Below, piece by piece: positions 1 through 64,000 of a stretch of 64,000 nt of DNA. The DNA lies in assembly GCA_024672275.1 (NCBI GenBank), contig GCA_024672275.1_4536.1. One strand, written 5' to 3'. Position numbers and translations under genes: made by a program. The notes under the pieces were generated by a model. It was not told the DNA's origin. It searched no databases and saw only the letters and a program-made list of their open reading frames with translations. The stretch comes from a phage. How positions within the stretch are numbered: the stretch's first letter is position 1; the number at the start of each line of letters is the position of its first letter.

Positions 1-59
1 TTAACAACGTGTATACCATCTAGAGTTACACGGAATACCATTTGAATAACGTCTTTCAT
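1..59 (-). CDS. hypothetical protein, 5' end only (gene runs off the window start)
   Basis: ATG at 59..57 with AAGGAGG about 6 nt upstream; frame open to position 1; start overlaps stop of upstream gene (ATGA). Confidence 0.3.
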   Translation of the reverse strand, partial: MKDVIQMVFRVTLDGIHVV

Positions 60-172
60 TTCTTACCTCCTTTGTTGTCAAAATAACTTACCAGAATATC
101 GTGAACCACACACATGGCAAAAATCAGAACAATTGTTGTCAGGACTGGATTCTCACTAATTAGTGCTATCAT
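56..172 (-). CDS. small hydrophobic protein (38 aa, one predicted TM helix)
   Basis: ATG 172..170 preceded by GGAGG; MIALISENPVLTTIVLIFAMCVVHDILVSYFDNKGGKK; the longer ORF-track version (to 253) would overlap the upstream gene by about 100 nt. Confidence 0.3.
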   Translation of the reverse strand: MIALISENPVLTTIVLIFAMCVVHDILVSYFDNKGGKK

Positions 173-479
173 CTTTAACCACCTCCAATTGCCTTTCGAG
201 TTTGACTTTGTTTGAGAACTGATAATGACACAACTTACATTGCATGTCAACAATCTGATCGTGATTTAACCCTACAATTTTAACTTCCTTTGCACCATGC
301 CACTCCAAATACTCAAAACCATCCAAATGATTACTCTTGTCCAACAGGAATGCTATCTGCTGCCATTCAATCTGAATGTCATTTAAATGATATGCTGCAC
401 AGAAGATATCCTCATAGTAAAAGACGATCATTGTCATTGCTTCGTCCAGCACAACTACCTCTTGTCTTGTAAATCTCAT
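156..479 (-). CDS. hypothetical protein (107 aa)
   Basis: ATG 479..477 with AGGAGG 5 nt upstream; uninterrupted ORF. Confidence 0.5.
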   Translation of the reverse strand: MRFTRQEVVVLDEAMTMIVFYYEDIFCAAYHLNDIQIEWQQIAFLLDKSNHLDGFEYLEWHGAKEVKIVGLNHDQIVDMQCKLCHYQFSNKVKLERQLEVVKDDSTN

Positions 480-732
480 TCTAGCCTCCTAAACGCGTCT
501 CTGACGCACTTTTTATATATAAGATGATAAATCACCTTACCTAGTAAGTGAACTTGCTCTACGAGCCTCTTATGAAGCTTATGTTATAGGATATACTATT
601 GCTACCTGTTTAAGCAAGGTTTTTGCACACAGAAAATAATTTTTAATAAAACTCTTGACTTTTGTGTTCGAAGTATGCTACCCTAGAAATCTATTAACGA
701 GCGCAGCGAGTTAAGGTTTTAGGTTGTTGATG

Positions 733-958
733 TAGTACTCTGTACTCAAGTACTGTACTCCGTACTAGATTAATAATTATTAAATATTAATAATTATTAA
801 ATATTAATAATAAATAATTATTAGATCTAACAAACAGGTACAGTGTATCAGAACTGGTACGTACAGATCAACTTCTATCAATTAAAAAATAAAATAATAA
901 ATTATTATAAATAATACTTGATCTATAGATCAGTATGAAGTACAGTACGTAACATCTT
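733..958. repeat. AT-rich repeat block between divergently oriented genes (GTACT iterons, tandem 17-mer, palindrome)
   Basis: five GTACT units about 733-768; attaataattattaaat x2 at 769-802 plus partial third copy; GTAC-containing units 838-955; palindrome gatctatagatc 920-931. Confidence 0.6.
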
Positions 959-978
959 AACAAGAAGGGAGGTGTGCA

Positions 979-1164
979 ATGATTAGTGAGAATCCGTGCA
1001 AATGGCATCATGTGCCTATTAAAGATTGTATGTCTTGTAATCCACGTTCTATTTATAACATTGCATCTTATGATGATGACAATGTGTTAGACGATGATGA
1101 AGGCTGGGAGGATTTAGATTGGACTGGTTATGAAACCAAAAAGGATAAAATTATTCCTAGTTGA
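979..1164 (+). CDS. hypothetical protein (61 aa, acidic C-terminus)
   Basis: ATG 979 with GGGAGG upstream; first plus-strand gene after the repeat block. Confidence 0.45.
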   Translation: MISENPCKWHHVPIKDCMSCNPRSIYNIASYDDDNVLDDDEGWEDLDWTGYETKKDKIIPS

Positions 1165-1201
1165 CTTAAGATACCCTTCGTGCTAAACTAGAAGTGAGGA
1201 G

Positions 1202-1453
1202 ATGCCGATCACTCCCCATTTGGGGTTCGAAGGATATATGCAAAATAGCTTTTATTTTAGGTGCCGTGCTTGTAATAGGCATTTGACAAACCACTCCAGA
1301 CGTGATAAAAATGGAGTCATCAAGGAATCAGACCTCTGTTCTATTTGCACAGGTTTGGCTTTTGATGATAGTCCCGAAAGGGTTTATCAGCATCAATGTA
1401 TAACAGACGTTCTCGTGTCAAACTTGGTAGAGGACGAACAACTAACAGATTAG
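1202..1453 (+). CDS. hypothetical Cys-rich protein (83 aa), possible zinc ribbon
   Basis: ATG 1202 after GTGAGGAG; CRACNRH ... CSICTG cysteine pairs. Confidence 0.4.
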   Translation: MPITPHLGFEGYMQNSFYFRCRACNRHLTNHSRRDKNGVIKESDLCSICTGLAFDDSPERVYQHQCITDVLVSNLVEDEQLTD

Positions 1454-1461
1454 GAGGAACA

Positions 1462-1710
1462 ATGTCTCTATTAGAAAAACACGTGTTTGAAGATGGTAAC
1501 GGCAATGCAGTTTTTCTTTTCCATCCAGAAAAATACACATCTGAAAACAATGGTACAACTTCTATTGTAATCACTAAAGATGTTAAAGTTATTGATTTCT
1601 TGGCTCTGATGCGAGAGATGGATCTTGAAATTAATACTTTTAACGCAGAAGCTTTGGTTGTTGCTCTTCTGGAAAAGAAAGATAGTGAAGAAGTAGCAGA
1701 ATATGCTTAA
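1462..1710 (+). CDS. hypothetical protein (82 aa)
   Basis: ATG 1462 with AGGAGG 6 nt upstream (internal Met of ORF-track 1396..1710); acidic C-terminus. Confidence 0.5.
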   Translation: MSLLEKHVFEDGNGNAVFLFHPEKYTSENNGTTSIVITKDVKVIDFLALMREMDLEINTFNAEALVVALLEKKDSEEVAEYA

Positions 1711-1717
1711 ATAACTA

Positions 1718-1747
1718 TTGACAAACGTATCCTTCATATGTTAGGAT
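1718..1747 (+). promoter_or_regulatory. sigma70-like promoter upstream of tRNA cluster
   Basis: ttgaca 1718-1723, 18-nt spacer, taggat; shares 'ctattgaca' context with other promoters in window. Confidence 0.4.
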
Positions 1748-1956
1748 ACGTTCATCAAGTGTGGTAACAGGGTCGTTGACTTTTGTTAAGAGGGGCTTGC
1801 ACTGCGGTAGTGTTAGAGACTACTTCTTCAGAGGTTAGCTACCAAAGAGGAAAAGGAATAGTCTCGGCTCAAGAACTTTTACGCTGAAAGTTGGGCTTGG
1901 TCTTAGAGAATGTAGCGGTTCTCTACAATCGTCAGCGTCTCTGTTACCACATTTAT

Positions 1957-2031
1957 GGCCCTGTAGCTCAATGGGAGAGCTGTCGGCTCATAACCGATAG
2001 GTAGCTGGATCGAAACCAGCCAGGGCCACCA
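1957..2031 (+). tRNA. tRNA-Met (anticodon CAT), elongator-type
   Basis: acceptor ggccctg/cagggcc, D-arm gctc..gagc, anticodon loop ctCATaa, T-arm gctgg/ccagc, encoded CCA. Confidence 0.75.
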
Positions 2032-2033
2032 AC

Positions 2034-2108
2034 GTCTTTATGGTGTAATGGATAGCACAGGAGTCTTCTAAACTCTTAGTCAAGGTTCGATTCCTTGTAA
2101 AGACACCA
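2034..2108 (+). tRNA. tRNA-Arg (anticodon TCT)
   Basis: acceptor gtcttta/taaagac, anticodon loop ctTCTaa, T-arm caagg-ttcgatt-ccttg, encoded CCA. Confidence 0.7.
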
Positions 2109-2304
2109 GAACATTTTAACATGAATTAGCTCAAGTGATTTGAACCCACTACTGATCATGGTGGCAGAGAATGAGGCAAGTATGTCAGACATTATAAACA
2201 AAGGCCACGGTTATATTAGAAGACATAAATGCTCGAAGAGCACCGTTCGTTGAGAACGGTGGTTGGTGGAGTCACCATTCATGGTAAAATGTTTTAAAAA
2301 ACTA

Positions 2305-2334
2305 TTGACAACTAACATTATTTTATGTTAGATT
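2305..2334 (+). promoter_or_regulatory. sigma70-like promoter
   Basis: 'actattgaca' -35 at 2305-2310, weak -10 (ttagat/tagatt) 17-18 nt downstream; immediately precedes tRNA-Ser. Confidence 0.4.
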
Positions 2335-2342
2335 ATAAGTAT

Positions 2343-2433
2343 GGAAGGGCAAATCGACGTGGCGACGAAAACGGTCTTGAAAACCGCCGAGCTTGAAAGA
2401 GCCTTGGGAGTTCGACTCTCCCTCCTTCCGCCA
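2343..2433 (+). tRNA. tRNA-Ser (anticodon TGA), type II
   Basis: acceptor ggaaggg/tccttcc, anticodon arm cggtCTTGAAAaccg as in E. coli tRNA-Ser, long variable arm, T-arm gggag-ttcgact-ctccc, CCA. Confidence 0.7.
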
Positions 2434-2437
2434 GATT

Positions 2438-2523
2438 GGTAGATTGGTGAAATGGTAGCCACGACAGTTTGCTAAACTGTAGTCGGAAACGGCGTGTAGG
2501 TTCGAGTCCTACATCTACCGCCA
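2438..2523 (+). tRNA. tRNA-Ser (anticodon GCT), type II
   Basis: acceptor ggtagat/atctacc, anticodon stem acagt/actgt with loop ttGCTaa, long variable arm, T-arm gtagg-ttcgagt-cctac, CCA. Confidence 0.75.
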
Positions 2524-2653
2524 AGTTCTTTTTAATATAGCTTACTTTAATAGAGTAAACTTTCGGCAGATGGCCCCCACCATCTTACCGATACCTCATA
2601 GTTAGTGGTGCGAACACTGGCTATTTTAAAAAGAATTTAAATATTAGTATTTA

Positions 2654-2741
2654 GGTGAGTTAATTCCGTAGGGGTAGCGGGGCAGACTGTAAATCTGTTA
2701 TCATTGCGATTCGGGTGGTTCGACTCCATCACTCACCACCA
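2654..2741 (+). tRNA. tRNA-Tyr (anticodon GTA), type II
   Basis: acceptor ggtgagt/actcacc; anticodon arm gcagaCTGTAAAtctg nearly identical to E. coli tRNA-Tyr; long variable arm; CCA. Confidence 0.8.
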
Positions 2742-2747
2742 AATTAA

Positions 2748-2833
2748 GATGAGTTGGCTGAACGGTTTAAGCGGCGGACTGTTAATCCGTGTTCGAAAGA
2801 ACGATATAGGTTCAAATCCTATACTCATCGCCA
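2748..2833 (+). tRNA. unusual tRNA: Asn anticodon arm (GTT) on a type-II scaffold with long variable-arm hairpin
   Basis: acceptor gatgagt/actcatc (7 bp), 3-bp D-stem, anticodon arm gcggaCTGTTAAtccgt (as in E. coli tRNA-Asn), 15-nt variable arm with gttc-gaaa-gaac hairpin, T-arm atagg-ttcaaat-cctat, CCA. Confidence 0.55.
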
Positions 2834-2840
2834 GAATTAT

Positions 2841-2917
2841 GGACTTGTAGAGTTAAGGTAAACCCCCAGTCGCCAAGAGGCTTCTGGAATTGCAGGTATC
2901 GAATCCTGCCGAGTCCC
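2841..2917 (+). tRNA. tRNA-like element, non-canonical (8-nt T-loop, no clean anticodon arm); possible pseudo-tRNA
   Basis: acceptor-like ggacttg/cgagtcc and T-arm gcagg-tatcgaat-cctgc, but D and anticodon arms do not fold canonically; no encoded CCA. Confidence 0.3.
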
Positions 2918-2923
2918 AGCTTT

Positions 2924-2998
2924 GCTCCTATAGTATAATGGCTATTACAACGGTTTTGTAATCCGTGGATCTCTGTTCGATTCAGAGTGGGAGCACCA
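2924..2998 (+). tRNA. tRNA-Thr (anticodon TGT)
   Basis: acceptor gctccta/tgggagc, anticodon loop ttTGTaa (stem with one U-U mismatch), T-arm ctctg-ttcgatt-cagag, CCA. Confidence 0.6.
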
Positions 2999-3271
2999 AT
3001 ACAACATTAAGGGCACTGTGATTGATCGTCGTATCCTGTGCACAAGGTCTGCTCGAAAGACAGTGTTCTTAGTATTGTGTTGATCACACAAAGAGTTACC
3101 TGAAACTTGACCGGAGTAGGGTTGGATGGGGCAAAAGAAGAAGCGGCTCTCCCATCGACAGCAACGAAGAATAATATTTGACTTTGGTTTTGTATTATTT
3201 TAAGTTAGCTTACCGAACGTAGGGCTAGTCACCCAATGGGATACTCGTCACTGTCCCACTCAATAAAACTA

Positions 3272-3301
3272 TTGACAACCAATAGTAAAATGTAGTATAG
3301 T
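3272..3301 (+). promoter_or_regulatory. sigma70-like promoter
   Basis: 'actattgaca' -35 at 3272-3277, 18-nt spacer, tatagt -10 at 3296-3301; tRNA-Gly starts 12 nt downstream. Confidence 0.55.
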
Positions 3302-3312
3302 AAAGATGTAGG

Positions 3313-3386
3313 GCGTTCTTGGTGTAGCGGTAGCATTCCGTCCTTCCAAGTCGGCGGCACGAGTTCGATCCTCGTAGAACGCTCCA
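3313..3386 (+). tRNA. tRNA-Gly (anticodon TCC)
   Basis: acceptor gcgttct/agaacgc, anticodon loop ctTCCaa, T-arm acgag-ttcgatc-ctcgt, CCA. Confidence 0.8.
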
Positions 3387-3484
3387 AATTATTTAATAAA
3401 GGGTTGCCAGAAAACTTTCTCTTTTACTCATGGTTTTCTCCTTCTCTCACACCTCTTCTGGTTGCCCTTCATTAAATGATTTAT

Positions 3485-3560
3485 TGGTTTGTAGTGTAGT
3501 CCGGTAGCACACGACACTTTGACTGTCGTAGGTTTGGTTCAAATCCAGACAGACCAGCCA
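3485..3560 (+). tRNA. tRNA-Gln (anticodon TTG)
   Basis: acceptor tggtttg/cagacca (U1-A72), D-arm gtgt/acac, anticodon stem cgaca/tgtcg with loop ctTTGac, T-arm tttgg-ttcaaat-ccaga, CCA. Confidence 0.7.
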
Positions 3561-3565
3561 TATAA

Positions 3566-3642
3566 CGGAATTTAGCTCAGTTTGGTAGAGCATACGCTTT
3601 GGGAGCGTAGGGTCGCAGGTTCGAATCCTGCAATTCCGACCA
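3566..3642 (+). tRNA. tRNA-Pro (anticodon TGG)
   Basis: acceptor cggaatt/aattccg, D-arm gctc..gagc, anticodon loop ttTGGga, T-arm gcagg-ttcgaat-cctgc, CCA; close to E. coli tRNA-Pro. Confidence 0.85.
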
Positions 3643-3648
3643 ATCAAA

Positions 3649-3722
3649 TGTTTCGTAGTTCAATGGTAGAACCCACGACTGATAATCGTGAGACACAAGT
3701 TCGATTCTTGTCGAAACAACCA
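3649..3722 (+). tRNA. tRNA-Ile (anticodon GAT)
   Basis: acceptor tgtttcg/cgaaaca, D-arm gttc/gaac, anticodon stem cacga/tcgtg with loop ctGATaa, T-arm acaag-ttcgatt-cttgt, CCA. Confidence 0.8.
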
Positions 3723-3724
3723 GT

Positions 3725-3794
3725 TTCCCGTTAGACTTACAGGATAAGAGTTCCACAACTTATTGTGATGCTGGTTCGAATCCAGCACGGGATA
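3725..3794 (+). tRNA. tRNA-like element with oversized (10-nt) anticodon-region loop; possible pseudo-tRNA or non-canonical tRNA
   Basis: canonical T-arm gctgg-ttcgaat-ccagc and cccg/cggg acceptor pairing; internal stem ataag/cttat encloses agttccacaa; no CCA. Confidence 0.3.
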
Positions 3795-3800
3795 CATAAT

Positions 3801-3879
3801 AGCGGGATAGAGGAGTCTGGTCGTCCTCGCCAGTTTCATATGCTGGAGATCATCGGTTCAAATCCGATTCCCGCCTCCA
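3801..3879 (+). tRNA. tRNA-Met (anticodon CAT), initiator-like
   Basis: anticodon loop ttCATat; T-arm atcgg-ttcaaat-ccgat as in E. coli tRNA-fMet; unpaired A1-C72; CCA encoded. Confidence 0.65.
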
Positions 3880-3994
3880 AATATCGCTTGCCAGCGGTAT
3901 CTTTGAAGACCTTGCCTGGTTCCTTCTAAGATGGAGGGGTGCGACTCCTTAACGCACAATTATAATAAAGCATTTCAAATTAACAGTATTTATT

Positions 3995-4018
3995 AGCCTC
4001 CTTATTGGAGGCTTTTTG
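3995..4018 (+). terminator. rho-independent terminator closing the tRNA cluster
   Basis: agcctcc-ttatt-ggaggct hairpin followed by TTTTT. Confidence 0.7.
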
Positions 4019-4036
4019 CTATCTATTGAATAAAAC

Positions 4037-4065
4037 TTGACTTATTATTTTTTATATGTTAAGAT
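4037..4065 (+). promoter_or_regulatory. sigma70-like promoter for the late-block operon
   Basis: ttgact 4037-4042, 17-nt AT-rich spacer, taagat; followed by AGGAGG and ATG 4087. Confidence 0.45.
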
Positions 4066-4086
4066 AAAGTTTAGGAGGATTTTATT

Positions 4087-4383
4087 ATGCCTAAACTAAA
4101 ACGTGGTCGTGGAAGACCAACAGCCGAAATGCAACAGATCTACGCAATGGATGCGGCGCAAGCAAGTGTAAAAGAATTATTTGCAGAGCATTATTTAGAA
4201 GCTATGCGATATATTGTTGAACTTGTTAATGATAAGGATGCAGCAAAACCTCTCCGCTTCCAAGCAGCTAAAGCTATTAAAGAGCAAGTAGAAGAATGGT
4301 TAGAAGAACATTATGAAGCTATGGAAGAAGAAACCCCTGCCGTGCAGAATACAGATGACGTTCCTAAAAAGATCGTAATCTAA
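4087..4383 (+). CDS. hypothetical basic/acidic helical protein (98 aa); possibly a small DNA-binding protein (terminase small subunit not excluded)
   Basis: strong RBS AGGAGG; N-terminal KLKRGRGRP basic patch; first gene upstream of spanin/terminase block. Confidence 0.5.
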   Translation: MPKLKRGRGRPTAEMQQIYAMDAAQASVKELFAEHYLEAMRYIVELVNDKDAAKPLRFQAAKAIKEQVEEWLEEHYEAMEEETPAVQNTDDVPKKIVI

Positions 4384-4395
4384 TCCCTCTCCTCT

Positions 4396-4461
4396 CTTGG
4401 GGCTTTGCCCCTCCTCCTTGTTATTTTTAACACCCCTCTCCGAAAGGTTAGGGGCTTTTTT
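4396..4461 (+). terminator. tandem terminator-like hairpins
   Basis: ggggc-tttg-cccc followed by T-rich tract, then imperfect hairpin cccctctcc-gaaa-ggttagggg followed by TTTTTTATTTTT. Confidence 0.5.
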
Positions 4462-4523
4462 ATTTTTAATGCTTGCAATTGTATATCATTTTGTGATAAG
4501 ATCAGATATGAGGAGGATAAAAT

Positions 4524-4694
4524 ATGCGCAATTTTGTAGTTAAAAATGATTTTAACCGTTCTTCTTATCATAAAGATAAAAAGAATGATTACACACGGGT
4601 TTGGAACTTGGAGGAAGAACTTTATGATGACAGAGAAGACTTGGGAAGAGATCCTAGCGGAGGCTCAACCAATGGAAGTGAAGAAGATAGTTAA
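4524..4694 (+). CDS. hypothetical small acidic protein (56 aa)
   Basis: ATG 4524 with AGGAGG 7 nt upstream; below ORF-track length cutoff; competes with overlapping ORF 4546..4761. Confidence 0.4.
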   Translation: MRNFVVKNDFNRSSYHKDKKNDYTRVWNLEEELYDDREDLGRDPSGGSTNGSEEDS

Positions 4695-4744
4695 CAACGC
4701 CCCTTCTCTTCCTAAAATAAAATTTTATGAGGAAGTAGAAGATA

Positions 4745-5137
4745 ATGAATCTAAAGACTAAAACTGTATTAAGTTTTGTTTTAATTGTTGTTCTTATTCT
4801 TGCCGGAATGTTTGCTTATAACAAGATACGTGAGTCTGGCTACAAAGATGGTGTTGCCTATCAAACGCAAGTATATCAAGCAGCCCAAGCAAAAGCAAAA
4901 CAAGATTTCGATGTTCTTCAAAAAAGAGCGGATGAAGAAAGAGCATTATTAAATACTCAAATAAACAACTTGTCTAAAAACAATGCACAATTAAAAGCAG
5001 ATTTAGAGAAGAAGAAACAAACGATCAATGAGGATACAACGAATTATGCAAAAACTAATTCTGGCAGTATGTCTTGCTTTGCCCCTAATGATGACGGGTT
5101 GTTCATCATCAACAAAAGTTTCCCCAGTTCTTATTGA
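4745..5137 (+). CDS. putative i-spanin (Rz-like inner-membrane spanin)
   Basis: N-terminal TM helix (VLSFVLIVVLILAGMFAY) followed by coiled-coil periplasmic domain; contains an overlapping lipoprotein gene in another frame. Confidence 0.55.
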   Translation: MNLKTKTVLSFVLIVVLILAGMFAYNKIRESGYKDGVAYQTQVYQAAQAKAKQDFDVLQKRADEERALLNTQINNLSKNNAQLKADLEKKKQTINEDTTNYAKTNSGSMSCFAPNDDGLFIINKSFPSSY

Positions 5138-5372
5138 TGAGTGTAAGGCTGTAGCCATAGAAAAGGTTAAAGGTCCAGATTCGGACTTGATGGATAAAGT
5201 ATCGACACCTGTGCCATACACTAAAAATCAAATTGCAAAAGGGGTTAGTAGATCTGAAGTTGTTAACAACCAAACTCAAAACAATGCTCTTTGGGAGCAA
5301 GATAGACGAAAGGTTCTAGGTTTACAAACATATATTAAAACACTGCAAGAAAAAGGTATTATTGCTGAATAA
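5046..5372 (+). CDS. putative o-spanin (Rz1-like outer-membrane lipoprotein), overlapped architecture
   Basis: MQKLILAVCLALPLMMTGC: lipoprotein signal with lipobox Cys; starts inside the i-spanin gene in a different frame and extends past it. Confidence 0.5.
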   Translation: MQKLILAVCLALPLMMTGCSSSTKVSPVLIDECKAVAIEKVKGPDSDLMDKVSTPVPYTKNQIAKGVSRSEVVNNQTQNNALWEQDRRKVLGLQTYIKTLQEKGIIAE

Positions 5373-5381
5373 GGAGGGAAT

Positions 5382-7457
5382 GTGGCAAAGAAAAAGGCAG
5401 CAGGTAGTTTAGCTGGAGTAGATATTGAAGTAAAGGCTCAACCAGGTAAACAGACTCTTGCAATGGATTTAATGCCAGAAGTTATGATTTATGGTGGTGC
5501 CGCTGGATGTGTTTCTGCTGAAACAGAATATCTTACAAAAGATGGTTGGAGACAGATTAGTGAATATTCTGGAGAGGATATTTACCAATACAATCCTAAG
5601 AATAAGCGTTTAGAATTGGTAACACCTTATTTTGTAGAATACGATTTAAATGGAGATAACCTATACAGAATAACAAATGGTGTAGGATTGTTCCAAGAAC
5701 TTAGTATGGAACACCGTTTTGTATTCTATAAGAAAAAGAAATCAAAGAAACATTTCGAGATTCTTGTAGGAGATCTTATTGCATTACAGCAAATAGGAAA
5801 ACCCCTGCAAGGTTATGTAGAAAATCCATTCGGTAAACGTGTTCCTTTTAACATACCTGGTAAAAAGAGCACTTACTTAAAAATACACGAGGTTATTTCA
5901 ACAGATGATAAGAAATATTGTTTTGAGACTCCAAGCAGCTATATTGTCTTTAGACGTGGCGATCACTGCTTCGTTACTGGGAATAGCGGCAAGTCTCGTC
6001 TGCTATTGCTGAAAGCTTTAAAATACGCCTACAAAGACCCTTTGTTTGGTGGAATACTTTTCCGTAAGAACACCACTGCTCACCGTAAACCAGGTGGTCT
6101 GTTTACAGAAGCAAAACGTTTGTATCTTCCTTTACAACCGCACGTAAAAGAAAGTACAATGGATATCATTTTTGAAGCCACTGGTGGTGGAACCCTAAAA
6201 TTTGACCATTTGGAAAATGATAACGTAACAGCAGAAACAAACCATCAGGGTACACAGTATTCAATGGTAGGTTTTGACGAGTTAACCCACTTCACACAAT
6301 ATGAAATGCTCTATCTTCTGGGACGTATGCGTTCAGAGTCAGAAACAAGTTTCATGTTGTGCACATGTAACCCTGACGCAGATAGTTGGGTTTTGAATTG
6401 GGTGTTACCTTATCTTGATGAGGGTGGTTATCCTAGAGAAGATATGTGTGGTAAACAAAAATATTTCATCATTGTTAACGATGAACCTGTTTTTGCTGAC
6501 ACACCTGAAGAACTGAAAGAAAAATATCCAGAAAACTGTTTCATGGAAAACCCTAATACAGGGGAGACAGTTGTTATTGAACCACAAACTTTCGTATTTA
6601 TTGGTGGGACAATATTTGATAACCCAGAACTCATTAGGCTTAACCCTAATTACTTAGCACAGCTTAAATCACAAACAGCTATCAAAAGAGCACAGCTTCT
6701 GGATGGTTGTTGGTTTGCACGTATTCAGAAAGAATCTTTCTTTCAACGTGAATGGTTACATAAAATATCTTATAAAGATGTTCCTAACAATCTTAAACTA
6801 ATGCGAGCATGGGATAAAGCTGTTTCAGTTCCTACAGAAACTTACCGTTATCCAGACTATACAACATCTGTCAAAATGGGTAAAGACCAAGATGGTAATA
6901 TCTACATCTTTGGCGACTATGATTATGATGCTGTGGATGAGAAAAGTAAAATTTTTGGAAGGTTTCGAAGACTACCTGGGGAAAGGGATAACCTGATTCT
7001 AAATCAATGTAAGATTGATGGACCAGAAGTTACAGTAGTGCTTCCTAAAGACCCATCTGGTGCTGGGACAATAGAATACACAGAGTCTGCAAAGAAACTT
7101 ATTCTAGAAGGTTTTGTTGTTAAACCAGATGCTATGCCAGGTAACAAGAAAAAGCTTCAGCGTTTTATGCCTTTTAGTAGTGCGTGTCAAAACGGTTTTG
7201 TTTATATTGTTGAAGATTCTTTCCCTAATGTGGAAACTTTAACCCACTTTTATAAAGAATTGGAATCTTTCAATGGTGAAAGATCTACAGCCACTATTAA
7301 AGATGACATTCCCGATGCTGCTGCCTCTTGTTTTAATACTCTGTCAAAAGAGAATACTTTCAAAGCAGTAGCTATCCCTACAACAACAAATGCTCCTACA
7401 GGATACAGTAGAATGAACAGCGGATTTCACCAACCGTATAGTGTCCGTAAAAGATAA
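5382..7457 (+). CDS. terL: terminase large subunit, interrupted by a mini-intein in the Walker A motif
   Basis: GTG start after AAGGAGGG; extein Walker A reconstitutes as GGAAG|SGKS across the intein; Walker B-like VGFDELTH; nuclease-domain acidic motifs (DPSGAG); size and position before portal. Confidence 0.85.
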   Translation: MAKKKAAGSLAGVDIEVKAQPGKQTLAMDLMPEVMIYGGAAGCVSAETEYLTKDGWRQISEYSGEDIYQYNPKNKRLELVTPYFVEYDLNGDNLYRITNGVGLFQELSMEHRFVFYKKKKSKKHFEILVGDLIALQQIGKPLQGYVENPFGKRVPFNIPGKKSTYLKIHEVISTDDKKYCFETPSSYIVFRRGDHCFVTGNSGKSRLLLLKALKYAYKDPLFGGILFRKNTTAHRKPGGLFTEAKRLYLPLQPHVKESTMDIIFEATGGGTLKFDHLENDNVTAETNHQGTQYSMVGFDELTHFTQYEMLYLLGRMRSESETSFMLCTCNPDADSWVLNWVLPYLDEGGYPREDMCGKQKYFIIVNDEPVFADTPEELKEKYPENCFMENPNTGETVVIEPQTFVFIGGTIFDNPELIRLNPNYLAQLKSQTAIKRAQLLDGCWFARIQKESFFQREWLHKISYKDVPNNLKLMRAWDKAVSVPTETYRYPDYTTSVKMGKDQDGNIYIFGDYDYDAVDEKSKIFGRFRRLPGERDNLILNQCKIDGPEVTVVLPKDPSGAGTIEYTESAKKLILEGFVVKPDAMPGNKKKLQRFMPFSSACQNGFVYIVEDSFPNVETLTHFYKELESFNGERSTATIKDDIPDAAASCFNTLSKENTFKAVAIPTTTNAPTGYSRMNSGFHQPYSVRKR
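5508..5984 (+). mobile_element. mini-intein (159 aa, Hint domain only) inserted in terminase P-loop
   Basis: begins Cys (CVSAETEYLTKDG, block A-like), TxxH-like SMEH, ends ...HCFVTGN followed by Ser(+1); excision restores GxxxxGK[ST]. Confidence 0.75.
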
Positions 7458-7460
7458 TTG

Positions 7461-7489
7461 TTGACAAAAGTCACTTTAAAGTGTATTAT
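7461..7489 (+). promoter_or_regulatory. sigma70-like promoter
   Basis: ttgaca 7461-7466, 17-nt spacer, tattat 7484-7489. Confidence 0.55.
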
Positions 7490-7558
7490 AACTAGATAGG
7501 TGAGGTTGTATATAATACAGCCTTGCCTTAACGATTTTATACCTGACTGGAGGAACAA

Positions 7559-9124
7559 GTGTCAACAGGAAAAAGAACGTACACTAAAAAGTCAGAATAC
7601 TGGGACAAAGGTGCTGCAAATAAAGCTGCTCTCTCTCCAACAAAAGAGGCAGAGAAAGAGAAAACGTTACTCCTGTCACCTGAAATAGGAACGATCGGAT
7701 TAAACTCAATCAAAGCATTTACGAATTTCATGCAACCTTATGAGACTCGTTTCCCAGAATGTATTCGCACTTTTAAAGAGATGGGTGAAGACCCTGATGT
7801 AGCTACTGCTCTTGACGCTACATATATCTTTGTAGATAGAGCATTCTTTGATTTCAAGATAAAATACAATGTAAACTCGGCAAAGTCAAGAAAAGCTGCT
7901 AAGTTTATTGATTACATGTTGCGCAATATGCAAGCCCCTCTACGTCAATATGTTAGATCACTTTTGACATATAAGCAATACGGTTTTGCATTCGCAGAGA
8001 AAGTTTATGAGTTGGATGAAGACCCTAAAAGTCCTTACTTTGGGTATTGGCGATTAACCAAACTGGCTTTTAGACCACAAGACACTCTTCACATGGCTCA
8101 ACCTTTTACATATTCGGCAGACGGACGTTCTATTCTATCTGTTAACCAGAATATCACCAATACAATGTTAGCTCCAGGCAATACAACTTTAGAAACTGGT
8201 ATTAAAGAAATTCCTTTCAGTAAAGTTTTATTTGTTGGTAGCAACATTACAGAGAACAACCCACTAGGAGTTAGTCCGCTTTTAGCTGTATATCGTAGCT
8301 GGCGTGAAAAATCTCTTATTCAGGAATTTGAGGTTATTGGGGTATCTAAAGATTTAGGCGGTATGCCAGTTCTTAAGGTTCCAAGTGACATTCTAAACAG
8401 GGCATCTTTAGATCCTGCGGGGGATGAAGCACAATCTCTTCGAGTTCTCCAAGCCAACATCGCTAACCTGCACTCTGGTGAGCAAGCCTACATGGTATTG
8501 CCTTCAGACGTTTATGAAGGCACAGTGATGCGTCAATACGATCTTGTATTCCAAGGTGTTGATGGCACGGGTAAACAGTTTGACACTCAAGCACTAATCA
8601 AACAACGCAAGCTAGATATTTATAACCGCTTTGGTGCGGGTGTGTTGATTATGGGTGATGGTGATGCAGGAAGTTTTGCGCTTTCTGACAACAAACAAAC
8701 ACTATTGTCTCATTTTATTGAGCGAGATGTAGATATTGTTGTAGAAGCTATAAACTCTCAACTGATCCCTCAAACACTACGACTAAACAATATCTTCCTT
8801 TCTGATGAAGATATGCCTAAGTTTGTCAGTGGTGAAATGGGTGATCCTGATATTGAAGTAAATGCTAAAGCTATTCAGCAGTTGGTAGCCTCTGGTGCAA
8901 TACCTTTAACCCCAGAAGTTATTAACGAGTTCCTTGAAAAAATTGGTTTTGAATATCGCATCCCTGACGATATTGTTGCCAATAAAGAGAAATTCTTTGA
9001 ATTCATGGATAACTATATGCCTGACAAAACTTCACGATCAGGAGATGGTTTAGCTACAGCGGGAACTGGAACATCTGATACTGTTTCTGCTTTAGATCCT
9101 TCAGCACAAAACCTGTCGAATTAA
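7559..9124 (+). CDS. putative portal protein
   Basis: 521 aa; GTG start with GGAGGA RBS; position immediately after terminase large subunit in a lambda-like head module. Confidence 0.55.
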   Translation: MSTGKRTYTKKSEYWDKGAANKAALSPTKEAEKEKTLLLSPEIGTIGLNSIKAFTNFMQPYETRFPECIRTFKEMGEDPDVATALDATYIFVDRAFFDFKIKYNVNSAKSRKAAKFIDYMLRNMQAPLRQYVRSLLTYKQYGFAFAEKVYELDEDPKSPYFGYWRLTKLAFRPQDTLHMAQPFTYSADGRSILSVNQNITNTMLAPGNTTLETGIKEIPFSKVLFVGSNITENNPLGVSPLLAVYRSWREKSLIQEFEVIGVSKDLGGMPVLKVPSDILNRASLDPAGDEAQSLRVLQANIANLHSGEQAYMVLPSDVYEGTVMRQYDLVFQGVDGTGKQFDTQALIKQRKLDIYNRFGAGVLIMGDGDAGSFALSDNKQTLLSHFIERDVDIVVEAINSQLIPQTLRLNNIFLSDEDMPKFVSGEMGDPDIEVNAKAIQQLVASGAIPLTPEVINEFLEKIGFEYRIPDDIVANKEKFFEFMDNYMPDKTSRSGDGLATAGTGTSDTVSALDPSAQNLSN

Positions 9125-9152
9125 AAATATTTAATATTTTTTAATTTTTCTA

Positions 9153-9181
9153 TTGACAAAACAACAAATATCCTGTAGACT
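9153..9181 (+). promoter_or_regulatory. sigma70-like promoter
   Basis: 'ctattgaca' -35 at 9153-9158, 17-nt spacer, tagact. Confidence 0.4.
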
Positions 9182-9217
9182 AAGATTTATGGGATATCTG
9201 TTTTTAAGAGGTTTCAA

Positions 9218-9697
9218 ATGGAACTCAATAAAGATACACTGTGGGAACTCTTCAAAACCTTCGCTGGTTTTAAAGAGAATTCTGAATCCCAACAAGATTC
9301 TATACCATCTCAAAAACCTGAAACTCTAGTCAAACAAAATAAATTTGATGAAGAAAAGATGCAGGTTATTGAGGTCTTGTATTGTCCACCTGAAGAAGAT
9401 GATCTCCACGGAGAGCGCATGTCTGATTTGGAAATCAGGAAGATGGTTGACAACTTCAATGAGAATATTACCAATATTAGCGGTAATCTTGGTCACATGA
9501 AGAACACCGATAAGTTTGCTCCAATTAAAGCTTGGGTAAATGAAGTCGATTGTTACATTGGTGACGAACTCGTTGTGGAAGGAACTCCCCTCGTTAAAAT
9601 CCAATTCAACGACCCTGAATTATATCAAGCTCGTAAAGACGGCGTTCTTAAAGGTTTGAGTATAGGCGCAATGGGCGTTAAAGTCAAGAAGGACTAA
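9218..9697 (+). CDS. hypothetical head-module protein (159 aa)
   Basis: ORF between portal and scaffold-like gene; no recognisable motif. Confidence 0.4.
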   Translation: MELNKDTLWELFKTFAGFKENSESQQDSIPSQKPETLVKQNKFDEEKMQVIEVLYCPPEEDDLHGERMSDLEIRKMVDNFNENITNISGNLGHMKNTDKFAPIKAWVNEVDCYIGDELVVEGTPLVKIQFNDPELYQARKDGVLKGLSIGAMGVKVKKD

Positions 9698-9699
9698 TC

Positions 9700-10815
9700 G
9701 TGGCAAATACATATTTAACTAACGTAGACTTTTCTGGAAAATCTACGGAAGAGTCACTAGGTGCTCATATTGCTTACACTTTTGATTTTCAAGGTGGAGC
9801 GGCATCTGGTTACAATACCCCCCTTTTATTTAAGTCAGACGGATCTCCAGACATAACTTTTGAAAAGTTAGAAGCTCTCACTAAAATGGGAGAAGATGTT
9901 ACAGAGTTACGTAAAAGCTATATTCAACAAGTGATGGATCGCATTTCTGAAAAAGTGCGTGAAAAATTTGAAGCTGGTTGGGATTGGGTTTACGTTATTG
10001 ATGCTGACTTCGATGCGAACGTTGCAATTTTCTGTTCAGATAACGGTATGTTCTCTGTTGGCTTTAAAGTTGACGGACTGAATGTTGAAGTTGAAGAGGT
10101 TGCTAAACCTGTTGTTCGTGTTACTGATTATCAAGTTGTTGATGGTGATGTAATGATCTCCATTGATTTCTTTGAGGACGTTTTAGACGATGCTTTGAGT
10201 AATCTCGTTAAGAGTTCCTTGAAACAAAGTCAAGTTAAAGATTATTTAGTGAAAGCTCACGCTAAAGCTAATACAAACTCTGTGGATGCAGAGGCTAACC
10301 CCGCAGGTGATAAATCTGCAAACACAACTGGAATCAATAAAGGAGAAACCCCTTTGGAAAATATCAACAAAGAAGAATTCCTGAAATCTGCTGAATTCCA
10401 AGAACTGATGAAAGCACAGATCGCTGAAGCTGTAGAAAAAGCAGCAGCAGATGCACGTGCAGCCGCAGAACTTGAAGCACAGGAAAAAATCGCTAAGGCA
10501 GAACAGGAAGCAGAAGAACTTCGTAAAGCTGAACAAGCTCGTATCGAAGAAGAATATACAACTGTTGTTAAATCCTATTCTTTCGTAGAAGAAGACAAAG
10601 TTGAAGCTCTCGTTAAATATCTGGTAGACAATAAAGATATCGCTGAAACTATCGTCAAAGCATTCGAAAAAGCACGTGCAGAAGTGGACGCAGTTAAGAA
10701 AGAATTTGGAACAGAACGTGGTGTTGACGTGATCAATACTCAACCTGTAGCTAAATCTTCTTCTGAACTGATTAGTCAGAAAGCTGCTGAACTTAAAAAA
10801 GCCCAGAAACAATAA
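9700..10815 (+). CDS. putative scaffolding protein (possibly protease-scaffold)
   Basis: 371 aa; long Ala/Glu/Lys-rich coiled-coil segment (AEAVEKAAADARAAAELEAQEKIAKAEQEAEELRKAEQARIEEE); position before decoration and capsid genes. Confidence 0.45.
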   Translation: MANTYLTNVDFSGKSTEESLGAHIAYTFDFQGGAASGYNTPLLFKSDGSPDITFEKLEALTKMGEDVTELRKSYIQQVMDRISEKVREKFEAGWDWVYVIDADFDANVAIFCSDNGMFSVGFKVDGLNVEVEEVAKPVVRVTDYQVVDGDVMISIDFFEDVLDDALSNLVKSSLKQSQVKDYLVKAHAKANTNSVDAEANPAGDKSANTTGINKGETPLENINKEEFLKSAEFQELMKAQIAEAVEKAAADARAAAELEAQEKIAKAEQEAEELRKAEQARIEEEYTTVVKSYSFVEEDKVEALVKYLVDNKDIAETIVKAFEKARAEVDAVKKEFGTERGVDVINTQPVAKSSSELISQKAAELKKAQKQ

Positions 10816-10834
10816 TCTTAGGAGATTAAATTAA

Positions 10835-11233
10835 ATGGCTAAAGGAATTACTTTATCTAACTCTCGCCAGGAATTCGGACACCTGGTTCTGGGTGGAGTG
10901 TTTAGCTCTGACCTTGGACACTGTGTACGTGAAGTTAACCTGGTTAAAACAGCAACCATGAAAATTGGTTCTATCCTGAAAGCTGACAACACTGAAGCTG
11001 CTAAAGCTGAAGCTGCCGATGCTGCTAAAGTTCTGATTTGGACTGATGCTCTGTTCGGTATTGACGATGTAGCAGTAGGTGACACTTTCACCGCAGTTGT
11101 TGGCGTACGTGATCTTACTCTGAACCGCTTTGCAGTATACTACAAAGATGGCTCCCTGGTAGATGACGCTGGCGTAGCAGCACTGGAAACACATGATCTG
11201 AAACTGACCGAAAAAGTCGTTTTCACTTCTTAA
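10835..11233 (+). CDS. putative head decoration protein (lambda gpD-like position)
   Basis: 132 aa; immediately upstream of gpE-like capsid gene; strong RBS; highly expressed-type codon usage. Confidence 0.45.
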   Translation: MAKGITLSNSRQEFGHLVLGGVFSSDLGHCVREVNLVKTATMKIGSILKADNTEAAKAEAADAAKVLIWTDALFGIDDVAVGDTFTAVVGVRDLTLNRFAVYYKDGSLVDDAGVAALETHDLKLTEKVVFTS

Positions 11234-11254
11234 TTTTAATAGGAGATTAATATA

Positions 11255-12256
11255 ATGCCAGCAGTAATTTTAGATCAGGTTGTAGATTTCAGCCCTATGA
11301 TCGAACTTCAGGATTCCCCTGATACACTGATTGCCAGCCTGAATCTGTTCAGTGTTGACTATCATTCAACTACCGCTATTGAAATCGGTAAAGAAAAAGC
11401 TGAAGATGCTCTGATCTCCGCTCGTGAGCGTGGTGGTGAGCGTAACTTCCTGAGCATGAAAAATCCAGAACTGAAAGCGTTCCGCATTCCGTTCTTCCCT
11501 CTGGATAAAAACATCAAAGCTCAAGATATTCAATCTTTCCGTAGCTTTGCAATGGCAGGAATCAATGACTCTCTGCGCACAGACGCTGAAGTTGTTAACC
11601 GCTATATGTCCCAGATTCTGCGTGACGTAGCAAAAACCAAAGAGAAAATCTTTGCAGAAGCAGTTATGGGTCGTGCCTATAACGGCGTAGGTGGTGCAGC
11701 TAACTCTGCATACAACTGGTATACCGAATGGGGTGCTACCCAGAAATCTGTTGCTGTAGACTTTGCTTCTACCACTGTTTCTCCAGCAGCCACTATCGAG
11801 AAAGAAGCTCGTGCTTACATCATCGATACTAAACAAGATGGCTCTACCGCTACTCGTATCGTAGCTCTGTGTTCTCGTGAATTTTTCGCATCTCTGGTTA
11901 ACTCTCCATTTGTTCGCCAGGCATATCAGTATTTCCAGGGAACTCCTAACCTTCTGCGTGACCGCCTTAGCGGTAACATGGATGTTCAGGTGTTCGAATG
12001 GAACGGTGTAACTTACATTGAAGATATCCACGGTAACATCCCTGCTGGTGAAGCATATGTTCTGCCTATGGGTATCGAAGGTATGTTCCAGGCGCACTAC
12101 GCTCCTGCGGATACCCCAGAACTGGCTAACACCCAGGCTCGTGAACTGTATACCTTCATGATCAGCCAGCACCGCACTATTCAGCTTCAGTCTGAATTCT
12201 CGCTGCTCGCAGTTAACACCCGTCCAGAACTGGTAGTTAAACTGACTACGGCTTAA
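11255..12256 (+). CDS. major capsid protein, lambda gpE-like
   Basis: 333 aa (lambda gpE is 341 aa); C-terminal NTQARELYTF resembles lambda gpE NTQARGLRTYG; strong RBS, biased codon usage; terminator follows. Confidence 0.75.
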   Translation: MPAVILDQVVDFSPMIELQDSPDTLIASLNLFSVDYHSTTAIEIGKEKAEDALISARERGGERNFLSMKNPELKAFRIPFFPLDKNIKAQDIQSFRSFAMAGINDSLRTDAEVVNRYMSQILRDVAKTKEKIFAEAVMGRAYNGVGGAANSAYNWYTEWGATQKSVAVDFASTTVSPAATIEKEARAYIIDTKQDGSTATRIVALCSREFFASLVNSPFVRQAYQYFQGTPNLLRDRLSGNMDVQVFEWNGVTYIEDIHGNIPAGEAYVLPMGIEGMFQAHYAPADTPELANTQARELYTFMISQHRTIQLQSEFSLLAVNTRPELVVKLTTA

Positions 12257-12277
12257 TAGAACTCTGTTAAGATTAGA

Positions 12278-12306
12278 GGCTCGTCCGTGATGGGCGAGCC
12301 TTTTCT
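12278..12306 (+). terminator. rho-independent terminator after capsid gene
   Basis: 9-bp stem ggctcgtcc/gggcgagcc, loop gtgat, followed by TTTTCT. Confidence 0.7.
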
Positions 12307-12340
12307 GTTTACAATAAGAGTTTACAACGAGGAGATTGAT

Positions 12341-12685
12341 ATGTCAAACCCAGAATTGAAACGTTACTTTAGTTATCACGAAATGATTCGTGATTTCGAA
12401 TCGCTTTCACCACTGATCGATGCTGATAAAACATTAGTATCTGCGCCACCAATGTCTTTCTATCTGAAAGATGGTCGTATTGCATTAGGTGGAAACTTCA
12501 TTCACTTCCTCACACGTTTGAGAGAAGAAACAGGTATTCTTGTGCATCCTTTTGCAAGTGAAGAACACATGGGTTACTATCTTGTAAGTTACGAAGACTA
12601 TGCACCTGTAAAAATCAAAGAAGAAGTTTTAAAAGTAGAAGCGGTAGACACTCCAGCTAAAAAACGTTCCCTTCGTAAAAAATAA
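12341..12685 (+). CDS. hypothetical head-tail connector region protein (114 aa)
   Basis: ATG 12341 with GAGGAG upstream; ORF-track start 12287 lies inside the terminator hairpin so the internal start is preferred. Confidence 0.5.
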   Translation: MSNPELKRYFSYHEMIRDFESLSPLIDADKTLVSAPPMSFYLKDGRIALGGNFIHFLTRLREETGILVHPFASEEHMGYYLVSYEDYAPVKIKEEVLKVEAVDTPAKKRSLRKK

Positions 12686-12694
12686 GGTGGGCTT

Positions 12695-13243
12695 ATGCTG
12701 AATGCGGTAGAGTTGGCACCACTGATCCGAATTCTTGTTTATAACCCTTCTCAAGAAGTATTGCCAGATGCAATGCTGATTCAGATCATCCAAACTTGGA
12801 TTGATATTATAGGGAATGAAGATAAGGATAAGTGTGCAGTATTGTGGAACAGCTTGATTTCTGTTTTAGAGTATCTATGGAACAACGATGTTCTTAACAA
12901 CAGTACTCAAACAGGAGGAGCTATGTCCCGCAGAGAAAAGATGGGTGAAGTCGAAGTTGAAGTTAAATTTAACAACGGTCAAGTAACTTATAAGTCTCCG
13001 TGGGAAGATATCTATCATAACTATTTAAACGGTCTTATGGTCATTCCTGGGTGCACGGCAGGACGAGGAGCAACCAGTAAAGTTCTTATTGGCGGTGTGG
13101 ATGCTCGTGAGATTGATCGAGTAAACAGCGATCCTAACTCTGTGAATGGTCTTGGTAATGTTGCAAGTGTTGATCGTAATACACGTAACATTAATTATTT
13201 GCGAAATTACGGACCTGTTTCTTTTTATCGTAGGGACAAATAA
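12695..13243 (+). CDS. hypothetical head completion / connector protein
   Basis: 182 aa ORF in the head-to-tail joining region. Confidence 0.45.
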   Translation: MLNAVELAPLIRILVYNPSQEVLPDAMLIQIIQTWIDIIGNEDKDKCAVLWNSLISVLEYLWNNDVLNNSTQTGGAMSRREKMGEVEVEVKFNNGQVTYKSPWEDIYHNYLNGLMVIPGCTAGRGATSKVLIGGVDAREIDRVNSDPNSVNGLGNVASVDRNTRNINYLRNYGPVSFYRRDK

Positions 13244-13731
13244 TGGAAAGTGAGATCTTACCAGGTGACGATACAGATTGGGAAACCATTATCAAAAAGA
13301 TGATGGATCTTGAACAAGTTCAAATCGAAGCTGGTTTTTTAACAAACAAAAGGCATCCTGAATCAGATCTCACTATTCCTGCAATAGCAGCTATTCAACA
13401 ATATGGTAATGAAACAAACAACATACCTGCTCGCCCTTTTATAACAGATGGTGCTGTTATCTCACAGAACAATATCGCTAAAAAGATGAAGCAGGTTTTT
13501 GCAAATTACCTAATGAACAATGTTGGGTTGGCTGTTTTTGAGCCTATAGCGAGAGCCTCTAGAGAAGGAATAGCTCAAGCGATTGCAATGCAACGTTATC
13601 GTCCTTTATCTCCTGTGACAATTAAGATACGACAAGATAAAGGCAACTATTCTAATCATATCTTAATAGATACGGCATATATGATAAATGCAATCGAAAC
13701 AAAAATCACAAAAAGCAAGTCTAAAAAATAA
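13243..13731 (+). CDS. hypothetical connector/tail completion protein
   Basis: 162 aa; start overlaps previous stop (ATGA-type coupling). Confidence 0.45.
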   Translation: MESEILPGDDTDWETIIKKMMDLEQVQIEAGFLTNKRHPESDLTIPAIAAIQQYGNETNNIPARPFITDGAVISQNNIAKKMKQVFANYLMNNVGLAVFEPIARASREGIAQAIAMQRYRPLSPVTIKIRQDKGNYSNHILIDTAYMINAIETKITKSKSKK

Positions 13732-13776
13732 CTTGCATAAACTTTGTTTTTGATGTATACTAAAAAGGAGATACAA

Positions 13777-14193
13777 GTGTTACTAGATCAATTTACTCTC
13801 CTTGATCTAACTGAATACCAAGGTCGTAGACGAGTCTACAAAGAGGCAGTTGGTTCAGTTATTGCTAACTTAGAAAGTAGTGTAGAATATGAACCATTTA
13901 CTATTGAAGCGGCAAGCTTACAACCGATATCTGGTAAAACACTGAATGCACTACCTGAAGGTTACAGATCTAAGGCTCAATATAGTTTCTGGACTAAAAC
14001 AGAAATGAAGGGGTTACAACAAGGAACAGAACAGTTATCAGATCAGATATTGATAGATGGTAAATGGTATTCTGTTTATTCCCTTAAAGATTGGACCAGA
14101 ACATCTTTCTTAGTCCATCATCACTGTGTTGCGATATTAGACGATCAAAACAACTCCTGGTCTTATGGAACAGAAGGAGGAAACTTTGGCTAA
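13777..14193 (+). CDS. hypothetical structural protein
   Basis: GTG 13777 with AAGGAG 7 nt upstream (ORF-track start 13744 has no RBS). Confidence 0.45.
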   Translation: MLLDQFTLLDLTEYQGRRRVYKEAVGSVIANLESSVEYEPFTIEAASLQPISGKTLNALPEGYRSKAQYSFWTKTEMKGLQQGTEQLSDQILIDGKWYSVYSLKDWTRTSFLVHHHCVAILDDQNNSWSYGTEGGNFG

Positions 14194-14824
14194 TATTTAC
14201 CAACAAATAGAAGCATACGAAAATGCCATCTACTTAAATATAGGTGGCTTCCTTCAAGAATTAGTGGGGTTGCCAGTCTATGTTATGGATAAGCCATTCA
14301 TTAAACCGGATACTCCTTACCTAGCACTACGTATTATCACTTCCAGCGATTCTGGAGGTTGGTCTTACCGAAGCTCTATTCAAAATGATATGTATTCCTA
14401 CGAGATGGATAATACCTACGAGATTGAACTTGTAGCCTATCGTGGAAGACCTACCACTTTGATGAGCTATGTTCTGGCTGCTCTCCGTGGTGCAGAGGAA
14501 TTAAAATACAAACATCTCTATTCTAAAGGTCTTGGTTTTTTAGGAGCCTCTAATATAGCTCAAGCCAATACGATTGTAGACGGAGATAAGACTGAATTAA
14601 GAGCGCGTATGGTTATGACGTTCAACACTCGTATGAGTATTGAAGATATTGCTACTACACCAATAGAAGCAATCAACATGCACATCCGTTCATTCAGAGA
14701 TAGTTACAATGATCCTATCCCTTTAGATTTAATTCTAAACAGGGTTTATGCAATTACTTTGGTTCCAGGCGAATACTCGTCAGTTAATCAAAATGGATCA
14801 TTATTTAACAACCCTACCGAATAA
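14165..14824 (+). CDS. hypothetical structural protein (tail completion region)
   Basis: 219 aa ORF; true start may be in-frame TTG 14186 just after AGGAGG 14175-14180. Confidence 0.45.
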   Translation: MEQKEETLANIYQQIEAYENAIYLNIGGFLQELVGLPVYVMDKPFIKPDTPYLALRIITSSDSGGWSYRSSIQNDMYSYEMDNTYEIELVAYRGRPTTLMSYVLAALRGAEELKYKHLYSKGLGFLGASNIAQANTIVDGDKTELRARMVMTFNTRMSIEDIATTPIEAINMHIRSFRDSYNDPIPLDLILNRVYAITLVPGEYSSVNQNGSLFNNPTE

Positions 14825-14858
14825 ACTCATTGGAATTAAGTTTCTAACAGGAGCATAA

Positions 14859-16232
14859 ATGGCAACTTTTCGTGAAAAGGTAGCAACCGTAACTTTACTG
14901 TATGGTGCTACATCAATTCGTGAAACCCAGTTCGATATTCCCCTGATCCTTACAGGTCAGAACGTAACTGGCGAAGCGATTCAATATTACTCTTCTTCCG
15001 ATGCACTTTTGGAAGCAGGTTATGGATTAAATGATCCAGCGTATATTATGGCAGTCAAACTGTTTAACGGTTTGTTCCCACCAGATCAAGTCATGGTTGG
15101 TAAGCGTGAAGTTACAAACTTTACTCTAACTCCAATCGTAGAAGATAGTGCAACTTACACAATTACCATCAAAAATGGTACCAAGAAAAAAGAATTTAAA
15201 TTCATTGCTGATGACACTGCAACTGCACAAGAGATTGTAGTTGGTCTGACTGAAATGATCAATGCAGATCTTGTTTATGGCCCACTGTTTACAGTAGCTA
15301 ACAACGGCGCTGCAATGACTTTCACTCCAGTAGAAGGTAAGTTTGGTTCTATTGACAGCACAGGTTTCACTCAAGAAACTGTCTATGCTAATGCTATTAC
15401 GGAAGATATCGCTGCTCTGCATGATATTGATAGTAGCTGGTTCTGGACCCTTTCAGATTCCCATGAAACAGAAGATGTTCTAGCTTTGGCTGCATGGGTA
15501 GAAGAGAATGATAAAGTTTACTTCTTCTCTAGCTCTGAACCTGGGATTAAAACGAAAGCAGAAGATAACGTTCTGGAACGACTGAATGACCTCGGTTATA
15601 ATAACACTTGCTTTGCTTTGTGGATGACCGATGCAGATTCTGTATTCCCAGAAGCAGCAGTTGTTGGTGCAATCTGTTCTCGTCAACCTGGTTTAACTAC
15701 TCTTCACGGTAAAACACTGGTAGGTGTAGAGATCGAGAAACTGGATCAGACTTCGGAAAATAATATTGTTCAACAGAACGGTAACATCTATCGTAAAGAG
15801 CATGGAACTCTGTTCTATCGTGATGGATTGATGGTTAGCGGTTTCTTTGTTGACTATGTTGTTCATGCTTTGTGGTTTAAAGCTCGCACAGAAGAATCAC
15901 TGTTTACACTGTTTAAACAACAGTCTATGCTGGGTGGTGGTGTTCGTGCTACTTCAAACGGTCTGGCTTTGATTCGACAAGCTGTTCTGGCTAACCCGAT
16001 CCAAGTAGGTATCCTCAACGGTTCCATCGCTAACGAAGTTGTTACTTCTGAAGAGACTGGTTTGCGTGTCGATCTGAAACCTATTGTTTATATTCCTTCT
16101 CGTGCTGATATGACTGATGCGCAAATCAATGCTCGTCTGGTCGATGGGATGAAGATTGAATATGTTTACGCTGGCTTCTTCCATTACGTTAAAGTTCAGG
16201 TCAACGTCCTGACTAACCGTACTGCAAACTAA
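14859..16232 (+). CDS. putative tail sheath protein
   Basis: 457 aa; followed by a 159-aa tube-sized gene, a frameshifted chaperone pair and the tape measure (myovirus order sheath-tube-chaperone-TMP). Confidence 0.55.
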   Translation: MATFREKVATVTLLYGATSIRETQFDIPLILTGQNVTGEAIQYYSSSDALLEAGYGLNDPAYIMAVKLFNGLFPPDQVMVGKREVTNFTLTPIVEDSATYTITIKNGTKKKEFKFIADDTATAQEIVVGLTEMINADLVYGPLFTVANNGAAMTFTPVEGKFGSIDSTGFTQETVYANAITEDIAALHDIDSSWFWTLSDSHETEDVLALAAWVEENDKVYFFSSSEPGIKTKAEDNVLERLNDLGYNNTCFALWMTDADSVFPEAAVVGAICSRQPGLTTLHGKTLVGVEIEKLDQTSENNIVQQNGNIYRKEHGTLFYRDGLMVSGFFVDYVVHALWFKARTEESLFTLFKQQSMLGGGVRATSNGLALIRQAVLANPIQVGILNGSIANEVVTSEETGLRVDLKPIVYIPSRADMTDAQINARLVDGMKIEYVYAGFFHYVKVQVNVLTNRTAN

Positions 16233-16235
16233 TAC

Positions 16236-16258
16236 GGCGGGGGTTAAGCCCCCGTTAT
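16236..16258 (+). terminator. terminator-like hairpin after sheath gene
   Basis: GC-rich stem cgggggttaagcccccg; weak U-tract. Confidence 0.4.
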
Positions 16259-16278
16259 CAAAATAAAGAGGATCTATA

Positions 16279-16758
16279 ATGGATAAAATGCTTACTGGCG
16301 TAATGGCCTACGACCCATCTCAAGTTATCCTTTCATTAGGTGGTTGGGAACCGTGGGGTTTTGCGGCTGATACTAAAATCGTTATTGCTAAATCTAACGA
16401 TATTATTAACCCTTATTCAGGGACTGATGGTGACGTTTCACTAGCTTTGAGTCGTAACCGTTTGGGAACACTCACAATGTCTTTGCAACGCACATCTCCA
16501 GCTAACGAAGTACTTGCAACATATGCACAAACAATGTATTCTACTCGTCAAGTAGCATTCAGCGTTTACTTGGAAGACCCACGTGGCTATTACATTAGCA
16601 CGATTGGATGGATTCAAAGTCAGCCTGAAGATACTATTGGCGAAATGATTACAGAGAACCAATGGGTTATTGGTCTTAAAGATGCAAGCCTTCTGCGTAA
16701 TGAAGTTGGTGTAGGTTTGAGCACCCTTAACTCAATCTCTGCTCTGACAATTCAATAA
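16279..16758 (+). CDS. putative tail tube protein
   Basis: 159 aa; strong RBS; directly downstream of sheath, upstream of chaperone/TMP; terminator follows. Confidence 0.5.
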   Translation: MDKMLTGVMAYDPSQVILSLGGWEPWGFAADTKIVIAKSNDIINPYSGTDGDVSLALSRNRLGTLTMSLQRTSPANEVLATYAQTMYSTRQVAFSVYLEDPRGYYISTIGWIQSQPEDTIGEMITENQWVIGLKDASLLRNEVGVGLSTLNSISALTIQ

Positions 16759-16763
16759 TAAAT

Positions 16764-16786
16764 AAAGGGCAGAAATGCCCTTTTTA
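16764..16786 (+). terminator. rho-independent terminator after tube gene
   Basis: aaagggc-agaaat-gcccttt hairpin plus TTTTT. Confidence 0.65.
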
Positions 16787-16803
16787 TCATTAGAGAGGAA
16801 AAT

Positions 16804-17286
16804 ATGTCACAAGAACAAGATAACACAATTCAAAAATATGCTCGACCAGAAGAAGTAGTTGAGATTCCGTTAGATGGAAACAGATCTGTTACTTTCCGTA
16901 TTATGAAGTGGAGTCCATCTAAAGTGTTTGACAGGATTCCAGAATTGGGTAGTGTTCTGGTTGTTCCTATGACTATGTACAGCACAGCAACAATGTCCGC
17001 AGACGAAGACCTTGAGTCACGTATTGCTATGGCACTGATCCAACTTTTTGCAGGTTTGGAAGAAAAGAATTTAACTGTCTTTTTGCGTAAAATTTTAGAT
17101 GAGGTTTATACTCAAGACGGTTATAACGTTGCAGAAAATTTTGACGAATTATTTATGGCTCACCCAGAACTAGTGTTAGATCTTACTGCTAAAGTTCTGG
17201 AGGTAAACTACGGCCCTTTTTTCAAACGAGGTTTCGGAAAACTGTTCACACAGCTTCAGGCGATGACGAGTTTAGCAGCAAATTAA
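16804..17286 (+). CDS. tail assembly chaperone (G-like)
   Basis: 160 aa acidic protein directly upstream of tape measure; contains slippery heptamer near 3' end. Confidence 0.6.
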   Translation: MSQEQDNTIQKYARPEEVVEIPLDGNRSVTFRIMKWSPSKVFDRIPELGSVLVVPMTMYSTATMSADEDLESRIAMALIQLFAGLEEKNLTVFLRKILDEVYTQDGYNVAENFDELFMAHPELVLDLTAKVLEVNYGPFFKRGFGKLFTQLQAMTSLAAN

Positions 17287-17552
17287 CACCTGCGATTGAA
17301 CATGCTATCGACACAGCAACGAAAACCCTTACTTTGAAGTGGTATGAGGTTATTCTTTGCAAAGTCGTTAAAGATACCTCGGAAACACTGAAAACATTGG
17401 ATAACTACGGTGTAGATTATCTTTTAAAACTATATGAGTATTTAACATACGAAGAGTATGTTGAAGCCATGTATGTTAAAGACACTTCAATAAAGAGAAA
17501 ACATCAAAACCAGACAAATAAAATGTCAGATTTGTTTAAGAAACTTGTTTAA
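16804..17552 (+). CDS. tail assembly chaperone, -1 frameshift fusion product (G-T-like)
   Basis: slippery T_TTT_TTC at 17217-17223; the -1 frame is open from 17193 to the stop at 17550-17552 and matches ORF 17334..17552. Confidence 0.55.
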
Positions 17553-17572
17553 TCCAACACGAGGAACATACT

Positions 17573-19561
17573 TTGTTAGAAATTAACGCCTCCAAAATTA
17601 GTAACGTGGTTACGTTTAAGGTGGACAAGAACAGTCTCAAGGAAGCAAAAGATGCCGTGTTGAGTGTTCAGAAGTTTGCAAATAAAATGCAACCCACTAT
17701 GAACATGACCAAGTTTAGACAACAAATGAAAGAGATTGAGCGTGAACTTAAGAAAGCTCAAACTCAAAGTCAAAAACCTATGCGAGCACCTACTCCCGCT
17801 GGAGCGGGTGCTCCTGTAGGTGGATCTGGCAGACCAAGAACTCCTAAAACCCCGCAAGGAAGAGAAGAAGAAAAAGCTCGTAAAGCGGCTGAACGCGAAG
17901 CTAAAGCAGCAGCACGTAGGGAAGACTTAGGTAATCTTCGTTTGCAAAACTTTAACTACCGAGCAAAAGCATTTAGTAAAGCCAGTCCTGGCGCTATGCA
18001 AGAAGCTAGAGACGTTATGGGTAAAGCTGTAGAGCAATACAAAAAGGGTGAAATAACTCTTCAACGTATGAACCAAGCTCTTGCTCACCAGTTAGATGCC
18101 TTACGCAGATCTCATCGTGAAAAGAATGCTGAAATAGAAGACGAGGTTCGCGGTCGTCGCCGTATTCGTAGAGAGCTAGAAGCAGAAGCTAAAATGCGTA
18201 TACGTATGCGAAACCGTGAACTTAGAGATATAGAACGCAACCGTAAGCGTGAATTAGCTCAACAAAAACGTGATCGTGATCGTCGATATGGACAATTAAA
18301 AGAAGGTGCAGCAGGTCTTAATCCACGTATGATTGCATCCTCTTTGATAGGTGCTGGGCTGTTTGCAGGTGGTTCTGTAGTTGGTAACACTTTGATGAAT
18401 ACTAACGAAAGAATTAAAATGGTTAGTCGCGGTGCTGAAAACGTCCAAACAAATGCTAACTCTATTTTAACAATGACAGCATGGGGTGAACAAAACGGTG
18501 TAGACTCGGCAAATATTATTAAAGCAATAGATAACATTAAAGACGTTCGTGAACGTCTAGGTAATACCATGATGAACACCAAATGGAACGCAAAAGAAGG
18601 GAAATGGAAAGGTGGTGATAACGGTATTACTGATATTATGAATGCTTTTGGTTGGAACCCCGATCAAATAAAACACTTGCAAAATGACCCGTTAGCTTTT
18701 ATCCAAGCCACTGTTAATGAAGGCGAACGTCGAGGCATGAACTCTGCTCAAATCGGGCGACTTCTTGAAAACCTTGGGGATGACCTTATGCACTACCAAC
18801 GCATGTTTAGTAAAAATGGCGAAGGTTACAATGAAACATTGAAAATGCTTCAAAGAACAGGTGCAACATTAACTCAAGAACAAATAGATGCTTCTAAAGA
18901 GTTTACTCGTTTTGCTGCAACAGTTCAGCTTGTAGGTCAAGGTATGCAGAACCACTTCTTAGAGGGTTTTGTGAAAGCGTTACCTAAAGATGATTCTTGG
19001 TTGGATAACGTTAAAGTGCTAGATCAGTTTGCCAAAGATTTAGGTGAAGAACTCGGTAAGACAACAGTTCAATTAGGAGGTTTTGCTAAAGAATTGGGAG
19101 ATGGTTTCGGATCTTTTACCAATTGGCTTAAAGAAACATTCCCAGATACATTCGGAGACAACACAGATCCTAATAAATCTATGGCACAAAAAGCATACGA
19201 GGCAACGCAAAGTGGAGACAGCAATCCTGTAGCAGATTGGTTGTATAATTTAACAGGTATTGATACACAAGATATTGGTCGTATGTGGAGAGGAGAACAA
19301 ACAAGGACACGTGCTTTTGGATTTGGTAATCCTCTTGAAGATTTACGTGAATCAGCCTATACACCTAACGTAAGTTTGGCTCGTAATCAACCTGTTGTTG
19401 AGAATACGGTAGCAATACCAAGTGATCTTATCAAAGTTACGATCAGTCCTTCTTCCGAGTTTGGAAATATTCTTGATGCAAGAATTCAAAATAGCGGAAA
19501 TAGCATTTTCCAACGTTTATCTCTTTCAACTCTAAGTGGACAATCTAACACTGGTGGTTAA
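17573..19561 (+). CDS. tail tape measure protein
   Basis: 662 aa, helix/coiled-coil rich with Arg/Glu/Lys-rich segment; follows frameshifted chaperone pair; TTG start. Confidence 0.65.
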   Translation: MLEINASKISNVVTFKVDKNSLKEAKDAVLSVQKFANKMQPTMNMTKFRQQMKEIERELKKAQTQSQKPMRAPTPAGAGAPVGGSGRPRTPKTPQGREEEKARKAAEREAKAAARREDLGNLRLQNFNYRAKAFSKASPGAMQEARDVMGKAVEQYKKGEITLQRMNQALAHQLDALRRSHREKNAEIEDEVRGRRRIRRELEAEAKMRIRMRNRELRDIERNRKRELAQQKRDRDRRYGQLKEGAAGLNPRMIASSLIGAGLFAGGSVVGNTLMNTNERIKMVSRGAENVQTNANSILTMTAWGEQNGVDSANIIKAIDNIKDVRERLGNTMMNTKWNAKEGKWKGGDNGITDIMNAFGWNPDQIKHLQNDPLAFIQATVNEGERRGMNSAQIGRLLENLGDDLMHYQRMFSKNGEGYNETLKMLQRTGATLTQEQIDASKEFTRFAATVQLVGQGMQNHFLEGFVKALPKDDSWLDNVKVLDQFAKDLGEELGKTTVQLGGFAKELGDGFGSFTNWLKETFPDTFGDNTDPNKSMAQKAYEATQSGDSNPVADWLYNLTGIDTQDIGRMWRGEQTRTRAFGFGNPLEDLRESAYTPNVSLARNQPVVENTVAIPSDLIKVTISPSSEFGNILDARIQNSGNSIFQRLSLSTLSGQSNTGG

Positions 19562-19568
19562 TAAAATA

Positions 19569-19590
19569 CCTCGCTTCGGCGGGGTTTTTT
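19569..19590 (+). terminator. rho-independent terminator after tape measure gene
   Basis: cctcgc-ttcg-gcgggg hairpin (UUCG tetraloop) followed by TTTTTT. Confidence 0.75.
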
Positions 19591-19598
19591 CGTTTCCC

Positions 19599-19628
19599 TT
19601 GACACGAAGTTTCTATATGTGTTACAAT
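19599..19628 (+). promoter_or_regulatory. sigma70-like promoter for baseplate operon
   Basis: ttgaca 19599-19604, 18-nt spacer, tacaat 19623-19628. Confidence 0.6.
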
Positions 19629-19687
19629 AATCAATATGGGAAGATCTTGCGTCTTCCTTTTGGCATTATCATTACCACGAGGTTATC

Positions 19688-20395
19688 ATGGCAGCAATGA
19701 CTCCACAACAGTCGGTGAGAGCCGTCTACAAGGCAGAACAGGAAATCAACTCTACCGAGAATAAAAATACCTCGGCATCTACCGTAAAGGGTGATAATGG
19801 TTTCTGTATTTTAGCAAGTGTTTATAATAGTTCAAGCGATCAATACATTCAAAACTTTAAAGCAATTACTTTCGATTCAGTCCCTGAAATAGGTGTAACT
19901 CGTGAAGCAGATGTTACAAGTTTTCCTGTGGAATCAGGATCGGATGTAAGCGATCACGTTCAGATAAAAAATAACAGATTTAAACTTTCAGGTATAATTA
20001 CCGAAACACCAATTCGACTTATGCGAGATCAATTATACAGTGCAGGTGTAAATGGAGCGAGGATTTCTCAAGCAATAGAATATCTGGACCAAATATTTGA
20101 GTCAAGACAACCAATAGTCCTTTTGACAGAACACAGAACTTTTGAAAATGTTATTCTCAAAGGCTACTCTTATGATTATAAATCTGAATTTGCTATGCAA
20201 TTTGATTTAGAGTTTGAACAAATCCGTCTCGTCTCTAAGGCAACCACTAATGCTATTGCTGTAAAAACAGCACCAAATAAATCAACTGGTGGTGATGTGA
20301 AAGGACAAGTTCCATCTGGCGGTCCTAAAGTGGATAACCCAATTACAAGAAACACTGCTTCATCAACCGGAACACCAACTAATACGGGGAATTAA
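19688..20395 (+). CDS. hypothetical tail/baseplate protein
   Basis: 235 aa; first gene after promoter downstream of TMP. Confidence 0.45.
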   Translation: MAAMTPQQSVRAVYKAEQEINSTENKNTSASTVKGDNGFCILASVYNSSSDQYIQNFKAITFDSVPEIGVTREADVTSFPVESGSDVSDHVQIKNNRFKLSGIITETPIRLMRDQLYSAGVNGARISQAIEYLDQIFESRQPIVLLTEHRTFENVILKGYSYDYKSEFAMQFDLEFEQIRLVSKATTNAIAVKTAPNKSTGGDVKGQVPSGGPKVDNPITRNTASSTGTPTNTGN

Positions 20396-20397
20396 TA

Positions 20398-20811
20398 ATG
20401 GCAACATATTCTAAGACAACCCGATCTACAAGCAATTCTGGTTATAGTGCAGTATATTTAGAAGATCATTCAACATACTTTGCATGGTATTTGAAAACAG
20501 AGGAATATCCAGATCAAACTTATACGGTAACTTTAGATGGGGTTGATTACGACATTCGTTTAAGGTGGAACACTAGGGACGAGTCTTGGCAATGTCAAAT
20601 AGGGCTGTCTGGAGACGATCCAAGTATTACTTTTAAAGTTACAAATGGTTTAGATCTTCTTAAACCTTATAAATATCTTGAAAGTGTGCCAGATGGTCAA
20701 TTATATATAGTAGATACAGTCAAGATTAATGGTCGTCCTGGGTATACAACTACAGGTCGAGATAAACGTTTTGTATTGGTTTATATTGATAACAAACCTA
20801 ATCAGGCGTAA
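20398..20811 (+). CDS. hypothetical tail/baseplate protein
   Basis: 137 aa ORF, tightly packed. Confidence 0.45.
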   Translation: MATYSKTTRSTSNSGYSAVYLEDHSTYFAWYLKTEEYPDQTYTVTLDGVDYDIRLRWNTRDESWQCQIGLSGDDPSITFKVTNGLDLLKPYKYLESVPDGQLYIVDTVKINGRPGYTTTGRDKRFVLVYIDNKPNQA

Positions 20812-20820
20812 GGAGATAAT

Positions 20821-21831
20821 ATGGCAGAAAGAGAGTATACAAAAGCTCCTGCCCCTAATTTAAACAGGGCATACAAATTATTAATTGGTTCTGCCACAAA
20901 CACAATACAGAAGAGAACCAAGAACTCGGCATTTAAATCTACAGTAGATTTGGATACCAAGTTAGGGACAACAGAAAAATCCTCTTCTAATTTGTATTTG
21001 TTGCAAGACCATCAAATAACCTTCAGTATTAAGAAAGATAATAACAAAGATCCTAACCAAGCAGAGATTGTAGTTTATAACCTTTCAGATGATACTGTTA
21101 ACTACATAAACCGTGGTATCCGAAATAACTTGGCTGTCGCTTTAGCTGTAGGATACGAAGGTGAAGAGTTGGTTATGATCTTCAAAGGGACTATCCAGTG
21201 GGTTAGTGATACCTTTGACTCTGTAGACAGGAAAACTACTTTACACTGTTTGGATGGTGGTATTAACATTGCAGAAGCAAGAACAAGCCGCAGCTATCCA
21301 AAAGGAACTAAAATCAAACGTGTTGTGACAGATTTGGTAAAGGATTTAGGGACTACAGAAGGTAATATACATGTAGACAATGACCAAACCCTGTCTTCAG
21401 CAACAGCTATGTGTGGGAATACTTCGCATTACCTAGAACATATTTGTAAGAGTATTGATCACAATGTGTCAATACAAGACGGATCTGTTTATGTTACTCC
21501 ACGTTCCCAAATGTCTAGTGCACGTAGCGCCTACATTAGTCCTGAAACTGGTTTAATAGGAAGCCCAGAACCATTCCACAATGATATTAAACCTACTAAA
21601 AAAGTTACCAAATCCTCTAAGAAGGCAAAGAAACCTACAGATGGTGTTAAATTCAAATGCCAAATGAATGGTGCAATATTACCAGAAAAAACAATCTGGT
21701 TAAAAAGCCGAGATTATGATGGTCCATTTAAAGTAGTTTCTGTTTCTCACAACGGAGATAAAGAAGGTAAAGAGTGGGTTACTGAAGTGGAGTGTGTATC
21801 CGTGTCTGAAGTAATGACTAAGGAGAAATAA
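20821..21831 (+). CDS. putative baseplate hub-like protein
   Basis: 336 aa; position between TMP and spike-like gene. Confidence 0.35.
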   Translation: MAEREYTKAPAPNLNRAYKLLIGSATNTIQKRTKNSAFKSTVDLDTKLGTTEKSSSNLYLLQDHQITFSIKKDNNKDPNQAEIVVYNLSDDTVNYINRGIRNNLAVALAVGYEGEELVMIFKGTIQWVSDTFDSVDRKTTLHCLDGGINIAEARTSRSYPKGTKIKRVVTDLVKDLGTTEGNIHVDNDQTLSSATAMCGNTSHYLEHICKSIDHNVSIQDGSVYVTPRSQMSSARSAYISPETGLIGSPEPFHNDIKPTKKVTKSSKKAKKPTDGVKFKCQMNGAILPEKTIWLKSRDYDGPFKVVSVSHNGDKEGKEWVTEVECVSVSEVMTKEK

Positions 21832-22565
21832 TGGATGCATTGAATTTTGTCACAGCAATGCGTGGCTTAATGACAGAACAATTAGCAGAAGTCCATACAG
21901 CCTTGCCAGTCCGTGTGACTGGCGTTAATTATGGTGCTAAGACTGTCACCTTAGAATCTATTGTTAAAAACACACGATCTAGTGAAGATGAAATAGATTA
22001 TCCTACTTTTGAAGATGTTCCTTTCATGGTTAATGGTGGTGGGACAGGAAGAATCTCATTCCCTATTAAATCAGGAGATTTAGGGACCGTTATATTTTCT
22101 GAACGAGATCCTTCTAATGCACTGCAAACTAGTGGGGAAACTTCTTCATCATCCACTTTTATGCAGCCTTGTGGATTATACCCTATTTGTTTTATTCCCA
22201 AAATAGCTACAGGAACAGATTCAACAGAAGCTGTAGATTCTGAAAAGGTAGTTATTTCTAATAACAAAAACACGTACGCTTCTTTCGACCCTACAGGTAA
22301 TATTTCAATATGGAATAGTCAAGGGATGAAAATAGACATTACTACCTCCGGTATTACTATTACAGATGGCACAGGGACTTTGGATCTAAAAGGTGGTAAT
22401 TTAACTTTCAAAGGCGGCGTAGCAGATATCAATGGTCTTAAAATAGATCAGAACGGTTTGATGACAGATGGTAATGGCATCGGATTCCATACTCACACGC
22501 ACACGGTTCGTAATATTCAGAGCGGTAGCTCAAGTGCCGAGTCCTTAAAACCAACAGGAGCCTAA
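21831..22565 (+). CDS. putative central spike / tail tip protein
   Basis: 244 aa; Gly-rich repeats and C-terminal HTHTH motif reminiscent of metal-binding spike apexes; overlapping start. Confidence 0.35.
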   Translation: MDALNFVTAMRGLMTEQLAEVHTALPVRVTGVNYGAKTVTLESIVKNTRSSEDEIDYPTFEDVPFMVNGGGTGRISFPIKSGDLGTVIFSERDPSNALQTSGETSSSSTFMQPCGLYPICFIPKIATGTDSTEAVDSEKVVISNNKNTYASFDPTGNISIWNSQGMKIDITTSGITITDGTGTLDLKGGNLTFKGGVADINGLKIDQNGLMTDGNGIGFHTHTHTVRNIQSGSSSAESLKPTGA

Positions 22566-22566
22566 C

Positions 22567-23193
22567 ATGGGAATCCCTTTTGACTTAAAACTTGGACCAA
22601 ACAACGACCTCATCATGGACGATGGGGATTTGGTCCTTACCACAACCAGAACAGAAATTGCAGCACAAACTCTTGGGATAACTCTGAACACGTATCGTGG
22701 GGAGTGGTTTTTAAATACTAACTTCGGTGTTCCTTACTTACAAGAGATTATTGGTGTTGCTAGAAAGAAAGATATTGTAGACAGAATATTTTTAGCAGAG
22801 ATTGCCAAAAACGTTTACATAGATACAATAAACAGTTATAAATCTGCTTATGATATGGATCAACGTTATTACTCAATGACAGTTATGGTCACAGTTGGAG
22901 CAGATACAGTAACATCTATATTCAATACTCAACCTTCTGAAGAGTTTATTTACCCTGAAGCTGGCGAAGACAATGCAGCGATCATTTGTGAAGCTTACAG
23001 TATTGTTGAGAATTCGAATAGACTTTATCGCTTTATCAACTTTGTTGGTTTGCCACGTGATACCTACTCTACTTGGTGGAATGAATGGTCTACAGAGTCA
23101 GCAGTGGAAAGAATCATGGTTAACGAAAAAGGTGATGCATTAGCTACAAACAATGACTTCGGTATAACAGCTATGACAGGAGTAGAAGAGTAA
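22567..23193 (+). CDS. hypothetical baseplate-module protein
   Basis: 208 aa; operon context only. Confidence 0.35.
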   Translation: MGIPFDLKLGPNNDLIMDDGDLVLTTTRTEIAAQTLGITLNTYRGEWFLNTNFGVPYLQEIIGVARKKDIVDRIFLAEIAKNVYIDTINSYKSAYDMDQRYYSMTVMVTVGADTVTSIFNTQPSEEFIYPEAGEDNAAIICEAYSIVENSNRLYRFINFVGLPRDTYSTWWNEWSTESAVERIMVNEKGDALATNNDFGITAMTGVEE

Positions 23194-23666
23194 TGGCAGA
23201 TTTAACTACGATCAAAATTTCTGATCTTACACAAACAACCTCTGTGTCTGATACAGATTTCTTTGTAACAGATCAGGCTGGAATAACAAAGAAAACTTCT
23301 TTGAAAGTGCTGTTGAGTGGTGCAGGGGTAACTAGAAACCGTCTGAATGCACGGGGAACAGTAACTAGCACCTTGGCATTAGATATTAGTTCAGCAGAAT
23401 ATTTTTCTGCAACTTTATCTTCTGCAACGTGCACAATTAGTTTTACTAATATTCCAGTAGCAACAAATGCAGTTTTAAACTTTACTTTAGCTTTGCGTCA
23501 AGGAAGTGGTGCAAATAAAGTCGTATGGCCTTCTTCTGTAAAATGGAGTTTTGGTCGCCCCCCAGTTTTGAGTTATCGTCAAGGTGCAACAGACACTTTT
23601 GAGTTTATCAGTTATGATAATGGAGCAACTTGGACAGGTAGCTTAGTTTTAGCAGGAGTTATTTAA
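23193..23666 (+). CDS. hypothetical tail protein
   Basis: 157 aa; overlapping start/stop with neighbours. Confidence 0.4.
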   Translation: MADLTTIKISDLTQTTSVSDTDFFVTDQAGITKKTSLKVLLSGAGVTRNRLNARGTVTSTLALDISSAEYFSATLSSATCTISFTNIPVATNAVLNFTLALRQGSGANKVVWPSSVKWSFGRPPVLSYRQGATDTFEFISYDNGATWTGSLVLAGVI

Positions 23667-26542
23667 TGTCAAGAGTTAAGCACAATATTGACAACACGTT
23701 TCAGTTGATTGAAGGGTTGGTTCAGTTTTTGGAAAGAAATACTGGTCTTACCATAGATCCTACGGTTCAGCACTACATTATCAACCCACAAAACGTATTG
23801 GCGAACAACAGACACTTTATTAACTGGACAGCGCAGGAAGGGCAACCAAACGGTGACGCTACTACCGAAGGTCAATCTGTGCTTATCACTGGTTTTGCTT
23901 ATGCATATTTGGCTACAGGAGATAAAAAATATCTTGAATCTGCCGAGAAGTATTGGCAAGCCTATATAGATCACTTCTTCGGGGGCCAACCTATTCCTGA
24001 TCCTCCAGCTAAGTATCGTCCCAACTGGATCATCAATGGTAAAGAACCACGTTTAGCACACTACCCTCTCACAGATGATGGGTATCCTACGCACGGTGGG
24101 TTCAAAGGTAGCATGATGACTTGGATTAACGGAAGGACTGTTATTCCTAAAGGTGCGCCACATTGGGGAGAATACTTAGATAAAGCTTGGTTTGCTTTCA
24201 ATGGTAATCTTGGTTGGAACTCTGTTAACGCAACAGTGTATGCAACTAACCCAGATGGTTCAACCAACTGGAAAGAATATGGAGATCAGTGGGACGTTGA
24301 ATGGATTATAGATCGTCTAGGACGTAAAGTTGATTGGGATGGTAACATTTTATCTACAGGTCACAGGTTCGCAGAATATGGAACAGTGCAACTTAAAAAT
24401 ACTTCTGTGAACGGGGACTATAAATTCAACTACGCTACATGCAATCCTGTAGAACACGGTGGATATCTGCTTAAGCGTAATGAGATGTGGCATAACCGTC
24501 CTGTAAACGTTCCGGTAGAGTTAGGTTATCAAGACAATGCTTCCGATGCTGAAACGTGGTGGTGTGATGCAAACTACTTGATGTATCAGATCACAGGAGA
24601 GAGAAAATACTGGCTTTGCTGGCAATCTTCTTTATTGTTGTGTCAAGACTACTCAAACATCGATATGTTTGATAAATTCTTCCGTAGATCTACGACAGCA
24701 ATAATTCCTTTTACAGATGGTATCTCGTATGATTACTCATACCCATCTACAGCAATACCTAAATATTCTCGTGACGAGTTAGGATACACAGTAATTCGCC
24801 AAGATGTTGCAGCACAAACAACTCTAGAACAACAGGCAGTTTGGTTCAGAGTGGATCAGAATTCAAAACTGCGTATTGAGTTTCAAGGCGTAGATGATGC
24901 AGGGGAAGGTGTTCTTTTCCGTCCAGAGTTAGAATTAAGCAAGACTAAGAGTGAAACAGACACAGTGACATATCGTTGTGGCTTACCTCTTGGTGCAGCT
25001 AATATGACTAAGATGGATATACCTTTATCTAGTTTTATGCGCACCGAACCTCCTGGAGGTGGTGTATATATTATTGCTGAACCCAGAATTATTGTTGACT
25101 GGGGAAGCAATACTGTGATACAATATAAATATGCAACTGGTATTGCTGGGACAAATAGTGATCAGATAGTTTCTGCTAATATGGATTCAGATGGTGGTTT
25201 TACTGTTGGGTTTTGGTTAACACCAACTAAAACAGCCAATTTAAAATCTATTACATATCGTTCATACGCAGATGATTTTAACATCACTATTACGGATTCC
25301 GCAGGTTGGAGATGGTGGGCCATGTTAGAAAAAACAAATTCTGCATGGGTTACTAAAGCTTTAAGTCCTGCTGATTTCAAATTAAGCACTTGGCAACCCA
25401 ATCATAACGACACAGAGACAAAACCTTCGTCAATAAACCTGACTGCTGTTGATCAGATCAACATTGCATTGGATTCTGAACCTGCAAATGGCTTGACAGG
25501 GGCAATCGATTTTTATTGTGTTAACGATATCCCATCTTTGTATTCTTCAGCCGCTGGTGATGATTACACAATGTATTTCAGGGTTACAGTTTCATCTGAA
25601 AATCCTTATACAGCAAAACTTGGAGATTGTACAATACTGGACTATAAACTTGACAGTTTGAATTATACTCCAGGAATCATTCCATTTTCCAATATTAGTG
25701 ATCCTAACACAGCATTATATGACGGTTGGCGTGGTATTCCTTACCCAGGTTATCAATACCCATCCTTATATTGTTTTAAAGGGAGAGATATTGACTGGGT
25801 TCGTATGAACAACAGTATAGACTTTTTATATGATTCACAAATGTGGTTTTATAATAAGTTTGCCCCTGTAATGCCTGGGCCAATGGCACAAGCTTATGTT
25901 TGGGATCGTTGGGATGCTCATAAATATGGAAACAAAAATGAGTTCACAATGTATCATTGGAACGATAAAGCTTGGGATGGTTATGAAGCACGAGCATTCT
26001 TCTGTGCGTGTCATACGGTATACGAACTAAAGCGACGAGGAGCCGAAGTTCCTGAAAAACTTTTAACAGTTTGTAAAAACTGGATCAACTACCTGAAGTG
26101 GTTCCAAGATAACAACGAAGGAAGAACACCAACAATATTTTATCCCAACGGAGAAGTGGCTGCGCCTGTAGATGACTTTACAAGTCACATGTCTGCGCTC
26201 TTTATGGCGGGATGTGCTATAATGGGGATGGCTGGATATGATTCAGAAATTCCTAACATTAAAATAGTAGCAGACCGCTGTTTTGAACTTATTCAGGAAA
26301 ACTATATTGTTCTTGGTCCTAATCACGTTATGAATGGTTGTTGGAGTGCTGCTCCTAGACCAGACAGTGATAACGGAGTCTTCTTTGGCTTCCACGCTGG
26401 AGAGTTGTTACGTGGTTTTGGGTTGTATGCTTTATACAAAAAACTTAATCCCCAAAATGCATTACCTGTTTTGGATTCGAGCAATATTCCTGCACTTACT
26501 GTTTTGACAATGGCAAACATTAGTGTGGACGTTACCGAGTAA
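23666..26542 (+). CDS. large virion-associated protein, possibly a polysaccharide-degrading enzyme
   Basis: 958 aa; Trp/Tyr-rich segments (AYAYLATGDKKYLESAEKYWQ, AQAYVWDRWDAHKYG) suggestive of an alpha/alpha-toroid glycoside hydrolase or lyase; functional call is inference. Confidence 0.35.
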   Translation: MSRVKHNIDNTFQLIEGLVQFLERNTGLTIDPTVQHYIINPQNVLANNRHFINWTAQEGQPNGDATTEGQSVLITGFAYAYLATGDKKYLESAEKYWQAYIDHFFGGQPIPDPPAKYRPNWIINGKEPRLAHYPLTDDGYPTHGGFKGSMMTWINGRTVIPKGAPHWGEYLDKAWFAFNGNLGWNSVNATVYATNPDGSTNWKEYGDQWDVEWIIDRLGRKVDWDGNILSTGHRFAEYGTVQLKNTSVNGDYKFNYATCNPVEHGGYLLKRNEMWHNRPVNVPVELGYQDNASDAETWWCDANYLMYQITGERKYWLCWQSSLLLCQDYSNIDMFDKFFRRSTTAIIPFTDGISYDYSYPSTAIPKYSRDELGYTVIRQDVAAQTTLEQQAVWFRVDQNSKLRIEFQGVDDAGEGVLFRPELELSKTKSETDTVTYRCGLPLGAANMTKMDIPLSSFMRTEPPGGGVYIIAEPRIIVDWGSNTVIQYKYATGIAGTNSDQIVSANMDSDGGFTVGFWLTPTKTANLKSITYRSYADDFNITITDSAGWRWWAMLEKTNSAWVTKALSPADFKLSTWQPNHNDTETKPSSINLTAVDQINIALDSEPANGLTGAIDFYCVNDIPSLYSSAAGDDYTMYFRVTVSSENPYTAKLGDCTILDYKLDSLNYTPGIIPFSNISDPNTALYDGWRGIPYPGYQYPSLYCFKGRDIDWVRMNNSIDFLYDSQMWFYNKFAPVMPGPMAQAYVWDRWDAHKYGNKNEFTMYHWNDKAWDGYEARAFFCACHTVYELKRRGAEVPEKLLTVCKNWINYLKWFQDNNEGRTPTIFYPNGEVAAPVDDFTSHMSALFMAGCAIMGMAGYDSEIPNIKIVADRCFELIQENYIVLGPNHVMNGCWSAAPRPDSDNGVFFGFHAGELLRGFGLYALYKKLNPQNALPVLDSSNIPALTVLTMANISVDVTE

Positions 26543-26550
26543 GGGGTAAA

Positions 26551-28704
26551 ATGAAACAAGCTATATTTACTGTCACGCGAGACAAGAGAGTAAATGCGAG
26601 TTCATTTAACTACACGACTGTTGACGGAACAGCAGTCGCTGGTAGAGATTATATTGCAAAATCGGGAACACTTGTGTTCCCTGATGATGCTGATTCTGCT
26701 ACTATTGTGGTTGAAGTATTTGAACGACCAAAGAACTCAATAGATCTTAACTTCTCCCTCCAAGTTTCAGGGATTAGTCAAAATAACATGATGGTTGAAA
26801 CAACCATCAATTGTATTATAACTACTATCCAAGAAAATACTACTCCAATAACTTGGACTACAAAAGACGTTAAAATGTTCTCTCCTATGTATTGGACAAT
26901 AGATTCTCAAGCAACGGAAAGTTGTTCTATTGTATCTCATGGAGACTCTTTTACTGCAAGATTTGTAAACAGAACAACAGCAGGTTTGGCAGGGGTTATC
27001 TGGAGCACAGTTGACAAATATGACCATAAAGGTGTTGGGTATTTGCCTCACACAGATTTAAGTTCAGAGAAACTTTGGTTTAAAATGGAAATTAGTCAAA
27101 ACATGCCAGGTTTTAAAGAAGAACCTTTGGTGCCGACTTTGACTGTAACTCTCCTGGATAAAAGTGTTCATTATGTCAGTTTAGGATTCTACGCTTCAGA
27201 TATTTCAGAAGATGGTAAAACAGCCACAATAAAGTTAGATTTTAGTAATATCTTTTCTGGCCCTAATAATGATATTCCTTTGGATATGAGTGCTGTAGAT
27301 AATATTTTCTTCTCTTTGATTACAGCAAGGTATGAAAAAATAGAAGAGGTTGTACCTATTGACAGTCAAGAGGCTTGGTTTACTTTCACTCTTCTTGAAC
27401 CTACTTCTGGTTACAGTATGATGAAAGTCAGCAACCTTGTCCAGCCTGAACATGATATTCGCATGTGCACATCTTATGATGATATGTATAACCTGACTCC
27501 AGAGAGAGTTATTTATAATACATATGCACTAGGTTATCGTGGAATGATTAACCATTACAACGGAATGTCTCACTATTATGAGTTCTCATGGAACGGAACA
27601 TCTTGGGCTTTAAATAGATCTGTTTTCCTGAATCCGGCTACAGAAGCTTGGCTTAACAGTTTCCATTCTATAGCTAATGAAAATGGCTACACAATAATGA
27701 ACTCTTTGAGTTTTGAGTTGATGAGCACAGTTTGTCCTGTTGAATGGGTCCAGCATGATTGGAACGATGCTCTTGCAGCAACAGGGTATAAGCCTCCTAG
27801 TTACGTGTTGTCTCCAACTATTGACGAAGGCATGGAATATTTGCAAAATGTTATTAACAAAATAGCATCTATTTCTCAAGCTAATAACATTCCAGTCGTC
27901 ATTCAAATTGGTGAACCTTGGTGGTGGTATAATACAGCAAGTAAAATGCCTTGCATATACGATTACACTACCAAACTGGCATTCAACACAGAAACTGGCT
28001 TATTTGCACAAGATGCAGGAACAATAGATAATTATAAAACAGGAACGCCGTTTGACGAATACTATGCATTTTTGTCTCGTAAACTGGGGTTAAGAGTTAC
28101 AAAGTTTGCAACAGACACCAGAGCAACTTATCCTGGAGCTAAAGTAACATTGCTTCCGTTCTTACCGTCAATTATTGGCAACGGTTTGATGGAGAAAGTT
28201 AACTTTCCGTCTGATTACTACATTCCTGAAGCTTTTGATTTTTACTGTTCAGAGTGTTATGACTGGCTTCTGGAAGGTAAGATGATGAAAGCATTTGATG
28301 CAATTACCATACCACATGAAAAATTAGGTTTTGAATATTCTGATATTCACTATCTTTCAGGTTTTGTTCCAGATGCTACTCTTGCGCCTTTGTATGGCTT
28401 CGATCCTGAATCAAACTACCGCACGTATCTTTGGAAAATGATTATAGGTAATATAGTGTTGAACGCCAACAAGTTTAACGGACTTACACAATATATATGG
28501 GCCTATCCTCAAATAATGCACGATTCCATTACGGTAGTTAACTCTCAATCCCAAGTTTTCTATATGGGTAATGTGCCTTTGAATTGCTATTTGCAAGATA
28601 TCACTCTTAAACAAGCAAATGTTGAGATTGCTACCATAAGTGGAATTACATTAGCTACTAAATCTGGAGAAGATTTAGTAACAACACAAAAATTTTATAT
28701 ATAG
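26551..28704 (+). CDS. structural protein with N-terminal Calx-beta-like domain
   Basis: 717 aa; N-terminus TTVDGTAVAGRDYIAKSGTLVFPDDADSATIVVEV fits the Calx-beta motif. Confidence 0.4.
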   Translation: MKQAIFTVTRDKRVNASSFNYTTVDGTAVAGRDYIAKSGTLVFPDDADSATIVVEVFERPKNSIDLNFSLQVSGISQNNMMVETTINCIITTIQENTTPITWTTKDVKMFSPMYWTIDSQATESCSIVSHGDSFTARFVNRTTAGLAGVIWSTVDKYDHKGVGYLPHTDLSSEKLWFKMEISQNMPGFKEEPLVPTLTVTLLDKSVHYVSLGFYASDISEDGKTATIKLDFSNIFSGPNNDIPLDMSAVDNIFFSLITARYEKIEEVVPIDSQEAWFTFTLLEPTSGYSMMKVSNLVQPEHDIRMCTSYDDMYNLTPERVIYNTYALGYRGMINHYNGMSHYYEFSWNGTSWALNRSVFLNPATEAWLNSFHSIANENGYTIMNSLSFELMSTVCPVEWVQHDWNDALAATGYKPPSYVLSPTIDEGMEYLQNVINKIASISQANNIPVVIQIGEPWWWYNTASKMPCIYDYTTKLAFNTETGLFAQDAGTIDNYKTGTPFDEYYAFLSRKLGLRVTKFATDTRATYPGAKVTLLPFLPSIIGNGLMEKVNFPSDYYIPEAFDFYCSECYDWLLEGKMMKAFDAITIPHEKLGFEYSDIHYLSGFVPDATLAPLYGFDPESNYRTYLWKMIIGNIVLNANKFNGLTQYIWAYPQIMHDSITVVNSQSQVFYMGNVPLNCYLQDITLKQANVEIATISGITLATKSGEDLVTTQKFYI

Positions 28705-28712
28705 GAGTAAAA

Positions 28713-30017
28713 ATGTCAACTACAATTACTAATTTACCAGAAACATCAAAAGTTAATGGTTCTGATTACCTGGTTTTAGACCAATCTGATAAGACTGTTA
28801 AAAGCACAGTTTCCAACTTTCTTACTGACACTGGGGTGGTTTTAGCCACCCAGTTGAAAGATACAGATGGAGCAGATTTAATACAATCCTCAAATGGTAA
28901 TACTGTTCAGGAAGAGTTGAATAACAATCTTCTTAATAATCGTGAACAGTGGCGTCGTAGTCTTGCTGAGGCAGGGTTAACCCTTGTCAACGGTAGCTTT
29001 GAAGAAGGGGCTACAGTAAACAATAAGACGGATGCTGTTTGGCATATTGCTGGTGGGCAGTGCTATACGTGGGATGGTGCTTTCCCTAAAGCTGTTCCCT
29101 CTGACTCAACCACTACATCAACCGGTGGTGTTGGAACAGGTGCATGGGTTAGTGTTGGTGATGCATCTTTGCGTACTGATTTATCTTCATCTGATGGTGC
29201 TGGGCTTATTGGTGTTAGCTCTGGAGGGACAGTACAAGGCTCCCTCTCCGACATTAAGAACTTAATTAAGCACGCGCAGCCGCTTTCTGACAGACGCATC
29301 GTAGCTATTGCTCACCGTGGATATTCAGAGACGTATTTAGAGCAAACACTGATGGCTTACAGTCAATGTAATGCTGATGTATTAGAAGTCGATATGCAAA
29401 CTACATCAGATGGGTATGCTGTGTGCTTCCATGACAATGACTTGTCCCCTGCTACCGTAGGAGGTTCTGGGGCGGTAAAAGATAACACATACTCCACCGT
29501 TTCCGCATTACGTTTTACAAGAGCCGTCGGTACAAGATACGCAGACATGGCGGGCATACCGACATTGGGGTCAGTCTGCCGGATTGCTATGCGACGCGGT
29601 AAAATGCTTCACGCAGAAATAAAAGGCTACAGAACGTTAGAAGATTGCGCTCTTTACTCGAGCATAGTCAACCAATACGGCTTGAGTCCATACACCACAT
29701 TTTCATGCTTCGACTTCGCTCCGTTGGCATACACCCACAACATAAATCCGCGTATTACCTACGCACTAGAGTTAAACTCTTACGATAGTAGCATGGACGC
29801 TAACATAGCAGAGCTTGCGTCCTGGGGCGGGTCTGTGTTGTCTATAAACAAAAACATATTGAGCACTATAGGCAATAAGAAGCTTCGCGAGTGGGAGGCT
29901 ATGGGGCTTACTTTGGCCGCATGGACGATATACACGGCAGAACAAATGCAGACCGTTGCCAATTACGGCATACGTCTTGTATATCTGGATAAAGATTTTT
30001 ACAACATTATAGGTTAA
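28713..30017 (+). CDS. tail fibre-like protein with C-terminal glycerophosphodiester phosphodiesterase (GDPD) domain
   Basis: 434 aa; N-terminal fibre-like region then HRGYSETYLEQT ... LEVDMQTTSDGYAVCFHDNDL (HRG / E-x-D...T-x-DG...HD GDPD signature). Confidence 0.55.
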   Translation: MSTTITNLPETSKVNGSDYLVLDQSDKTVKSTVSNFLTDTGVVLATQLKDTDGADLIQSSNGNTVQEELNNNLLNNREQWRRSLAEAGLTLVNGSFEEGATVNNKTDAVWHIAGGQCYTWDGAFPKAVPSDSTTTSTGGVGTGAWVSVGDASLRTDLSSSDGAGLIGVSSGGTVQGSLSDIKNLIKHAQPLSDRRIVAIAHRGYSETYLEQTLMAYSQCNADVLEVDMQTTSDGYAVCFHDNDLSPATVGGSGAVKDNTYSTVSALRFTRAVGTRYADMAGIPTLGSVCRIAMRRGKMLHAEIKGYRTLEDCALYSSIVNQYGLSPYTTFSCFDFAPLAYTHNINPRITYALELNSYDSSMDANIAELASWGGSVLSINKNILSTIGNKKLREWEAMGLTLAAWTIYTAEQMQTVANYGIRLVYLDKDFYNIIG

Positions 30018-30022
30018 CTGAT

Positions 30023-30790
30023 ATGAAGCAAATTATTAACTCCCGCAATTTCTCACACTGGGACTTTTTAAACACTGGTTCTGGTACAACGATGGTTGTG
30101 CCGGATGGTAGGTTACGTATGCAAAACCCTGATGACTCAAGCAGAGCAATGGTGATTCGCGATATCATGCTAATGCCTGGGGATACTGTGACCATCTATG
30201 GTATTGGAAGGACAACGTCGTTATCATCAGGCGCATTTATAATGGGGGTGGAGTACCCTGTTGGCAAACGCCTCGCTCAAGCTAACTTTATCCATAACGA
30301 AGACAGCTTACTTCTTAAATGTTCATGGAAATGTCCGGTAGACGCCGAACCGTGCACTGTTAGGCTTGCTTGCGGTCTTCCGAAATCAACAACAGCCATT
30401 GCGTATATGACAGACTTATGGATCGAGATTGACTCTGAAAACTTGAGTAGTCGACGCATCTTAATGGACGGTGTTCTTGAGATAAACGCTGGTGTGGCAT
30501 CTATATCAACGGCATATGACCGTTGTAACGTAGGATCAATTAACGCGTCCAGCGTCAACGTTGACATTAGCCCAGCCGTCTTCACCGCAGGAGACCGTAG
30601 GCCTTTGGCGTTTGTCCAGCCGATTTTTAACACTAAAGAAACGTACTCATCCGGAGTTTTAATTCCTGTCGCTGACTTCACTAAGGCTGGGGTTCTAAAC
30701 ATTAGACTTCAAAACCCAGCTACAGGGAATCTCGTAGGTGTTACTGGAGCCAGTATTTACAAAACAATAGCTTTCACTGTATATATTTGA
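30023..30790 (+). CDS. hypothetical tail-associated protein
   Basis: 255 aa ORF following the GDPD fibre gene. Confidence 0.4.
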   Translation: MKQIINSRNFSHWDFLNTGSGTTMVVPDGRLRMQNPDDSSRAMVIRDIMLMPGDTVTIYGIGRTTSLSSGAFIMGVEYPVGKRLAQANFIHNEDSLLLKCSWKCPVDAEPCTVRLACGLPKSTTAIAYMTDLWIEIDSENLSSRRILMDGVLEINAGVASISTAYDRCNVGSINASSVNVDISPAVFTAGDRRPLAFVQPIFNTKETYSSGVLIPVADFTKAGVLNIRLQNPATGNLVGVTGASIYKTIAFTVYI

Positions 30791-30802
30791 TTGCAATACA
30801 CT

Positions 30803-30822
30803 AAAACCCCGCCGAAGCTGGG
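30803..30822 (-). terminator. terminator hairpin (minus-strand orientation; may act bidirectionally)
   Basis: minus-strand cccagc-ttcg-gcgggg hairpin followed by TTTT; same gcttcggcgggg core as terminator at 19569. Confidence 0.5.
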
Positions 30823-30834
30823 TTAGTTCTATCA

Positions 30835-30864
30835 TCAGAACGGAATATCGTCGTCGAAATCCAT
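30835..30864 (-). CDS. 9-codon micro-ORF encoding MDFDDDIPF (the SSB C-terminal tip peptide); near-duplicate of the ssb 3' end
   Basis: ATG 30864..30862, stop TGA 30837..30835; AAGGAGG at 30884..30878; 30835-30872 matches 44042-44079 at 34 of 38 nt. Confidence 0.25.
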   Translation of the reverse strand: MDFDDDIPF

Positions 30865-31029
30865 CGGAGGCTCATTACCTCCTTGTGGGCTTTATTGTTT
30901 GGGTGGCAGTTGCTGTTTATCAACCAAACCAACGCTGCGGTAGGTAGGGGGTTTTTGTTGTACCCCCTAACAAATTATTAGGTAGACTGTTTTAGTCAAT
31001 TACGACTTAACTAACCTGAGAAAGTCCCT

Positions 31030-31320
31030 ATGGGAAATGAACCAGATAACGTAACTCTAGCCAGACTCGAGGAGAGACTGAGAAACATTTTCGAAAACCA
31101 AACCCGTGAATCAAGGGAAAGGGAGAAAATGGAAGAGTCTATTAAAAAACTAAGTGAGTCTATGGGCGACCTTAGTAACCGACTTAAACGGGTAGAGGAG
31201 AGCATCACTAAGTCTGAGCCTACTATTGAAGAGTTCATCACCATTAAACATAAAGTTGCTGGTGCTGGAATTTTTGGCAAGTTGGCATGGGCTGTAGCAG
31301 GTGCAAATGGGCTTCATTAA
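31030..31320 (+). CDS. hypothetical coiled-coil protein with hydrophobic C-terminus
   Basis: 96 aa; charged coiled-coil then GAGIFGKLAWAVAGANGLH. Confidence 0.35.
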   Translation: MGNEPDNVTLARLEERLRNIFENQTRESREREKMEESIKKLSESMGDLSNRLKRVEESITKSEPTIEEFITIKHKVAGAGIFGKLAWAVAGANGLH

Positions 31321-31497
31321 GGTTCACACAAGCTATGTCCTGCAAGCGCATGTCATCGCCATGTGATAAAATGATGAAAACATATCGTAGCAGGGTTAAT
31401 CTTGTCTTTAGTTACTATCGTACTAACTCAAAGTGTTGTCACTACCACTGCAAGCCCCTCCAAAGAGGGGCTTACTTAGAAAAACAAAGAGGTTGTT

Positions 31498-31806
31498 ATG
31501 AACGAAATGTTCTCCCAAGGTGGTAAAGGTTCAACCGGAATCTTAACCAATAAACAAGCAGTAGCCCGTCACTTTGGAGTTAAACAATCTGAGGTTGTTT
31601 ACTTCTCAATTGGTGTGGATTTGGGTGGGTATAAGGTTATCTATGACAAGGAGACGCAAAGGGCGTATTCCCTACCTGCTGATATTGCCCCAGGTACTAC
31701 TGCCATTAGTCTTAGTGCTGCTGTACTTGTGCATTCAGCGGGTTCTGTAGACCTTGGGGAATTAGCTATATCTTGTGATTTAAAAAGTAATGAGAACGCA
31801 CTATGA
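31498..31806 (+). CDS. hypothetical protein (102 aa)
   Basis: ATG with AGAGG RBS; coupled to downstream membrane protein. Confidence 0.45.
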   Translation: MNEMFSQGGKGSTGILTNKQAVARHFGVKQSEVVYFSIGVDLGGYKVIYDKETQRAYSLPADIAPGTTAISLSAAVLVHSAGSVDLGELAISCDLKSNENAL

Positions 31807-32045
31807 GAAAATTTTTAATAGGTATGTTCTGTACATATCCCGATAATAAAGTCAGTTCTACGAAAGTCTGGAACGCTGTAGGCATGTCGGTTATGACAGG
31901 CATGTTTATCTTTTTAGGAATAGAAAAAGAAATTCCTGAATGGATGGGTTGGGCTTTTGTTTTCATGATAACCCCTTCTCGCCTCATGAAAAATCTTATT
32001 GATTTACGTTGGGGCAGATCACAATCTACTAAAGAGGATGACTAA
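31803..32045 (+). CDS. small two-TM membrane protein, holin-like
   Basis: 80 aa; two hydrophobic helices and charged C-terminal tail (RWGRSQSTKEDD); ATGA overlap with both neighbours. Confidence 0.4.
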   Translation: MRKFLIGMFCTYPDNKVSSTKVWNAVGMSVMTGMFIFLGIEKEIPEWMGWAFVFMITPSRLMKNLIDLRWGRSQSTKEDD

Positions 32046-33532
32046 TGGACGAATATGGTTTGACAGATGCGGGATTTGTAATCCCGACTTTTGACGATGT
32101 TCTAAACAATTATATGACAGCAGTAAAAAACACATTTGGTGCAGATGCAGCCACTTCGGAAGATACTGTGATCGGACAACTGTTTAGAATAATTGCATAC
32201 ACAGATTACACATTGTGGGAAGGTATGCAAGGTGTTTATAATACTCAAACACTGGATGGTGCAGAAGGTATTTATCTTGATGAAATCTTTTCTAAACGCG
32301 GTTTCTATCGAGCAGGTGCAGCAGCAAGTACAGGTTATGCATATGTTAAGAGTAATAACAAAGCAGCTTGGACTTATGAGCTAGGCACGGATATTTACTT
32401 CAACTCTGACAGTGATATGAACTACTATGTTAGCACACCAACTATGTTGAATGCTAAGATTGCAGCTTATCAAATCACTCGTGCTAATGCAACTGCTACA
32501 GGTGTTCCAAATATTACTTTTTATGCACAAAGTGCGGTGGATGGAGGACTAAACAGTAAAACACTTGCACCTGGTTCTTCTACATTTATAACCGATCTTG
32601 AAACTTTTATCAAGGCAAACTTAACAGAGGCTGATCGTAGTCTTGTATTTTCTGATTCTGGTAACTTGTCAATTGGTTTTACTTCTTTAACCAGTGATAC
32701 TCCAGTGGGACTAGTAACTCCTATCAAATTTTATGCTAGTGTTCCAGTTGGAACAAAATGGAGTGAAATTCCGGTAGTTGCAGCAGAGAAAGGATACAAT
32801 CCGGTGGGTGTGGAGTCTATTACAGGAATATCTTCTACCTTTACAGGTTATCTTGATAGTGGTAACTTCTATTCGTTTTCTCCTGGTCGAGATGTTGAGA
32901 CAGATGCAGAATTCCGCTCTCGTTTCAATGACAACGTTGACGAAGCTAACGCAGGGACACGAGCAGCTATTGTGAAAGCTCTGCTACTTACAGATGGTGT
33001 TACTAAGGTGAAGATTTATGATAACCCTACATTACATGATCAAGAACATGCTCCAGCTATGACTTTCCAGACTATAGTTTATGGTGGCAGTGCAGAAGAA
33101 ATTGCAAATGTTATCTATAAAACCAAACCAATCAACACTTTGACACACGGAACAACTAACATAACAGTTACAACAGAAGATGGAGGACAAGAAATTATTC
33201 GCTTCTCTCCTGGTGCTTCTGCTATGTATTCTGTAAAACTTGTTTATCAAACTGTCAACGGAACAACTTTAAGTGGAACAGAAAAACAAAACATCGTAGA
33301 AGCTTTACAAAACCTGCAAGCTTACTTTGAGTTAGGTTCTTCAGTAACGAACGATCAAATCAAAGGTGTTATTTATGCAGCACTTGCTTTTGGACGCTTG
33401 ACTTCTCTTCGTGTTTATGTTAAACTTAATACTGAGGATGACAGTAAATATACAGAGAATAATATAGTTCCTGCTTATAATGTTGTCCCTTCTTTTGACC
33501 TTGATAACATTTCTTACGAGTATGGAGTGTAA
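32045..33532 (+). CDS. baseplate J-like protein
   Basis: 495 aa; N-terminus MDEYGLTDAGFVIPTFDDVLNNY typical of baseplate J family; followed by gpI-position gene and a tail fibre. Confidence 0.55.
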   Translation: MDEYGLTDAGFVIPTFDDVLNNYMTAVKNTFGADAATSEDTVIGQLFRIIAYTDYTLWEGMQGVYNTQTLDGAEGIYLDEIFSKRGFYRAGAAASTGYAYVKSNNKAAWTYELGTDIYFNSDSDMNYYVSTPTMLNAKIAAYQITRANATATGVPNITFYAQSAVDGGLNSKTLAPGSSTFITDLETFIKANLTEADRSLVFSDSGNLSIGFTSLTSDTPVGLVTPIKFYASVPVGTKWSEIPVVAAEKGYNPVGVESITGISSTFTGYLDSGNFYSFSPGRDVETDAEFRSRFNDNVDEANAGTRAAIVKALLLTDGVTKVKIYDNPTLHDQEHAPAMTFQTIVYGGSAEEIANVIYKTKPINTLTHGTTNITVTTEDGGQEIIRFSPGASAMYSVKLVYQTVNGTTLSGTEKQNIVEALQNLQAYFELGSSVTNDQIKGVIYAALAFGRLTSLRVYVKLNTEDDSKYTENNIVPAYNVVPSFDLDNISYEYGV

Positions 33533-33534
33533 AA

Positions 33535-34164
33535 ATGGCAGTGAGTGTTGACCATGTAACAACTTGGGCCAGTATCAATGAAGATGTTAAAAACCTTCTG
33601 ATTGAAGATTTTAAATCTTCTCCTAACATTGTCAAGCTCCTCTACATCGTATCCAGTGAAAAGCAAAAGATAGATCAGGCAATGATCTATCTTGCTAAAC
33701 ACCGCTTGATCTCTACAGCCACAGGCAAATACCTAGATATTCTAGGGGAAGAAATGGGGATCGAACGTAATGGCTCTGATGATGAAGAGTATAGAACAAT
33801 ATTAAAAATCAGGGCTTACCGCGTAGCCTCATCGGGGACTCGTGGTGACATAATTGATATCTTCGCCCGTTTCACAGGAACAGAGCGTGAAACGCTTAAT
33901 ACTTACGTAGGTTTGAATAAAACCTTTGATGTGTTTTTCTACAACCTGTGTCTTCAATCTGATCAAGCTTTAGAGCAGTTGCTAAGTGTTTTCCCTATTA
34001 TTAGTAGCTACCGTCTTGGAGCAAAAGCAGGATCAGCTTTTGGTTTTAGTTCTTATTATGCTACCAAACCGCCTCATGGTATTGGTGGTTTAGGTTCCCT
34101 GTACATGGAATCTACTGGGGATGAAACAGGACGCATGTGTACGCTTCTCAAGCAAATAGATTAA
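33535..34164 (+). CDS. baseplate/tail-fibre-associated protein (gpI position)
   Basis: 209 aa directly downstream of J-like gene. Confidence 0.4.
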   Translation: MAVSVDHVTTWASINEDVKNLLIEDFKSSPNIVKLLYIVSSEKQKIDQAMIYLAKHRLISTATGKYLDILGEEMGIERNGSDDEEYRTILKIRAYRVASSGTRGDIIDIFARFTGTERETLNTYVGLNKTFDVFFYNLCLQSDQALEQLLSVFPIISSYRLGAKAGSAFGFSSYYATKPPHGIGGLGSLYMESTGDETGRMCTLLKQID

Positions 34165-34173
34165 GGAGTTTAA

Positions 34174-35235
34174 ATGGCGAAGCCAATATATTATCCTGAC
34201 TGGGCTACACAAACTGTAACGCTCCCAGGAACTTTAAACACAAACAAAATTAGACCTAAAGAAACCATCCGCACAGTTGGTATGGATTATGGTCAAATCA
34301 TGACTTGCGAAGAAATGAACTGGATTCTTAATAATATCGGTTTATGGATTCGCTATTTGGTGGATGACTTTCTTCCAACTTTACCTAATACCTACTTGCC
34401 TTTAGTGGGAACTAAGATTACAATGGCAGGTGATGCTACTGGTGAGGCTACTTGGAACGGTAACAAAGAAGTTACTTTATCTATCCAAGTTCAAGATAAC
34501 AGTCATAATCACTTGTCGGCAAACATTACAGATGCTACTAGTTCAACAGTAACACCAAACGTGCTGGTAAAACGTGATGCGGGTGGTGCTATTTATGGTG
34601 GTGATGTTTATGTTAACGGTACTTCCACAACAGATCCTGCAACACTGTTCTTCAAAAACTTTGCAGGACAAACAAATGGTGAGATTTCTGCCGAATATCA
34701 AAGCGGAGGTCAGCTTTACATCTATCGCAGAAATCCTAGTACAGGTGGTGTATCGGCAGGTATTCGTTTATATGATGCGGGTTATGTTCTAATTGATAAT
34801 CCAAGATCTAACAGTGGACAAGACACTTCAAACGGAAATGCTTTAGTTCGCTTAGATTATCTGAACTCTCGTTTGACTTCCCTTCAGAACACATTGCAGA
34901 CGAATATTAACACTGTTCAAAACAACTTGAATAATGTTAACAACAACCTCTCTTCTCGTATAAACAATGTAGAAAGTAATCATCAAAGTCAGATTACAAA
35001 TAACTACAACTATGCTAACGGAACCTTTGTAAGAGATATTCGTTATACTAGCCAAGGTGTGTATTATCCACCAGGGAACGAGGTTTCTTGGACTTATATC
35101 TGTTCTTCTGGTTATGTTCTTTCTGGTATTATCGTACAGGAAACAGGACGTAGCTCTGCGGATAACATCGGTGGGGTTTACTTCAAACGCCTCCAGCGCA
35201 ACGTTAACGGAAACTGGTACGATATTGGAGGCTAA
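34174..35235 (+). CDS. tail fibre protein
   Basis: 353 aa; Asn-rich heptad-like repeats (NINTVQNNLNNVNNNLSSRINNVESNH); followed by a tail fibre assembly gene. Confidence 0.55.
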   Translation: MAKPIYYPDWATQTVTLPGTLNTNKIRPKETIRTVGMDYGQIMTCEEMNWILNNIGLWIRYLVDDFLPTLPNTYLPLVGTKITMAGDATGEATWNGNKEVTLSIQVQDNSHNHLSANITDATSSTVTPNVLVKRDAGGAIYGGDVYVNGTSTTDPATLFFKNFAGQTNGEISAEYQSGGQLYIYRRNPSTGGVSAGIRLYDAGYVLIDNPRSNSGQDTSNGNALVRLDYLNSRLTSLQNTLQTNINTVQNNLNNVNNNLSSRINNVESNHQSQITNNYNYANGTFVRDIRYTSQGVYYPPGNEVSWTYICSSGYVLSGIIVQETGRSSADNIGGVYFKRLQRNVNGNWYDIGG

Positions 35236-35781
35236 ATGATATTTACAAACTTTAAAAAATATATTCCTGAAGACCCTGAACTAAAAGAATTGGTAGAAGC
35301 AGAGAACATTCTTTTTCTTCGTTGCGACCAAGGTTACGATTGGTATGATTTACGTAGCACAGAATTCAATAACGATAAAATGAAAGTCGTTTTTGATGAT
35401 CAAAATCGTATTGTGTTTTGGAATACTGATCCTACACTACTTTGCCCTGAAGATCTTTCTATAGCACAAGTAGACTTTAATATAGATACTTTTGAGGATA
35501 TTAGGAACAAGGTTCTGGATTTAGAAACCTTAACTCTTAAGGATAAAGAGTATTCCCGTGAAGAGTTGATGACACAAGCTAGTGCAAAAATTCGCTCTTT
35601 ACAAGAAACAGCGGTAGCACTTATAACACCTTTACAGTATGCTAAAGATTTAGAAATGGCTACTGAAGACGAATTAGCTTATCTTAAAAATCTTCAAGTT
35701 TATGTAGTTAAACTAAATCGTGTTCCGCTTCAAAAAGACTATCCTTACGCTATAGATTGGCCTACATTACCGACAGAATAA
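35236..35781 (+). CDS. tail fibre assembly protein (Tfa-like chaperone)
   Basis: 181 aa; position after fibre gene; C-terminal ...DYPYAIDWPTLPTE typical of Tfa C-termini. Confidence 0.55.
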   Translation: MIFTNFKKYIPEDPELKELVEAENILFLRCDQGYDWYDLRSTEFNNDKMKVVFDDQNRIVFWNTDPTLLCPEDLSIAQVDFNIDTFEDIRNKVLDLETLTLKDKEYSREELMTQASAKIRSLQETAVALITPLQYAKDLEMATEDELAYLKNLQVYVVKLNRVPLQKDYPYAIDWPTLPTE

Positions 35782-35790
35782 GGGATCACT

Positions 35791-36126
35791 ATGGAATTTC
35801 AAGAAGCATGGGGACTTGCAAAGGATGCAATAATCCCTTTAATCGGAGTCATCTGGTTCTTTTTCAAACAAAAAATGGATAAATTCGGCTCTGATCTTGA
35901 GGAAATGGAGGAGAAAAGTCGAGAGCTAGAGAAGAAGTTGGTCTTTGTTGAATCAACTTATGCAACTAAAGCCGAACTTACCCAGATGCTAAATCAAATT
36001 AACTCTACATTAATGGCAAATAATAACACCCTTGAGCAAAAAATTGAAAAGATTATGGACCTCAAGAATGCGACTATCCAAATGATGCTAGATGACATAG
36101 TTAAACGTACACAGAATAAGGGGTAA
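35791..36126 (+). CDS. hypothetical membrane/coiled-coil protein
   Basis: 111 aa; N-terminal hydrophobic helix (IIPLIGVIWFFF) then coiled coil. Confidence 0.4.
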   Translation: MEFQEAWGLAKDAIIPLIGVIWFFFKQKMDKFGSDLEEMEEKSRELEKKLVFVESTYATKAELTQMLNQINSTLMANNNTLEQKIEKIMDLKNATIQMMLDDIVKRTQNKG

Positions 36127-36129
36127 TTA

Positions 36130-39100
36130 ATGGCAACATTCCCAACATATCCAGCAACGTCTCTCGAACAGGGCGTAGACCTGGTTATTTTCTCATCTAA
36201 CCAACTCCATGATGTTATTAATGGAAGTGCTACAGAGAGTATTGAAACAGAATCAGGGTTGATACCAACCCTGAGAAAAGCCCTTGTTGACAACTTTTTC
36301 TTTAAAAGCCCATTAGATTGGGCGCAAGGCACAAACGAAACAGTTTTTAACCAACTTCGTTATTTCCAGAATGGAGTATTGAGCGGTTATTACTATGCCC
36401 CTAACGCTACATTGGTTAACCCAATCCCTATGCAAGGGACTCCAGTAGGAGATAACAACTGGGTATTGTGGGGACTGAAGACAGAACAATTGGCAACAGA
36501 AGTCACCCCTTGGGTATATTCTGGTGCAACTGGTTATGAAACAGTAATCAGTCCTCCTTACATCTTTGATAGTGCTATTGTTACGATTAATGGTGTTATT
36601 CAGGTTCTGGGGGAAGCTTTCCGTATAGAAGATAGTAAGATCATCTTATCTGAACCTTTGGGACACGATCCTGCAACAGGACTGCCAAACAAACTTTTTG
36701 CTTATATTGGCAAAATCGTAGCTTCAGCAGATACAGATCCTAATCTAGAGAACCGTCTTGTTAGTTTAGAAACAAAAACGGAAGAACTAACAGAAAGCAT
36801 GGATAAAGTCCCTCTGCAAACTATTGCTCGTAAGTATGGTTTGTTAGATGATGAGGTGGCTTACGCAACAGCAGGTCAATCGTTAACAGGGATTAAAGCT
36901 CTGTATGATCCGGTAGCGCAGTCTTCCTACACATTACCTCCTAACATCACAGGCACTTTAACATCCTTGTCTGTTTCTGGAGTAATGACTTATTCTGGAG
37001 GATCTGTAGACCTTTCTGCACTGGCTGTTGAGCGTGGACAGTTTGTTCATTTGCCTACAAGCTTTGGTAATAATGTAACTCTGACAGCTAAAAATCAGAC
37101 GATTGGACGTGGCGCTGGTCGTTATCGTTGGGCTGGAAGTTTACCAAAAAGTATTTTGGCCTCCGATACATTGGAGACAAGCGGTGGATTAGGTCCAAAT
37201 GCATGGGTTCTGACCAATACAGAAGGACTGTTAACCCCTCGTGGTGGAACATACAACGATTTATTCGATGTTGTCTACTTGTCCGAATTTGCTAACAATA
37301 CAACTACCTATACCACACCAGAAGCAGCTTTCCAGGCGGCACTGTTAGCAGCAAAAGCTTCGAAAAGCAAGATTCTCGATGCTTACGGTTGCGATATGAC
37401 TTTCACGACAAGCTCTTTTGATATTCAAGATATCACTTTGCGTGGTGGTGTGTTCCGTGGTCAACGCGACTATCGTGTGCAGAATGCTACAGTAGAAGGC
37501 ACAACTTTCCGTAACTCTCGTGTTATGTATTGGGGTGGTGCTGTGCGCATGTTCGATTGTTTGTGGGACGGTGCTCCTCGCCCAGGTCAAGTTGGTAGCT
37601 TGGTATTCCAAGGCAACCCAATATCAGGTACTTTTGAAATTGATAACTGTACTTTTAAAAACGGGTTGTATGGCATCCTTCAACAAGGAACAGGGGAACC
37701 AGTAACACGTGGTGTCTTCCGTAACCTTACCTTCATGGACATGCAAGGTGATGCAATAGAACTGAACGTCATCAATAAACATTATGATGATGGTTGTGTG
37801 ATTGAGAATATTTACCTGTCTAATATCGATGGGACTAACGCTCCTATTCCTCTGTCCAACTGGGGTATCGGTATCGGTGTAGCTGGTAAAGGACCATATG
37901 GTTACGGAATCCCTGATGATCAATATTGCAAGAATATTACAATTCGTAACGTTTTTGCAAAACGTTGTCGTCAGATTGTCCACGTAGAAGTTGGTCGTAA
38001 TATCTCTATCGAAAACATTCATGGCGATCCAGACCAGACCGTATCTGTTGGGACAGGTTTGGCAACTGGCGCAGTTGTAATGTATGGAAGTAAAGATTTT
38101 ACGATTGACGGTGTTTACGGAGAGCCTAAAACAGACGGTAGCACACTTGCAAGTAATATCCGTATGATTTATTTGGAGTGGGGAACTAACGCAGTTCTGG
38201 ACGAAGAGGGTAATCCGGTAGTTCCGGCACAGGGTAGACCTTCAAACCCATGCTTTAACTATTCTGTTCGTAACATTCACACCAAAACTGGGCGTGTTTT
38301 TGCGGGAGTTTCCGCTGGGCCAGGTTATGAAAACAGAGTTAGCTTTGAAAATATTCGTTGCGCTGCATTGCAGTTGTTCGGTATAGCTTCTTGGCTTTCA
38401 ATGTCTAACATCACCTGTAATATCTTCGATTGTGTTGGTCAACCTGAATCTGGGCCAGGAACATTTTATGATGGATTCTTCCGTAGAGAAAAATCTGTTC
38501 TTGAAATGGTTAACGTAAACTGTTACCCAGATGGCAAGACGATGGTTACTGGTCGTCCACAGTGGAGCCGTTGCCGTTACTCGGATATTCATCGTGTCAA
38601 CTGTAATGTTGAAGCTAATATGTATACCAATATCGCAGGTGGTATTGGAGCTATTGTAGGGACAACGGGCAAAGTTTATTACTTAGAGCCTAACCCTAGT
38701 CGAAACATTGATGGAATGCATTTCCCAACAGGGAAAGAGTTTGACAAAGGTGATATGATAGTCAAGGCGGATAATACGTTCTTCCTTGTAACAACAAGTG
38801 GGGCATATATTCCAGATATCCCAGCTTTCGGTATTCGAGCTACACAGGCAGGAGATACATTCCTGACACAGAACTTGACTCCTAACGGGACAGCAACAAA
38901 TGCTTCTTGGTTGTATCATTACCCTCTGTCAGCAGGGACACGTATCCGTATTCCTGGTGCTGGTGTAGGTGGAGCAGATTTGGACACAGTTATTACTCGT
39001 GCACCTTATCAAGATAATGATACGTGGACTAACCCAGTTAAAATAGACATTGCAGATCCAATTGTAACGCCTACAAGTGCTGGAGTTAGAATTAAAACCA

Positions 39101-39183
39101 TACCTAATGATTCCAGTAATGTTTCTGTAGGTAATACTGCGGTTATTCGCCCAACGCCAGTAGTAGATGTGCCAACAACCTAA
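36130..39183 (+). CDS. tailspike protein with beta-helix-type repeats (putative depolymerase)
   Basis: 1017 aa; repeated N-x-[ST]-[IV]-x-N motifs (NCTFKNG, NITIRNVFAKRC, NISIENIHGD) typical of right-handed parallel beta-helix enzymes. Confidence 0.55.
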   Translation: MATFPTYPATSLEQGVDLVIFSSNQLHDVINGSATESIETESGLIPTLRKALVDNFFFKSPLDWAQGTNETVFNQLRYFQNGVLSGYYYAPNATLVNPIPMQGTPVGDNNWVLWGLKTEQLATEVTPWVYSGATGYETVISPPYIFDSAIVTINGVIQVLGEAFRIEDSKIILSEPLGHDPATGLPNKLFAYIGKIVASADTDPNLENRLVSLETKTEELTESMDKVPLQTIARKYGLLDDEVAYATAGQSLTGIKALYDPVAQSSYTLPPNITGTLTSLSVSGVMTYSGGSVDLSALAVERGQFVHLPTSFGNNVTLTAKNQTIGRGAGRYRWAGSLPKSILASDTLETSGGLGPNAWVLTNTEGLLTPRGGTYNDLFDVVYLSEFANNTTTYTTPEAAFQAALLAAKASKSKILDAYGCDMTFTTSSFDIQDITLRGGVFRGQRDYRVQNATVEGTTFRNSRVMYWGGAVRMFDCLWDGAPRPGQVGSLVFQGNPISGTFEIDNCTFKNGLYGILQQGTGEPVTRGVFRNLTFMDMQGDAIELNVINKHYDDGCVIENIYLSNIDGTNAPIPLSNWGIGIGVAGKGPYGYGIPDDQYCKNITIRNVFAKRCRQIVHVEVGRNISIENIHGDPDQTVSVGTGLATGAVVMYGSKDFTIDGVYGEPKTDGSTLASNIRMIYLEWGTNAVLDEEGNPVVPAQGRPSNPCFNYSVRNIHTKTGRVFAGVSAGPGYENRVSFENIRCAALQLFGIASWLSMSNITCNIFDCVGQPESGPGTFYDGFFRREKSVLEMVNVNCYPDGKTMVTGRPQWSRCRYSDIHRVNCNVEANMYTNIAGGIGAIVGTTGKVYYLEPNPSRNIDGMHFPTGKEFDKGDMIVKADNTFFLVTTSGAYIPDIPAFGIRATQAGDTFLTQNLTPNGTATNASWLYHYPLSAGTRIRIPGAGVGGADLDTVITRAPYQDNDTWTNPVKIDIADPIVTPTSAGVRIKTIPNDSSNVSVGNTAVIRPTPVVDVPTT

Positions 39184-39246
39184 TGGAATAGAGGGGGGAT
39201 TCCCCCCTCTTCTTCCAATAGAATGGTCTAATGATAGGAGAGATAA

Positions 39247-41271
39247 ATGAATTTAACAAGACCTAATAGTGCGATAGCCGATCTGGTAGAAGCTACTTAT
39301 CGAAAACGTCGCAGCTTTGAGGCAGGTTTTACATTACGTAATCCCCGTGAAGTTTTGCTGTTAGCAGCAGAAGGGAATTATTACCAATGGAAAGGAACTT
39401 TTCCTAAAGTAGTTCCAGCAAACTCTACGCCAGCCACCACAGGTGGTATTTCTTCCCTTGCATGGCAAAATGTTGGGACCGCTGATGATATAGCAATTAT
39501 CAATGCCAAGTTTACGGCAGTGCAGCAACAGATCGATGATCTGTCGGAAACAATACCTGAAGCTGGTAAATCAGCTTATCAGATCGCACTTGATAATGGT
39601 TTTGTTGGAACAGAAGCACAATGGCTTGCTTCTTTGAAAGGAGATACTGGTGCTCAACTTAATATTAAAGGATCATTAGCAAGCACTAGTGAGCTACCAT
39701 CTACAGGTAACGTTGCAGGGGACGGTTATATCGTAGGCGATGTAATCTATGCTTGGGATGGTTCTGTTTGGAAACTTATTTCTTCTCTTGGGCCAGAAGG
39801 GAAATCAGCTTATGAGGTATGGTTGGCAGATGGTAATACAGGATCTGTTTATGATTTTCTTACCTCTATAAAAGGTGATAAAGGTGATATTGGTCCTACA
39901 GGGCCACAGGGAGCACCTGGTGTTAACGCCAACGGTTTTGATTATCGTGGGGATTTGCCTTCTACAAGTAACTTACCACAACCTAACTCTGAAAACGTAA
40001 GCCAAGCTTATTCTATCAATGGTAATCTTTATGTCTCTAATGGGACAGCTTGGGTCAACATGGGTAATATTGTTGGTCCTCAAGGTCCACAAGGTGAGGC
40101 AGGTAAAGACGGTCTTGATGGAACAGATGGAGATGAAGGGAAATCTGCATATCAAAGTTGGCTGGATGCTGGTAATGAAGGGACAGAAGTAGATTTTATT
40201 GCCTCACTTAAAGGTCCAAAAGGAGACAAGGGTGATCAAGGAGAGCGAGGTCCACAAGGTGAACTAGGTCCACAAGGACCAGTGGGTGCAACAGGATCAG
40301 GCTTAGAGATTATCGGGGTTCTGAACAGTGAAGCTGAACTTCCTCCTACTGGAGAAGTAGGTGATGCATATAAAATTAATAATGATTTGTATGTTTGGAT
40401 TCAAGATGCTACGGAATGGATGAATGTTGGCAGTCTTGGAGGAACATCAATTACAGCTAAAGGTCATGTTCCGAACAGTGAAGCTCTCCCTGTTTATAAT
40501 AACTATGGTGATGCCTATTTAACTGAAGACACTAGTAATCTTTATATCTATACCTACGATCAAGACACCAATTCCGCATCTTTTGTTGACATGGGAAGTA
40601 TTAAAGGCGACAAAGGTGAAAAAGGGGATAAAGGCGATAAGGGTGATCCTGGAACAAACGGAACTAACGGTACTGATGGGACCAACGGTAAAGACGGCGC
40701 ACAGTGGTTTGTAGCAACAACTAATCCAGTCGCAGGTGATGGTGTTATCAATGATTACGCTTTCAACACTACCACTGGAGCAGTGTTTAAGAAAACAGAT
40801 TCTTCTACATGGACACTTATAGGAACTCTTCCTAGTATACCAGAAGCCCCTCAAGATGGCTTGACGTATGGTCGTTCTGATGGTAACTGGATTGAAATAT
40901 CAGGATCAGATCCTACGGAAGCTATAACACCAACTAAAGTTACAGCAGGTTTCATGGAACTTGAAACAACTACTGCCAACTCTGGAGCATCTTGGACCCC
41001 TTCTGGAACTTCCAATATGTATGTTGTTACAGTAACCGATGCTTTAACAGTTGGAGCATGGCCTGGTGTCACTGGCTCTACAAAGCCTAAAGCGTTTTCA
41101 GCAATGATTTATTTGATTCAAGATACAACGGGACACACGGTTACACTAGATGCGTCTTATGGAGCACTGAATGATACAGAAATAGCAACTACTGCTAACG
41201 CAGTAACAATTTTGCAATTAACGTATCCTGGTGTGGGTGATATCGTGGACATGGTTGTTGTAACACGATAA
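39247..41271 (+). CDS. tail fibre protein with collagen-like Gly-X-Y repeats
   Basis: 674 aa; GDKGDIGPTGPQGAPG, GPQGPQGEAGKDGLDGTDG, GPKGDKGDQGERGPQGELGPQGPVGATG, KGDKGEKGDKGDKGDPGTNGTNGTDGTNGKDG; three copies of GKSAY..WL..GN.G...DF..S[IL]KG module. Confidence 0.6.
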   Translation: MNLTRPNSAIADLVEATYRKRRSFEAGFTLRNPREVLLLAAEGNYYQWKGTFPKVVPANSTPATTGGISSLAWQNVGTADDIAIINAKFTAVQQQIDDLSETIPEAGKSAYQIALDNGFVGTEAQWLASLKGDTGAQLNIKGSLASTSELPSTGNVAGDGYIVGDVIYAWDGSVWKLISSLGPEGKSAYEVWLADGNTGSVYDFLTSIKGDKGDIGPTGPQGAPGVNANGFDYRGDLPSTSNLPQPNSENVSQAYSINGNLYVSNGTAWVNMGNIVGPQGPQGEAGKDGLDGTDGDEGKSAYQSWLDAGNEGTEVDFIASLKGPKGDKGDQGERGPQGELGPQGPVGATGSGLEIIGVLNSEAELPPTGEVGDAYKINNDLYVWIQDATEWMNVGSLGGTSITAKGHVPNSEALPVYNNYGDAYLTEDTSNLYIYTYDQDTNSASFVDMGSIKGDKGEKGDKGDKGDPGTNGTNGTDGTNGKDGAQWFVATTNPVAGDGVINDYAFNTTTGAVFKKTDSSTWTLIGTLPSIPEAPQDGLTYGRSDGNWIEISGSDPTEAITPTKVTAGFMELETTTANSGASWTPSGTSNMYVVTVTDALTVGAWPGVTGSTKPKAFSAMIYLIQDTTGHTVTLDASYGALNDTEIATTANAVTILQLTYPGVGDIVDMVVVTR

Positions 41272-41312
41272 CAGAAGCCCCGAAAGGGGCTTTCTTTTTA
41301 TGGAGGGTTTAA

Positions 41313-43985
41313 ATGTTTCCAATTCCAATATTTACTATTATGACCAGCACTGGTGTCGTTCCTCTGCCAGCGGGTATTGTTAAAAAAGTAATCACTTTAG
41401 ATTACCCAGATAATGCTGGTAATTCTAACAGCAGTTTAGCAATTTTGCTTAATGATGGTAGATTGTTTACTCAAGGCGCAAACCTCTTTGGTGAGATTGC
41501 AGATGGAACTCGTAGTGCACGATTCAATAATTTCCACTTAGCTTCTACTGTAGTAGCGGATGTGTTTACCGCAGATCGTTGTTTTGTTATTAAAACTAAT
41601 AGTGGGGGATGGCAATATTCAGGATTGACAGCAGGGTTGGTAGGATCTATAGCAGCAGGTGGTACGGATGCATGTGTAACTACTTGGACCAGCTTTCCAT
41701 CTGTAATAACAGGGACTATCTCTTTAGCCAATCTTAAAGAGGTTAAGGGAGGATATAACAACACTCTCTGGTTAATGAATAGTGGTGTTCTTTACGGATC
41801 TGGTCAAAACACAGTAGGCAGTTTAGGTGCAAGTACTACTAACGAAGTTTCTACTCCTCGTCAGATAACAAGTGCAGCAGTTGCTTTTGATGCAGGTTAC
41901 AACCAATGCTCTTATGTCAACAATGTGGGAACCTTGCGTGTTTGTGGAGCTAGTAAAGGTTTAGCAGGTAATAATAACACAACAACAGCTTTTGTCAATG
42001 CCAAGATATCCGCTACTGAAACAGTGTATGTCAAAGATTACATCAATACAGTTTCCCAGACAATAGTTGTAGGAGATACCTCCGGTGGCACGGGTACAGT
42101 AAACTACTTATATGTCAGGTCTAATACAGAAACAACCTACACTAAACTGGATACCTTTGCAGCAGGTTTCTCAACATGGAAATTTCCACCAAGCCGCCAC
42201 TCTTTTTTCGTTGGGATCAACAATTCCTTGTGGGCTATTGGTAAGAACTACACTGCAAACTTAGGTTTGGGGTATGATTCTGCGAGCGGAGATCCACTCC
42301 AAGTGGGAAAACCAGTTAAACCTGAAGGAGTGGGTTCTTGGGATATAAACAAGCTCACAAGCGTTCATACGCTGAATATGGATATTACTAACCAATTAGG
42401 TTATCAAGGAACCTTTTTCGTTTATAACGGGGATATGTATTATTCCGGTATTTGGAAAGATGGGAAAGCCTCGTATCTGTTCAACAGTGGTCTAAATTAT
42501 AATAAATTCACACCGATAGCAAGCTCTGTGATTACGGGTGATATTCTGGCAACTGGTTTAACTACAGATTCTTTAGGAATTTGTATTGTAGGTGGAACTA
42601 AACAGTTGACACATTCTGTTAGCCCAGAAGGAGGTAAACTTTTCAATATTAAATACACTTCTTCTGCCCCTGCAAACATGACAATATCATCCACTGGTTT
42701 AATGACTTTCCATGCAGAAGGTGGTTTTGATGCAGGTATGACAGCCTTAAACGCTGAAGGAACAACTTTATCAGATACCTCTGGAGGATATGCTTCAACA
42801 TTGAGTGTTTACACCCCTAGCTTATCTGCGATGGATGTAGGAACAACACAAACAATGGTAGCAGAAATAACGCCAACAGGAGCAGCAAGCTTACCTGGTA
42901 TGGTTGTTGAGTATACAACTACAGATCCTAATGTTGCTACAGTAGATCCTACAACTGGTGTAATAACTGGTGTTGGTGATGGTGGTTGTAGAATTGGTTG
43001 CACAGCTACGTATCAAGGTGTTGTTACCGCTTCTGATAGTTCTTATTTAACGGTGAACGCTGTTGCGGGAAAGGAGTTAGCTCCATCTCCGAGTAGTAGT
43101 TTAACGGTTCTAAACGGATATTTCAACCACTCGGCAGATGGGGCAATTACGTTCCCAATTTTATCGGGTACTGTCACACCAGCTAACTTTGTAGTTAAGG
43201 TGGATGACGTTGTAATACCTTCAAATAAAGTAATATTTAGAAATAAAGCTTTCTCTACAGTGGATAGTTATCCAGCAGGAGAATATAGACTGGCTATTGA
43301 ATTTGCAAGTGCTTCAGTAGTGAATAGTGTTGATGTGTCTATGGAAGCAAATCCAGATCTTTTAGAATTATGGGGCGGCAACAGAATTGGTTATTCTACA
43401 AGCCCAGCCTCACAATTCTTAAAAGGTTGTGCTAACTTAAGACGAATAACTTCTGATTGTTTTAGTAACACATCTTACACCGGAACATCTATAAGTGGTA
43501 TCTTCTCTGGCTGTACAAGTTTGACAGCTATCCCTGAAGGATTATTCAGTGATGCTTTATTTCCTTCAATGACAACAATGTCAAGCACGTTTGAAGGTTG
43601 TACATCTTTAACATCTATTCCTTCAGATTTATTTAAGAATCTATCAAAAGTTACAAGATATTCTTACACCTTTAAAGATTGCACCTCTCTTGCAGAAGTT
43701 CCAGCAGGAATGTTTGATAATATTCCAACAAAAGTGACCTCTTTAACAGCTACATTCCAAGGTTGTTTAGCACTTACAGATTTTAATAAAATCTTTAATG
43801 ACAACCCAGGGTTAACTGTTTGTGGTAAACGTGGAGCATTATCTTCTTTCTTTAGTGGATGCACAAATCTTACAGGAACAGGAACAACATTAACAAATAC
43901 ATTAGGTGGAGTAGCTAATAGTTACCTATTCAGGTATTGCACAAAACTTTCTGATTATAACAACATTCCTTCTGGTTATAAATAA
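41313..43985 (+). CDS. large tail fibre/adhesin-like protein with Ig-like (Big_2-type) domain and C-terminal BspA-type leucine-rich repeats
   Basis: 890 aa; Big_2-like segment (TMVAEITPTGAASLPGMVVEYTTTDPNVATVDPTTGVITGVGDGG); C-terminal repeats F.GCTSLT.IP..LF every 23-25 aa. Confidence 0.5.
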   Translation: MFPIPIFTIMTSTGVVPLPAGIVKKVITLDYPDNAGNSNSSLAILLNDGRLFTQGANLFGEIADGTRSARFNNFHLASTVVADVFTADRCFVIKTNSGGWQYSGLTAGLVGSIAAGGTDACVTTWTSFPSVITGTISLANLKEVKGGYNNTLWLMNSGVLYGSGQNTVGSLGASTTNEVSTPRQITSAAVAFDAGYNQCSYVNNVGTLRVCGASKGLAGNNNTTTAFVNAKISATETVYVKDYINTVSQTIVVGDTSGGTGTVNYLYVRSNTETTYTKLDTFAAGFSTWKFPPSRHSFFVGINNSLWAIGKNYTANLGLGYDSASGDPLQVGKPVKPEGVGSWDINKLTSVHTLNMDITNQLGYQGTFFVYNGDMYYSGIWKDGKASYLFNSGLNYNKFTPIASSVITGDILATGLTTDSLGICIVGGTKQLTHSVSPEGGKLFNIKYTSSAPANMTISSTGLMTFHAEGGFDAGMTALNAEGTTLSDTSGGYASTLSVYTPSLSAMDVGTTQTMVAEITPTGAASLPGMVVEYTTTDPNVATVDPTTGVITGVGDGGCRIGCTATYQGVVTASDSSYLTVNAVAGKELAPSPSSSLTVLNGYFNHSADGAITFPILSGTVTPANFVVKVDDVVIPSNKVIFRNKAFSTVDSYPAGEYRLAIEFASASVVNSVDVSMEANPDLLELWGGNRIGYSTSPASQFLKGCANLRRITSDCFSNTSYTGTSISGIFSGCTSLTAIPEGLFSDALFPSMTTMSSTFEGCTSLTSIPSDLFKNLSKVTRYSYTFKDCTSLAEVPAGMFDNIPTKVTSLTATFQGCLALTDFNKIFNDNPGLTVCGKRGALSSFFSGCTNLTGTGTTLTNTLGGVANSYLFRYCTKLSDYNNIPSGYK

Positions 43986-43986
43986 G

Positions 43987-44014
43987 AAAAGGAGCCATTC
44001 GGCTCCTTTCTTTT
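43987..44014. terminator. bidirectional terminator between convergent late (+) and replication (-) blocks
   Basis: aaaaggagcc-attc-ggctcctttt hairpin flanked by A-run upstream and T-run downstream. Confidence 0.7.
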
Positions 44015-44041
44015 ATAAAAACTCTTTATAAATCAATAAGA

Positions 44042-44929
44042 TCAGAACGGAATATCATCGTCGAAGTCCATTGGAGGTTCTTCTTGATTACTTGGAGTTG
44101 GTTCTGGTTGTGGTTCAGGCTTCTTAACTTCTTTCTTCTCTTCTTTCTTAGGTTGTTCTGCTGAACCACGAATGGCAGCAGCAACTTTATCAGACAGGGC
44201 CAGAACTTTACGAGCAGAATCAATCAGATCTTCTACAGATACAGTCTTAATGGTATGGTCTTTACAAGCATTGAGGATAGCGTGACCAACAGATGCCCCA
44301 AGATCATAATCATTAATATCAACGCCACGAGATTCAGCAATTTCCGATTTCAGTGTGACAGTTGCAGATTGAACAACCCCAGCGATATCGAAAGCATCGC
44401 CTTTAACACCATTACGAATCAGTTCCAGTGCACCATTTACTGCGTGACCAGTTTCCAGACCTACAGTATCACGTTTTTTATAGGACTGCTTAGGAGCAGC
44501 ATCGTTGGAACCTTTATTGCCAGAAGATTTGTTAGACTTCTGAACACCATCGGTAGACAATACTGTAATACGAGATTTTTTAGTATTGTAGTAAGTTTTA
44601 CCGCCTTTATTATCAACGCGATCAATATCAATACTTACTTCTACACCTTTTTCAATAGTGATCCAATTATCACCTTCTTTGACTTGCAGGTTTTCATAAC
44701 CTTCTTTCAGTTCAATATCACCAAGAGAAATCCAAACACCTTTCTCATCTGGTTTAGCACCTTTCTCTTTCAGAACAAGAGAAGCTCGGTGAGTTGAAAC
44801 AATCGTTTTTCCTTCCCAATGAAAAGTTTTAGGTTCGGCGAATTTATCCAGTTTAACGTAGTCTACGATACCAGTTGCATAAGTTACGGTTTTGCCTTTA
44901 CGATCAGTTTCAGTATTAATTACGGACAT
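44042..44929 (-). CDS. putative single-stranded DNA-binding protein with host-type SSB C-terminal tail
   Basis: 295 aa; last 11 residues PPMDFDDDIPF identical to the E. coli SSB C-terminus; Pro/Glu/Lys-rich linker before the tip. Confidence 0.55.
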   Translation of the reverse strand: MSVINTETDRKGKTVTYATGIVDYVKLDKFAEPKTFHWEGKTIVSTHRASLVLKEKGAKPDEKGVWISLGDIELKEGYENLQVKEGDNWITIEKGVEVSIDIDRVDNKGGKTYYNTKKSRITVLSTDGVQKSNKSSGNKGSNDAAPKQSYKKRDTVGLETGHAVNGALELIRNGVKGDAFDIAGVVQSATVTLKSEIAESRGVDINDYDLGASVGHAILNACKDHTIKTVSVEDLIDSARKVLALSDKVAAAIRGSAEQPKKEEKKEVKKPEPQPEPTPSNQEEPPMDFDDDIPF

Positions 44930-44945
44930 TATTATCTCCTCTACA

Positions 44946-45338
44946 TTACATTAATTTTGCACAGAAAGAGCGGAGTCTTTCCATATCATCTTGCTCTAAC
45001 AGGTATTTACCTTTACCTATTCCAACTCCAATTTCACCATTAGGAAAATGAACTATTTGCACTGGAAAACCTCCGAGTTTAATTGTGGCAGCTTTGCCTT
45101 CTTCGTCTATAACGTTTCGGATTGTATCTTGCAGTGAAATGAATTCTTTGTTTGTAATAGTGGTTTCAATTATTTCAGATGTTTCAACACGAGCAGTTAG
45201 CTTCTTGTTTCCACCTTGAATAACCAAAATTTGAAAATAAAAAGAGTTGTCAAGACCTACAACATTTTTCTCAACTAGTGTCAAACTGGTATAGTTTCCA
45301 TAAACAGTTTCAACAGCTATCTTAGAACGTTCAGTCAT
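44946..45338 (-). CDS. hypothetical protein (130 aa)
   Basis: ORF with RBS in replication block. Confidence 0.45.
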   Translation of the reverse strand: MTERSKIAVETVYGNYTSLTLVEKNVVGLDNSFYFQILVIQGGNKKLTARVETSEIIETTITNKEFISLQDTIRNVIDEEGKAATIKLGGFPVQIVHFPNGEIGVGIGKGKYLLEQDDMERLRSFCAKLM

Positions 45339-45383
45339 TGAATGCTATCCTATCATAAAATGTTTAATATTGTCAAGCTTTAA

Positions 45384-45977
45384 TTACCAAGGAATATCAT
45401 CTTCTTCCAATCTGGTATCTACTTGAGGTGGACGTGGAACCTTAACCTCTTTCACAAAACGAAGATATGGGAAACGTGTAGCAATTTTAATAACATGTTT
45501 GGCATCTTCTCTAACATCTTTGTGCAAGAAGCAGATCCCTGTTTCCAAGGTTGTTTCAAAATCTTTAGAATAATAACAGTCCTTCCCATCAAATGCAGCC
45601 TGGCAGATGGACAGATCGAACTCATTTAGAAAGGTTGTCATTACGCTTGGTTCCATAATCATAAGGTTGCAAAGCTGACCATCACGTTCAAACTCAAAAA
45701 CGTGTTTAAGACCAGTAACACCTTCATAATTGTCAGAAGCCTCTTTGTTTCCTAGTTTACGAATATTGGTTCCCATTAAAGCAGATGCAATTAATCCTTG
45801 TATTTGTTCTTCAGTCCGATGTGCAGGAAGGGATGTATAGAAATCCAGATCACGTCCAGCAATATCAAGAATACGCCAATCACGAACAGCACCGCCAGCC
45901 AAGACAGAATTAGGATCAGCGATCTTTAATACGGTAAGAATTTCTTTGGCAATATTGATTTGTTTTGATTTAGTCAT
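45384..45977 (-). CDS. hypothetical protein ending in SSB-tip-like EEDDIPW
   Basis: 197 aa; C-terminal ...DTRLEEDDIPW resembles the acidic SSB tip. Confidence 0.45.
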   Translation of the reverse strand: MTKSKQINIAKEILTVLKIADPNSVLAGGAVRDWRILDIAGRDLDFYTSLPAHRTEEQIQGLIASALMGTNIRKLGNKEASDNYEGVTGLKHVFEFERDGQLCNLMIMEPSVMTTFLNEFDLSICQAAFDGKDCYYSKDFETTLETGICFLHKDVREDAKHVIKIATRFPYLRFVKEVKVPRPPQVDTRLEEDDIPW

Positions 45978-46188
45978 TGATACGCTCCACAGTTACTTTT
46001 ACAACATCGTCCATATTAATCTCATCCCCCAAGACCTCAATAACACCTTCCTCATAAAGTCGAGCACATTCTTCCCACACTTCAGCTTCCGTCATTCCAC
46101 CTGCAATCTTATTTGCAAGACCTTTAATAACATCTTCATTTTGTTCATCAACAAGAATTGAAACATTAAAGCTCACTAATTTACGCAT
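45970..46188 (-). CDS. hypothetical small acidic protein (72 aa)
   Basis: ATG with GGAGAA RBS; overlaps upstream gene by 8 nt. Confidence 0.45.
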   Translation of the reverse strand: MRKLVSFNVSILVDEQNEDVIKGLANKIAGGMTEAEVWEECARLYEEGVIEVLGDEINMDDVVKVTVERIND

Positions 46189-46198
46189 TGTTTTCTCC

Positions 46199-46366
46199 TT
46201 ATACTTCTAAACGGAAAGTTTCTTTAGATACAAAATCGTATCCACCTTTTTCAAGCCAGTCATTGTAAACCTCATCGGCTTGAGACTCTATCATAAAATA
46301 CCGAGTGGTAATTTCGTCTCCGACAATACGCACAATTTTATAGCAAATCATGATACCATTTCCCAT
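46199..46366 (-). CDS. hypothetical small protein (55 aa)
   Basis: ATG 46366..46364 with GGAGGAAG upstream; TAATG overlap with upstream stop; below ORF-track cutoff. Confidence 0.4.
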   Translation of the reverse strand: MGNGIMICYKIVRIVGDEITTRYFMIESQADEVYNDWLEKGGYDFVSKETFRLEV

Positions 46367-46557
46367 TAATCTTCCTCCAGATCAATTTCATTATAACAAT
46401 GTATGCAGAAACCATCATTGTGCATATGTTGTTCATAAGACATATCTTTACCACAAGACCAACAACGGATATCCCCATCATCCCATTCACGTTCTTCTCC
46501 ACCTTCAAATTCATCTGGTAGATAAGGCATACCAAAACAATCTAAATCGTAACTCAT
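46366..46557 (-). CDS. small zinc-ribbon protein (63 aa)
   Basis: internal ATG 46557 with GGAGA RBS (ORF-track start 46662 would overlap polymerase); CWSCG ... CIHC cysteine pairs. Confidence 0.45.
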   Translation of the reverse strand: MSYDLDCFGMPYLPDEFEGGEEREWDDGDIRCWSCGKDMSYEQHMHNDGFCIHCYNEIDLEED

Positions 46558-46570
46558 ATCTTCTCCTATA

Positions 46571-46588
46571 AAGGGGCAGAAGCCCCTT
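46571..46588 (-). terminator. terminator-like hairpin downstream of DNA polymerase
   Basis: aaggggc-ttct-gcccctt hairpin; weak U-tract. Confidence 0.35.
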
Positions 46589-46606
46589 ATAAAACAATAC
46601 GTTAGA

Positions 46607-49600
46607 TCAGTGACAACTGGCCCAGGAATTCCCCACGTCATATCCAGCAGTAAGCTGAACATTAAGATTGTAAAATTCTCCAGCCTTAGTAACAGCTAAA
46701 GCAGCAAGTTCACCTGCCCGACTATAAGCTGTAAACCATCCACCTTTGGGAGATTCATGAATGTTAGCCCAAATTTGCCCTGTCTCTTTTTCCTTATTAT
46801 GCTTCCATTCTTCAACTTTAGCAAGGCATTCTTTATCAATTTTCTTTTGTTCTTCAGGATCGTCTACTTTCTTCCAACCTAATGATTCAGGTGAAAACCA
46901 TTTGAATTCTACGAGGTTACGAGAAACTTCAAGCTGGGCTTCATCGTGATATGCAATCATTTGTTGCACGAAGTCTTTATTCTTCCAGTCATCTTTAAAG
47001 AAGTCAACACTTAATCCTTCTTCTTCGATCATATCGTCATAAATAACCATTGCACGTTTAGCACAGATAACCCCACCGCTTTGGAACAGAGAGTTAAGAA
47101 TCGCGTGAGCAGAACGAGTAGGAACCTTACGACCGTCAATACCCAAAACATATTGTTTACCAGTCTTAACCCAGAAATCGTTTAAACGTTCTTTAAGACG
47201 CGCCAATGGGAATGCAGCTTCCCAGAAAGCATCGAACACCAATTGACCTGTAAACTTATCGCTACCAATTGTTTTAGCAACCTTGTCGGCTTGTGCACCA
47301 TAGGTAATACCATACTTAACAGATTTAGCAGGACTACGTTCAAATTTACGTCCAATAGTTTCAGTGATACGTTTTGCCATCATTGTGTGAACATCATTAG
47401 GTTTCTCTAACAACAGAGCGTTACAATATTCGTGTGGCTCCGGCTCGTACCGCCAACAGTTTCCTGTGATGGTAATGCAGTCTTTCTGACGCATGACCCA
47501 CGTACCAAGTTCTGTTTGTGGACACCAAACATCCTCTACACCCCACTCTTCAATAGTCAAACTTTGAACAGGAATGTGAGAGCGGTTAGTCAATGTTGCC
47601 ACTTTTACTTTCTGCTCTTTTGTATTGAAAGCTACAGAGATATTGCCTCCATGCACCAGGTACGAGGCAGTTAAAGCTGCTTCAAAAAGTTCACCTGGGT
47701 TCTGCGCCCAACGCCAAACAGGTTTTTGTTTATGTTCGTGCCAGTAACCATCTGCAATCAAGAAACCTTCCAAGAAAGCTACACGCTCGGCATGAGACAT
47801 ATTAACTACACGTTCTACCCACGGAACATCCCATTTACCTTGTTGAACATAAGTTAAACTATTTACCTGATCTTGTTCCATGTTAAATGGAGCATTACAA
47901 ATAATGTTATCTCCTGTGCAAAGCTCGGCAGTTGTTCTGACTTTAGGCACATAAGTATTCCCTTTACTACGGGTATTAACATACCAACGGTGATCTGCTG
48001 TTGCACGGTAAGTGTGTGATTTCCCTTTAATCTCAAACGTCTTACTATTTTTATAGAAGACCTTACCTTTTACTTTAGTCCATTCTTTCAGACCTGTTTC
48101 AGCATTGTACCCTAAAATCTCATCCCCTTCCTTCAGGTCGTGATATCCTACCCAACCTTTACGAGTCAAAGCTTGAGCATCCATCGGCACACAGTAGTGT
48201 GATTCAATTTTTGCTTCCAAAGAGTCGAAGTCGTAGCCAATCTGGAAGTATTTAGGAACCTCTACACCAAACAAGTTACGCATCTCCCATCCAAACAAAG
48301 ATGTGACACGAGGAATATTAGCTACAGATCTGTGCTTCATACGAGAAGTTGCAGCATCACATGTAGCGGCTGGGGTAGGAATACGACCATCTGCCCTTAC
48401 TGCGGCTAAGAAACCTTTATCGTATTCTTGATCTTCCTCATCTTCTTCCCAATCAGCACCACCACCTAAAATAGAGTTCCTACGATGTTTATACGTTAAG
48501 TATTCTACAATCTGCGTAGCATAAGGGAATTTCTCACCCAAAGCTTGCAGGTTAGGACAAATTTCTTTTTCCTGACCTTTGGTAAAACATGGGTTAGTCA
48601 ATACTTTAAGACCGCGACCTTTACCTTTTGCTATACGCTCTTGAATCTTCCTTTCCAAAGTTTCCGGTGTGCACTCCAGATGATCACAACGATCCTGACA
48701 AAAATTAGAAGATAGAGTTTGCTCAACGTAAGCTCTAATACCTTTCTGAAGTTCTTCCTCGCTCTTTTTAATTTTGGTGCCAGATTTAAGCGTCAAGTCT
48801 TTATCTTTATATTCAGACGGTACCCAACCTAATCCTACAAGCCAGTTTTTAATATGGGTTGTATCGTTCAATGTTGCAGGAATGTTAGGATCACATAGAG
48901 GCTCATCTGCTGCAACTGGCAGTTTCCACTCTTTCCCCAACATAACTAACCACCAATCGCCATCCCTCTCTTCCAAATGACCATCATGTTTCTTAGCAAA
49001 ATTGATCATATGGTTAGTTGGCTCTAAGTTCTTTTTAATTTGCAACTTAGGTGGAATAAAAGCCTTAAGATAACCTTTTGTTGCTGGTTTAGGTGGCAAA
49101 ATAGGCTCAACGAGTAAACGAAGACGCTCCATTTCTGCATCCAAAAAAGCAAGGTTCTCTTCTGCTTGTTTCATGTTAAAAGCAAACCCACGGTGTTCCT
49201 GGCGTGTAATAATGTCTGCTACACGTTGTTCAAGTTCAAATGGACCTTCCCATTTATCATAATCACCCCATTCTTCCATAAGGTAATTATATACGCTCGT
49301 ATTGGCTTTGTTGTCATAGATACAGTAATAAAGCATATCCGCAGCAAAAGTCTTAAATCGATCTTCTTCTGGAATCTCTTTACGGAAATCTATTTTTACA
49401 TCACCACCTGCTTTTCGAGAAAGTGCTGCCAAGCTATGTCCTGATTTGCCCTCAATCTTTCGATCTGGGTTTAACACTTTACTCAAAATCAAGGAGTCAA
49501 TAAGTTTTACCTTATTTTTGCCCCACGTATTATATTTAACACTGTAATCTAATCCATAAAACAGTTTTGTAGCCAACCAGTCGTAGTTGATACCGTTGTG

Positions 49601-49939
49601 AGCCACAGCCATTTCAACTAGATATTCAGGCTTGTCTTTAAAATAACCTTCATGATTAATAAAATCTGGGAAATCTTTTAGTTGAAAATGTGTGTAATCT
49701 TGCGCCACATACTCTTTAAGAACATATGTGTATTTACCATCTGACTCTTCGTAAGGACGCCCATCAAAGATGTATTTAGGGCCATCGTGGAAAGCTACTA
49801 TTTCTCCTGTTTCATGGTTCTCTAAGACAATACAGTGCATTTGAAATGTGTCTTTGAGACGATAAGGACTAGCTAAATAATCAATAGTGTCATTATTCAA
49901 CAATCCGTTTGCTTCAATATCCCATGTAAACTTACTCAC
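46607..49939 (-). CDS. DNA polymerase, family A with N-terminal 3'-5' exonuclease, interrupted by an intein
   Basis: 1110 aa; exo motif DIEANGL; motif A-like DFDSLEAKIESHY split from downstream extein; motif B RSPAKSVKYGITYG (compare Klenow RRSAKAINFGLIYG). Confidence 0.85.
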   Translation of the reverse strand: MSKFTWDIEANGLLNNDTIDYLASPYRLKDTFQMHCIVLENHETGEIVAFHDGPKYIFDGRPYEESDGKYTYVLKEYVAQDYTHFQLKDFPDFINHEGYFKDKPEYLVEMAVAHNGINYDWLATKLFYGLDYSVKYNTWGKNKVKLIDSLILSKVLNPDRKIEGKSGHSLAALSRKAGGDVKIDFRKEIPEEDRFKTFAADMLYYCIYDNKANTSVYNYLMEEWGDYDKWEGPFELEQRVADIITRQEHRGFAFNMKQAEENLAFLDAEMERLRLLVEPILPPKPATKGYLKAFIPPKLQIKKNLEPTNHMINFAKKHDGHLEERDGDWWLVMLGKEWKLPVAADEPLCDPNIPATLNDTTHIKNWLVGLGWVPSEYKDKDLTLKSGTKIKKSEEELQKGIRAYVEQTLSSNFCQDRCDHLECTPETLERKIQERIAKGKGRGLKVLTNPCFTKGQEKEICPNLQALGEKFPYATQIVEYLTYKHRRNSILGGGADWEEDEEDQEYDKGFLAAVRADGRIPTPAATCDAATSRMKHRSVANIPRVTSLFGWEMRNLFGVEVPKYFQIGYDFDSLEAKIESHYCVPMDAQALTRKGWVGYHDLKEGDEILGYNAETGLKEWTKVKGKVFYKNSKTFEIKGKSHTYRATADHRWYVNTRSKGNTYVPKVRTTAELCTGDNIICNAPFNMEQDQVNSLTYVQQGKWDVPWVERVVNMSHAERVAFLEGFLIADGYWHEHKQKPVWRWAQNPGELFEAALTASYLVHGGNISVAFNTKEQKVKVATLTNRSHIPVQSLTIEEWGVEDVWCPQTELGTWVMRQKDCITITGNCWRYEPEPHEYCNALLLEKPNDVHTMMAKRITETIGRKFERSPAKSVKYGITYGAQADKVAKTIGSDKFTGQLVFDAFWEAAFPLARLKERLNDFWVKTGKQYVLGIDGRKVPTRSAHAILNSLFQSGGVICAKRAMVIYDDMIEEEGLSVDFFKDDWKNKDFVQQMIAYHDEAQLEVSRNLVEFKWFSPESLGWKKVDDPEEQKKIDKECLAKVEEWKHNKEKETGQIWANIHESPKGGWFTAYSRAGELAALAVTKAGEFYNLNVQLTAGYDVGNSWASCH
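47459..48193 (-). mobile_element. intein (245 aa) with LAGLIDADG homing-endonuclease motif, inserted just after polymerase motif A
   Basis: starts Cys583 (CVPMDAQALTRKGW), TxxH block (TADH), LEGFLIADGYWHEH, ends ...DCITITGN followed by Cys(+1). Confidence 0.7.
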
Positions 49940-50733
49940 TATTCCTCCTTTCTAATGTTCTCCAGAACCCACTGAAGTTCTTTTAAACTTAAACTTCTTA
50001 CTCCCGCAGTTTTACTAGCTTCAGCTTTAAGTAACGGGTAAGCCTCAATGATACGCGTTTTAAGATCAGAAGTCAAGGCTTTTAAAAAATAGGTAGATGC
50101 TTCAGATAAAGAATCTTCTTCTGATAACACTTTACCTGCACTTGCTCCCGCTCTCCTAACGACTATATCGTAGTCTTTACTGTTACCTAATACGAATAGT
50201 CGATTCTCTCCTAAAACAACGGGAGAACGCTTCTCGTTGCGTTTAATCCATACCTGGAATACACAAGGAACATCCCAAGGTTCTCCATGAAGAATAAAAG
50301 ATCCTTTTGGACATTCTTCTTCGTAAAGAAGATGCATATGGGGATTTAGCTTGTGTGCAAAAAAGATTTTTTGAAATGTGCGAGGCAAGATAAAACAAAT
50401 ACCACCTTCGTTATCCAGCATTTCAGCACAATGGTTAAAGAATTTAATGGCAAGACTAGCATTTTTTCCAAATGGAGGATTACCGACAAAAGCAGTTACA
50501 CTACCAACAGACTCAACAGATTGAGCTAAAAAATCTGCCTCAATACAATCTTCAAACTTAGGGTCAATATCAAAAGAAGTTATGTTTTTAAAACAAGAAG
50601 AGAAAGCTCCTTCTCCCGCAGATGGTTCTACGTAGTTAGCTTCCTCTCCAAAAATTTCTTTGATCTTATCACATAAGAACCCCGCATAAGCGGGGTTAGT
50701 GTAATATTGATCAAGTGTGTTCAACTTGCTCAA
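49939..50733 (-). CDS. DNA N6-adenine methyltransferase
   Basis: 264 aa; motif I-like VEPSAGEGAF and catalytic NPPF (DPPY-class) in FVGNPPFGKN; stop overlaps polymerase start. Confidence 0.6.
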   Translation of the reverse strand: MSKLNTLDQYYTNPAYAGFLCDKIKEIFGEEANYVEPSAGEGAFSSCFKNITSFDIDPKFEDCIEADFLAQSVESVGSVTAFVGNPPFGKNASLAIKFFNHCAEMLDNEGGICFILPRTFQKIFFAHKLNPHMHLLYEEECPKGSFILHGEPWDVPCVFQVWIKRNEKRSPVVLGENRLFVLGNSKDYDIVVRRAGASAGKVLSEEDSLSEASTYFLKALTSDLKTRIIEAYPLLKAEASKTAGVRSLSLKELQWVLENIRKEE

Positions 50734-50742
50734 TAGTCCTCC

Positions 50743-51174
50743 TTAGTTGTTAGCGAACTCAATAGTGAGGTCAACTTTACCATCATCAGAAATAACCATG
50801 TTTTTAGTATTTTTAAAGATGATATCTACTTTACCTTCACTTACACGACAGAATGCAACACCATCTGCAACTTTATCGATATAATATTTGTAAGAAAGAA
50901 TACCCACTTTACTACGACCAGCACCTTTTGTGAAAGAAGGGCTTACATCGAAACGGAAACCTTTAGAAGAAACAACACGGTAAGAACGTCCAGTTGGGAT
51001 ATGTTCAATAACAGAAACATTGTTCTCAACAACTTTTACAGCAAACTCTTCAGGATGATCCTCAACAATCATATGTGGGATGGCAAATGCCAACGCTTGT
51101 TTGTGTTTAATAACACCAGCACCCAGAGCACCAGCAGCTTTAACTTTTGCATTCAGATCGATTGTCATACGCAT
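50743..51174 (-). CDS. hypothetical protein (143 aa)
   Basis: ATG 51174 with AGAGGAGAA RBS and its own promoter. Confidence 0.5.
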   Translation of the reverse strand: MRMTIDLNAKVKAAGALGAGVIKHKQALAFAIPHMIVEDHPEEFAVKVVENNVSVIEHIPTGRSYRVVSSKGFRFDVSPSFTKGAGRSKVGILSYKYYIDKVADGVAFCRVSEGKVDIIFKNTKNMVISDDGKVDLTIEFANN

Positions 51175-51207
51175 TTTTACTTCTCCTCTTGTTTGGTTGA
51201 TGAGACA

Positions 51208-51236
51208 AGTATAAGTCCCTTCCGCAAAGTTGTCAA
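51208..51236 (-). promoter_or_regulatory. sigma70-like promoter (minus strand)
   Basis: minus-strand ttgaca (51236..51231), 17-nt spacer, tatact (51213..51208). Confidence 0.6.
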
Positions 51237-51248
51237 CAGGTATTTTTA

Positions 51249-51268
51249 ATAAAAGGGCCGAAGCCCTT
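51249..51268 (-). terminator. rho-independent terminator after primase-helicase
   Basis: minus-strand aagggc-ttcg-gccctt hairpin followed by T-rich run; overlaps stop codon. Confidence 0.6.
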
Positions 51269-53045
51269 AATAGTTGCTATCCGTAGGCAAATTAGCAGGA
51301 TTGTTGAAATACTGCTCTTTGTCATGCAGAGTTGCAGTTCTAATATCATAGTAAAACTGCCCTGCTGGACCAGTTTCCGAGAACTCACGGTTTTTTAGGA
51401 TAAAGCAATGAGTCGTATTGCGTTCTACAGGGTCTTCAGCGGCTTTATCTCGTTCCAAAGCCAAGGTAATACCAGCACCTTTAGCCAAGAAACTACTACC
51501 CATTGCATCGTCCTCTGTTAAGTGTTCATTGCCACCATTAGCCGACTTCTTAACGTGTGAGATGACGATAATGGTTATAGCATACTCTTTCATGATGCGC
51601 TTCAACCATGTTGCTAACTCTTCCTGGGCTTGAACATCCATACCAGAAAGCAAATCAGAATAAGGGTCGATAACAAGAATTGTTACTCCAAAATAGATGA
51701 TCATCTCCAAAACTTTTTCTTTGATAGACTCCACATCTGCTCCACGATCATCACACACATAAAAACGTGGTGATCCATCTTCTCTTTCGTAAAAATCTAG
51801 GATTTTTTCTTTATTCTCTTCCAAGATTTGAAATTTCTCTTCCGGTGTTTTCCTGTGTAGAGGAATATGCAGGAACGAGGACAACAGGTTACGAGAATAT
51901 TTCTTATAAGTTGCTTCCAAGGACAGAATGCCTAGGGTATGTTCTGGGTGCGCAACAATAATATGTTTGGTGATCTCGTTCACCATCAAAGTTTTACCGA
52001 TACTGGTCTTTGCCAGGATGACGGTAATCTCTTCCTCTACTAAACCACCACCCAGCATGTTTGCAGCTACACGCATAAAAGGAGGCAAGGTAATCATCTT
52101 GGATTCCAAGCATTCTAATGCAGCTTCATACAAGACATTAGAAGCATAAACACCTGCTGGGGTATATAGACGAGCACTCCAAAAAGCTTTTACGAAATCT
52201 TTTGCACGACCTTCTTCCAGATACTGATTGGCATCCTTAAGATCCATCTGCATACGGTAGACTTTGTTACGAGGCAGCACCTTAACAATATTTTCAAATG
52301 CCTCATTACCTGCTTTGTCATTATCCATGCAAACAATAATCTTCTTAAATTTTTCAAAGAAAGGATATTGTGCCTGAACTTGTTTATACATACTGGTTTC
52401 ACCAGTTGTGCCACTAACTACTGCTGGAAGTTCATATTTGTTGTCCAAGTTTTCAGACAGCATTTGATAAGCTGCCAGAGCATCGTGTTCACCACCTGTA
52501 ATTACCACAGTATGAGAACGGTCTGCAAAACGAATTTGTCCAAAAAGATCTACATCTTTACCTACTTGACCAATAGGTTTACTGAAATCTTTAGGATGGA
52601 TACGACGCTTAAAACCAACCAATTCTTTACCGATGGTAGTTGGATATAAACAACTTTCTACTACCATCTGATCCCCTTCCTGACGGTATTCATAACGAAC
52701 ACCATAGAAAGATGAAACTTTTTCTTTAATGCCTCGATAACCACGTGGGTTGGTTGATGTTTCTTGAACAATTTTACGATGAATCTGTTTATTAAATTCC
52801 GAACCCACAATCTCCTCCTCTTCTTCTAAAACTTCACCATTTTCTCGTAACCATTCTACGCTAGGAATAGTGTATTCACACGCAAAGCACTTAGCACCTT
52901 TATGCTCTCCATTAGAATCTAATCCATAAACCATCAGGTTATTACGAGAGCGATCCTTGCCATTTTTCATGCAGCGCGGACAACCTGTATGCCCTTCCTT
53001 GCTAAGATCAACATCAAATCCATATTTAGTTATAATGTGCGACAC
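51267..53045 (-). CDS. bifunctional DNA primase-helicase (T7 gp4-like)
   Basis: 592 aa; N-terminal zinc-binding CPRC...CFAC, TOPRIM-like VVITGGEHDALAAY, C-terminal helicase Walker A (AKTSIGKT) and Walker B-like motif. Confidence 0.8.
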   Translation of the reverse strand: MSHIITKYGFDVDLSKEGHTGCPRCMKNGKDRSRNNLMVYGLDSNGEHKGAKCFACEYTIPSVEWLRENGEVLEEEEEIVGSEFNKQIHRKIVQETSTNPRGYRGIKEKVSSFYGVRYEYRQEGDQMVVESCLYPTTIGKELVGFKRRIHPKDFSKPIGQVGKDVDLFGQIRFADRSHTVVITGGEHDALAAYQMLSENLDNKYELPAVVSGTTGETSMYKQVQAQYPFFEKFKKIIVCMDNDKAGNEAFENIVKVLPRNKVYRMQMDLKDANQYLEEGRAKDFVKAFWSARLYTPAGVYASNVLYEAALECLESKMITLPPFMRVAANMLGGGLVEEEITVILAKTSIGKTLMVNEITKHIIVAHPEHTLGILSLEATYKKYSRNLLSSFLHIPLHRKTPEEKFQILEENKEKILDFYEREDGSPRFYVCDDRGADVESIKEKVLEMIIYFGVTILVIDPYSDLLSGMDVQAQEELATWLKRIMKEYAITIIVISHVKKSANGGNEHLTEDDAMGSSFLAKGAGITLALERDKAAEDPVERNTTHCFILKNREFSETGPAGQFYYDIRTATLHDKEQYFNNPANLPTDSNY

Positions 53046-53057
53046 TTTGTTCTCCTG

Positions 53058-53336
53058 TTAAAATGGTTCGTTAGTCTCCATCATATATTCTGCTTCTAGT
53101 TCTTCCATATGCTTTCTAAATTGGAAAGCAATTTCTGCTACAGTTACATTTAAATCTTTTTCAAAAACTTCTGTAGAGCCTTCATAAAAACGAATACCGT
53201 CAATTAAAAGCCCTCCGTGGTAATCCCAATCACTTTCACGAGAAAGCGGGTTAGGCTCTTCATAATAGTAATCCACCTCCACAACTAAGGCTTTCCCGTT
53301 ACGAGTGGTGTATTCAAAATCAAAAGTGTTAATCAT
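53058..53336 (-). CDS. hypothetical protein (92 aa)
   Basis: ORF with ATGA-type overlap to upstream gene. Confidence 0.45.
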   Translation of the reverse strand: MINTFDFEYTTRNGKALVVEVDYYYEEPNPLSRESDWDYHGGLLIDGIRFYEGSTEVFEKDLNVTVAEIAFQFRKHMEELEAEYMMETNEPF

Positions 53337-54280
53337 TATAGCTCCTCAAATAAAAGTCTACGACGCTCATTCAACACATCAATGTGATAATGAGTCCTGA
53401 CATACTTAGCTAATGCTAATCCTTTCTCCATGCAAACATCGGGAGCACTTAATAAGTATTCCGTAATATCTTTCCACTCGGAAGGTGTTTCAGCAAAGAA
53501 TAACAAATCTTTAAACTCTTGTGTATGATAATTCTCACGAGGAGAACAGATCAAAGGTAAACCCTTAGCACCTGCCTCAAGAATTTTAAGATTGCTTTTT
53601 GCATTATTAAACACGTTATCAATCAATGGCGCAAGACTGATTTGATGACCATCGTAAGATTCCATGTAGTTGGCATATGGTCTTACACCTTCATAAACAC
53701 AAGTTGGTGCTACATTTTCTCTGATTACAGACCATTCACGACTACTTAAAACTTCAGAATCCCTACGAAAACCACATATTGTAAGGTCTTTACCAAAATC
53801 GGGCAAGATAGCCAAATCTTGTTTATGTGTTTCACTTCCAGCCCAGACTAATGGAGTTTTGGAGTAGCGATCACGGGTCAACACAAATTGACCTTCATCG
53901 TAAGGAAGTCCATTAGGGATTATGTGCACATTATCATTGTATTGTGAAAGTTCAACTTGCAAAGCAGGTGTCGTAGTTGTAACAAGATCGCTGTGCTCTA
54001 AAAACCATTTTAAATGTTCACGAATACCTGATTCAAAAATACCTTCTAACATGTGTCCTTTTGGAATAACTAAAGAGTCATCCAAATCCATAACCATTTT
54101 AAAGCCTAGGTTTTTAAGGGCTAAAAAGCCCTCTTTACCTTTTGTTGGCACTCCGTTAAAAACGAAAACGTTGTATTTAGGTTGTGAAGAGAACTGCCTT
54201 GAGTAAGGCAGCACTACCCTATGGAAATCGCAGACACTATAATTGATTCCGTTACGATTGTCAAGAATTATTTGTCCCAT
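53336..54280 (-). CDS. putative glycosyltransferase, GT-B/GT1-like (paralog 1)
   Basis: 314 aa; C-terminal KILEAGAKGLPLICS resembles GT1 E-x-x-A-x-G-x-P motif; paralogous to 54288..55235. Confidence 0.5.
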   Translation of the reverse strand: MGQIILDNRNGINYSVCDFHRVVLPYSRQFSSQPKYNVFVFNGVPTKGKEGFLALKNLGFKMVMDLDDSLVIPKGHMLEGIFESGIREHLKWFLEHSDLVTTTTPALQVELSQYNDNVHIIPNGLPYDEGQFVLTRDRYSKTPLVWAGSETHKQDLAILPDFGKDLTICGFRRDSEVLSSREWSVIRENVAPTCVYEGVRPYANYMESYDGHQISLAPLIDNVFNNAKSNLKILEAGAKGLPLICSPRENYHTQEFKDLLFFAETPSEWKDITEYLLSAPDVCMEKGLALAKYVRTHYHIDVLNERRRLLFEEL

Positions 54281-54287
54281 ACTTCAC

Positions 54288-55235
54288 CTACAAACTTTCA
54301 ATAACCTGGCGTCGCAACTCATTTGCATCTGCCAGATTATAATGTGTTCGAACATGTTCAGCCAAGAACAAGCCACGATCTTCCCGATAGTTTGGATTGC
54401 GAAGAAGCTTAACAATTTCGTAATGCCATTCTGCTTTGTTCTCTGCGTAAGCAACAGCACGAGCATCTACAGGGTTAAAATAAGGTAATACCTTAGAACA
54501 AACAATCGGAATACCCTTTGCTCCAGCTTCTAGGATTTTGAGATTACTTTTACAATTATTAAAATCATTATCTACCAAAGGAGCTATAGCAATAGCATGA
54601 CTTTCGTAAACACTCATGTAATTATCTAAATCTTTTACAGCAGCTTTATATTTAGCATTTGGTAAATTTCTGCGAATCTTAATCCACTCTTGTCCCGTGA
54701 TGCTCTGCGATGCTTCATATCCCGCAATAGTAAGAAGTTCATCATCGAAAGTATTAGAGACTAGTCGTAAATCGGGTTCGTGACTAGCACCGCCAGCCCA
54801 TACAACAGGGGTACCGGATGAACGATCATTTGACAAAGTGAATTGTCCACTATCAAAAGGAAGTGCATTTCGGATCACAACAACATTCCTATTTAAGTGA
54901 CGGATCTTATATGCCAAATATTCTGTAGTCACAATAACCACATCAGCAAGCTTAACCATAGCTACAATAGCATGAGTGTTTGACTCGTATAGACTTGCTA
55001 AATAATGTTCTGGATTAAGTTGGTAGAAATCATCTAAATCTACAACAATCTTAACACCTTGACGTTTCAAAGATAAAACGTATTCTGCACCTTTAGAGTG
55101 GATACGGTTAAACACAACAACATCTTTCTTAGGTTGAAGATTATGGTTGTTAAATGGCATAACAATACGATGATAGTCACAACCGCTGTGAGGTTTTGCA
55201 TCAATTTTTAGTTTAGACCATTTTTTATTTGACAT
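54288..55235 (-). CDS. putative glycosyltransferase, GT-B/GT1-like (paralog 2)
   Basis: 315 aa; shares CDYHR, VVDLDD, PVVWAGG, SNLKILEAGAKGIPIVCS, VRTHY blocks with the adjacent paralog. Confidence 0.5.
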   Translation of the reverse strand: MSNKKWSKLKIDAKPHSGCDYHRIVMPFNNHNLQPKKDVVVFNRIHSKGAEYVLSLKRQGVKIVVDLDDFYQLNPEHYLASLYESNTHAIVAMVKLADVVIVTTEYLAYKIRHLNRNVVVIRNALPFDSGQFTLSNDRSSGTPVVWAGGASHEPDLRLVSNTFDDELLTIAGYEASQSITGQEWIKIRRNLPNAKYKAAVKDLDNYMSVYESHAIAIAPLVDNDFNNCKSNLKILEAGAKGIPIVCSKVLPYFNPVDARAVAYAENKAEWHYEIVKLLRNPNYREDRGLFLAEHVRTHYNLADANELRRQVIESL

Positions 55236-55908
55236 GTGCTAGTGCCTCCTCATAGGAAATTCGGATTTTCCCATTTTTAATATCCTCTAAAGATGCTTTA
55301 TATTCTTCCCAGTTAATCCCGATAGCAGCTTCTTTCTCTTCTTTTGTCAGATTAGCAAAAGGCATAGGATTGTTTCCAAAAACATCGTCTGGGTGGATAT
55401 AAGCCATGATACGAAGTGGACAAGGTGTTGCCTGAATACCATGATTCAAACCAGCAGCTTTCAAACGGTGTCCCCATTCGGCATCTTCAAAACCATAACC
55501 GTGAGTGTAAGGGCGGAAATAACCCATCTTCTCAACAACGGCACGAGAATACATTGCAAATTGACACATTGCAAGTTCCCAGAGAATAACTTCTCCTTTG
55601 CTTCCAACAACTTTATCTTTGAAGTACTCCGGCATACCAAAGAAATCCCATCCTCCAGAAACAGCTTGATCTACAAAGTATGTTTCCCATCCTTCCATGA
55701 CTGGGTAGCAATCGTCGTCAAAAATAAACCAATAATCATAACCTTCTTCATAAAACTGGTGTATAAGTTCATTCCTGGCATAAGCTACACCTTTACGGTC
55801 TGGATCGTTGAATACTCGAAAATCTGCACGTGGATCTGTTACAAGGTAGTCTTTAAGTGGGCGGACACCTACAGTGATAACACCCACTCCGATTTTAATA
55901 TTTTCCAT
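55225..55908 (-). CDS. putative glycosyltransferase, GT-A-like (DxD)
   Basis: 227 aa; GVAYARNELI ... DYWFIFDDDCYP pattern typical of nucleotide-sugar GT-A enzymes. Confidence 0.45.
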   Translation of the reverse strand: MENIKIGVGVITVGVRPLKDYLVTDPRADFRVFNDPDRKGVAYARNELIHQFYEEGYDYWFIFDDDCYPVMEGWETYFVDQAVSGGWDFFGMPEYFKDKVVGSKGEVILWELAMCQFAMYSRAVVEKMGYFRPYTHGYGFEDAEWGHRLKAAGLNHGIQATPCPLRIMAYIHPDDVFGNNPMPFANLTKEEKEAAIGINWEEYKASLEDIKNGKIRISYEEALAHVK

Positions 55909-55916
55909 TTTCTCTC

Positions 55917-56480
55917 CTAAATAGTTTTACTGTGATCGTGACAGTGTAATAAATGATGTATAGACCGTTGAGGATTTGTTTGACCTAATCTGTAAATGTG
56001 AAACAGATACATTCCCCGCATCAATCCTAACCTCTTTCCTTTTTCATGTAAAGTGCGAGAGAAAATTAAGTCGAATTGGATAGATTTTTCTTCAAAAGGA
56101 ATTTCATTCCACAATGATTTTCTAAAAAGCAAAAAGAAACCTGCCAAAGGTGTTCCGAAAGGAACTTCTTCAACACTCACTTTATGATATTCTCTTGCAA
56201 TCTTAGCATATTCTATATGGTTTAGAATATCTGGATCATCGTTAATTTGGTTAGAGAAAAGCTGATAACCACTGCCTAACCTGTTACAAGTTGCACCTAT
56301 TACATCAAAAGGCGGGTTTGACATAACAAGCTCTTCAAGCATAGATGGTTGATCAGGTAGGAGGAACATTGTATCGGTATCTCTTAAACACACCCAACTA
56401 TCATCTGGAAGAACGGCAATGGCTTCATTGATAGCCTTGCCGATATTTCCTGTCAGATAGGGAGTAATATAATAAATCAT
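55917..56480 (-). CDS. putative glycosyltransferase-like protein (second DxD protein)
   Basis: 187 aa; LRDTDTMF DxD-like motif after N-terminal beta-alpha start. Confidence 0.35.
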   Translation of the reverse strand: MIYYITPYLTGNIGKAINEAIAVLPDDSWVCLRDTDTMFLLPDQPSMLEELVMSNPPFDVIGATCNRLGSGYQLFSNQINDDPDILNHIEYAKIAREYHKVSVEEVPFGTPLAGFFLLFRKSLWNEIPFEEKSIQFDLIFSRTLHEKGKRLGLMRGMYLFHIYRLGQTNPQRSIHHLLHCHDHSKTI

Positions 56481-56496
56481 TCTCCCCTCCGTTATA

Positions 56497-56688
56497 TTAA
56501 CTGTCGGCTACAATCCCGCGTTTAATCATTTCCTGTTGGATTTGGATGACACGATCTCGTGCTTCCATGTATTCTTTAAAAGATTCTTGAAGATGGTCAC
56601 GAGCTACGTCTCGTAGCTTAATCAGTTTGTCGTTTGTCACTTCTTGAAGAGAGATTTCGCCAGTTTCATTGGTCCCAAGCGTTTTCAT
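56497..56688 (-). CDS. hypothetical small protein (63 aa)
   Basis: ORF with overlapping start/stop coupling. Confidence 0.4.
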   Translation of the reverse strand: MKTLGTNETGEISLQEVTNDKLIKLRDVARDHLQESFKEYMEARDRVIQIQQEMIKRGIVADS

Positions 56689-56896
56689 TTACAACCTCCT
56701 TAATAGCTACTGCACAGTTCTTACAAATACATTGACCTTTGTTCTTAGAAATTTCAATGTAAGGTTCATTTTCGTTTTCTCCGCGTCGTGAGTCGTATAT
56801 TACTGTATTGAAGCAGACAACGCAAATGTTTTTAATAACGACATATTTTTGCACTTTCTGTTTAGTGCGAAAATTGACTTCAATGACTTCTCCCAT
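56666..56896 (-). CDS. small zinc-ribbon protein (76 aa)
   Basis: ATG 56896 with GGGGAG RBS; CVVCF ... CICKNC. Confidence 0.45.
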   Translation of the reverse strand: MGEVIEVNFRTKQKVQKYVVIKNICVVCFNTVIYDSRRGENENEPYIEISKNKGQCICKNCAVAIKEVVNENAWDQ

Positions 56897-57180
56897 CAAT
56901 GAATCTCCCCTAAAATGTTGTTTTGAGACATTACTGCGGAGCATTCTACAGCATCATGAGTCCTTGCAAAACGCTCCCACAACACAGCATCTACTTTAAG
57001 AACCATACAAGGATAAATACTGTCGTTGATCATATCAATGCTATATTTATCTACATCGTTTTCATCTTCCATAAACAAAGTAGCGTATGCTTCTAAATGC
57101 TTACGGGTGTAGTATACATCCTCTTCGGTAAGACCGACAACCAGGTAACTTGCTACAACAACAGTATTATCTTCTTGCAT
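56896..57180 (-). CDS. hypothetical protein (94 aa)
   Basis: ATG 57180..57178 with GGGGAG 5 nt upstream (internal Met of ORF-track 56896..57243). Confidence 0.45.
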   Translation of the reverse strand: MQEDNTVVVASYLVVGLTEEDVYYTRKHLEAYATLFMEDENDVDKYSIDMINDSIYPCMVLKVDAVLWERFARTHDAVECSAVMSQNNILGEIH

Positions 57181-57181
57181 T

Positions 57182-57703
57182 TTAACTCCCCTTTGGTAGA
57201 TAGAAACCATGCACTTTATCTCGATAAACAAGACGCATATCACGTTCCCAGTGTGTCTTTATATTCCGTTTCTTGAAATATAGAGCACCTTTAGTAACAT
57301 CTAAAACAGACCGCAATTCAGGAAAATGTTTCTCTAGATAAAGTAAACGCTCCGCTATTGCTTTTGCTTCCTGCCACTTATCTTTCTCTGTTACGTTAAA
57401 AGTTTTCGCATATGAGAATTGTCCTTTCTGGAACAAGACTCCTCTGACTGTGTTAGGGAAGTAGGTATCATTTCTTCTGTTGATTACCACATTCCCAACG
57501 GCATTCATTCCTTTTTTACCCAGACCGCGACCTTCTGCGTAAATTGCACAAGCTAATAGAATTTTATCATTATATTGCTTTGTACATTTGTGAACTACTT
57601 TAGCGGTTTTTACGTTTGCAGCTTCGGCTTTCGCCACAACAGGTGTAAATGTAAAAGCAGTTAAGGATAGTAACGCAACTGTTACAAAGTTTTTTATCAG
57701 CAA
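57182..57703 (-). CDS. secreted cell-wall hydrolase, SleB/CwlJ-like (candidate signal-peptide endolysin)
   Basis: 173 aa; TTG start with AAGGAGG; N-terminal signal peptide (LLSLTAFTFTPVVAKA); ACAIYAEGRGLGKKGMNAVGNVVINRRN matches SleB/CwlJ core. Confidence 0.65.
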   Translation of the reverse strand: MLIKNFVTVALLSLTAFTFTPVVAKAEAANVKTAKVVHKCTKQYNDKILLACAIYAEGRGLGKKGMNAVGNVVINRRNDTYFPNTVRGVLFQKGQFSYAKTFNVTEKDKWQEAKAIAERLLYLEKHFPELRSVLDVTKGALYFKKRNIKTHWERDMRLVYRDKVHGFYLPKGS

Positions 57704-57735
57704 ATTTTGCCTCCTTTTTAAGTTAACGAATTTCT

Positions 57736-57764
57736 AGTATAACACGATAGAGGCTTTATTGCAA
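57736..57764 (-). promoter_or_regulatory. sigma70-like promoter (minus strand) for hydrolase gene
   Basis: ttgcaa (57764..57759), 17-nt spacer, tatact (57741..57736); preceded by GC hairpin 57765-57784. Confidence 0.55.
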
Positions 57765-57802
57765 GAGGGGGATTTCTCCCCCTCAAAATCATTTGTTAAT
57801 TA

Positions 57803-58405
57803 TTATGGACATTCATACCATTCTTTTTTACCACCGAAGGCCATCACCACATCACAAATATCCAGACCAGCTTTACCTACACCATATGCTTTCAGCTTCC
57901 ATTCCCCATCTTCACGAACCAAGGAAGCCACGTGGCAGATTGTGTTGCCAGCTACTTCAGGAGCCAGGAAGTCAAAATCCAGAATTTCCACATTGCGCTC
58001 GGAGTCAAAGATTTTAAGCATACCTTCAGAAGCATGACCAAAACGTTTCAGACCTGTATCATCATCAATGGTCAGAACAAAGGCAATCTCTTGTGCATCA
58101 GGAGAGATTTTAGCCAGAGTAATATCAATCTGCTCCATGCTGCCAGTTCCATCACGAACATCGTCACCAGCGAAGGTAGAACGTTCAGGATCAAACTTGT
58201 TAGCATAGCAAACCAGGTGACGTGCAGACAGCATTTCAGGATTGCCAGCGGCATTGTGACGACAAACCAGTGCACTTACATCCAGATCCAGTTTAGAATC
58301 AGATTTCCAAGAGAATTCCAGGCGCAGTTCTTTCAGAGCCGGAGCAACTTTCTTCAGGGAAATTTTTTCGCTAGAGCCTTTTTTCAGGGAAATTTTATCA
58401 GTCAT
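57803..58405 (-). CDS. TerD-family protein
   Basis: 200 aa; MTDKISLKKGSSEKISLKK, DLDVSAL, AFVLTIDDD, REDGEWKLKAYGVGKAG align block-for-block with bacterial TerD. Confidence 0.75.
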   Translation of the reverse strand: MTDKISLKKGSSEKISLKKVAPALKELRLEFSWKSDSKLDLDVSALVCRHNAAGNPEMLSARHLVCYANKFDPERSTFAGDDVRDGTGSMEQIDITLAKISPDAQEIAFVLTIDDDTGLKRFGHASEGMLKIFDSERNVEILDFDFLAPEVAGNTICHVASLVREDGEWKLKAYGVGKAGLDICDVVMAFGGKKEWYECP

Positions 58406-58420
58406 CTTTTGTCTCCTCTA

Positions 58421-58690
58421 TTATTTAAGTGTAATACCAGTTACAGTCAATTCTACTTCCAAAAGCTTAGATGTGTTTTGGATTGATACTAATTGTGCAT
58501 GATGGTTTAGTTCTACAGCAGAACAATCATTTTCCCCATCATCTACTTTTAAATAAACAATGATTTCACTAAGGTCTAAACCATTTTCGTCAAATGCATT
58601 TTCATAGACGAAAGTATCTCCTACATCCAAATCTTTAATGGTAAGGCATCGTTTATTTACTTTTTGCTCATCAATTTCGAAGTTTAACAC
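58421..58690 (-). CDS. small partner protein, paralog B of duplicated cassette
   Basis: 89 aa; LDVGDTFVYENAFDENGLD ... VELTVTGITLK; paralogous to 59712..59990. Confidence 0.5.
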   Translation of the reverse strand: MLNFEIDEQKVNKRCLTIKDLDVGDTFVYENAFDENGLDLSEIIVYLKVDDGENDCSAVELNHHAQLVSIQNTSKLLEVELTVTGITLK

Positions 58691-58919
58691 TTCTTCCTCC
58701 TAATGTTATCTCCGGTTTGTATATACGAAGAATTATAGCATTTTCATTTTCTTTGTCAACCCATTCTTCATAATCGGGCCATACATGAATCTCTACTCTA
58801 CTTACAATATCTTCCATTCGCACAGTCCCAATGAAATACTCTTTGAGACTGCGCATAATGAAAGCTTCTCTCTCGCGCCAATAATTTTCTATGACTTGAG
58901 AGGCAAGCTCGTCGATCAT
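58671..58919 (-). CDS. hypothetical protein (82 aa)
   Basis: ORF between the two cassettes. Confidence 0.4.
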   Translation of the reverse strand: MIDELASQVIENYWREREAFIMRSLKEYFIGTVRMEDIVSRVEIHVWPDYEEWVDKENENAIILRIYKPEITLGGRSVKLRN

Positions 58920-59710
58920 TTTTTAGCACCTACTTTAACAACCCACTCTCCGAACTCTTCAGATAAGAGTTTGTCATAAAGCTCTGAATCTGTCAAGTCT
59001 AAATCTTTAATGCCAATAAAACCAACATTATCATAAGCATTTGCCAGTTCTTTCAGGAAGCCGAACTTCTCATTACCAACGCCAACCATGAACCAATAAA
59101 TAGGTTTATTCTTATTCTCTTCGATAAGACGACGAACAGCACTAGGATCACCATTCTCACCATCCGTCTGGAAGAATACAACACCAGGGGTAACGTCAGC
59201 ACCTGGTTCAGATACAGCTACAACCTTTTCACGCTCTACAGATACTGTTTCAGTTTTACCAAGCAGACGATTAAAGAAGCCTTTCTTTGGAGCCTCTTCT
59301 TGTACCACTTGTTTAGTGGTAATATATTTGGTAACAGTGCCAAAATACTCATCGTAGATATCTGCCATTACAGGGGCGTAATTTGTTCCACCTCCGATAC
59401 GAACATTACGCATACATTTACCAACATAGTCATCGTAAACGTCTGCTGTTGCTGGAGTAAGCTCTTGAGAACTCGTATTGAAGGCCCACATGTCAATTTG
59501 TTCATTATCGTCGAACAGCATACCAAAAGGAAGCAGTTTACCTACAAAATCACTCACTACCCCACGAGCATATAGACCATGCATACTACCAGAAATATCT
59601 AAAGCACATGCTACACGAAGAACAATCTTACCTTCATTCAGGTTCTTATTCTTTTTCAGAGAGAAAGCAAGGTTTTCTTGACGTTTTTTCAGGCTGATTT
59701 TCTCGGACAT
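58916..59710 (-). CDS. vWA-domain protein with TerD-like N-terminal leader
   Basis: 264 aa; MIDAS-type ALDISGSM and downstream GGGTNY; N-terminus MSEKISLKKRQENLAFSLKK mirrors the TerD N-terminus. Confidence 0.6.
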   Translation of the reverse strand: MSEKISLKKRQENLAFSLKKNKNLNEGKIVLRVACALDISGSMHGLYARGVVSDFVGKLLPFGMLFDDNEQIDMWAFNTSSQELTPATADVYDDYVGKCMRNVRIGGGTNYAPVMADIYDEYFGTVTKYITTKQVVQEEAPKKGFFNRLLGKTETVSVEREKVVAVSEPGADVTPGVVFFQTDGENGDPSAVRRLIEENKNKPIYWFMVGVGNEKFGFLKELANAYDNVGFIGIKDLDLTDSELYDKLLSEEFGEWVVKVGAKK

Positions 59711-59711
59711 A

Positions 59712-59990
59712 TTATTTCTCCTTCTTAAGTGTAATGTTGGTAACTTCTAAATCTACTTCCACCATATTTGTATCTGGCGGGATGCAATGAGTATATCCTC
59801 GTTGTGCTAGTGATCCATTAATACAGATCGCACTGTTTGTGGAATTTTTAATGAACACCAAGTTACGGTAGGTATCCAACCCTGCGTCTTCATAGGCATC
59901 ATAATACATGAATGTGGCCCCTATGCCAAGATCTTCGAAAGCAATAGGTAAATCCTGACACTTTTCTTCTTGAATATTGAATCTAAACAC
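59712..59990 (-). CDS. small partner protein, paralog A of duplicated cassette
   Basis: GTG 59990..59988 with GAGGAGG upstream (ORF-track start 60056 overlaps upstream gene); LGIGATFMYYDAYEDAGLD ... VDLEVTNITLKKEK. Confidence 0.5.
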   Translation of the reverse strand: MFRFNIQEEKCQDLPIAFEDLGIGATFMYYDAYEDAGLDTYRNLVFIKNSTNSAICINGSLAQRGYTHCIPPDTNMVEVDLEVTNITLKKEK

Positions 59991-60546
59991 GCATACCTCC
60001 TCTACCAATTTTGAAGCCCAAATCGTAAGCTTCCTTAGTGATCTTTTGTAACTCACTTATAGGAAGTGTTACAAGAGGATCATCTTCTTCAATTTCCATC
60101 TTGTCATCTTCTGTTTCAATGAGAGTATTATGCACTTTGTGATAAGGGTTGTCAACACGTTTAAACTTATTCTTTTCTGTGCTGAAAAAACAATCTGGAT
60201 CTTCTTCACCATCACCCCAACCTTGGTTAGGATCTCCGTCAGATTGTTCTGTAGGGATTTCACCTGTAAAGTACTCTTCCAGCACCATAGCAATACCGTC
60301 CCTTGGATTTGAGGAATGCATTAAATCACAAACCTTACCCCAATCCATAGCCCATTCGAACCGTTCACGAACGCCATTTTCATCCTCCTTTCCAGAGAAA
60401 ACACAACCATAACTATCATAGTTGCCATACATCTCTTCAATAACAACACCGTCCTTCAAAAGAAAGAGATAACAAGGTGATCCGTCGAAAGAAGTAGAAA
60501 GGGCAGCTTTGCCCGATTCCTTACACAAAAAACTAAAACAACCCAT
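59983..60546 (-). CDS. hypothetical acidic protein (187 aa)
   Basis: ORF with RBS; Asp/Glu-rich C-terminal half. Confidence 0.45.
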   Translation of the reverse strand: MGCFSFLCKESGKAALSTSFDGSPCYLFLLKDGVVIEEMYGNYDSYGCVFSGKEDENGVRERFEWAMDWGKVCDLMHSSNPRDGIAMVLEEYFTGEIPTEQSDGDPNQGWGDGEEDPDCFFSTEKNKFKRVDNPYHKVHNTLIETEDDKMEIEEDDPLVTLPISELQKITKEAYDLGFKIGRGGMRV

Positions 60547-60944
60547 TACAAACCCTCCTTCAGATTATCAAGAGCTACAGTGGTTTCACAAAAGTCTCCA
60601 TACGTTTTATGATGTTCTAGAAAAGCTTCAGGTCCACCCCAATCATTATCTTGTGTATTCCAGCCATCAATAAAAGCATCTTCAATGATTGTGATCAGTT
60701 CCTGTCGAGTCAACGTAATGGTATCAGGTTTCTGCGTAGTTTCCACACGGAACCCTGGTTCTTCATAAAAACCTTTAGTTACAATGGACTCTAACTCTTC
60801 TGCATCACAGAGGAAGTAGCCACAAAGATAACACCAACCGTCATCATCTTTCATTACTTCATAAACTTCACCACTTGCTAACTTGATGAAAAGAGTAGGG
60901 TCTGTTACTGTAAGTTTTAAAAGAATACCTGTTGGATTATACAT
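60546..60944 (-). CDS. hypothetical protein (132 aa)
   Basis: ATG with GAGGAGGAAG RBS. Confidence 0.45.
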   Translation of the reverse strand: MYNPTGILLKLTVTDPTLFIKLASGEVYEVMKDDDGWCYLCGYFLCDAEELESIVTKGFYEEPGFRVETTQKPDTITLTRQELITIIEDAFIDGWNTQDNDWGGPEAFLEHHKTYGDFCETTVALDNLKEGL

Positions 60945-61110
60945 CTTCTTCCTCCTCTAAAATATGGAACCCGTAATTACAATAATCCTGAAAGGTTTCG
61001 TGTGCAAGATCTTCTATATCCTCTTGAGACATATCATCTTCAATTTCGATATCCACAACCTCATTGCATCCACACCAAGCAGTTTCAATATTCACTCGTA
61101 ATATTTTCAT
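60937..61110 (-). CDS. hypothetical small protein (57 aa)
   Basis: ATG 61110..61108 overlapping upstream stop; ends ILEEEEDV; below ORF-track cutoff. Confidence 0.35.
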   Translation of the reverse strand: MKILRVNIETAWCGCNEVVDIEIEDDMSQEDIEDLAHETFQDYCNYGFHILEEEEDV

Positions 61111-61307
61111 TACTCCTCCTCCTCATTGAAGTCAATATCTGCAAGGAGTTCGAATTTACGGAAGTTACGACAACCTTCATAAATATAACAATCACGACAA
61201 ACTGCTAGAACACTTGGGGGATATATGCCTCCCATCGGCGCGAATCGTTTTTCGTCATCATAACGGACACCAATGTCCTCATCAATTATATAGATACGGA
61301 TTCTCAT
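61110..61307 (-). CDS. hypothetical small Cys-containing protein (65 aa)
   Basis: ORF with start overlapping TelA-like gene stop. Confidence 0.4.
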   Translation of the reverse strand: MRIRIYIIDEDIGVRYDDEKRFAPMGGIYPPSVLAVCRDCYIYEGCRNFRKFELLADIDFNEEEE

Positions 61308-62416
61308 TTACCAAGCCCTCGTTTCACAGCAGCTACCATCCCGTCTTCCAGAGATTGAACTTCGTTAATATAATCAACACGAGCAGCACGGGCTTCCGTA
61401 TTGATGCGGTTAGTTTCTTCCAACATCTTAACCAAGTTTTCCTGATCGTGACGCAGAGTTTCAATATCCAACACTTGACGGTTAGCCAGTGCTGCTGCTT
61501 CGATCTGATTCTGTGTGGCAAGATCGCTACCCAGTTTAATTGCCAGGTTAAATTCATCAAGAACGTTATTCTGCGTCTCTGCTGCTTTCATTTGACGTAA
61601 GCTCTCGATATACATTGAGAAGTTAGCAGAGTAAGCAGGAATAACATTATTTACTATATTACGCGCAGATCGCATTAAGCTTGCAGAAACTTTTTGCATA
61701 CCTTGTACACGCGGTCCCATTTGGACACACAGTAGGCGCAATGCCTTTAAATCTGCAATACGAATCTCCAGAAGATCCAAAGTATCTCGGATCACTTGTC
61801 GCTGTTCTACTGCATCTTCTGGAAGAGCAGCCAAAGCTTGTTCTTCTTTTTCATAGGTTGCTGTTAGAAGCTGCATATCTCGGTTCAAACTTGCAGCATA
61901 TTGTCCAATAGCTTGATGTAGCTTTTCAAGATATACCAAGGAATCTTCTTCTTTGCGAATATCCATTTGAAGGTTCTTTACCAACTCTTCAATACGGTTA
62001 TTAACATTATCAAACTCCCCAAACAGGTCTTCTTTCATACCCATAACTTTTTTAATGAGTTTAGTAATACCCTTGCTTTGTTTAATAGAGTTTGGATCAA
62101 GTTGTTTTGCCTGTTTAATCAAAGCTGTGAGTCGTTCACTCATCTGATCGCCTTGATTACTACGTTGATGTTTTAACACCTCGGCATTCAAGGAACGCAA
62201 GGTTGTTCCTGCCTCTGCCCCAATCTCTTCAATCTCTTGTCGGGTCATAGAAGGCAAAACTGGAACTTCTTGCGGTGCCGCTGGTGCATAAACAGGACTG
62301 GCATCTAACACGCTTGGAGCGAATACAGATTTACTTGCATCTGTTGTTGCAGCGAATACACTCATTTCAGACTTCTTCTGACCACCAGTAGCTGCTTTTA
62401 AAAATGGACTTGTCAT
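61304..62416 (-). CDS. TelA-like (toxic anion resistance family) coiled-coil protein
   Basis: 370 aa, largely helical; size and composition fit TelA/KlaA and it sits next to TerD and vWA genes; family call is inference. Confidence 0.4.
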   Translation of the reverse strand: MTSPFLKAATGGQKKSEMSVFAATTDASKSVFAPSVLDASPVYAPAAPQEVPVLPSMTRQEIEEIGAEAGTTLRSLNAEVLKHQRSNQGDQMSERLTALIKQAKQLDPNSIKQSKGITKLIKKVMGMKEDLFGEFDNVNNRIEELVKNLQMDIRKEEDSLVYLEKLHQAIGQYAASLNRDMQLLTATYEKEEQALAALPEDAVEQRQVIRDTLDLLEIRIADLKALRLLCVQMGPRVQGMQKVSASLMRSARNIVNNVIPAYSANFSMYIESLRQMKAAETQNNVLDEFNLAIKLGSDLATQNQIEAAALANRQVLDIETLRHDQENLVKMLEETNRINTEARAARVDYINEVQSLEDGMVAAVKRGLGK

Positions 62417-63003
62417 TCTTCATTCTCCTCTTCTGCATCTCTTATATATGGTGAAACACCGTACTCTTTAGCTACTTTAACCCAATCATCCCATTTATAC
62501 AACCATAATTTTCCTTCAGTTCCTTCTTTATCTGATTTCAACCACATGTTAGGTTGCTTGCCTGGGTACATGCGATTAGGTTTACGATTATAACCTCTAA
62601 CACATCTTGTCGCAAACCTATCTACCAGAACAAGAACATATTTATATTCGTGGTTCAACGGCTCTTTGGAAGTGGCTTTAGGATTAGCCCCTAACTCTGC
62701 TGCCAGTTTTTGCCAATGAGCACCGTGTCTACTAAACTTACCCATACAACCATCAATAGCATGAGCAATTTCGTGCTTCATTGTATCCACGATCATGTCT
62801 CTTGTGGAGTTCTTATGCAAGTGCCAATTTACAACAACAATTTTATCTCGGTAGTTGCACCAACCGAAAGAGTTATTCACTTTGTTTCTAACACAAGCTT
62901 TATATCCTGCTTCATGTAACATGTTGTAGTAAACAGGAAAATCTTCTTTTATTTCCTGCATCACTTCCCACCACAAGAGTTGCAAGTCTCTCTCGGTATG
63001 CAT
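62413..63003 (-). CDS. SprT-like zinc metalloprotease domain protein
   Basis: 196 aa; HEIAHAIDG ... HGAHW matches SprT-like HExxH ... HGxxW arrangement. Confidence 0.6.
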   Translation of the reverse strand: MHTERDLQLLWWEVMQEIKEDFPVYYNMLHEAGYKACVRNKVNNSFGWCNYRDKIVVVNWHLHKNSTRDMIVDTMKHEIAHAIDGCMGKFSRHGAHWQKLAAELGANPKATSKEPLNHEYKYVLVLVDRFATRCVRGYNRKPNRMYPGKQPNMWLKSDKEGTEGKLWLYKWDDWVKVAKEYGVSPYIRDAEEENEE

Positions 63004-63006
63004 AAC

Positions 63007-63600
63007 TTACACCTTAAAAGCGAAATGCGTGGTCGTGGCTTCAAAATCAGGGCCAGATAAACTTGCACTGAAATCTGAAATATTTGTAATTAAAAAGCTT
63101 TTATGCATACCTAACACAGCCACGCTTTCAATATCTTCTACTAACATTTCAATCATGTTAGAAACATGGCTGAACGTATAGTTTTGTTTTTTGATGGTGT
63201 AGAAAGAAAGACTCCCACCTGCTGTATAAGATACCTCTTCAAAATCTTTAATCGTATATTGTGTGCCATCAGTAAAGAAAATGGTAGCTTTATTAGTAGC
63301 ACGTTTCTTGTTTTTTGGTCCTTTTTTACGTTTACTGCGAGTAGGCAAACCGTTTGGGAACACCGTAGCTACAAATTCTTCAGGGGAAACCTCCTTACCG
63401 AAATCATAACCGTAAGAAACAGCGTCTATAAACTCGTCGTCTTCATTTTTAAAATAATGAAAATAGGGCCAATTTGAGAGATTATCAAGCATCTTATGCT
63501 CATCCACAGCAGAGAACGTATCTCTCAAAGCACGTGTGATTTGTAAAGCATTAGGCAAACTTTTAACACCTGTAATGGAAGTACGAATAGAAATTGTCAT
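63007..63600 (-). CDS. hypothetical protein (197 aa)
   Basis: ORF with RBS upstream of SprT-like gene. Confidence 0.45.
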   Translation of the reverse strand: MTISIRTSITGVKSLPNALQITRALRDTFSAVDEHKMLDNLSNWPYFHYFKNEDDEFIDAVSYGYDFGKEVSPEEFVATVFPNGLPTRSKRKKGPKNKKRATNKATIFFTDGTQYTIKDFEEVSYTAGGSLSFYTIKKQNYTFSHVSNMIEMLVEDIESVAVLGMHKSFLITNISDFSASLSGPDFEATTTHFAFKV

Positions 63601-63614
63601 TGTTTTTCTCCTTA

Positions 63615-64000
63615 TTAACGTCGCTTGCTACGAGATGAACTCTTTTTACTTAAAGGGCTATTGTAAGATTTACGAGTTGTATAGCTACTATTTGTTTTAA
63701 AAGTCTGTCTCGGCTTTTCATAAGTTTTTATCTCTTGTTTAGGCTTACCATAAAAATTAGTTTTCGGTTTAGGTGTATTATAATGCTTATTAATAATCGT
63801 TCTGTTATCGTTATAATCCCCACTGCTACGATTACTACCGCCACTCATCATATGCCCTAACAACATACCTGTAGCAAACTCACCAACACCGCTACTACTA
63901 GAACCGCCACCATTGTTGATAATAGTTGTATCTCCGTCAGATCCTTGTTGAGCGTATTGTTGAGGAGGTTGTTGGTATTGTGCAGGATTTGTTTCATCCT
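63615..64000 (-). CDS. hypothetical low-complexity protein (Gln/Pro-rich N-region, Ser/Lys/Arg-rich C-terminus), possibly 5'-truncated by the window
   Basis: reading frame is open from the window end down to stop at 63615; first in-window ATG at 63866. Confidence 0.3.
   Translation of the reverse strand, partial: DETNPAQYQQPPQQYAQQGSDGDTTIINNGGGSSSSGVGEFATGMLLGHMMSGGSNRSSGDYNDNRTIINKHYNTPKPKTNFYGKPKQEIKTYEKPRQTFKTNSSYTTRKSYNSPLSKKSSSRSKRR

Follow-up and report, generated by a model that had tools for sequence, protein, structure and literature searches.

A probable promoter hub with lineage-specific simple repeats and a cluster of GTAC sites at the divergent gene junction of a phAPEC8-like coliphage

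The block at positions 733–958 of the phage DNA analysed here (a stretch of 64,000 nucleotides, in the following “the window”) is best explained as a hub of face-to-face and back-to-back promoters that carries lineage-specific simple repeats, a reading to which we assign a probability of about 55%. In kind, the object is ordinary: a control region between phage genes that has undergone simple-sequence expansions, with one anomaly, a cluster of GTAC sites. The initial annotation had offered two possibilities for the block, an origin of replication composed of iterons and an AT-rich unwinding region, or a regulatory hub with divergent early promoters. The latter is supported by three σ70-type elements in or beside the block, which keep their positions in diverged relatives. 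We know of no experimental work on how transcription is controlled or replication is initiated in phAPEC8-, phi92- and rV5-like phages, many of which are under development for therapy and food safety, and a literature search found no transcript (RNA-seq) study for the genus. The analysis provides three testable promoters, as well as a conserved module of promoter and leader that occurs three times per genome, and it tells the conserved core of the junction apart from the lineage-specific repeats.

Judged by its sequence, the window is DNA of a phAPEC8-like coliphage of the genus Phapecoctavirus (Stephanstirmvirinae), and its first 8 kb share 99.2% identity with Escherichia phage Mt1B1_P17, the genome of which comprises ~151 kb. 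The block sits within a 500-bp non-coding spacer (480–978), which is flanked, as annotated, by a minus-strand open reading frame at 156–479 and a plus-strand open reading frame at 979–1164. The first leftward gene encodes a protein of 107 amino acids that matches phrog_14390, and a candidate proximal promoter for it (TTCACT-17-TATCAT) lies on the minus strand at 552–524. The first rightward gene is preceded on the plus strand by the ribosome-binding site GGGAGG (967–972) and encodes a 61-amino-acid protein that matches phrog_26411, a PHROG of unknown function. A Pfam search with this protein gave no match, and its homologs are found in Phapecoctavirus only, apart from weak matches in Seunavirus; the Seunavirus homolog was considered as a guide to synteny and dropped, since it is not located at a divergent junction. 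Further on in the leftward block, as seen in Mt1B1_P17, there are genes for a phosphoesterase, a ligase, an exonuclease, and ribonucleotide reductase (NrdAB). The rightward block comprises three small genes, ten tRNA genes (1957–3879), and the genes for a spanin, the large terminase (4.4 kb downstream of the block), the portal and structural proteins, and extends to ~43.8 kb. Most likely, the spacer is the main two-way transcription-control junction of the phage, at which leftward early and nucleotide-metabolism genes would be split from a rightward set that comprises the small genes as well as those for tRNAs, terminase and structural proteins.

Three promoters are predicted in the spacer, and all of them agree with the σ70 scheme of −35 and −10 hexamers at a spacing of 16–18 bp, with TGn as an optional element. 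P1 (655–684, plus strand) reads TTGACT(655–660)-N18-TGc-TACCCT(679–684), and PL2 (871–842, minus strand) reads TTGATC(871–866)-N18-TGa-TACACT(847–842); both have an extended −10, and their predicted start sites are ~691 and ~835, respectively. P2 (918–946, plus strand) reads TTGATC(918–923)-N17-TACAGT(941–946), with a predicted start at ~953. In the window, P2 is weak (8/12 matches, without TG) and was caught only by a relaxed scan. For all three elements, activity and start sites are consensus-based predictions. The pattern TTGA[CT]N-N14-16-TGnTAnnnT, which describes the family of P1 and PL2, occurs 14 times in the window compared to 1.7 times in shuffled sequences, and all matches to the stricter TTGAC[AT] form (9/9) are in line with the local gene orientation.

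To place these elements in an evolutionary frame, the spacer was compared among phAPEC8-type genomes, phiWec-type Phapecoctavirus (phiWec188 has 78.5% identity over 81% of the genome), the phi92-like phage BME3 of the sister genus Justusliebigvirus, and locus L080 from IMG/VR, which represents a fourth lineage. Position and order of P1, PL2 and P2 are unchanged in the four lineages, whereas the sequence between the promoters has diverged. P1 is invariant or kept in position in phiWec188, BME3 and L080. In PL2, the −35 element, the TG and the TAnnnT form invariant columns of the alignment while the intervening bases differ, and its counterparts read TTGATC-18-TGt-TACTAT (phiWec188), TTGTTA-17-TGt-TAGTAT (BME3), and TTGATT-17-TATAGT (L080). 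The counterparts of P2 are stronger than the element in the window: TTGACT-18-TGt-TAGAGT in phiWec188, TTGACT-17-TAGAGT in BME3, and TTGATC-17-TACACT in L080.

In the proposed hub, host RNA polymerase would start at all three predicted sites. P1 and PL2 would fire toward each other, and their positions lead to an estimated transcript overlap of ~145 nt here and of ~90–95 nt in relatives, so that interference between the two promoters or antisense pairing of their transcripts would be expected. PL2 and P2 would be arranged back to back, and the A/T spacer of 37 bp between them probably serves both as UP-element-like upstream DNA. Inside the P1/PL2 overlap lie the GTACT array and the near-palindrome of 55 bp (see below), both of which would lengthen it and might also tune it. 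A precedent exists in rV5, where bidirectional promoters, predicted to be of the σ70 type and several of them with an extended −10, were described at the divergent junction of genes 10/11 (PMC3606486). Both cases are divergent junctions of related large myoviruses with predicted σ70-type promoters, and in both, switches in GC skew go with the direction of transcription (PMC3606486). However, the rV5 junction that corresponds to the spacer analysed here, which may or may not be that of genes 10/11, is ~119 bp long and free of repeat arrays, whereas the window has a 500-bp spacer, an extra face-to-face P1, the GTACT array and two A/T-only tracts. In the temperate coliphages 186 and P2, the choice between lysis and lysogeny is governed by switches of two face-to-face promoters, which operate with known repressors. 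The likeness lies in the predicted promoter layout, in which P1 and PL2 would likewise fire across a short overlap; the phage analysed here, in contrast, is virulent.

The repeats differ from the promoters in their distribution. The comparison with related phages, which the initial annotation had recommended, gave a divided answer: promoters and the AT-rich PL2/P2 spacer are kept, whereas the GTACT array and the 55-bp A/T tract occur in phAPEC8-type genomes only and are missing from phiWec-type genomes, BME3 and L080. Even genomes with 98–99% identity are polymorphic for the repeats, with five or three GTACT units, 3.2 or 2.2 copies of the 17-mer, one to three copies of AAGGTTT, and one or two copies of ATTATAAATA. 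This pattern most likely marks the GTACT array and the A/T tract of 55 bp as simple-sequence expansions outside the conserved machinery. As the repeats vary in length among near-identical isolates, they could act as strain markers.

The longer of the two A/T-only tracts is built from the 17-mer ATTAATAATTATTAAAT, which is perfectly repeated at 769–785 and 786–802, as had been annotated, and is followed by a degenerate third copy that reaches position 823 (Tandem Repeats Finder: period 17, 3.2 copies, 92% matches). The resulting tandem tract of 55 bp (769–823, without strand assignment) consists entirely of A+T (100%) and contains the 50-mer with the lowest duplex stability in ~154 kb, −0.838 kcal per step compared to a mean of −1.29 (sd 0.077) and to −1.00 for the next best stretch. 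Each perfect unit contains the 14-bp perfect palindrome TTAATAATTATTAA (770–783 and 787–800), the stretch 766–826 as a whole is a near-palindrome with the flanks TAGAT and AGATCTA, and folding of the tract region as single-stranded DNA gave a z-score of −4.55. The 17-mer is present in 3.2 copies in the window and in 2.2 copies in most relatives, the phAPEC8 tract is 3 nt shorter, and the AT palindrome unit was found at no second locus in the genome. Since a least-stable A/T near-palindrome of 55 bp exceeds the needs of a promoter spacer, the tract counts against a plain hub model. The nieznany record opens at the block, which most likely reflects an assembly break at the AT repeat.

The second A/T-only tract (880–916, 37 bp) lies between the −35 boxes of PL2 and P2 and is the second-longest A/T-only run in ~154 kb. 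It contains TATAAATA at 906–913, and the ATTATAAATA unit within it is present in one to two copies among relatives. An AT-rich PL2/P2 spacer is kept in phiWec188, BME3 (as a 35-nt A/T run) and L080. Close to this tract, the palindrome of the initial annotation, GATCTATAGATC, is found at 920–931 as its single occurrence in the window; the palindrome, gatctatagatc, extends to a perfect 14 bp, TGATCTATAGATCA (919–932), which overlaps P2, includes two GATC sites and is unique in 154 kb. Neither the AT palindrome unit nor TGATCTATAGATCA recurs elsewhere in the genome, which fits a dedicated site, e.g., an origin, as well as a local operator. A further short repeat, AAGGTTT(T) (713–728, without strand assignment), is present once in the window, and anhysbys and UP17 have two to three copies of it.

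All five GTACT units that had been claimed for the block are present, at 735, 742, 750, 755 and 762. They form an array (735–766, without strand assignment) of two 12-mers GTACTCYGTACT (735–746 and 755–766) and the GTACT at 750, with AGTACT palindromes at 734 and 749; the units are 5 nt long and irregularly spaced by 7, 8, 5 and 7 bp. The additional GTAC units of the annotation were likewise found, at 838, 857, 861, 940 and 945, and the gaps between paired GTACs in the block vary between 0, 1, 1, 3 and 3 bp. With 66 occurrences in the 64-kb window compared to 202–229 expected, GTAC has the lowest observed/expected ratio (~0.3) among all 256 tetranucleotides, and 10 of the 66 fall inside the 226-bp block, whereas the runner-up stretch of 226 bp contains three in the window and four in the rest of the ~154-kb genome. 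For AGTAC/GTACT, nine occurrences in the block compare to 0.15 expected (P ~1e-13), and for GATC, four sites compare to ~0.9 expected. Half of the ten GTACs are located in promoter cores, namely 838, 857 and 861 in the discriminator and spacer of PL2, and 940 and 945 in the −10 region of P2; relatives carry TGTTAG-type −10 elements where the window has GTACs in promoter cores. The number of GTACT units is five in most phAPEC8-type genomes and three in DW-EC, and the ten GTACs of the block show hardly any variation among the phAPEC8-type genomes examined, nanopore assemblies excepted. An array 12-mer, TACTCCGTACTA, was found again in inverted orientation in the L080 junction (E = 0.012), a hint that one or more of the GTAC units predate a recent slippage event. 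The one truly odd feature of the junction, of which the hub model gives no account, is that GTAC sites are kept as a cluster here although the genome otherwise purges them. The geometry GTACT-N8-AGTAC, which we take to be that of a TrpR operator, was considered and rejected: within 2 mismatches, this pattern had no match inside 733–958, half-sites 8 bp apart were not found in the block, and the 26 matches in the window as a whole compare to 27.7 expected by chance.

One attempt to account for the cluster is that the GTACs are selected, lineage-specific binding or methylation sites, through which a GTAC-reading protein, either a phage regulator or a methyltransferase of host or phage, switches the promoters; the sites overlap the spacer and start of PL2, the −10 of P2, and the P1 leader. 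We rate this possibility as clearly improbable. It draws on the persistence of the ten sites in the most GTAC-depleted lineage (observed/expected ratios are 0.29–0.33 in phAPEC8-type genomes, 0.47–0.55 in rV5, 0.62–0.67 in phiWec188, and 0.67–0.70 in BME3, i.e., depletion is strongest in the lineage with the cluster), on their near invariance in the non-nanopore phAPEC8-type genomes examined, and on the location of five of them within core elements of PL2 and P2. However, the promoter layout is shared by relatives that have no GTAC in it, DW-EC is viable with three GTACT units instead of five, the variable gaps between paired GTACs are ill-suited to a rigid dimer, and avoidance of a GTAC-specific host restriction system is a simpler account of the depletion. 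In phiWec188, CTAG is absent from 149.8 kb; avoidance of GTAC in phAPEC8-type phages and of CTAG in phiWec188 suggests that different host restriction systems are being avoided. Further arguments on both sides come from GTAC modification, which seems to occur in at least one virion stock, that of BI-EHEC. Compared to the window, 19/40 aligned GTAC sites differ in BI-EHEC and 5/41 in the equally divergent phAPEC8. Among tetranucleotides, GTAC differs most often in BI-EHEC, the next one being at 20%, and the changes of the ATAC/GTAT type are 5 non-synonymous to 3 synonymous compared to a background of 148:554. The BI-EHEC and DW-EC assemblies are both nanopore-only and were produced with an identical pipeline. 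The nanopore-only data and the non-synonymous excess make miscalled bases at a modified motif the apparent source of the changes in BI-EHEC, and the apparent loss of GTAC in BI-EHEC was for this reason rejected as evidence for a dispensable array. A gamma-class N6-adenine methyltransferase is encoded in this lineage (window 49939–50733) and absent from phiWec188, which would suit a methylation-dependent switch. Against it, the gene is intact in DW-EC, where 0/25 aligned GTAC sites are substituted under the same pipeline, so that the enzyme was rejected as the GTAC modifier and is probably not GTAC-specific. Its homologs are unnamed SAM-dependent methyltransferases, and rV5 has a homolog yet a GTAC observed/expected ratio of ~0.5, i.e., the link between enzyme and depletion is not clean. 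The annotated “DNA methyltransferase” beside the portal gene is an XkdF-like protease, and two more annotated “DNA methyltransferases” are without family support. The modification in BI-EHEC is thus probably host-derived, which fits restriction avoidance as the cause of GTAC depletion and leaves over the ten retained sites. A replication origin made of promoter and unwinding element, in turn, appears unlikely, with a low but appreciable probability. Transcription from P1, PL2 or both into the 55-bp tract would open the duplex or leave a primer RNA, and divergent transcription from PL2 and P2 might also open the 37-bp tract via negative supercoiling, after which the phage replisome would load; GTAC units or TAGATC motifs would bind an accessory protein. 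Such an arrangement has well-known counterparts: the primary origin of T7 combines promoters 1.1A/1.1B with an AT-rich region, and oriF and oriG of T4 consist of a promoter with a downstream unwinding element, at which an R-loop provides the primer. Similarly, predicted promoters read into both easily melted A/T tracts here, P1 and PL2 both being directed into 769–823, and the phage has polymerase and helicase genes of its own. DNA polymerase I is annotated in the phage, and a gp4/DnaB-like helicase was described in rV5 relatives (PMC3606486). The exceptional instability of 769–823, its potential as a cruciform-forming near-palindrome, the rank of 880–916 as second-longest A/T run, the presence of an AT-rich PL2/P2 spacer in all four lineages, the GATC enrichment, and the confinement of the repeats to a single locus all point in the same direction. 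In contrast to the T7 and T4 origins, however, the 55-bp tract is lineage-specific, being absent together with the GTACT array from phiWec-type genomes, BME3 and L080, and its copy number is unstable. Moreover, the skew lacks an origin signal: once the component due to gene orientation is removed, the GC skew that remains at the block is weak and of the wrong sign (r = −0.022). Weak origin-like optima of the residual skew, with gene orientation regressed out, lie at ~0–1 kb and 20–24 kb of the genome; as the gene blocks differ in composition, origin mapping by GC skew is confounded and weak, and in rV5, GC-skew switches merely follow the direction of transcription (PMC3606486).

The origin proposed in the initial annotation was of the iteron type, and of its two ingredients the AT-rich, unwinding-prone tract was confirmed, whereas repeats with the length and phasing of iterons are absent. 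In the λ origin and in iteron plasmids, iterons of ~17–22 bp follow one another in regular helical phase, within or next to the gene of the initiator, and at least three such direct repeats would be expected. Short repeated motifs do adjoin an AT-rich tract here, but the GTACT units are too short and too irregular for this pattern, and the sole 17-bp repeat is the A/T tract itself. An initiator gene is not found next to the block, the small flanking proteins having no match in Pfam, belonging to PHROGs of unknown function and being without DNA-binding or Rep matches, and the replication genes are 43–77 kb distant; a DnaA box (up to one mismatch) or an IHF consensus was likewise not found. A single O-like winged-helix protein was found, gp053 of Mt1B1_P17, encoded ~77 kb off. 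It was discarded as a pointer to the origin, since it is absent from phiWec188 and has an endonuclease-like domain, so that it may be a mobile accessory gene. A combined possibility, which we consider doubtful for its two versions taken together, is that a functional module made up of the GTACT array and the AT near-palindrome was gained by the phAPEC8-type lineage and kept despite genome-wide selection against GTAC. The module would be either an origin, in which protein sites with GTAC lie on both sides of the unwinding element, or a promoter switch that is read via GTAC methylation acquired from the last host. If the cluster were functional, a motif would be kept at one locus and purged across the remaining genome, and if the methylation version were true, the phage could sense whether its previous host possessed a GTAC restriction-modification system. 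Two other explanations concern packaging and RNA. Phage P1 possesses a pac site of clustered GATC-containing hexamers, the methylation of which controls cleavage, and the block resembles it in that short palindromic, methylatable 4-bp motifs are clustered around a central region upstream of the packaging genes, with the large terminase gene at a distance of 4.4 kb. Nevertheless, a pac-like recognition site or genome terminus at this position is extremely improbable and was rejected, because the physical ends are located elsewhere: an exact direct terminal repeat of 328 bp is present at both ends of the Mt1B1_P17 record, at a distance of ~53 kb, within ~1.9 kb of non-coding DNA. This repeat starts like the BME3 record, and BME3 is reported to have a terminal repeat of 342 bp, likewise elsewhere. 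It is also very improbable that the block encodes a structured non-coding RNA, transcribed from P1 or PL2, with the repeats as structural elements. Although both strands fold better than shuffled sequences (z ~ −2.9), the predicted stability stems from the A/U near-palindrome, a feature that relatives lack, an intrinsic terminator is not found downstream, and Rfam gave no match for the block at E ≤ 1, only a tRNA being found in 1–2000. The conserved leader motif of P1, which might speak for an RNA element, lies outside 733–958.

This leader element (694–714, plus strand), just downstream of P1, contains GAGCGCAGCGAG at 699–710 within a stem TTAAC/GTTAA. Of the combined module of P1 and leader, TTGACT..TGnTACCCTA..GAGCG(N1-3)AGCGAG, each genome has exactly three copies (phAPEC8-type composite). 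In phiWec188, three copies of the module are located at syntenic sites, and the module was also found in BME3 and IMG/VR relatives. An ops/RfaH-like reading of the leader was considered by comparing it with the ops consensus by eye; the central bases of the motif that vary coincide with those regarded as critical for ops, and this reading was therefore dropped. A scan of viral contigs for the leader motif returned mostly chance matches, with eight passing the promoter filter, and a scan of metagenomes added two informative contigs.

Predicted promoters of one family recur along the window. They conform to TTGAC[AT]-N14-16-TGnTAnnnT, an extended -10 arrangement in which the downstream element frequently reads TGTTAnnnT, and are predicted to be strong. 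Members lie on the plus strand at 655 (P1 of the spacer between the leftward and rightward genes), 1161, 1718, 2305, 4037, 19599, 25095 and 33398, and on the minus strand at 871 (PL2 of the same spacer) and 45376; their orientation is that of the local genes, and they cluster upstream of small genes and the tRNA cluster. At 655-714, the promoter is part of a longer module, in which TTGACT..TGnTACCCTA is followed by a short hairpin and the leader motif GAGCG(N1-3)AGCGAG. Two lineages with 78% identity to each other carry exactly three copies of this promoter-plus-leader module in each genome, at sites that correspond: further copies lie at ~22960-23015 and ~135113-135168 of the record of the close relative Mt1B1_P17, and those of phiWec188 at 64571 (-), 104546 (+) and 142214 (+). 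The module is also carried by the phi92-like phage BME3 (L022 ~19121, -) and by further IMG/VR relatives (L040, L047, L049, L076, L080, L082, L090, L102). The closing stem bases of the leader motif vary by copy (AAC/GUU, CC/GG, UAC/GUA), and such variation between copies suggests a hairpin fold in which the loop is conserved. In antisense direction, one module copy points into a minus-strand gene block. One possibility is that the module serves as a loading site for a regulatory protein, either onto RNA or onto polymerase.

A different motif, TATAAATA, which is the T4 late-promoter consensus, is located at 906-913, immediately upstream of the -35 element of P2, a predicted plus-strand promoter of the spacer (918-946), and is present in only four copies in the window, this one included. 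The window and the L080 lineage, known from IMG/VR, have TTATAAATAA in common at the same position. In the related coliphage rV5, a similar motif is reported upstream of late genes, but no homologs of gp55, gp33 or gp45 (PMC3606486).

In phAPEC8-type genomes, no tetranucleotide is avoided more strongly than GTAC (157 observed vs. 473-547 expected in ~154 kb), and the same holds for rV5, where the observed/expected ratio of GTAC is ~0.5; its avoidance is far weaker in phiWec188 and BME3. CTAG, present at 183 sites in phAPEC8-type genomes, is completely missing from the 149.8 kb of phiWec188 (LC739537.1, loci L023-L025; 243-557 expected), which implies that sister lineages have purged different 4-bp palindromes. 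Compared with positions 1-50000 of the window, 47% of the GTAC sites differ in BI-EHEC (OL505078, L012), mainly as ATAC or GTAT and frequently with non-synonymous consequences. The BI-EHEC assembly is nanopore-only, and DW-EC, which stems from the same pipeline, does not have differences of this type from the window. The public BI-EHEC sequence is probably affected by systematic errors where the host modified the GTAC motif.

The Mt1B1_P17 record (NC_052662.1) begins and ends with the same 328 bp, an exact direct terminal repeat (L015 1-328; last 328 nt of L016), which is situated inside a non-coding region of ~1.9 kb amid small minus-strand genes, and the start of the BME3 record resembles the first bases of this repeat. 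The record of nieznany (MN850598, L004) opens within the A/T-only repeat of the block under study (769-823); most probably, its ends represent an assembly break at an extremely AT-rich repeat and not a physical end. At the other divergent junction, outside the window, Mt1B1_P17 encodes gp053 (328 aa; L015 20722-21708), which matches “replication initiation O-like” PHROGs and combines two winged-helix domains with a C-terminal endonuclease-like domain. Since phiWec188 lacks it, gp053 may not be the initiator but a mobile accessory gene.

The ORF over the DNA polymerase I gene (46607-49939, -) spans 1110 aa vs. 865 aa annotated in phAPEC8, and the window also exceeds Mt1B1_P17 in length by ~3.4 kb at some place between the two splice points of the composite genome. 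An intein or a homing-endonuclease gene, for example, may have been inserted. An upstream alternative start codon could likewise give rise to the longer frame. Adjoining the polymerase gene is a two-gene insert not found in phiWec188, comprising a gamma-class amino-methyltransferase gene (49939-50733, -; motifs DQYYTNP, VEPSAGEGAF and NPPF), whose homologs in rV5-like phages are 53-54% identical, and a gene for a 143-aa protein (50743-51174, -; phrog_9938). The portal-adjacent gene at 9218-9697 (+), annotated in public records as “DNA methyltransferase,” has a match to PF14550, the family of XkdF-like phage serine proteases (E = 1.4e-11), and its product is more likely the prohead protease.

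Follow-up and report, generated by a model that had tools for sequence, protein, structure and literature searches.

A class II-bodied tRNA-Asn(GUU) in a Phapecoctavirus belongs to a conserved, phage-enriched family and is probably charged with asparagine

The gene at positions 2748-2833 of the window (the whole 64,000-nt stretch of phage DNA analysed) raises the question of which amino acid is carried by a tRNA that joins an asparagine anticodon to a long variable arm, and what such an arm is for. According to the textbook rule, a long variable arm is confined among bacterial tRNAs to those for Leu, Ser, Tyr, and Sec, and together with G73 it signals serine. A tRNA with an Asn anticodon, a long arm, and G73 departs from this rule, and it is found in hundreds of phages, among them laboratory models such as T5-like SP15, Epseptimavirus, and several phages with BASEL-style names.

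The gene comprises 86 nt on the plus strand, including the encoded CCA. ARAGORN assigned tRNA-Asn (gtt) to 2748-2833 (+) with the anticodon at position 34. The Rfam model RF00005 matched end to end from 2748 to 2830 (score 60.4 bits, gathering threshold 29, E 7e-12) and placed a 12-nt insertion into the variable region. GenBank relatives carry the tRNAscan-SE label 'tRNA-Asn-GTT' with a length of 86 nt, which is the same assignment. The three programs thus agree on tRNA-Asn(GUU), and ARAGORN and the Rfam covariance model returned the GUU anticodon and the long-arm fold that the original prediction had read from the letters. The features of RF00005 are all present, namely the cloverleaf, a 7-bp acceptor stem, a 5-bp T-stem, a conserved T-loop, and a 7-nt anticodon loop with U33; covariation among homologues, described below, gave further confirmation.

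The 5' strand of the acceptor stem, GAUGAGU (2748-2754), pairs with ACUCAUC (2823-2829) in seven Watson-Crick pairs, pair 1:72 being G-C and pair 2:71 being A-U, and positions 8 and 9 are U8 and G9. The D-arm (2757-2772) contains the pairs G10-C25, C11-G24, and U12-A23, an unpaired G13·A22, and the loop AACGGUUU. The anticodon stem-loop GCGGA-CUGUUAA-UCCGU (2774-2790) is the same as that of E. coli tRNA-Asn, and the identity extends over the 19 nt of positions 25-43 (CGGCGGACUGUUAAUCCGU) in E. coli asnT (NC_000913). The anticodon GUU (GTT, 2781-2783), identified in the sequence, by ARAGORN, and by Rfam, reads AAC and AAU. The variable region of 15 nt (2791-2805) begins directly, with no unpaired 5' base, with a 4-bp stem (GUUC/GAAC, 2791-2794/2799-2802) closed by the GNRA tetraloop GAAA (2795-2798) and ends with three unpaired bases, GAU (2803-2805). 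It is followed by the T-arm AUAGG-UUCAAAU-CCUAU (2806-2822), placed by Rfam and the homologue alignment, the discriminator G73 (2830), and the 3' CCA (2831-2833). The match of the anticodon arm to E. coli tRNA-Asn, the perfect 7-bp acceptor stem, the standard T-arm, the encoded CCA, and the 3-bp D-stem had all been claimed in the original prediction and were borne out on direct reading; of its 15-nt variable arm hairpin, the length of the region stands, and the hairpin proper takes up 12 of the 15 nt. The body does not correspond to class I tRNA-Asn, which has a variable loop of 4-5 nt and a 4-bp D-stem with 13:22 paired; 15 nt and G·A were found instead. It corresponds to class II, with a variable region longer than 10 nt forming a stem-loop and a 3-bp D-stem with a non-Watson-Crick 13:22. 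The minimum free energy fold of the single sequence (ViennaRNA) was not significant (z = -1.6) and was not a cloverleaf. A weak single-sequence signal is usual for tRNAs and hence uninformative, so the covariance models and comparative data were relied upon.

The window was assigned to Phapecoctavirus, with 99.0% identity to phage Mt1B1_P17 over 2400-3100; Phapecoctavirus here denotes an E. coli myovirus that resembles phAPEC8 and has a genome of roughly 150 kb. ARAGORN found ten tRNAs on the plus strand from 1957 to 3879, and the tRNAscan-SE annotation of the relative ASO2A lists twelve in the same cluster, including four consecutive long-arm genes, Ser(UGA), Ser(GCU), Tyr(GUA), and Asn(GUU). 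The first three lie on the plus strand of the window (2343-2741) at about 2343-2432, 2438-2523, and 2654-2741, respectively, according to ARAGORN, Rfam, and the annotation of relatives; Ser(UGA) and Tyr(GUA) were overlooked by ARAGORN and found by Rfam. The tRNA-Tyr neighbour is marked as a pseudogene in one GenBank record. No class I tRNA-Asn is present in the 12-tRNA cluster, where the long-arm gene is the only Asn tRNA. A promoter-like site upstream of the four long-arm genes (2305-2334, +) matches the consensus at 10 of 12 positions and has an extended -10 TG, but such sites were not more numerous than in shuffled sequences, and a promoter here is only suggestive. A second promoter-like site was seen at 3272-3301 and a terminator-like hairpin at 3995-4013. 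In the 30 long ORFs of the window that were counted, 60.2 of every 1000 codons are for Asn. The corresponding usage in E. coli is about 39 per 1000.

BLAST with the 86-nt gene retrieved 683 phage records, 146 of them near full length, and BLAST with the copy of Serratia phage X20 retrieved 647, of which 616 were near full length. In 65 records of related phages, the identity to the window gene is 95-99%. Full-length homologues were found in Phapecoctavirus, in Demerecviridae (Epseptimavirus, Tequintavirus SPC35 and SP15, and Novosibvirus Stubb), in T4-like Straboviridae (X20, CC31, and many Klebsiella and Enterobacter phages), and in others; where annotated, they carry the plain label "tRNA-Asn". 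The copies of X20, Stubb, S113, and SPC35 all have GUU, G73, CCA, and a GNRA-capped hairpin of 3-4 bp followed by three free bases, with different stems (GUC/GAC, GUUC/GAAC, and AUCC/GGAU). Among the 121 matches listed by a long-gap scan of IMG/VR, which required GGTTC at 15-26 nt beyond the anticodon arm, ARAGORN identified 95 as tRNA-Asn(gtt) of 79-91 nt. At least 73 unique long-arm tRNA(GUU) sequences were obtained from IMG/VR, with very diverse acceptor stems and D-arms. The gene is thus a member of a large, conserved, virus-enriched family of class II tRNAs(GUU). Where the original prediction had suggested a chimeric or identity-switched tRNA, the Asn anticodon arm on a class II body stands, and the idea of a sporadic chimera gives way to this family.

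Covariation was examined in a MAFFT alignment of 16 long-arm Asn homologues sharing the arm register of the window gene. Paired cells amounted to 95.4%, compared with 68.8% in shuffles and at most 44% with slid partners, and the covariation score was 0.73, compared with 0.19 and at most 0.13, respectively. Changes on both sides were observed in 19 of 26 pairs, and every helix covaries. The acceptor stem showed both-side changes in 7/7 pairs with all cells paired, and the extra-arm helix was 100% paired with compensatory changes in 4/4 pairs; the extra arm is therefore under selection as a helix. The Levitt pair 15:48 (A15-U48 in the window and G15-C48 in X20 and SPC35) had also been considered as a covarying pair and was dropped, as 31% of its cells pair in the 16 homologues.

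For comparison among isotypes, 1564 unique phage tRNAs were cut into structural segments by rule. In long-arm Asn tRNAs, 13:22 is unpaired in 48/71 (G·A in 35) and paired in 23/71, and G9 occurs in 30/71. Of the short Asn tRNAs of phages, by contrast, 68/80 form a 13:22 pair (C13-G22 in 54) and 66/80 have A9. Since position 9 and pair 13:22 differ between the two forms, the D-arm core has changed along with the variable arm, and the long-arm tRNA-Asn has a true class II body with a D-arm core as in cellular class II tRNAs. Long arms were also found in the same phage clusters in Thr(UGU) (10/87), Cys(GCA) (8/51), and Trp(CCA) (4/48) tRNAs, all of which keep the discriminator customary for their isotype; none occurred among the sampled phage tRNAs for Lys (0/82) and Arg (0/122).

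Viruses often have this design, whereas the usual tRNA sets of cells almost never do, with the cellular denominator taken from general knowledge, namely that the anticodon arm used in the scan is widespread in bacteria. The scans were fixed on one anticodon-arm sequence and on GGTTC in the T-arm, so that the frequencies are rough. A wider-gap scan of IMG/VR with the same anticodon arm and 8-30 nt to GGTTC gave 15 long-arm and 105 ordinary tRNAs among the 120 matches listed, i.e., about 12% of viral tRNA-Asn are long-arm, a conservative share, as tRNA-Asn genes of the host can be present in the proviruses of IMG/VR. The long-gap pattern occurred at 68 places in 185,579 prokaryotic species (one genome each); these were not accepted as tRNAs as such, being mostly chance matches in coding DNA or degenerate repeats. 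ARAGORN confirmed 17 prokaryotic long-arm tRNA-Asn, and about 17-20 cases in all were seen among the 185,579 species genomes. Eleven of the 17 lie in dense arrays of 7-36 tRNAs per 8 kb, an arrangement that we take as typical of mobile or phage-derived elements. In three arrays of the Micromonospora group (32-36 tRNAs, near-complete, with Ser tRNAs), the sole Asn tRNA is long-arm.

Regarding its origin, the window tRNA is identical to long-arm Asn tRNAs of other phage families at 61-70 of 83-84 positions, compared with 57-58 for its Tyr or Ser neighbours and 53 for E. coli Asn. Duplication of a neighbouring tRNA was considered and rejected in view of this greater identity to the long-arm Asn of other families; the acceptor stems of the window Asn and Tyr genes differ solely at pair 2:71. 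When the anticodon and variable arms were ignored, the nearest neighbours were class I Asn in 27% and Ser in 19%, at a mean distance of about 10/43, phylogeny being weak at tRNA length. The anticodons GCU (Ser, G73) and GUA (Tyr) are each one substitution away from GUU, and it is plausible that an evolutionary switch put a class II body to use in decoding Asn. T5 has a class I Asn gene directly upstream of the tRNA-like 'rna3', whereas SPC35 has a long-arm gene in the syntenic position, so the two forms replace each other at this locus.

The identity elements bear on the amino acid carried. In E. coli, the Asn determinants are the anticodon G34-U35-U36 and G73, which can be transplanted into tRNA-Lys, while serine identity resides in the variable arm and tertiary shape independently of the anticodon, and the pairs G1-C72 and G2-C71 are conserved without exception (PMC9976931). 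Both parts of the Asn set, anticodon GUU and G73, are present in the window tRNA. Long-arm Asn tRNAs (n=71) have G73 in 69, U1-A72 in 43, G1-C72 in 27, and G2-C71 in 31, with an arm of mode 3-4 bp (GAAA loop in 29), 0-1 unpaired bases on the 5' side, and a mode of 3 on the 3' side. Short Asn tRNAs (n=80) have G73 in 77, U1-A72 in 65, and G2-C71 in 38; E. coli asnT, like most of these, has U1-A72. In Ser tRNAs (n=96), G73 was found in 60, U73 in 26, G1-C72 in 86, and G2-C71 in 92, and the arm is mostly 5-7 bp (4 bp in 19) with a mode of one unpaired base on either side; in the four tRNA-Ser genes of E. coli that were compared, 1 nt stands on each side of a stem of 5-6 bp. Tyr tRNAs (n=57) have A73 in 56, G1-C72 in 50, G2-C71 in 38, and an arm of mode 3 bp with 0-1 and a mode of 3 unpaired bases on the 5' and 3' sides, and long-arm Leu tRNAs (n=80) have A73 in all 80, G1-C72 in 44, G1·U72 in 28, G2-C71 in 13, and an arm of 2-5 bp with modes of 0 and 1 unpaired bases.

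Measured against these groups, the window tRNA has G1-C72 but A-U at 2:71, lacking the serine acceptor combination, and its 4-bp arm with unequal flanks differs from the tRNA-Ser arm of at least 5 bp with about one unpaired base on each side. The G73 that it has in common with tRNA-Ser is also that of tRNA-Asn and does not discriminate between them. With G73 and GUU in place of A73 and GUA, it resembles tRNA-Tyr in arm geometry only, and G73 likewise sets it apart from tRNA-Leu with A73. As far as these determinants tell, the long-arm Asn family conserves the Asn set and does not conserve the serine acceptor features.

Since the Asn set is complete, G2-C71 is missing, the arm register is Tyr-like, and the phage is rich in Asn codons, charging with asparagine by the host AsnRS is judged the most likely outcome. 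We consider it likely that the gene encodes a functional elongator tRNA for AAC and AAU, probably AsnRS-charged, with a class II body and belonging to a conserved phage-enriched family. Host AsnRS would charge it via G34-U35-U36 and G73, and the charged tRNA would supplement the host Asn-tRNA pool in a phage rich in Asn codons; both the charging and the use in translation are what we infer from the determinants and the gene content. Class IIb synthetases reach the tRNA from the variable-loop side, which counts against this reading, as the arm could hinder AsnRS.

A switched or dual identity, in which SerRS would load serine through the class II body and G73, alone or in competition with AsnRS, and serine would be inserted at Asn codons, is considered unlikely. 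Three features of the window tRNA would suit it: C11-G24, G1-C72, and the combination of a long variable arm with G73. This combination is the core of anticodon-independent serine identity (PMC9976931, PMC5389517) and has been taken by others as a predictor of serine acceptance (PMC5389517). Furthermore, the arm of the phage's own neighbouring tRNA-Ser(GCU) is likewise just 4 bp and GAAA-capped, and its anticodon differs from GUU by one base. T4-like and T5-like homologues have G1-C72, G2-C71, and C11-G24, with G2-C71 in the X20, Stubb, S113, and SPC35 copies, and some serine charging is possible for these. The A-U at 2:71 of the window tRNA speaks against serine, as does the fact that G1-C72/G2-C71 is not conserved in the family, U1-A72 being present in 43/71, whereas the complete AsnRS identity set is conserved. 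The arm register (0-1 nt on the 5' side and 3-4 nt on the 3' side) fits phage and E. coli tRNA-Tyr, not tRNA-Ser. Himeno et al. reportedly found in 1990 that E. coli tRNA-Tyr needs a longer variable stem to be accepted by SerRS. Asn accounts for 6% of codons, so wholesale insertion of Ser would damage every protein. Asparagine charging by AsnRS is therefore preferred.

If asparagine is the amino acid carried, the leading guess is that the arm reshapes the body of the tRNA and that enzymes of the host recognising ordinary tRNA-Asn would therefore handle it poorly. The tRNA-cleaving defence nucleases are an example of enzymes that would be evaded in this way, while the anticodon-driven AsnRS would still accept the tRNA. 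Phage tRNAs are counter-measures to tRNA-cleaving defence systems (PMC12409363, PMC12673091, PMC13096335). AriB seems to contact the D-loop, other body regions, and the anticodon stem of the tRNA (PMC12409363), and SP15 tRNA-Tyr requires its longer variable loop for neutralising Retron-Eco7 (PMC12673091, PMC13096335). Given an anticodon stem-loop identical to that of the host on a radically different body, a disguise of body shape is a reasonable hypothesis, and by analogy with these systems evasion of tRNA-targeting defences is a plausible guess for the role of the arm. A broader proposal is put forward tentatively and seems rather doubtful at present, namely that phages specifically remodel into class II some isotypes that are class I in every cell, mainly Asn(GUU) but likewise Thr(UGU), Cys(GCA), and Trp(CCA). 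In this view, a short arm with a GNRA cap and a 3-bp D-stem to match would spare the anticodon-driven charging and either disguise the body from immune nucleases or mark it for phage factors. Alternatively, the arm may give extra structural stability to a rapidly made, under-modified tRNA, or it may be a neutral relic of a class II ancestor.

That the role of the window tRNA is mainly non-translational and anti-defence appears improbable. Among the targets of AriB, E. coli tRNA-Asn(GUU) is a secondary one, and viral tRNAs, when overexpressed, are suggested as possible competitive inhibitors (PMC12409363); the host-identical anticodon stem-loop would suit a decoy, and the arm geometry is tRNA-Tyr-like. 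However, the translation features (7/5 branch, T-loop, G73, CCA, and anticodon loop) are intact and under selection, and the long-arm gene is the sole Asn tRNA in near-complete tRNA sets. Two observations count against both this role and the body disguise: T5-like Bas34 has a tRNA-Asn, long- or short-arm, and is still PARIS-sensitive (PMC12409363), and SP15 tRNA-Asn gave no rescue from PrrC170 (PMC11555353). The PARIS rescue by T5 tRNA-Asn and the amber-suppressor notes of the T5 record were set aside as evidence on the long-arm class, T5 tRNA-Asn being a 78-nt class I molecule with an aberrant anticodon stem.

Finally, a sporadic recombinant, pseudogene, or annotation artefact without function, to which the single-sequence fold of insignificant stability and the pseudogene tag on the adjoining tRNA-Tyr might point, is effectively refuted by conservation (the 65 closely related records and recognisable homologues in more than 600) and by covariation, every helix being maintained by compensatory changes.

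A description of a long-arm phage tRNA-Asn class was not found in the full-text literature, a search that covered few subscription journals, and an account from the T5-sequencing era is possible. The PARIS paper treats phage tRNA-Asn at length, and the word "variable" is absent from it. SP15 tRNA-Asn has already been cloned (PMC11555353), and the genes are already in GenBank as "tRNA-Asn", a plain annotation that in either case hides a distinct class. Charging with Asn would mean that a class II body is tolerated by AsnRS, and the family would then offer a natural test of SerRS rejection, useful for tRNA identity work and orthogonal tRNA design. If the arm protects from tRNA-cleaving defences, it would be a new structural escape route in the phage-host arms race, and if the tRNA is serylated, it would be a case of natural, virus-encoded mistranslation.

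Compared with known tRNA systems, the window tRNA has the 19-nt anticodon stem-loop with position 26 and G73 in common with canonical tRNA-Asn(GUU) (E. coli asnT/U/V/W), and presumably recognition by AsnRS; the U1-A72 of the canonical tRNA is also found in many long-arm family members. Cellular tRNA-Asn is class I and has U8-A9, a variable loop of just 5 nt, and C13-G22 in a D-stem of 4 bp, in contrast to the 15-nt hairpin variable region, G13·A22, U8-G9, and G1-C72 of the window tRNA. Like the latter, bacterial tRNA-Ser, tRNA-Tyr, and tRNA-Leu have G9, a long stem-loop arm that often bears a GNRA cap, and a D-stem of 3 bp in which both 13 and 22 are purines. In length and register the window arm is nearest to tRNA-Tyr, and G73 and C11-G24 are as in tRNA-Ser. 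Unlike tRNA-Tyr and tRNA-Leu, it does not have A73, and unlike E. coli and most phage tRNA-Ser, it is without G2-C71, an arm of at least 5 bp, and 1-nt flanks. The allo-tRNAs and the (8/4) tRNA-Ser of bacteria and phages (Mukai et al., 2017) likewise have long arms, G73 or U73, and non-serine anticodons, and some are phage-encoded; the allo-tRNAs have 8/4 or 9/3 branches and Sec-like D-arms and insert Ser or Ala (PMC5389517), whereas the branch of the window tRNA is the standard 7/5 and is neither 8/4 nor 9/3. The nematode nev-tRNAs and the eukaryotic noncanonical V-arm tRNAs of Hamashima et al. likewise join a class II body to the anticodon of a class I isotype, and nev-tRNAs are reported to be charged in vitro with leucine, against the anticodon (PMC3333845, PMC4300185). 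Unlike these, the window tRNA has a discriminator and acceptor that follow the amino acid of the anticodon, a phage lineage, and a short GNRA hairpin. Among the phage tRNAs that act against defences, T5 tRNA-Lys, tRNA-Thr, and tRNA-Asn against PARIS, and SP15 and T5 tRNA-Tyr against Retron-Eco7 and Septu, are copies of host tRNAs with differing bodies, and in the escape conferred by phage tRNA-Tyr the decisive difference is the variable loop (PMC12409363, PMC12673091, PMC13096335). The escape variants of T5 are mutated in the anticodon stem-loop, whereas the anticodon stem-loop of long-arm Asn is identical to that of the host. The structural counter-defence proposed for long-arm Asn would have its parallels in the mutated anticodon stems of T5 tRNAs and in the altered variable loops of phage tRNA-Tyr.

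The tRNA-Asn(GUU) gene with the long variable arm (2748-2833, plus strand) is directly followed by a tRNA-like element at 2841-2917 on the same strand. This element combines an acceptor-like stem of 7 bp and a T-arm with an extended central arm, lacks CCA, and has a predicted minimum free energy of -27.6 kcal/mol (z -2.8). Its homologues are the 'rna3 putative tRNA-like RNA' of T5 and the same element in the T5-like phage SPC35. In T5, rna3 is also located after tRNA-Asn; the order of tRNA-Asn followed by RNA3 is therefore kept across phage families.

Two upstream neighbours on the plus strand were not called by ARAGORN: tRNA-Ser(UGA) at 2343-2432 and tRNA-Tyr(GUA) at 2654-2741. The best Rfam match of the former was the selenocysteine tRNA model, at 37.4 bits, which does not reach the gathering score of 47, and its counterpart in relatives is annotated as Ser-TGA (91 nt). 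This gene may represent an unusual Sec-like or (8/4) phage serine tRNA. The tRNA-Tyr(GUA) gene was detected with Rfam (39 bits) and is marked as a pseudogene in one GenBank record; its acceptor stem and that of the adjacent tRNA-Asn are identical except for pair 2:71. A weak RyhB-like Rfam match at 3966-4020 (plus strand; 29 bits, E 0.013) overlaps the terminator-like hairpin closing the tRNA cluster and is probably nothing but this terminator.

Unusual variable regions were also found in other isotypes from viral contigs of IMG/VR. The tRNA-Ile(UAU) genes of phages had variable regions of 21-26 nt in 10 of 19 cases (e.g., loci L027, L030, L034, L066, L211, and L222), most of the hairpin loops carrying a recurring CAGAUUA or CAGAUAA motif. 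The phage tRNA clusters include class II-style tRNA-Thr(UGU) (e.g., L023), tRNA-Cys(GCA) (e.g., L060-L063), and tRNA-Trp(CCA) (e.g., L025 and L067), with GNRA-capped extra arms, and the long-arm tRNA-Thr set also has G9 and an unpaired 13:22. No class II-style Lys or Arg tRNAs were seen in these clusters, and 56 of the 136 phage tRNA-Leu genes were without the long arm. Degenerate tRNA-Asn-like units form tandem repeats in two Saprospiraceae MAGs (L133, 4397-4855; L152, 5498-5794); these units contain a palindromic insertion, CCGAUAGCUAUCGG, inside the variable region, and their T-stems are broken.

The tRNA-Asn of the window and that of the related phage ASO2A have a single mismatch in 86 nt, namely D-loop position 16 (window 2763), which is C16 in the former and U16 in the latter. 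A U16-to-C change impairs the cleavage of tRNA-Lys by AriB, the nuclease of the PARIS defence system (PMC12409363). The T5 tRNA-Asn (L304, NC_005859, 7953-8030, minus strand) belongs to class I, and its anticodon stem is paired at three of five positions, 27:43 and 30:40 being mismatched. Such a stem fits the reported escape of T5 tRNA-Asn from PARIS cleavage at position 40/41.

Follow-up and report, generated by a model that had tools for sequence, protein, structure and literature searches.

Non-tRNA RNAs encoded in phage tRNA clusters have been a puzzle from the T4 and T5 era onwards and go unreported by modern annotation pipelines. In T5 and BF23 they comprise rna1, rna2, rnaI, rnaIII, rnaIV, rna2H and rnaX (103-784 nt), of which rna1 and rna2 have a T arm with an acceptor stem at their end and rnaX contains a tRNA-like segment, as well as the shorter RNA3 (73-74 nt). 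RNA3 is named rna3 or RNA3 in GenBank (AY734508.1, 197-269; NC_042564.1, 6619-6692), with the wording 'tRNA-like RNA with unknown functions' in NC_042564, and that the T5 copy is a stable RNA is a claim of the GenBank annotation. In T4, the species 1 and species 2 RNAs (rnaC and rnaD, 139 and 119 nt) are small stable RNAs at the end of the tRNA cluster that, according to the annotation, are co-transcribed with tRNAs; they mature through the tRNA-processing pathway. Outside these clusters, the tRNA-like domain of tmRNA, the tRNA-like module of the bacterial Y-RNA YrlA, and mascRNA use a tRNA shape for processing or protein binding without decoding, and offer a functional analogy only. Phage tRNA clusters are now viewed as counter-defence loci, since translation hit by tRNA nucleases (PARIS, retron and others) is rescued by phage tRNAs; the phage tRNAs of the T5 tRNA region, for example, counter PARIS (PMC11464382). 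Our literature search turned up no publication dealing with RNA3 or with phage tRNA mimics that lack an anticodon.

Two tRNA-like elements in a Phapecoctavirus tRNA cluster

The window, by which we mean the whole 64-kb stretch of DNA analysed, comes from a Phapecoctavirus (a phAPEC8-like E. coli myophage), and its tRNA cluster holds two small genes on the plus strand, element 1 (2841-2917) and element 2 (3725-3794), that are of the same kind as the non-tRNA small RNAs of the T5/BF23 clusters but shorter. True tRNAs lie on both sides of each element at gaps of 2-7 nt: tRNA-Asn (2748-2833) upstream and tRNA-Thr (2924-2998) downstream of element 1, and tRNA-Ile (3649-3722) upstream and tRNA-Met (3801-3879) downstream of element 2. 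Neither element was annotated in any GenBank record that we examined. The signals listed here were found by sequence scans, and the two promoter-like sites come from a consensus-only scan that gave no more sites in this region than in shuffled sequences:

2305..2334, + strand: promoter-like site upstream of the transcription unit with element 1, TTGACA-18-TAGATT, 10/12 matches
3272..3301, + strand: promoter-like site upstream of the unit with element 2, TTGACA-18-TATAGT, 11/12 matches
3995..4013, + strand: intrinsic-terminator-like hairpin closing the tRNA cluster

Open reading frames overlapping the elements were dismissed, being at most 66 aa long and crossing tRNA genes. The structured spacers of the window had zero BLAST similarity to the BF23 and T5 regions, and a 90-nt insertion between the Gln and Pro genes of ASO2A was likewise a structured spacer and not a third tRNA-like element.

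The original prediction had placed two tRNA-like elements here, with tRNA-like acceptor and T-arm pairing in an otherwise aberrant structure. The Rfam tRNA model (RF00005) agreed, aligning exactly to 2841-2917 (20.3 bits, E 0.021) and to 3725-3794 (25.2 bits, E 8.5e-4), with both scores lower than the gathering score of 29 bits and than the 39-72 bits of the neighbouring tRNAs. The acceptor and T arms of both elements fitted the model well, while the anticodon region was skipped as an insertion. ARAGORN called neither element, and found no tmRNA in the window. An Rfam search at E up to 10 returned only the tRNA model and noise for the two elements. The single YrlA match (RF02553, gathering score 69 bits) reached 22.8 bits and ran from tRNA-Pro to tRNA-Ile, off the elements, and the mascRNA matches in the window were far below threshold and lay on true tRNAs, also off the elements. 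Models R1 and R2, run with filters off on T4 rnaC and rnaD, which are not homologous to the elements, gave at most 15.5 bits. Elements 1 and 2 show no specific kinship with each other: their cross-scores of 19-29 bits equal those of ordinary tRNAs.

Both sequences folded more stably than any of 200 shuffles, with minimum free energies of -27.6 kcal/mol for element 1 (z = -3.6) and -20.8 kcal/mol for element 2 (z = -3.05). They share with canonical tRNAs a cloverleaf-like four-way junction, U8-A9 and a 7-bp acceptor stem stacked on the 5-bp stem of a T arm, both stems showing covariation. Absent from both is the 5-bp anticodon stem with its 7-nt loop (U33, anticodon, purine 37). Its place is taken by a closed hairpin whose loop in the window has 4 nt (AAGA in element 1, CUUA in element 2) and across homologues 3-9 nt, with no conserved positions, including U33 and R37. 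Because a closed, small-loop hairpin replaces the anticodon arm, neither element can read a codon. Element 2 further resembles canonical tRNAs in its T-loop (UUCGAAU, matching the 7-nt UUCRANY) and in the GG of its D loop, but carries one more G ahead of the D stem, separates that stem from the hairpin by 5 nt and has a variable region of 2 nt. Element 1 departs from them in its bulged D stem and in its 8-nt T-loop, UAUCGAAU (YAUCRAAU in the family). In neither element is the 3:70 pair (A-U in element 1, C-G in element 2) the G3:U70 alanine identity pair that, along with a linked tag reading frame, marks the tRNA-like domain of tmRNA.

Element 1 and the RNA3 of T5 and BF23

By sequence comparison, element 1 is the Phapecoctavirus orthologue of T5/BF23 RNA3. 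A blastn search from the window reached T5-like phages over tRNA-Asn and element 1, and the element 1 family is carried by 354 T5-like records. INPHARED contains roughly 450 copies of RNA3, against roughly 100 of element 2. Model R3, made from T5-like RNA3 copies only, scored element 1 best in the 64-kb window (39.1 bits, E 1.4e-9), by a modest margin over the 33.8 bits of the tRNA-Met at 1957; the ESCO32 copy reached 42.6 bits. The element follows immediately after tRNA-Asn, in the same orientation, in the window (7-nt gap), T5, BF23, EC104 and ESCO32, and its architecture spans Demerecviridae and Stephanstirmvirinae. Justusliebigvirus ESCO32 has a diverged allele between Asn and Thr, and comparison of PD06 with ESCO32 showed the allele swapped within otherwise identical flanks. 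RNA3 is not specific to T5, but conserved with compensatory evolution in rV5/phAPEC8-like myophages. The parts of element 1 are as follows:

2841..2917, + strand: element 1, 77-nt tRNA-like RNA gene, orthologue of T5/BF23 RNA3 (Rfam, T5-like model, blastn)
2841..2847, + strand: acceptor 5' strand GGACUUG, partner 2910-2916, 7 standard pairs in the window
2850..2864, + strand: putative D arm G-a-GUU AAGGUA AACC (alignment A2)
2866..2887, + strand: hairpin replacing the anticodon arm, CCAG-UC-GCC-AAGA-GGC-UU-CUGG, 4-nt loop (MFE fold)
2892..2909, + strand: T arm, 5-bp stem GCAGG/CCUGC, 8-nt loop UAUCGAAU at 2897-2904 (alignment)
2910..2917, + strand: acceptor 3' strand CGAGUCC and discriminator C, followed by AGCUUU, without CCA

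Element 1 and T5/BF23 RNA3 both sit immediately 3' of tRNA-Asn, both read UAGAGUUAAG(G)UAAACC in the D region, and both have a closed hairpin where a tRNA has its anticodon arm, an AUU linker, a 5-bp T stem with the 8-nt loop YAUCRAAU, and a 7-bp acceptor. In sequence, their acceptors, T stems and hairpins have diverged completely, yet with compensation. They also differ in length (77 nt versus 73-74 nt), in the D loop (GG in element 1 versus a single G), in the 3' end (UCC-C-AGC, with no encoded CCA, versus GAU-A-CCA in T5 RNA3), and in context, element 1 lying between two tRNAs and T5 RNA3 ahead of an ORF.

In the family alignment, 93.7% of cells were paired, compared with 27-48% when the partners were slid, and RNAalifold independently recovered the acceptor, hairpin and T arm. 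Compensatory changes were seen in 11 of the 21 pairs (and in 12 of the 25 pairs of the element 2 family described below), counts that rest on few events, as each family is sampled from only 3-5 independent lineages. By helix, they affected 4/7 acceptor pairs, 4/5 T-stem pairs and 3 of the 5 hairpin pairs shared by the family; the hairpins of homologues are otherwise unrelated, as in UCUAGA-AUUU-UCUAGA (ESCO32) and GGUAGC-CAACCA-GCUAUC (T5). It had been predicted that element 1 lacks a clean anticodon arm, which was correct in that no 7-nt anticodon loop is present, and incorrect in that a clean hairpin occupies the position of the arm. The predicted 8-nt T-loop (TATCGAAT) was conserved in every homologue, YAUCRAAU (UAUUGAAU in NG_S8) being present in 12/12 aligned family sequences.

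The D-arm motif UAGAGUUAAG(G)UAAACC hardly varies within the family, and since the D-stem pairs are themselves invariant, covariation neither supports nor refutes this stem. The GG of the D loop is not conserved (AAGGUA, AAGUA, AAUAGA). Because of this and of the 8-nt T-loop, it is uncertain whether members of the family form a canonical tRNA elbow and hence whether they are recognized as tRNAs.

The element 2 family and variation in both families

Element 2 belongs to a separate, undescribed family common to five unrelated phage lineages: Phapecoctavirus, Vequintavirinae (A73, W70, UPEC06, LTH01), Drexlerviridae (phiEB49, annotated tRNA-Val), Schitoviridae (KP8-like phages, annotated tRNA-Leu) and jumbo Enterobacter phages (SonariX-like). 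It would be a second anticodon-less tRNA mimic, shared by enterobacterial phages. A regular expression and model R1 recovered 13 distinct sequences from these five lineages at 76.7-88.9 bits; ordinary tRNAs scored at most 41.4 bits on R1 in the main search, and one bacterial tRNA-Lys reached 48.1 bits. This last was rejected as an ordinary tRNA with a D arm similar to the one in element 2. In the tRNA regions of T5 and BF23, R1 found no family member, the best matches being ordinary tRNAs at no more than 41 bits. The window copy fits the family plan, Acceptor(7)-UA-G[G/A]-CUUA-(4-5 nt holding GG)-UAAG-NNN-[C/U]C-hairpin-A[U/C]-T arm(UUCGAMU)-acceptor, and its parts are as follows:

3725..3794, + strand: element 2, 70-nt tRNA-like RNA gene (Rfam 25.2 bits, family model R1)
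3725..3731, + strand: acceptor 5' strand UUCCCGU, partner 3787-3793 (ACGGGAU), with a U.U mismatch at 1:72
3734..3753, + strand: putative D arm GA / CUUA-CAGGA-UAAG / 3-nt bulge AGU / UC (comparative)
3754..3767, + strand: hairpin replacing the anticodon arm, CACAA-CUUA-UUGUG (fold, alignment, RNAalifold)
3770..3786, + strand: T arm GCUGG-UUCGAAU-CCAGC, canonical 7-nt T-loop (Rfam, alignment)
3787..3794, + strand: acceptor 3' strand and discriminator A, followed by CAUAAU, without CCA

In the family alignment, 97.7% of cells were paired versus 36-45% when slid, and RNAalifold agreed on three helices. Compensatory changes occurred in 4/7 acceptor pairs, 2/5 T-stem pairs and 5/7 hairpin pairs (the last in an alignment whose loop padding was set by hand), and the hairpins of other lineages had 5-7-bp stems and 3-9-nt loops of unrelated sequence. 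The U.U mismatch at 1:72 is a trait of the Phapecoctavirus lineage. The D arm is the best-conserved part of the family (UAGGCUUA..GG.UAAG), and its outer pair has changed from G-C to A-U in the lineage of the window. RNAalifold proposed a GGA/UCC pairing instead in this region, which is less likely because the common polymorphism 27U>A breaks it. The 10-nt loop that had been predicted for element 2, closed by an ATAAG/CTTAT stem, proved to be a wrong fold, as the comparative data support the CUUA/UAAG D arm followed by a separate hairpin with a 4-nt loop.

The genes adjoining element 2 differ by lineage (Ile, Tyr, Arg, Gln), and an all-against-all blastp of the ORFs around it in the five lineages showed no shared neighbour protein; KP8 and SonariX alone have two small proteins in common near it. 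Among the homologues, ARAGORN called only that of phiEB49, as 'Val(aac)', and we consider the phiEB49 'tRNA-Val' and the KP8 'tRNA-Leu' to be mis-annotations. Pattern scans of IMG/VR for both elements gave almost nothing beyond known phages, a single metagenome scan gave only near-identical Phapecoctavirus, KP8 and SonariX types plus chance matches, and a single scan of bacterial genomes recovered one phage-derived contig and no host-encoded family member.

As predicted, CCA is missing from both elements in the window, where element 1 continues as C-AGCTTT and element 2 as A-CATAAT, whereas 12/12 canonical neighbour tRNAs encode a 3' CCA. As a defining trait, this absence did not hold up: CCA is encoded right after the discriminator in T5 RNA3 and in the element 2 homologues of phiEB49, KP8 and SonariX, and stands at the 3' end of the acceptor stem in those of A73 and UPEC06. 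Judged from these sequences, the absence of CCA is a trait of the lineage of the window and not of the families. The triplet after the discriminator of element 2 is CCU in other isolates, and the discriminator itself varies (C or A in the element 1 family; A, C or G in the element 2 family). A variable discriminator and CCA loss fit a role that is independent of the 3' end, but also a relaxed constraint. Within Phapecoctavirus, 4 of the 13 variable sites in elements 1 and 2 were in paired positions, compared with 64% expected (binomial P = 0.016), and at 2 of those 4 the pair was kept.

Possible roles of the two RNAs

Our best inference is that elements 1 and 2 are non-decoding tRNA mimics that are excised by tRNA-processing enzymes and act through their tRNA body. 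From what is known of tRNA processing, transcripts starting at the sigma-70-like promoters at 2305 and 3272 would include the elements together with the adjoining tRNAs. Cleavage by RNase P would free the 5' end of each element, and a further RNase P cut at the next tRNA would leave a 6-nt 3' trailer for exonucleases to trim back, after which the host CCA-adding enzyme may append CCA; a stable RNA of about 70-77 nt would result. More speculatively, the mature RNA might work in trans through the acceptor, the T arm/elbow and the conserved D arm, occupying or titrating a protein that recognizes tRNA shape. The most plausible target would be a host tRNA-targeting defence or toxin nuclease, or an enzyme of tRNA maturation or surveillance, which the RNA could bind while presenting no anticodon loop to cut and staying out of translation. 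An accessory role of RNA3 is suggested by its location within an 8.2-kb segment bounded by T5 st0 deletion sites, by the viability of T5 strains with large tRNA-region deletions (PMC11464382), and by Salmonella phage SP3, in which a truncated RNA3 is the sole form present. Taken as a whole, the explanation that the two genes are functional and encode small RNAs with a tRNA shape but no decoding role seems to us evenly balanced between right and wrong.

The acceptor and T-arm minihelix, which is the part that RNase P needs, is the best-conserved structural core of the elements, and their central hairpin is free in sequence and length. In T5-like phages RNA3 follows tRNA-Asn, and a Shine-Dalgarno sequence and ATG come about 30 nt after it, so that cleavage there would define an mRNA 5' end. 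These observations would suit cis-acting processing or punctuation modules, which attract RNase P and 3' processing enzymes to cut the transcript or to define or stabilize the end of a neighbouring RNA or mRNA, the excised RNA being a by-product. We consider such a role rather unlikely: the flanking true tRNAs already supply cleavage sites in the window, the most conserved sequence of both families is that of the D arm, which is dispensable for a minihelix substrate, and the lineage-dependent neighbours of element 2 imply that it moves as an independent gene and not as a neighbour's adjunct.

The original prediction had also offered pseudo-tRNAs, which would be former tRNA genes with decayed anticodon arms that persist by chance. 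Consistent with this are the sub-threshold Rfam scores, the loss of CCA in the lineage (with ACCA, ACCU and ACAU among isolates), the labels 'tRNA-OTHER' or 'Pseudo' given to similar objects by tRNAscan-based annotations, and the truncated RNA3 of SP3. Decay is contradicted by the recurrence of the aberrant architecture in distant lineages, by double substitutions that keep the stems, by replacement hairpins that always pair perfectly despite unrelated sequences, by polymorphisms that avoid paired sites, and by the conservation of the odd 8-nt T-loop, which together make it improbable. That interpretation was right in calling the elements non-canonical and tRNA-like, and of its three options, which included processing signals, that of a stable or regulatory tRNA-derived RNA comes closest, element 1 being orthologous to T5/BF23 RNA3, annotated as tRNA-like. 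An anticodon-blind synthetase might instead load the elements, which would then pass an amino acid on to an acceptor outside translation or tie up the synthetase; the acceptor stem and T arm are intact, as is an encoded CCA in most lineages, and it is established in tRNA identity that AlaRS, SerRS and LeuRS do not read the anticodon (reviewed in PMC9976931). This is very improbable, given that the elements have neither the G3:U70 of Ala nor the long variable arm of Ser and, for most organisms, of Leu, that CCA is unencoded in the window, and that the discriminator varies within each family, which argues against one synthetase identity. Least credible of all would be a decoding function through unusual anticodon loops, of the kind performed by frameshift or suppressor tRNAs: a 7-nt loop can be drawn for the phiEB49 copy, which bears the annotation tRNA-Val(aac), and the KP8 copy is annotated tRNA-Leu, but these identities disagree with each other, the loops vary from 3 to 9 nt in unconserved sequence (4 nt, AAGA and CUUA, in the window), and a consistent anticodon, U33 and R37 are absent.

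With regard to the preferred reading as tRNA mimics, both genes are well-defined candidates for functional work, about 75 nt long and easily deleted. A bolder and doubtful extension of it is that anticodon-less tRNA mimics (RNA3, the element 2 type and others, among them the KP8 tetraloop 'tRNA-OTHER') are widespread, horizontally exchanged counter-defence RNAs of phages, which would act as uncleavable competitive inhibitors of host nucleases or toxins that recognize tRNA shape, such as anticodon nucleases and acceptor-end modifiers. If so, they would complement the known strategy of cleavage-resistant phage tRNAs, and the allele swap between PD06 and ESCO32 and the five-lineage spread of element 2 would reflect arms-race dynamics.

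Two tRNA-like elements and their surroundings

Both elements are conserved four-way-junction RNAs in which the tRNA parts for processing are kept and the decoding part has been lost. The Rfam tRNA model (gathering score 29), run on short slices, aligned to exactly 2841-2917 and 3725-3794, the coordinates of the original prediction, and recovered the tRNA-like acceptor and T arms described there, with the anticodon region as an insertion. The scores were below gathering, at 20.3 bits (E 0.021) for element 1 and 25.2 bits (E 8.5e-4) for element 2. Two further points of that prediction were correct: element 1 has an 8-nt T-loop, and neither element is followed by CCA. Each element was more stable than all of 200 dinucleotide shuffles (z = -3.6 for element 1 and -3.05 for element 2). 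ARAGORN called neither in the window, neither was annotated in the three GenBank records inspected, and element 1 was not annotated in the records of its BLAST table.

Over the 2.8 kb around both elements, the sequence shares 99.6% identity with Escherichia phage anhysbys and about 150 other genomes of Phapecoctavirus (Stephanstirmvirinae; phAPEC8-like, roughly 150-kb myophages).

Features of the tRNA cluster region
1957-3879, + strand: tRNA cluster, with 10 tRNAs called by ARAGORN plus Tyr and Ser genes
2343-2429, + strand: Ser(TGA), matched in Rfam by the tRNA-Sec model alone (37.4 bits vs a gathering score of 47)
2654-2738, + strand: Tyr(GTA), added by the Rfam tRNA model (39 bits)
2841-2917, + strand: element 1, 77 nt
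3725-3794, + strand: element 2, 70 nt
3995-4013, + strand: terminator-like hairpin

The Ser(TGA) and Tyr(GTA) genes were not called by ARAGORN in the window; the counterpart of the former in the ASO2A record is a tRNA-Ser by tRNAscan-SE. CCA is encoded at the end of all 12 canonical tRNAs of the cluster. The context AAAACTATTGACA is common to three promoter-like sites, at 1718, 2305 and 3272; these would place element 1 in the 2305 unit and element 2 in the 3272 unit.

Several neighbours are themselves unusual. In Mt1B1_P17, tRNAscan-based annotation marks two genes, Tyr and the second Met(CAT), as pseudogenes; in the latter (3801-3879 in the window), A1 is unpaired with position 72 and the D loop is enlarged. 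The tRNA-Asn(GTT) at 2748-2833, 86 nt long, has a variable region with an additional arm of about 12 nt, which Asn tRNAs do not usually have; this long form is also found in ESCO32 and the T5-like phage EC104, and in T5 a normal short tRNA-Asn stands beside RNA3. Some Phapecoctavirus isolates carry an insertion of about 90 nt between tRNA-Gln and tRNA-Pro, which is a structured spacer by its sequence in ASO2A (2564-2656 of the stretch L003) and is annotated as a second tRNA-Pro in vB_EcoM_01 (957-1031 of L063). The long cluster spacers at 1748-1956, 2109-2300, 2524-2653, 2999-3270, 3387-3484 and 3880-3994 form elaborate structures that long stems close at the ends; two examples are a 209-nt fold of -76.8 kcal/mol and a 192-nt fold of -53.9 kcal/mol. 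Spacer 2524-2653 is kept in ESCO32 (96%), UPEC06 (82%) and A73 (80%). In appearance these spacers recall rnaI, rnaIII, rnaIV and rna2H, the 'stable RNAs with unknown functions' of T5/BF23, with no BLAST similarity to them.

Element 1 and RNA3 of T5-like phages

A blastn search with the Tyr-Asn-element 1-Thr segment returned 70%-identical matches in Justusliebigvirus ESCO32, and matches in T5-like phages that span tRNA-Asn and run on through element 1. The corresponding sequences, in the gap between tRNA-Asn and tRNA-Thr of ESCO32 and 3' of tRNA-Asn in EC104, are:

ESCO32: GUGCUUG-UAGAGUUAAUAGAAACC-UCUAGA-AUUU-UCUAGA-AUU-GUAGG-UAUCAAAU-CCUAC-CAAGCA
EC104: UUCUGUG-UAGAGUUAAGUAAACC-GGUAGC-CAACCA-GCUAUC-AUU-GCUGA-CAUCGAAU-CCAGC-CACAGAU-A-CCA

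Used as a query, the EC104 copy matched 354 T5-like records. Two records come from the group that determined the tRNA-region sequences of T5 and BF23; they annotate it as a misc_RNA, rna3 or RNA3, which the BF23 record describes as a 'tRNA-like RNA with unknown functions'.

In a MAFFT alignment of 12 sequences of this family, the stretch G7-UAGAGUUAAG(G)UAAACC was almost invariant and the AUU linker invariant, and all 12 had an 8-nt T-loop (YAUCRAAU in 11, UAUUGAAU in NG_S8). The acceptor stem, T stem and central hairpin diverge in sequence with their pairing kept: a hand-written cloverleaf placed 93.7% of cells in standard pairs, vs 27-48% when the 3' partners were slid by 1-3 columns, and both sides had changed in 11 of 21 pairs. 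RNAalifold independently found the acceptor, central hairpin and T arm, with compensatory changes in 10 of 15 pairs. As a non-circular test, we ran a model built from six T5-like RNA3 copies alone on the 64-kb window. Its top match was element 1 (39.1 bits, E 1.4e-9; ESCO32 scored 42.6 bits), and the runner-up was a true tRNA-Met at 33.8 bits, so by itself that score does not settle the matter. Taken with the motifs in common and the conserved place after tRNA-Asn, it makes the homology of element 1 to T5 RNA3 appear secure, and by these sequence comparisons element 1 joins the RNA3 family as a new member. Unlike T5 RNA3, element 1 lacks an encoded CCA and has a D-loop GG, a longer hairpin and tRNAs on either side.

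The Justusliebigvirus phages ESCO32 (1654-1727 of L046) and PD06 (1659-1735 of L048) have identical tRNA-Asn and tRNA-Thr flanks and wholly different element 1 alleles, that of PD06 being the one found in Phapecoctavirus, a pattern suggestive of cassettes exchanged through recombination. In Salmonella phage SP3 (285-345 of L054), RNA3 is reduced to its 3' half (T arm and acceptor 3' strand), which shows that natural loss of the element is possible.

The element 2 family

Blastn with element 2 gave 81-86% matches in Vequintavirinae (A73, W70, UPEC06, LTH01) and a 79% match to a gene of siphovirus phiEB49 annotated as tRNA-Val. Onward searches from these reached two further phages: the N4-like Klebsiella phage KP8, in a gene annotated 'tRNA-Leu', and the Enterobacter phage SonariX (249 kb), in a stretch without annotation 3' of tRNA-Gln. 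When IMG/VR, metagenomes and bacterial genomes were scanned by pattern, nothing beyond close relatives of these types was found. The 13 distinct sequences share a single architecture.

Architecture of the element 2 family, 5' to 3'
5' part: 7-bp acceptor, then UA, then G[G/A]
D stem: CUUA, a 4-5-nt loop with GG, UAAG; then three variable bases and [C/U]C
Central hairpin: 5-7 bp with a loop of 3-9 nt, of unrelated sequences; then A[U/C]
T arm: canonical, UUCGAAU (UUCGACU in KP8)
3' end: acceptor 3' strand and discriminator A, C or G

CCA directly follows the discriminator in the phiEB49, KP8 and SonariX-like copies. In A73 and UPEC06 the acceptor stem itself has CCA at its 3' end, and in the Phapecoctavirus copies CCA is absent. 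With the loop padding of the variable hairpin set by hand, 97.7% of cells were paired, vs 36-45% when slid, and 12 of 25 pairs were compensatory. In a plain MAFFT alignment the outer five hairpin pairs were the same in all but phiEB49, and RNAalifold recovered the acceptor, hairpin and T arm. Family members scored 77-89 bits with R1, the covariance model of this family, and ordinary tRNAs at most 41 bits in the main search; one bacterial tRNA-Lys reached 48 bits in a later search of genome contigs. The stem ATAAG/CTTAT originally predicted for element 2 did not hold. It is specific to the window, and its 5' strand belongs to the conserved D stem, of which it is the 3' half. The D region has two candidate folds: an outer GG/CC with a 3-nt bulge, which gains one compensatory event (GA/UC in Phapecoctavirus), and GGA/UCC, which RNAalifold favours and a frequent 27U>A polymorphism disrupts.

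Directly after the SonariX homologue, an RNA-like stretch of about 100 nt (1590-1700 of L010) is closed by a long stem, UUCAGAGUG...CACUCUGAA, and has CCA after it, a hint of another CCA-ending non-tRNA RNA.

Possible function and relation to known RNAs

The observation of two aberrant tRNA-like elements was confirmed, and its interpretation as pseudo-tRNAs, processing signals or regulatory RNAs was supported in part. Among 15 Phapecoctavirus copies, only 4 of the 13 variable sites across both elements fell in paired positions, vs 64% of positions paired (binomial P = 0.016), with the pair retained at 2 of these 4; neither element is read as a decaying gene. Nor did we accept them as decoders: the loop at the anticodon position is conserved in neither length nor sequence. 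ARAGORN rejected all homologues except that of phiEB49, and the published identities of element 2 homologues (tRNA-Val in phiEB49, tRNA-Leu in KP8) conflict. The discriminator base differs within each family, and G3:U70 and a long variable arm are absent from both, making a fixed aminoacylation identity unlikely on sequence grounds.

From established tRNA-processing biology, the elements would be co-transcribed with neighbouring genes and cut at the 5' end by RNase P; the 3' end would arise when RNase P cuts the next tRNA, 6 nt downstream, and exonucleases then trim the remainder. CCA is added post-transcriptionally to T4 tRNAs that do not encode it, and might likewise be added in the window lineage. 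We speculate that the mature RNAs could have a trans-acting, accessory and host-dependent role, for example by keeping occupied a protein that recognises the shape of tRNA. An accessory function of this kind fits the conservation of the D arms, which are the most strongly conserved sequences in both elements and exceed what a minihelix substrate needs. It also fits the behaviour of element 2 as an independently travelling gene that adjoins different tRNAs in different phages, the location of RNA3 inside a T5 segment bounded by st0 deletion sites, and the viability of T5 strains with large tRNA-region deletions, in which counter-defence tRNAs are gone (PMC11464382). No conserved partner protein was found near element 2 in its five phage lineages. 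A role in cis, in processing, is a reasonable alternative, particularly for T5 RNA3, which stands ahead of an ORF.

Element 2 falls into the same broad class as the tRNA-like RNAs of T5/BF23 and the species 1 and 2 RNAs of T4; it is homologous to none of them and has no Rfam family. For both elements, tmRNA, YrlA and mascRNA are functional analogies only. The two elements represent a known but unexplained kind of RNA, and offer two compact, conserved, currently unannotated targets for studying the role of non-tRNA RNAs in phage tRNA clusters.

In such clusters, tRNA mimics that lack an anticodon may be common. KP8 has a further tRNA-like gene (1251-1325 of L011) with an anticodon stem ACGAC/GUCGU and a 4-nt loop ACAG, annotated as tRNA-OTHER and called 'tRNA-???' with a 2-nt anticodon by ARAGORN. 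The rnaX of BF23, a stable 'RNAX' of about 0.7 kb, contains a tRNA-like segment (14153-14224 of L050) with an aberrant anticodon region; ARAGORN calls its T5 counterpart (7752-7823 of L049) tRNA-Ser(act), and the segment scores 30-32 bits with R1.
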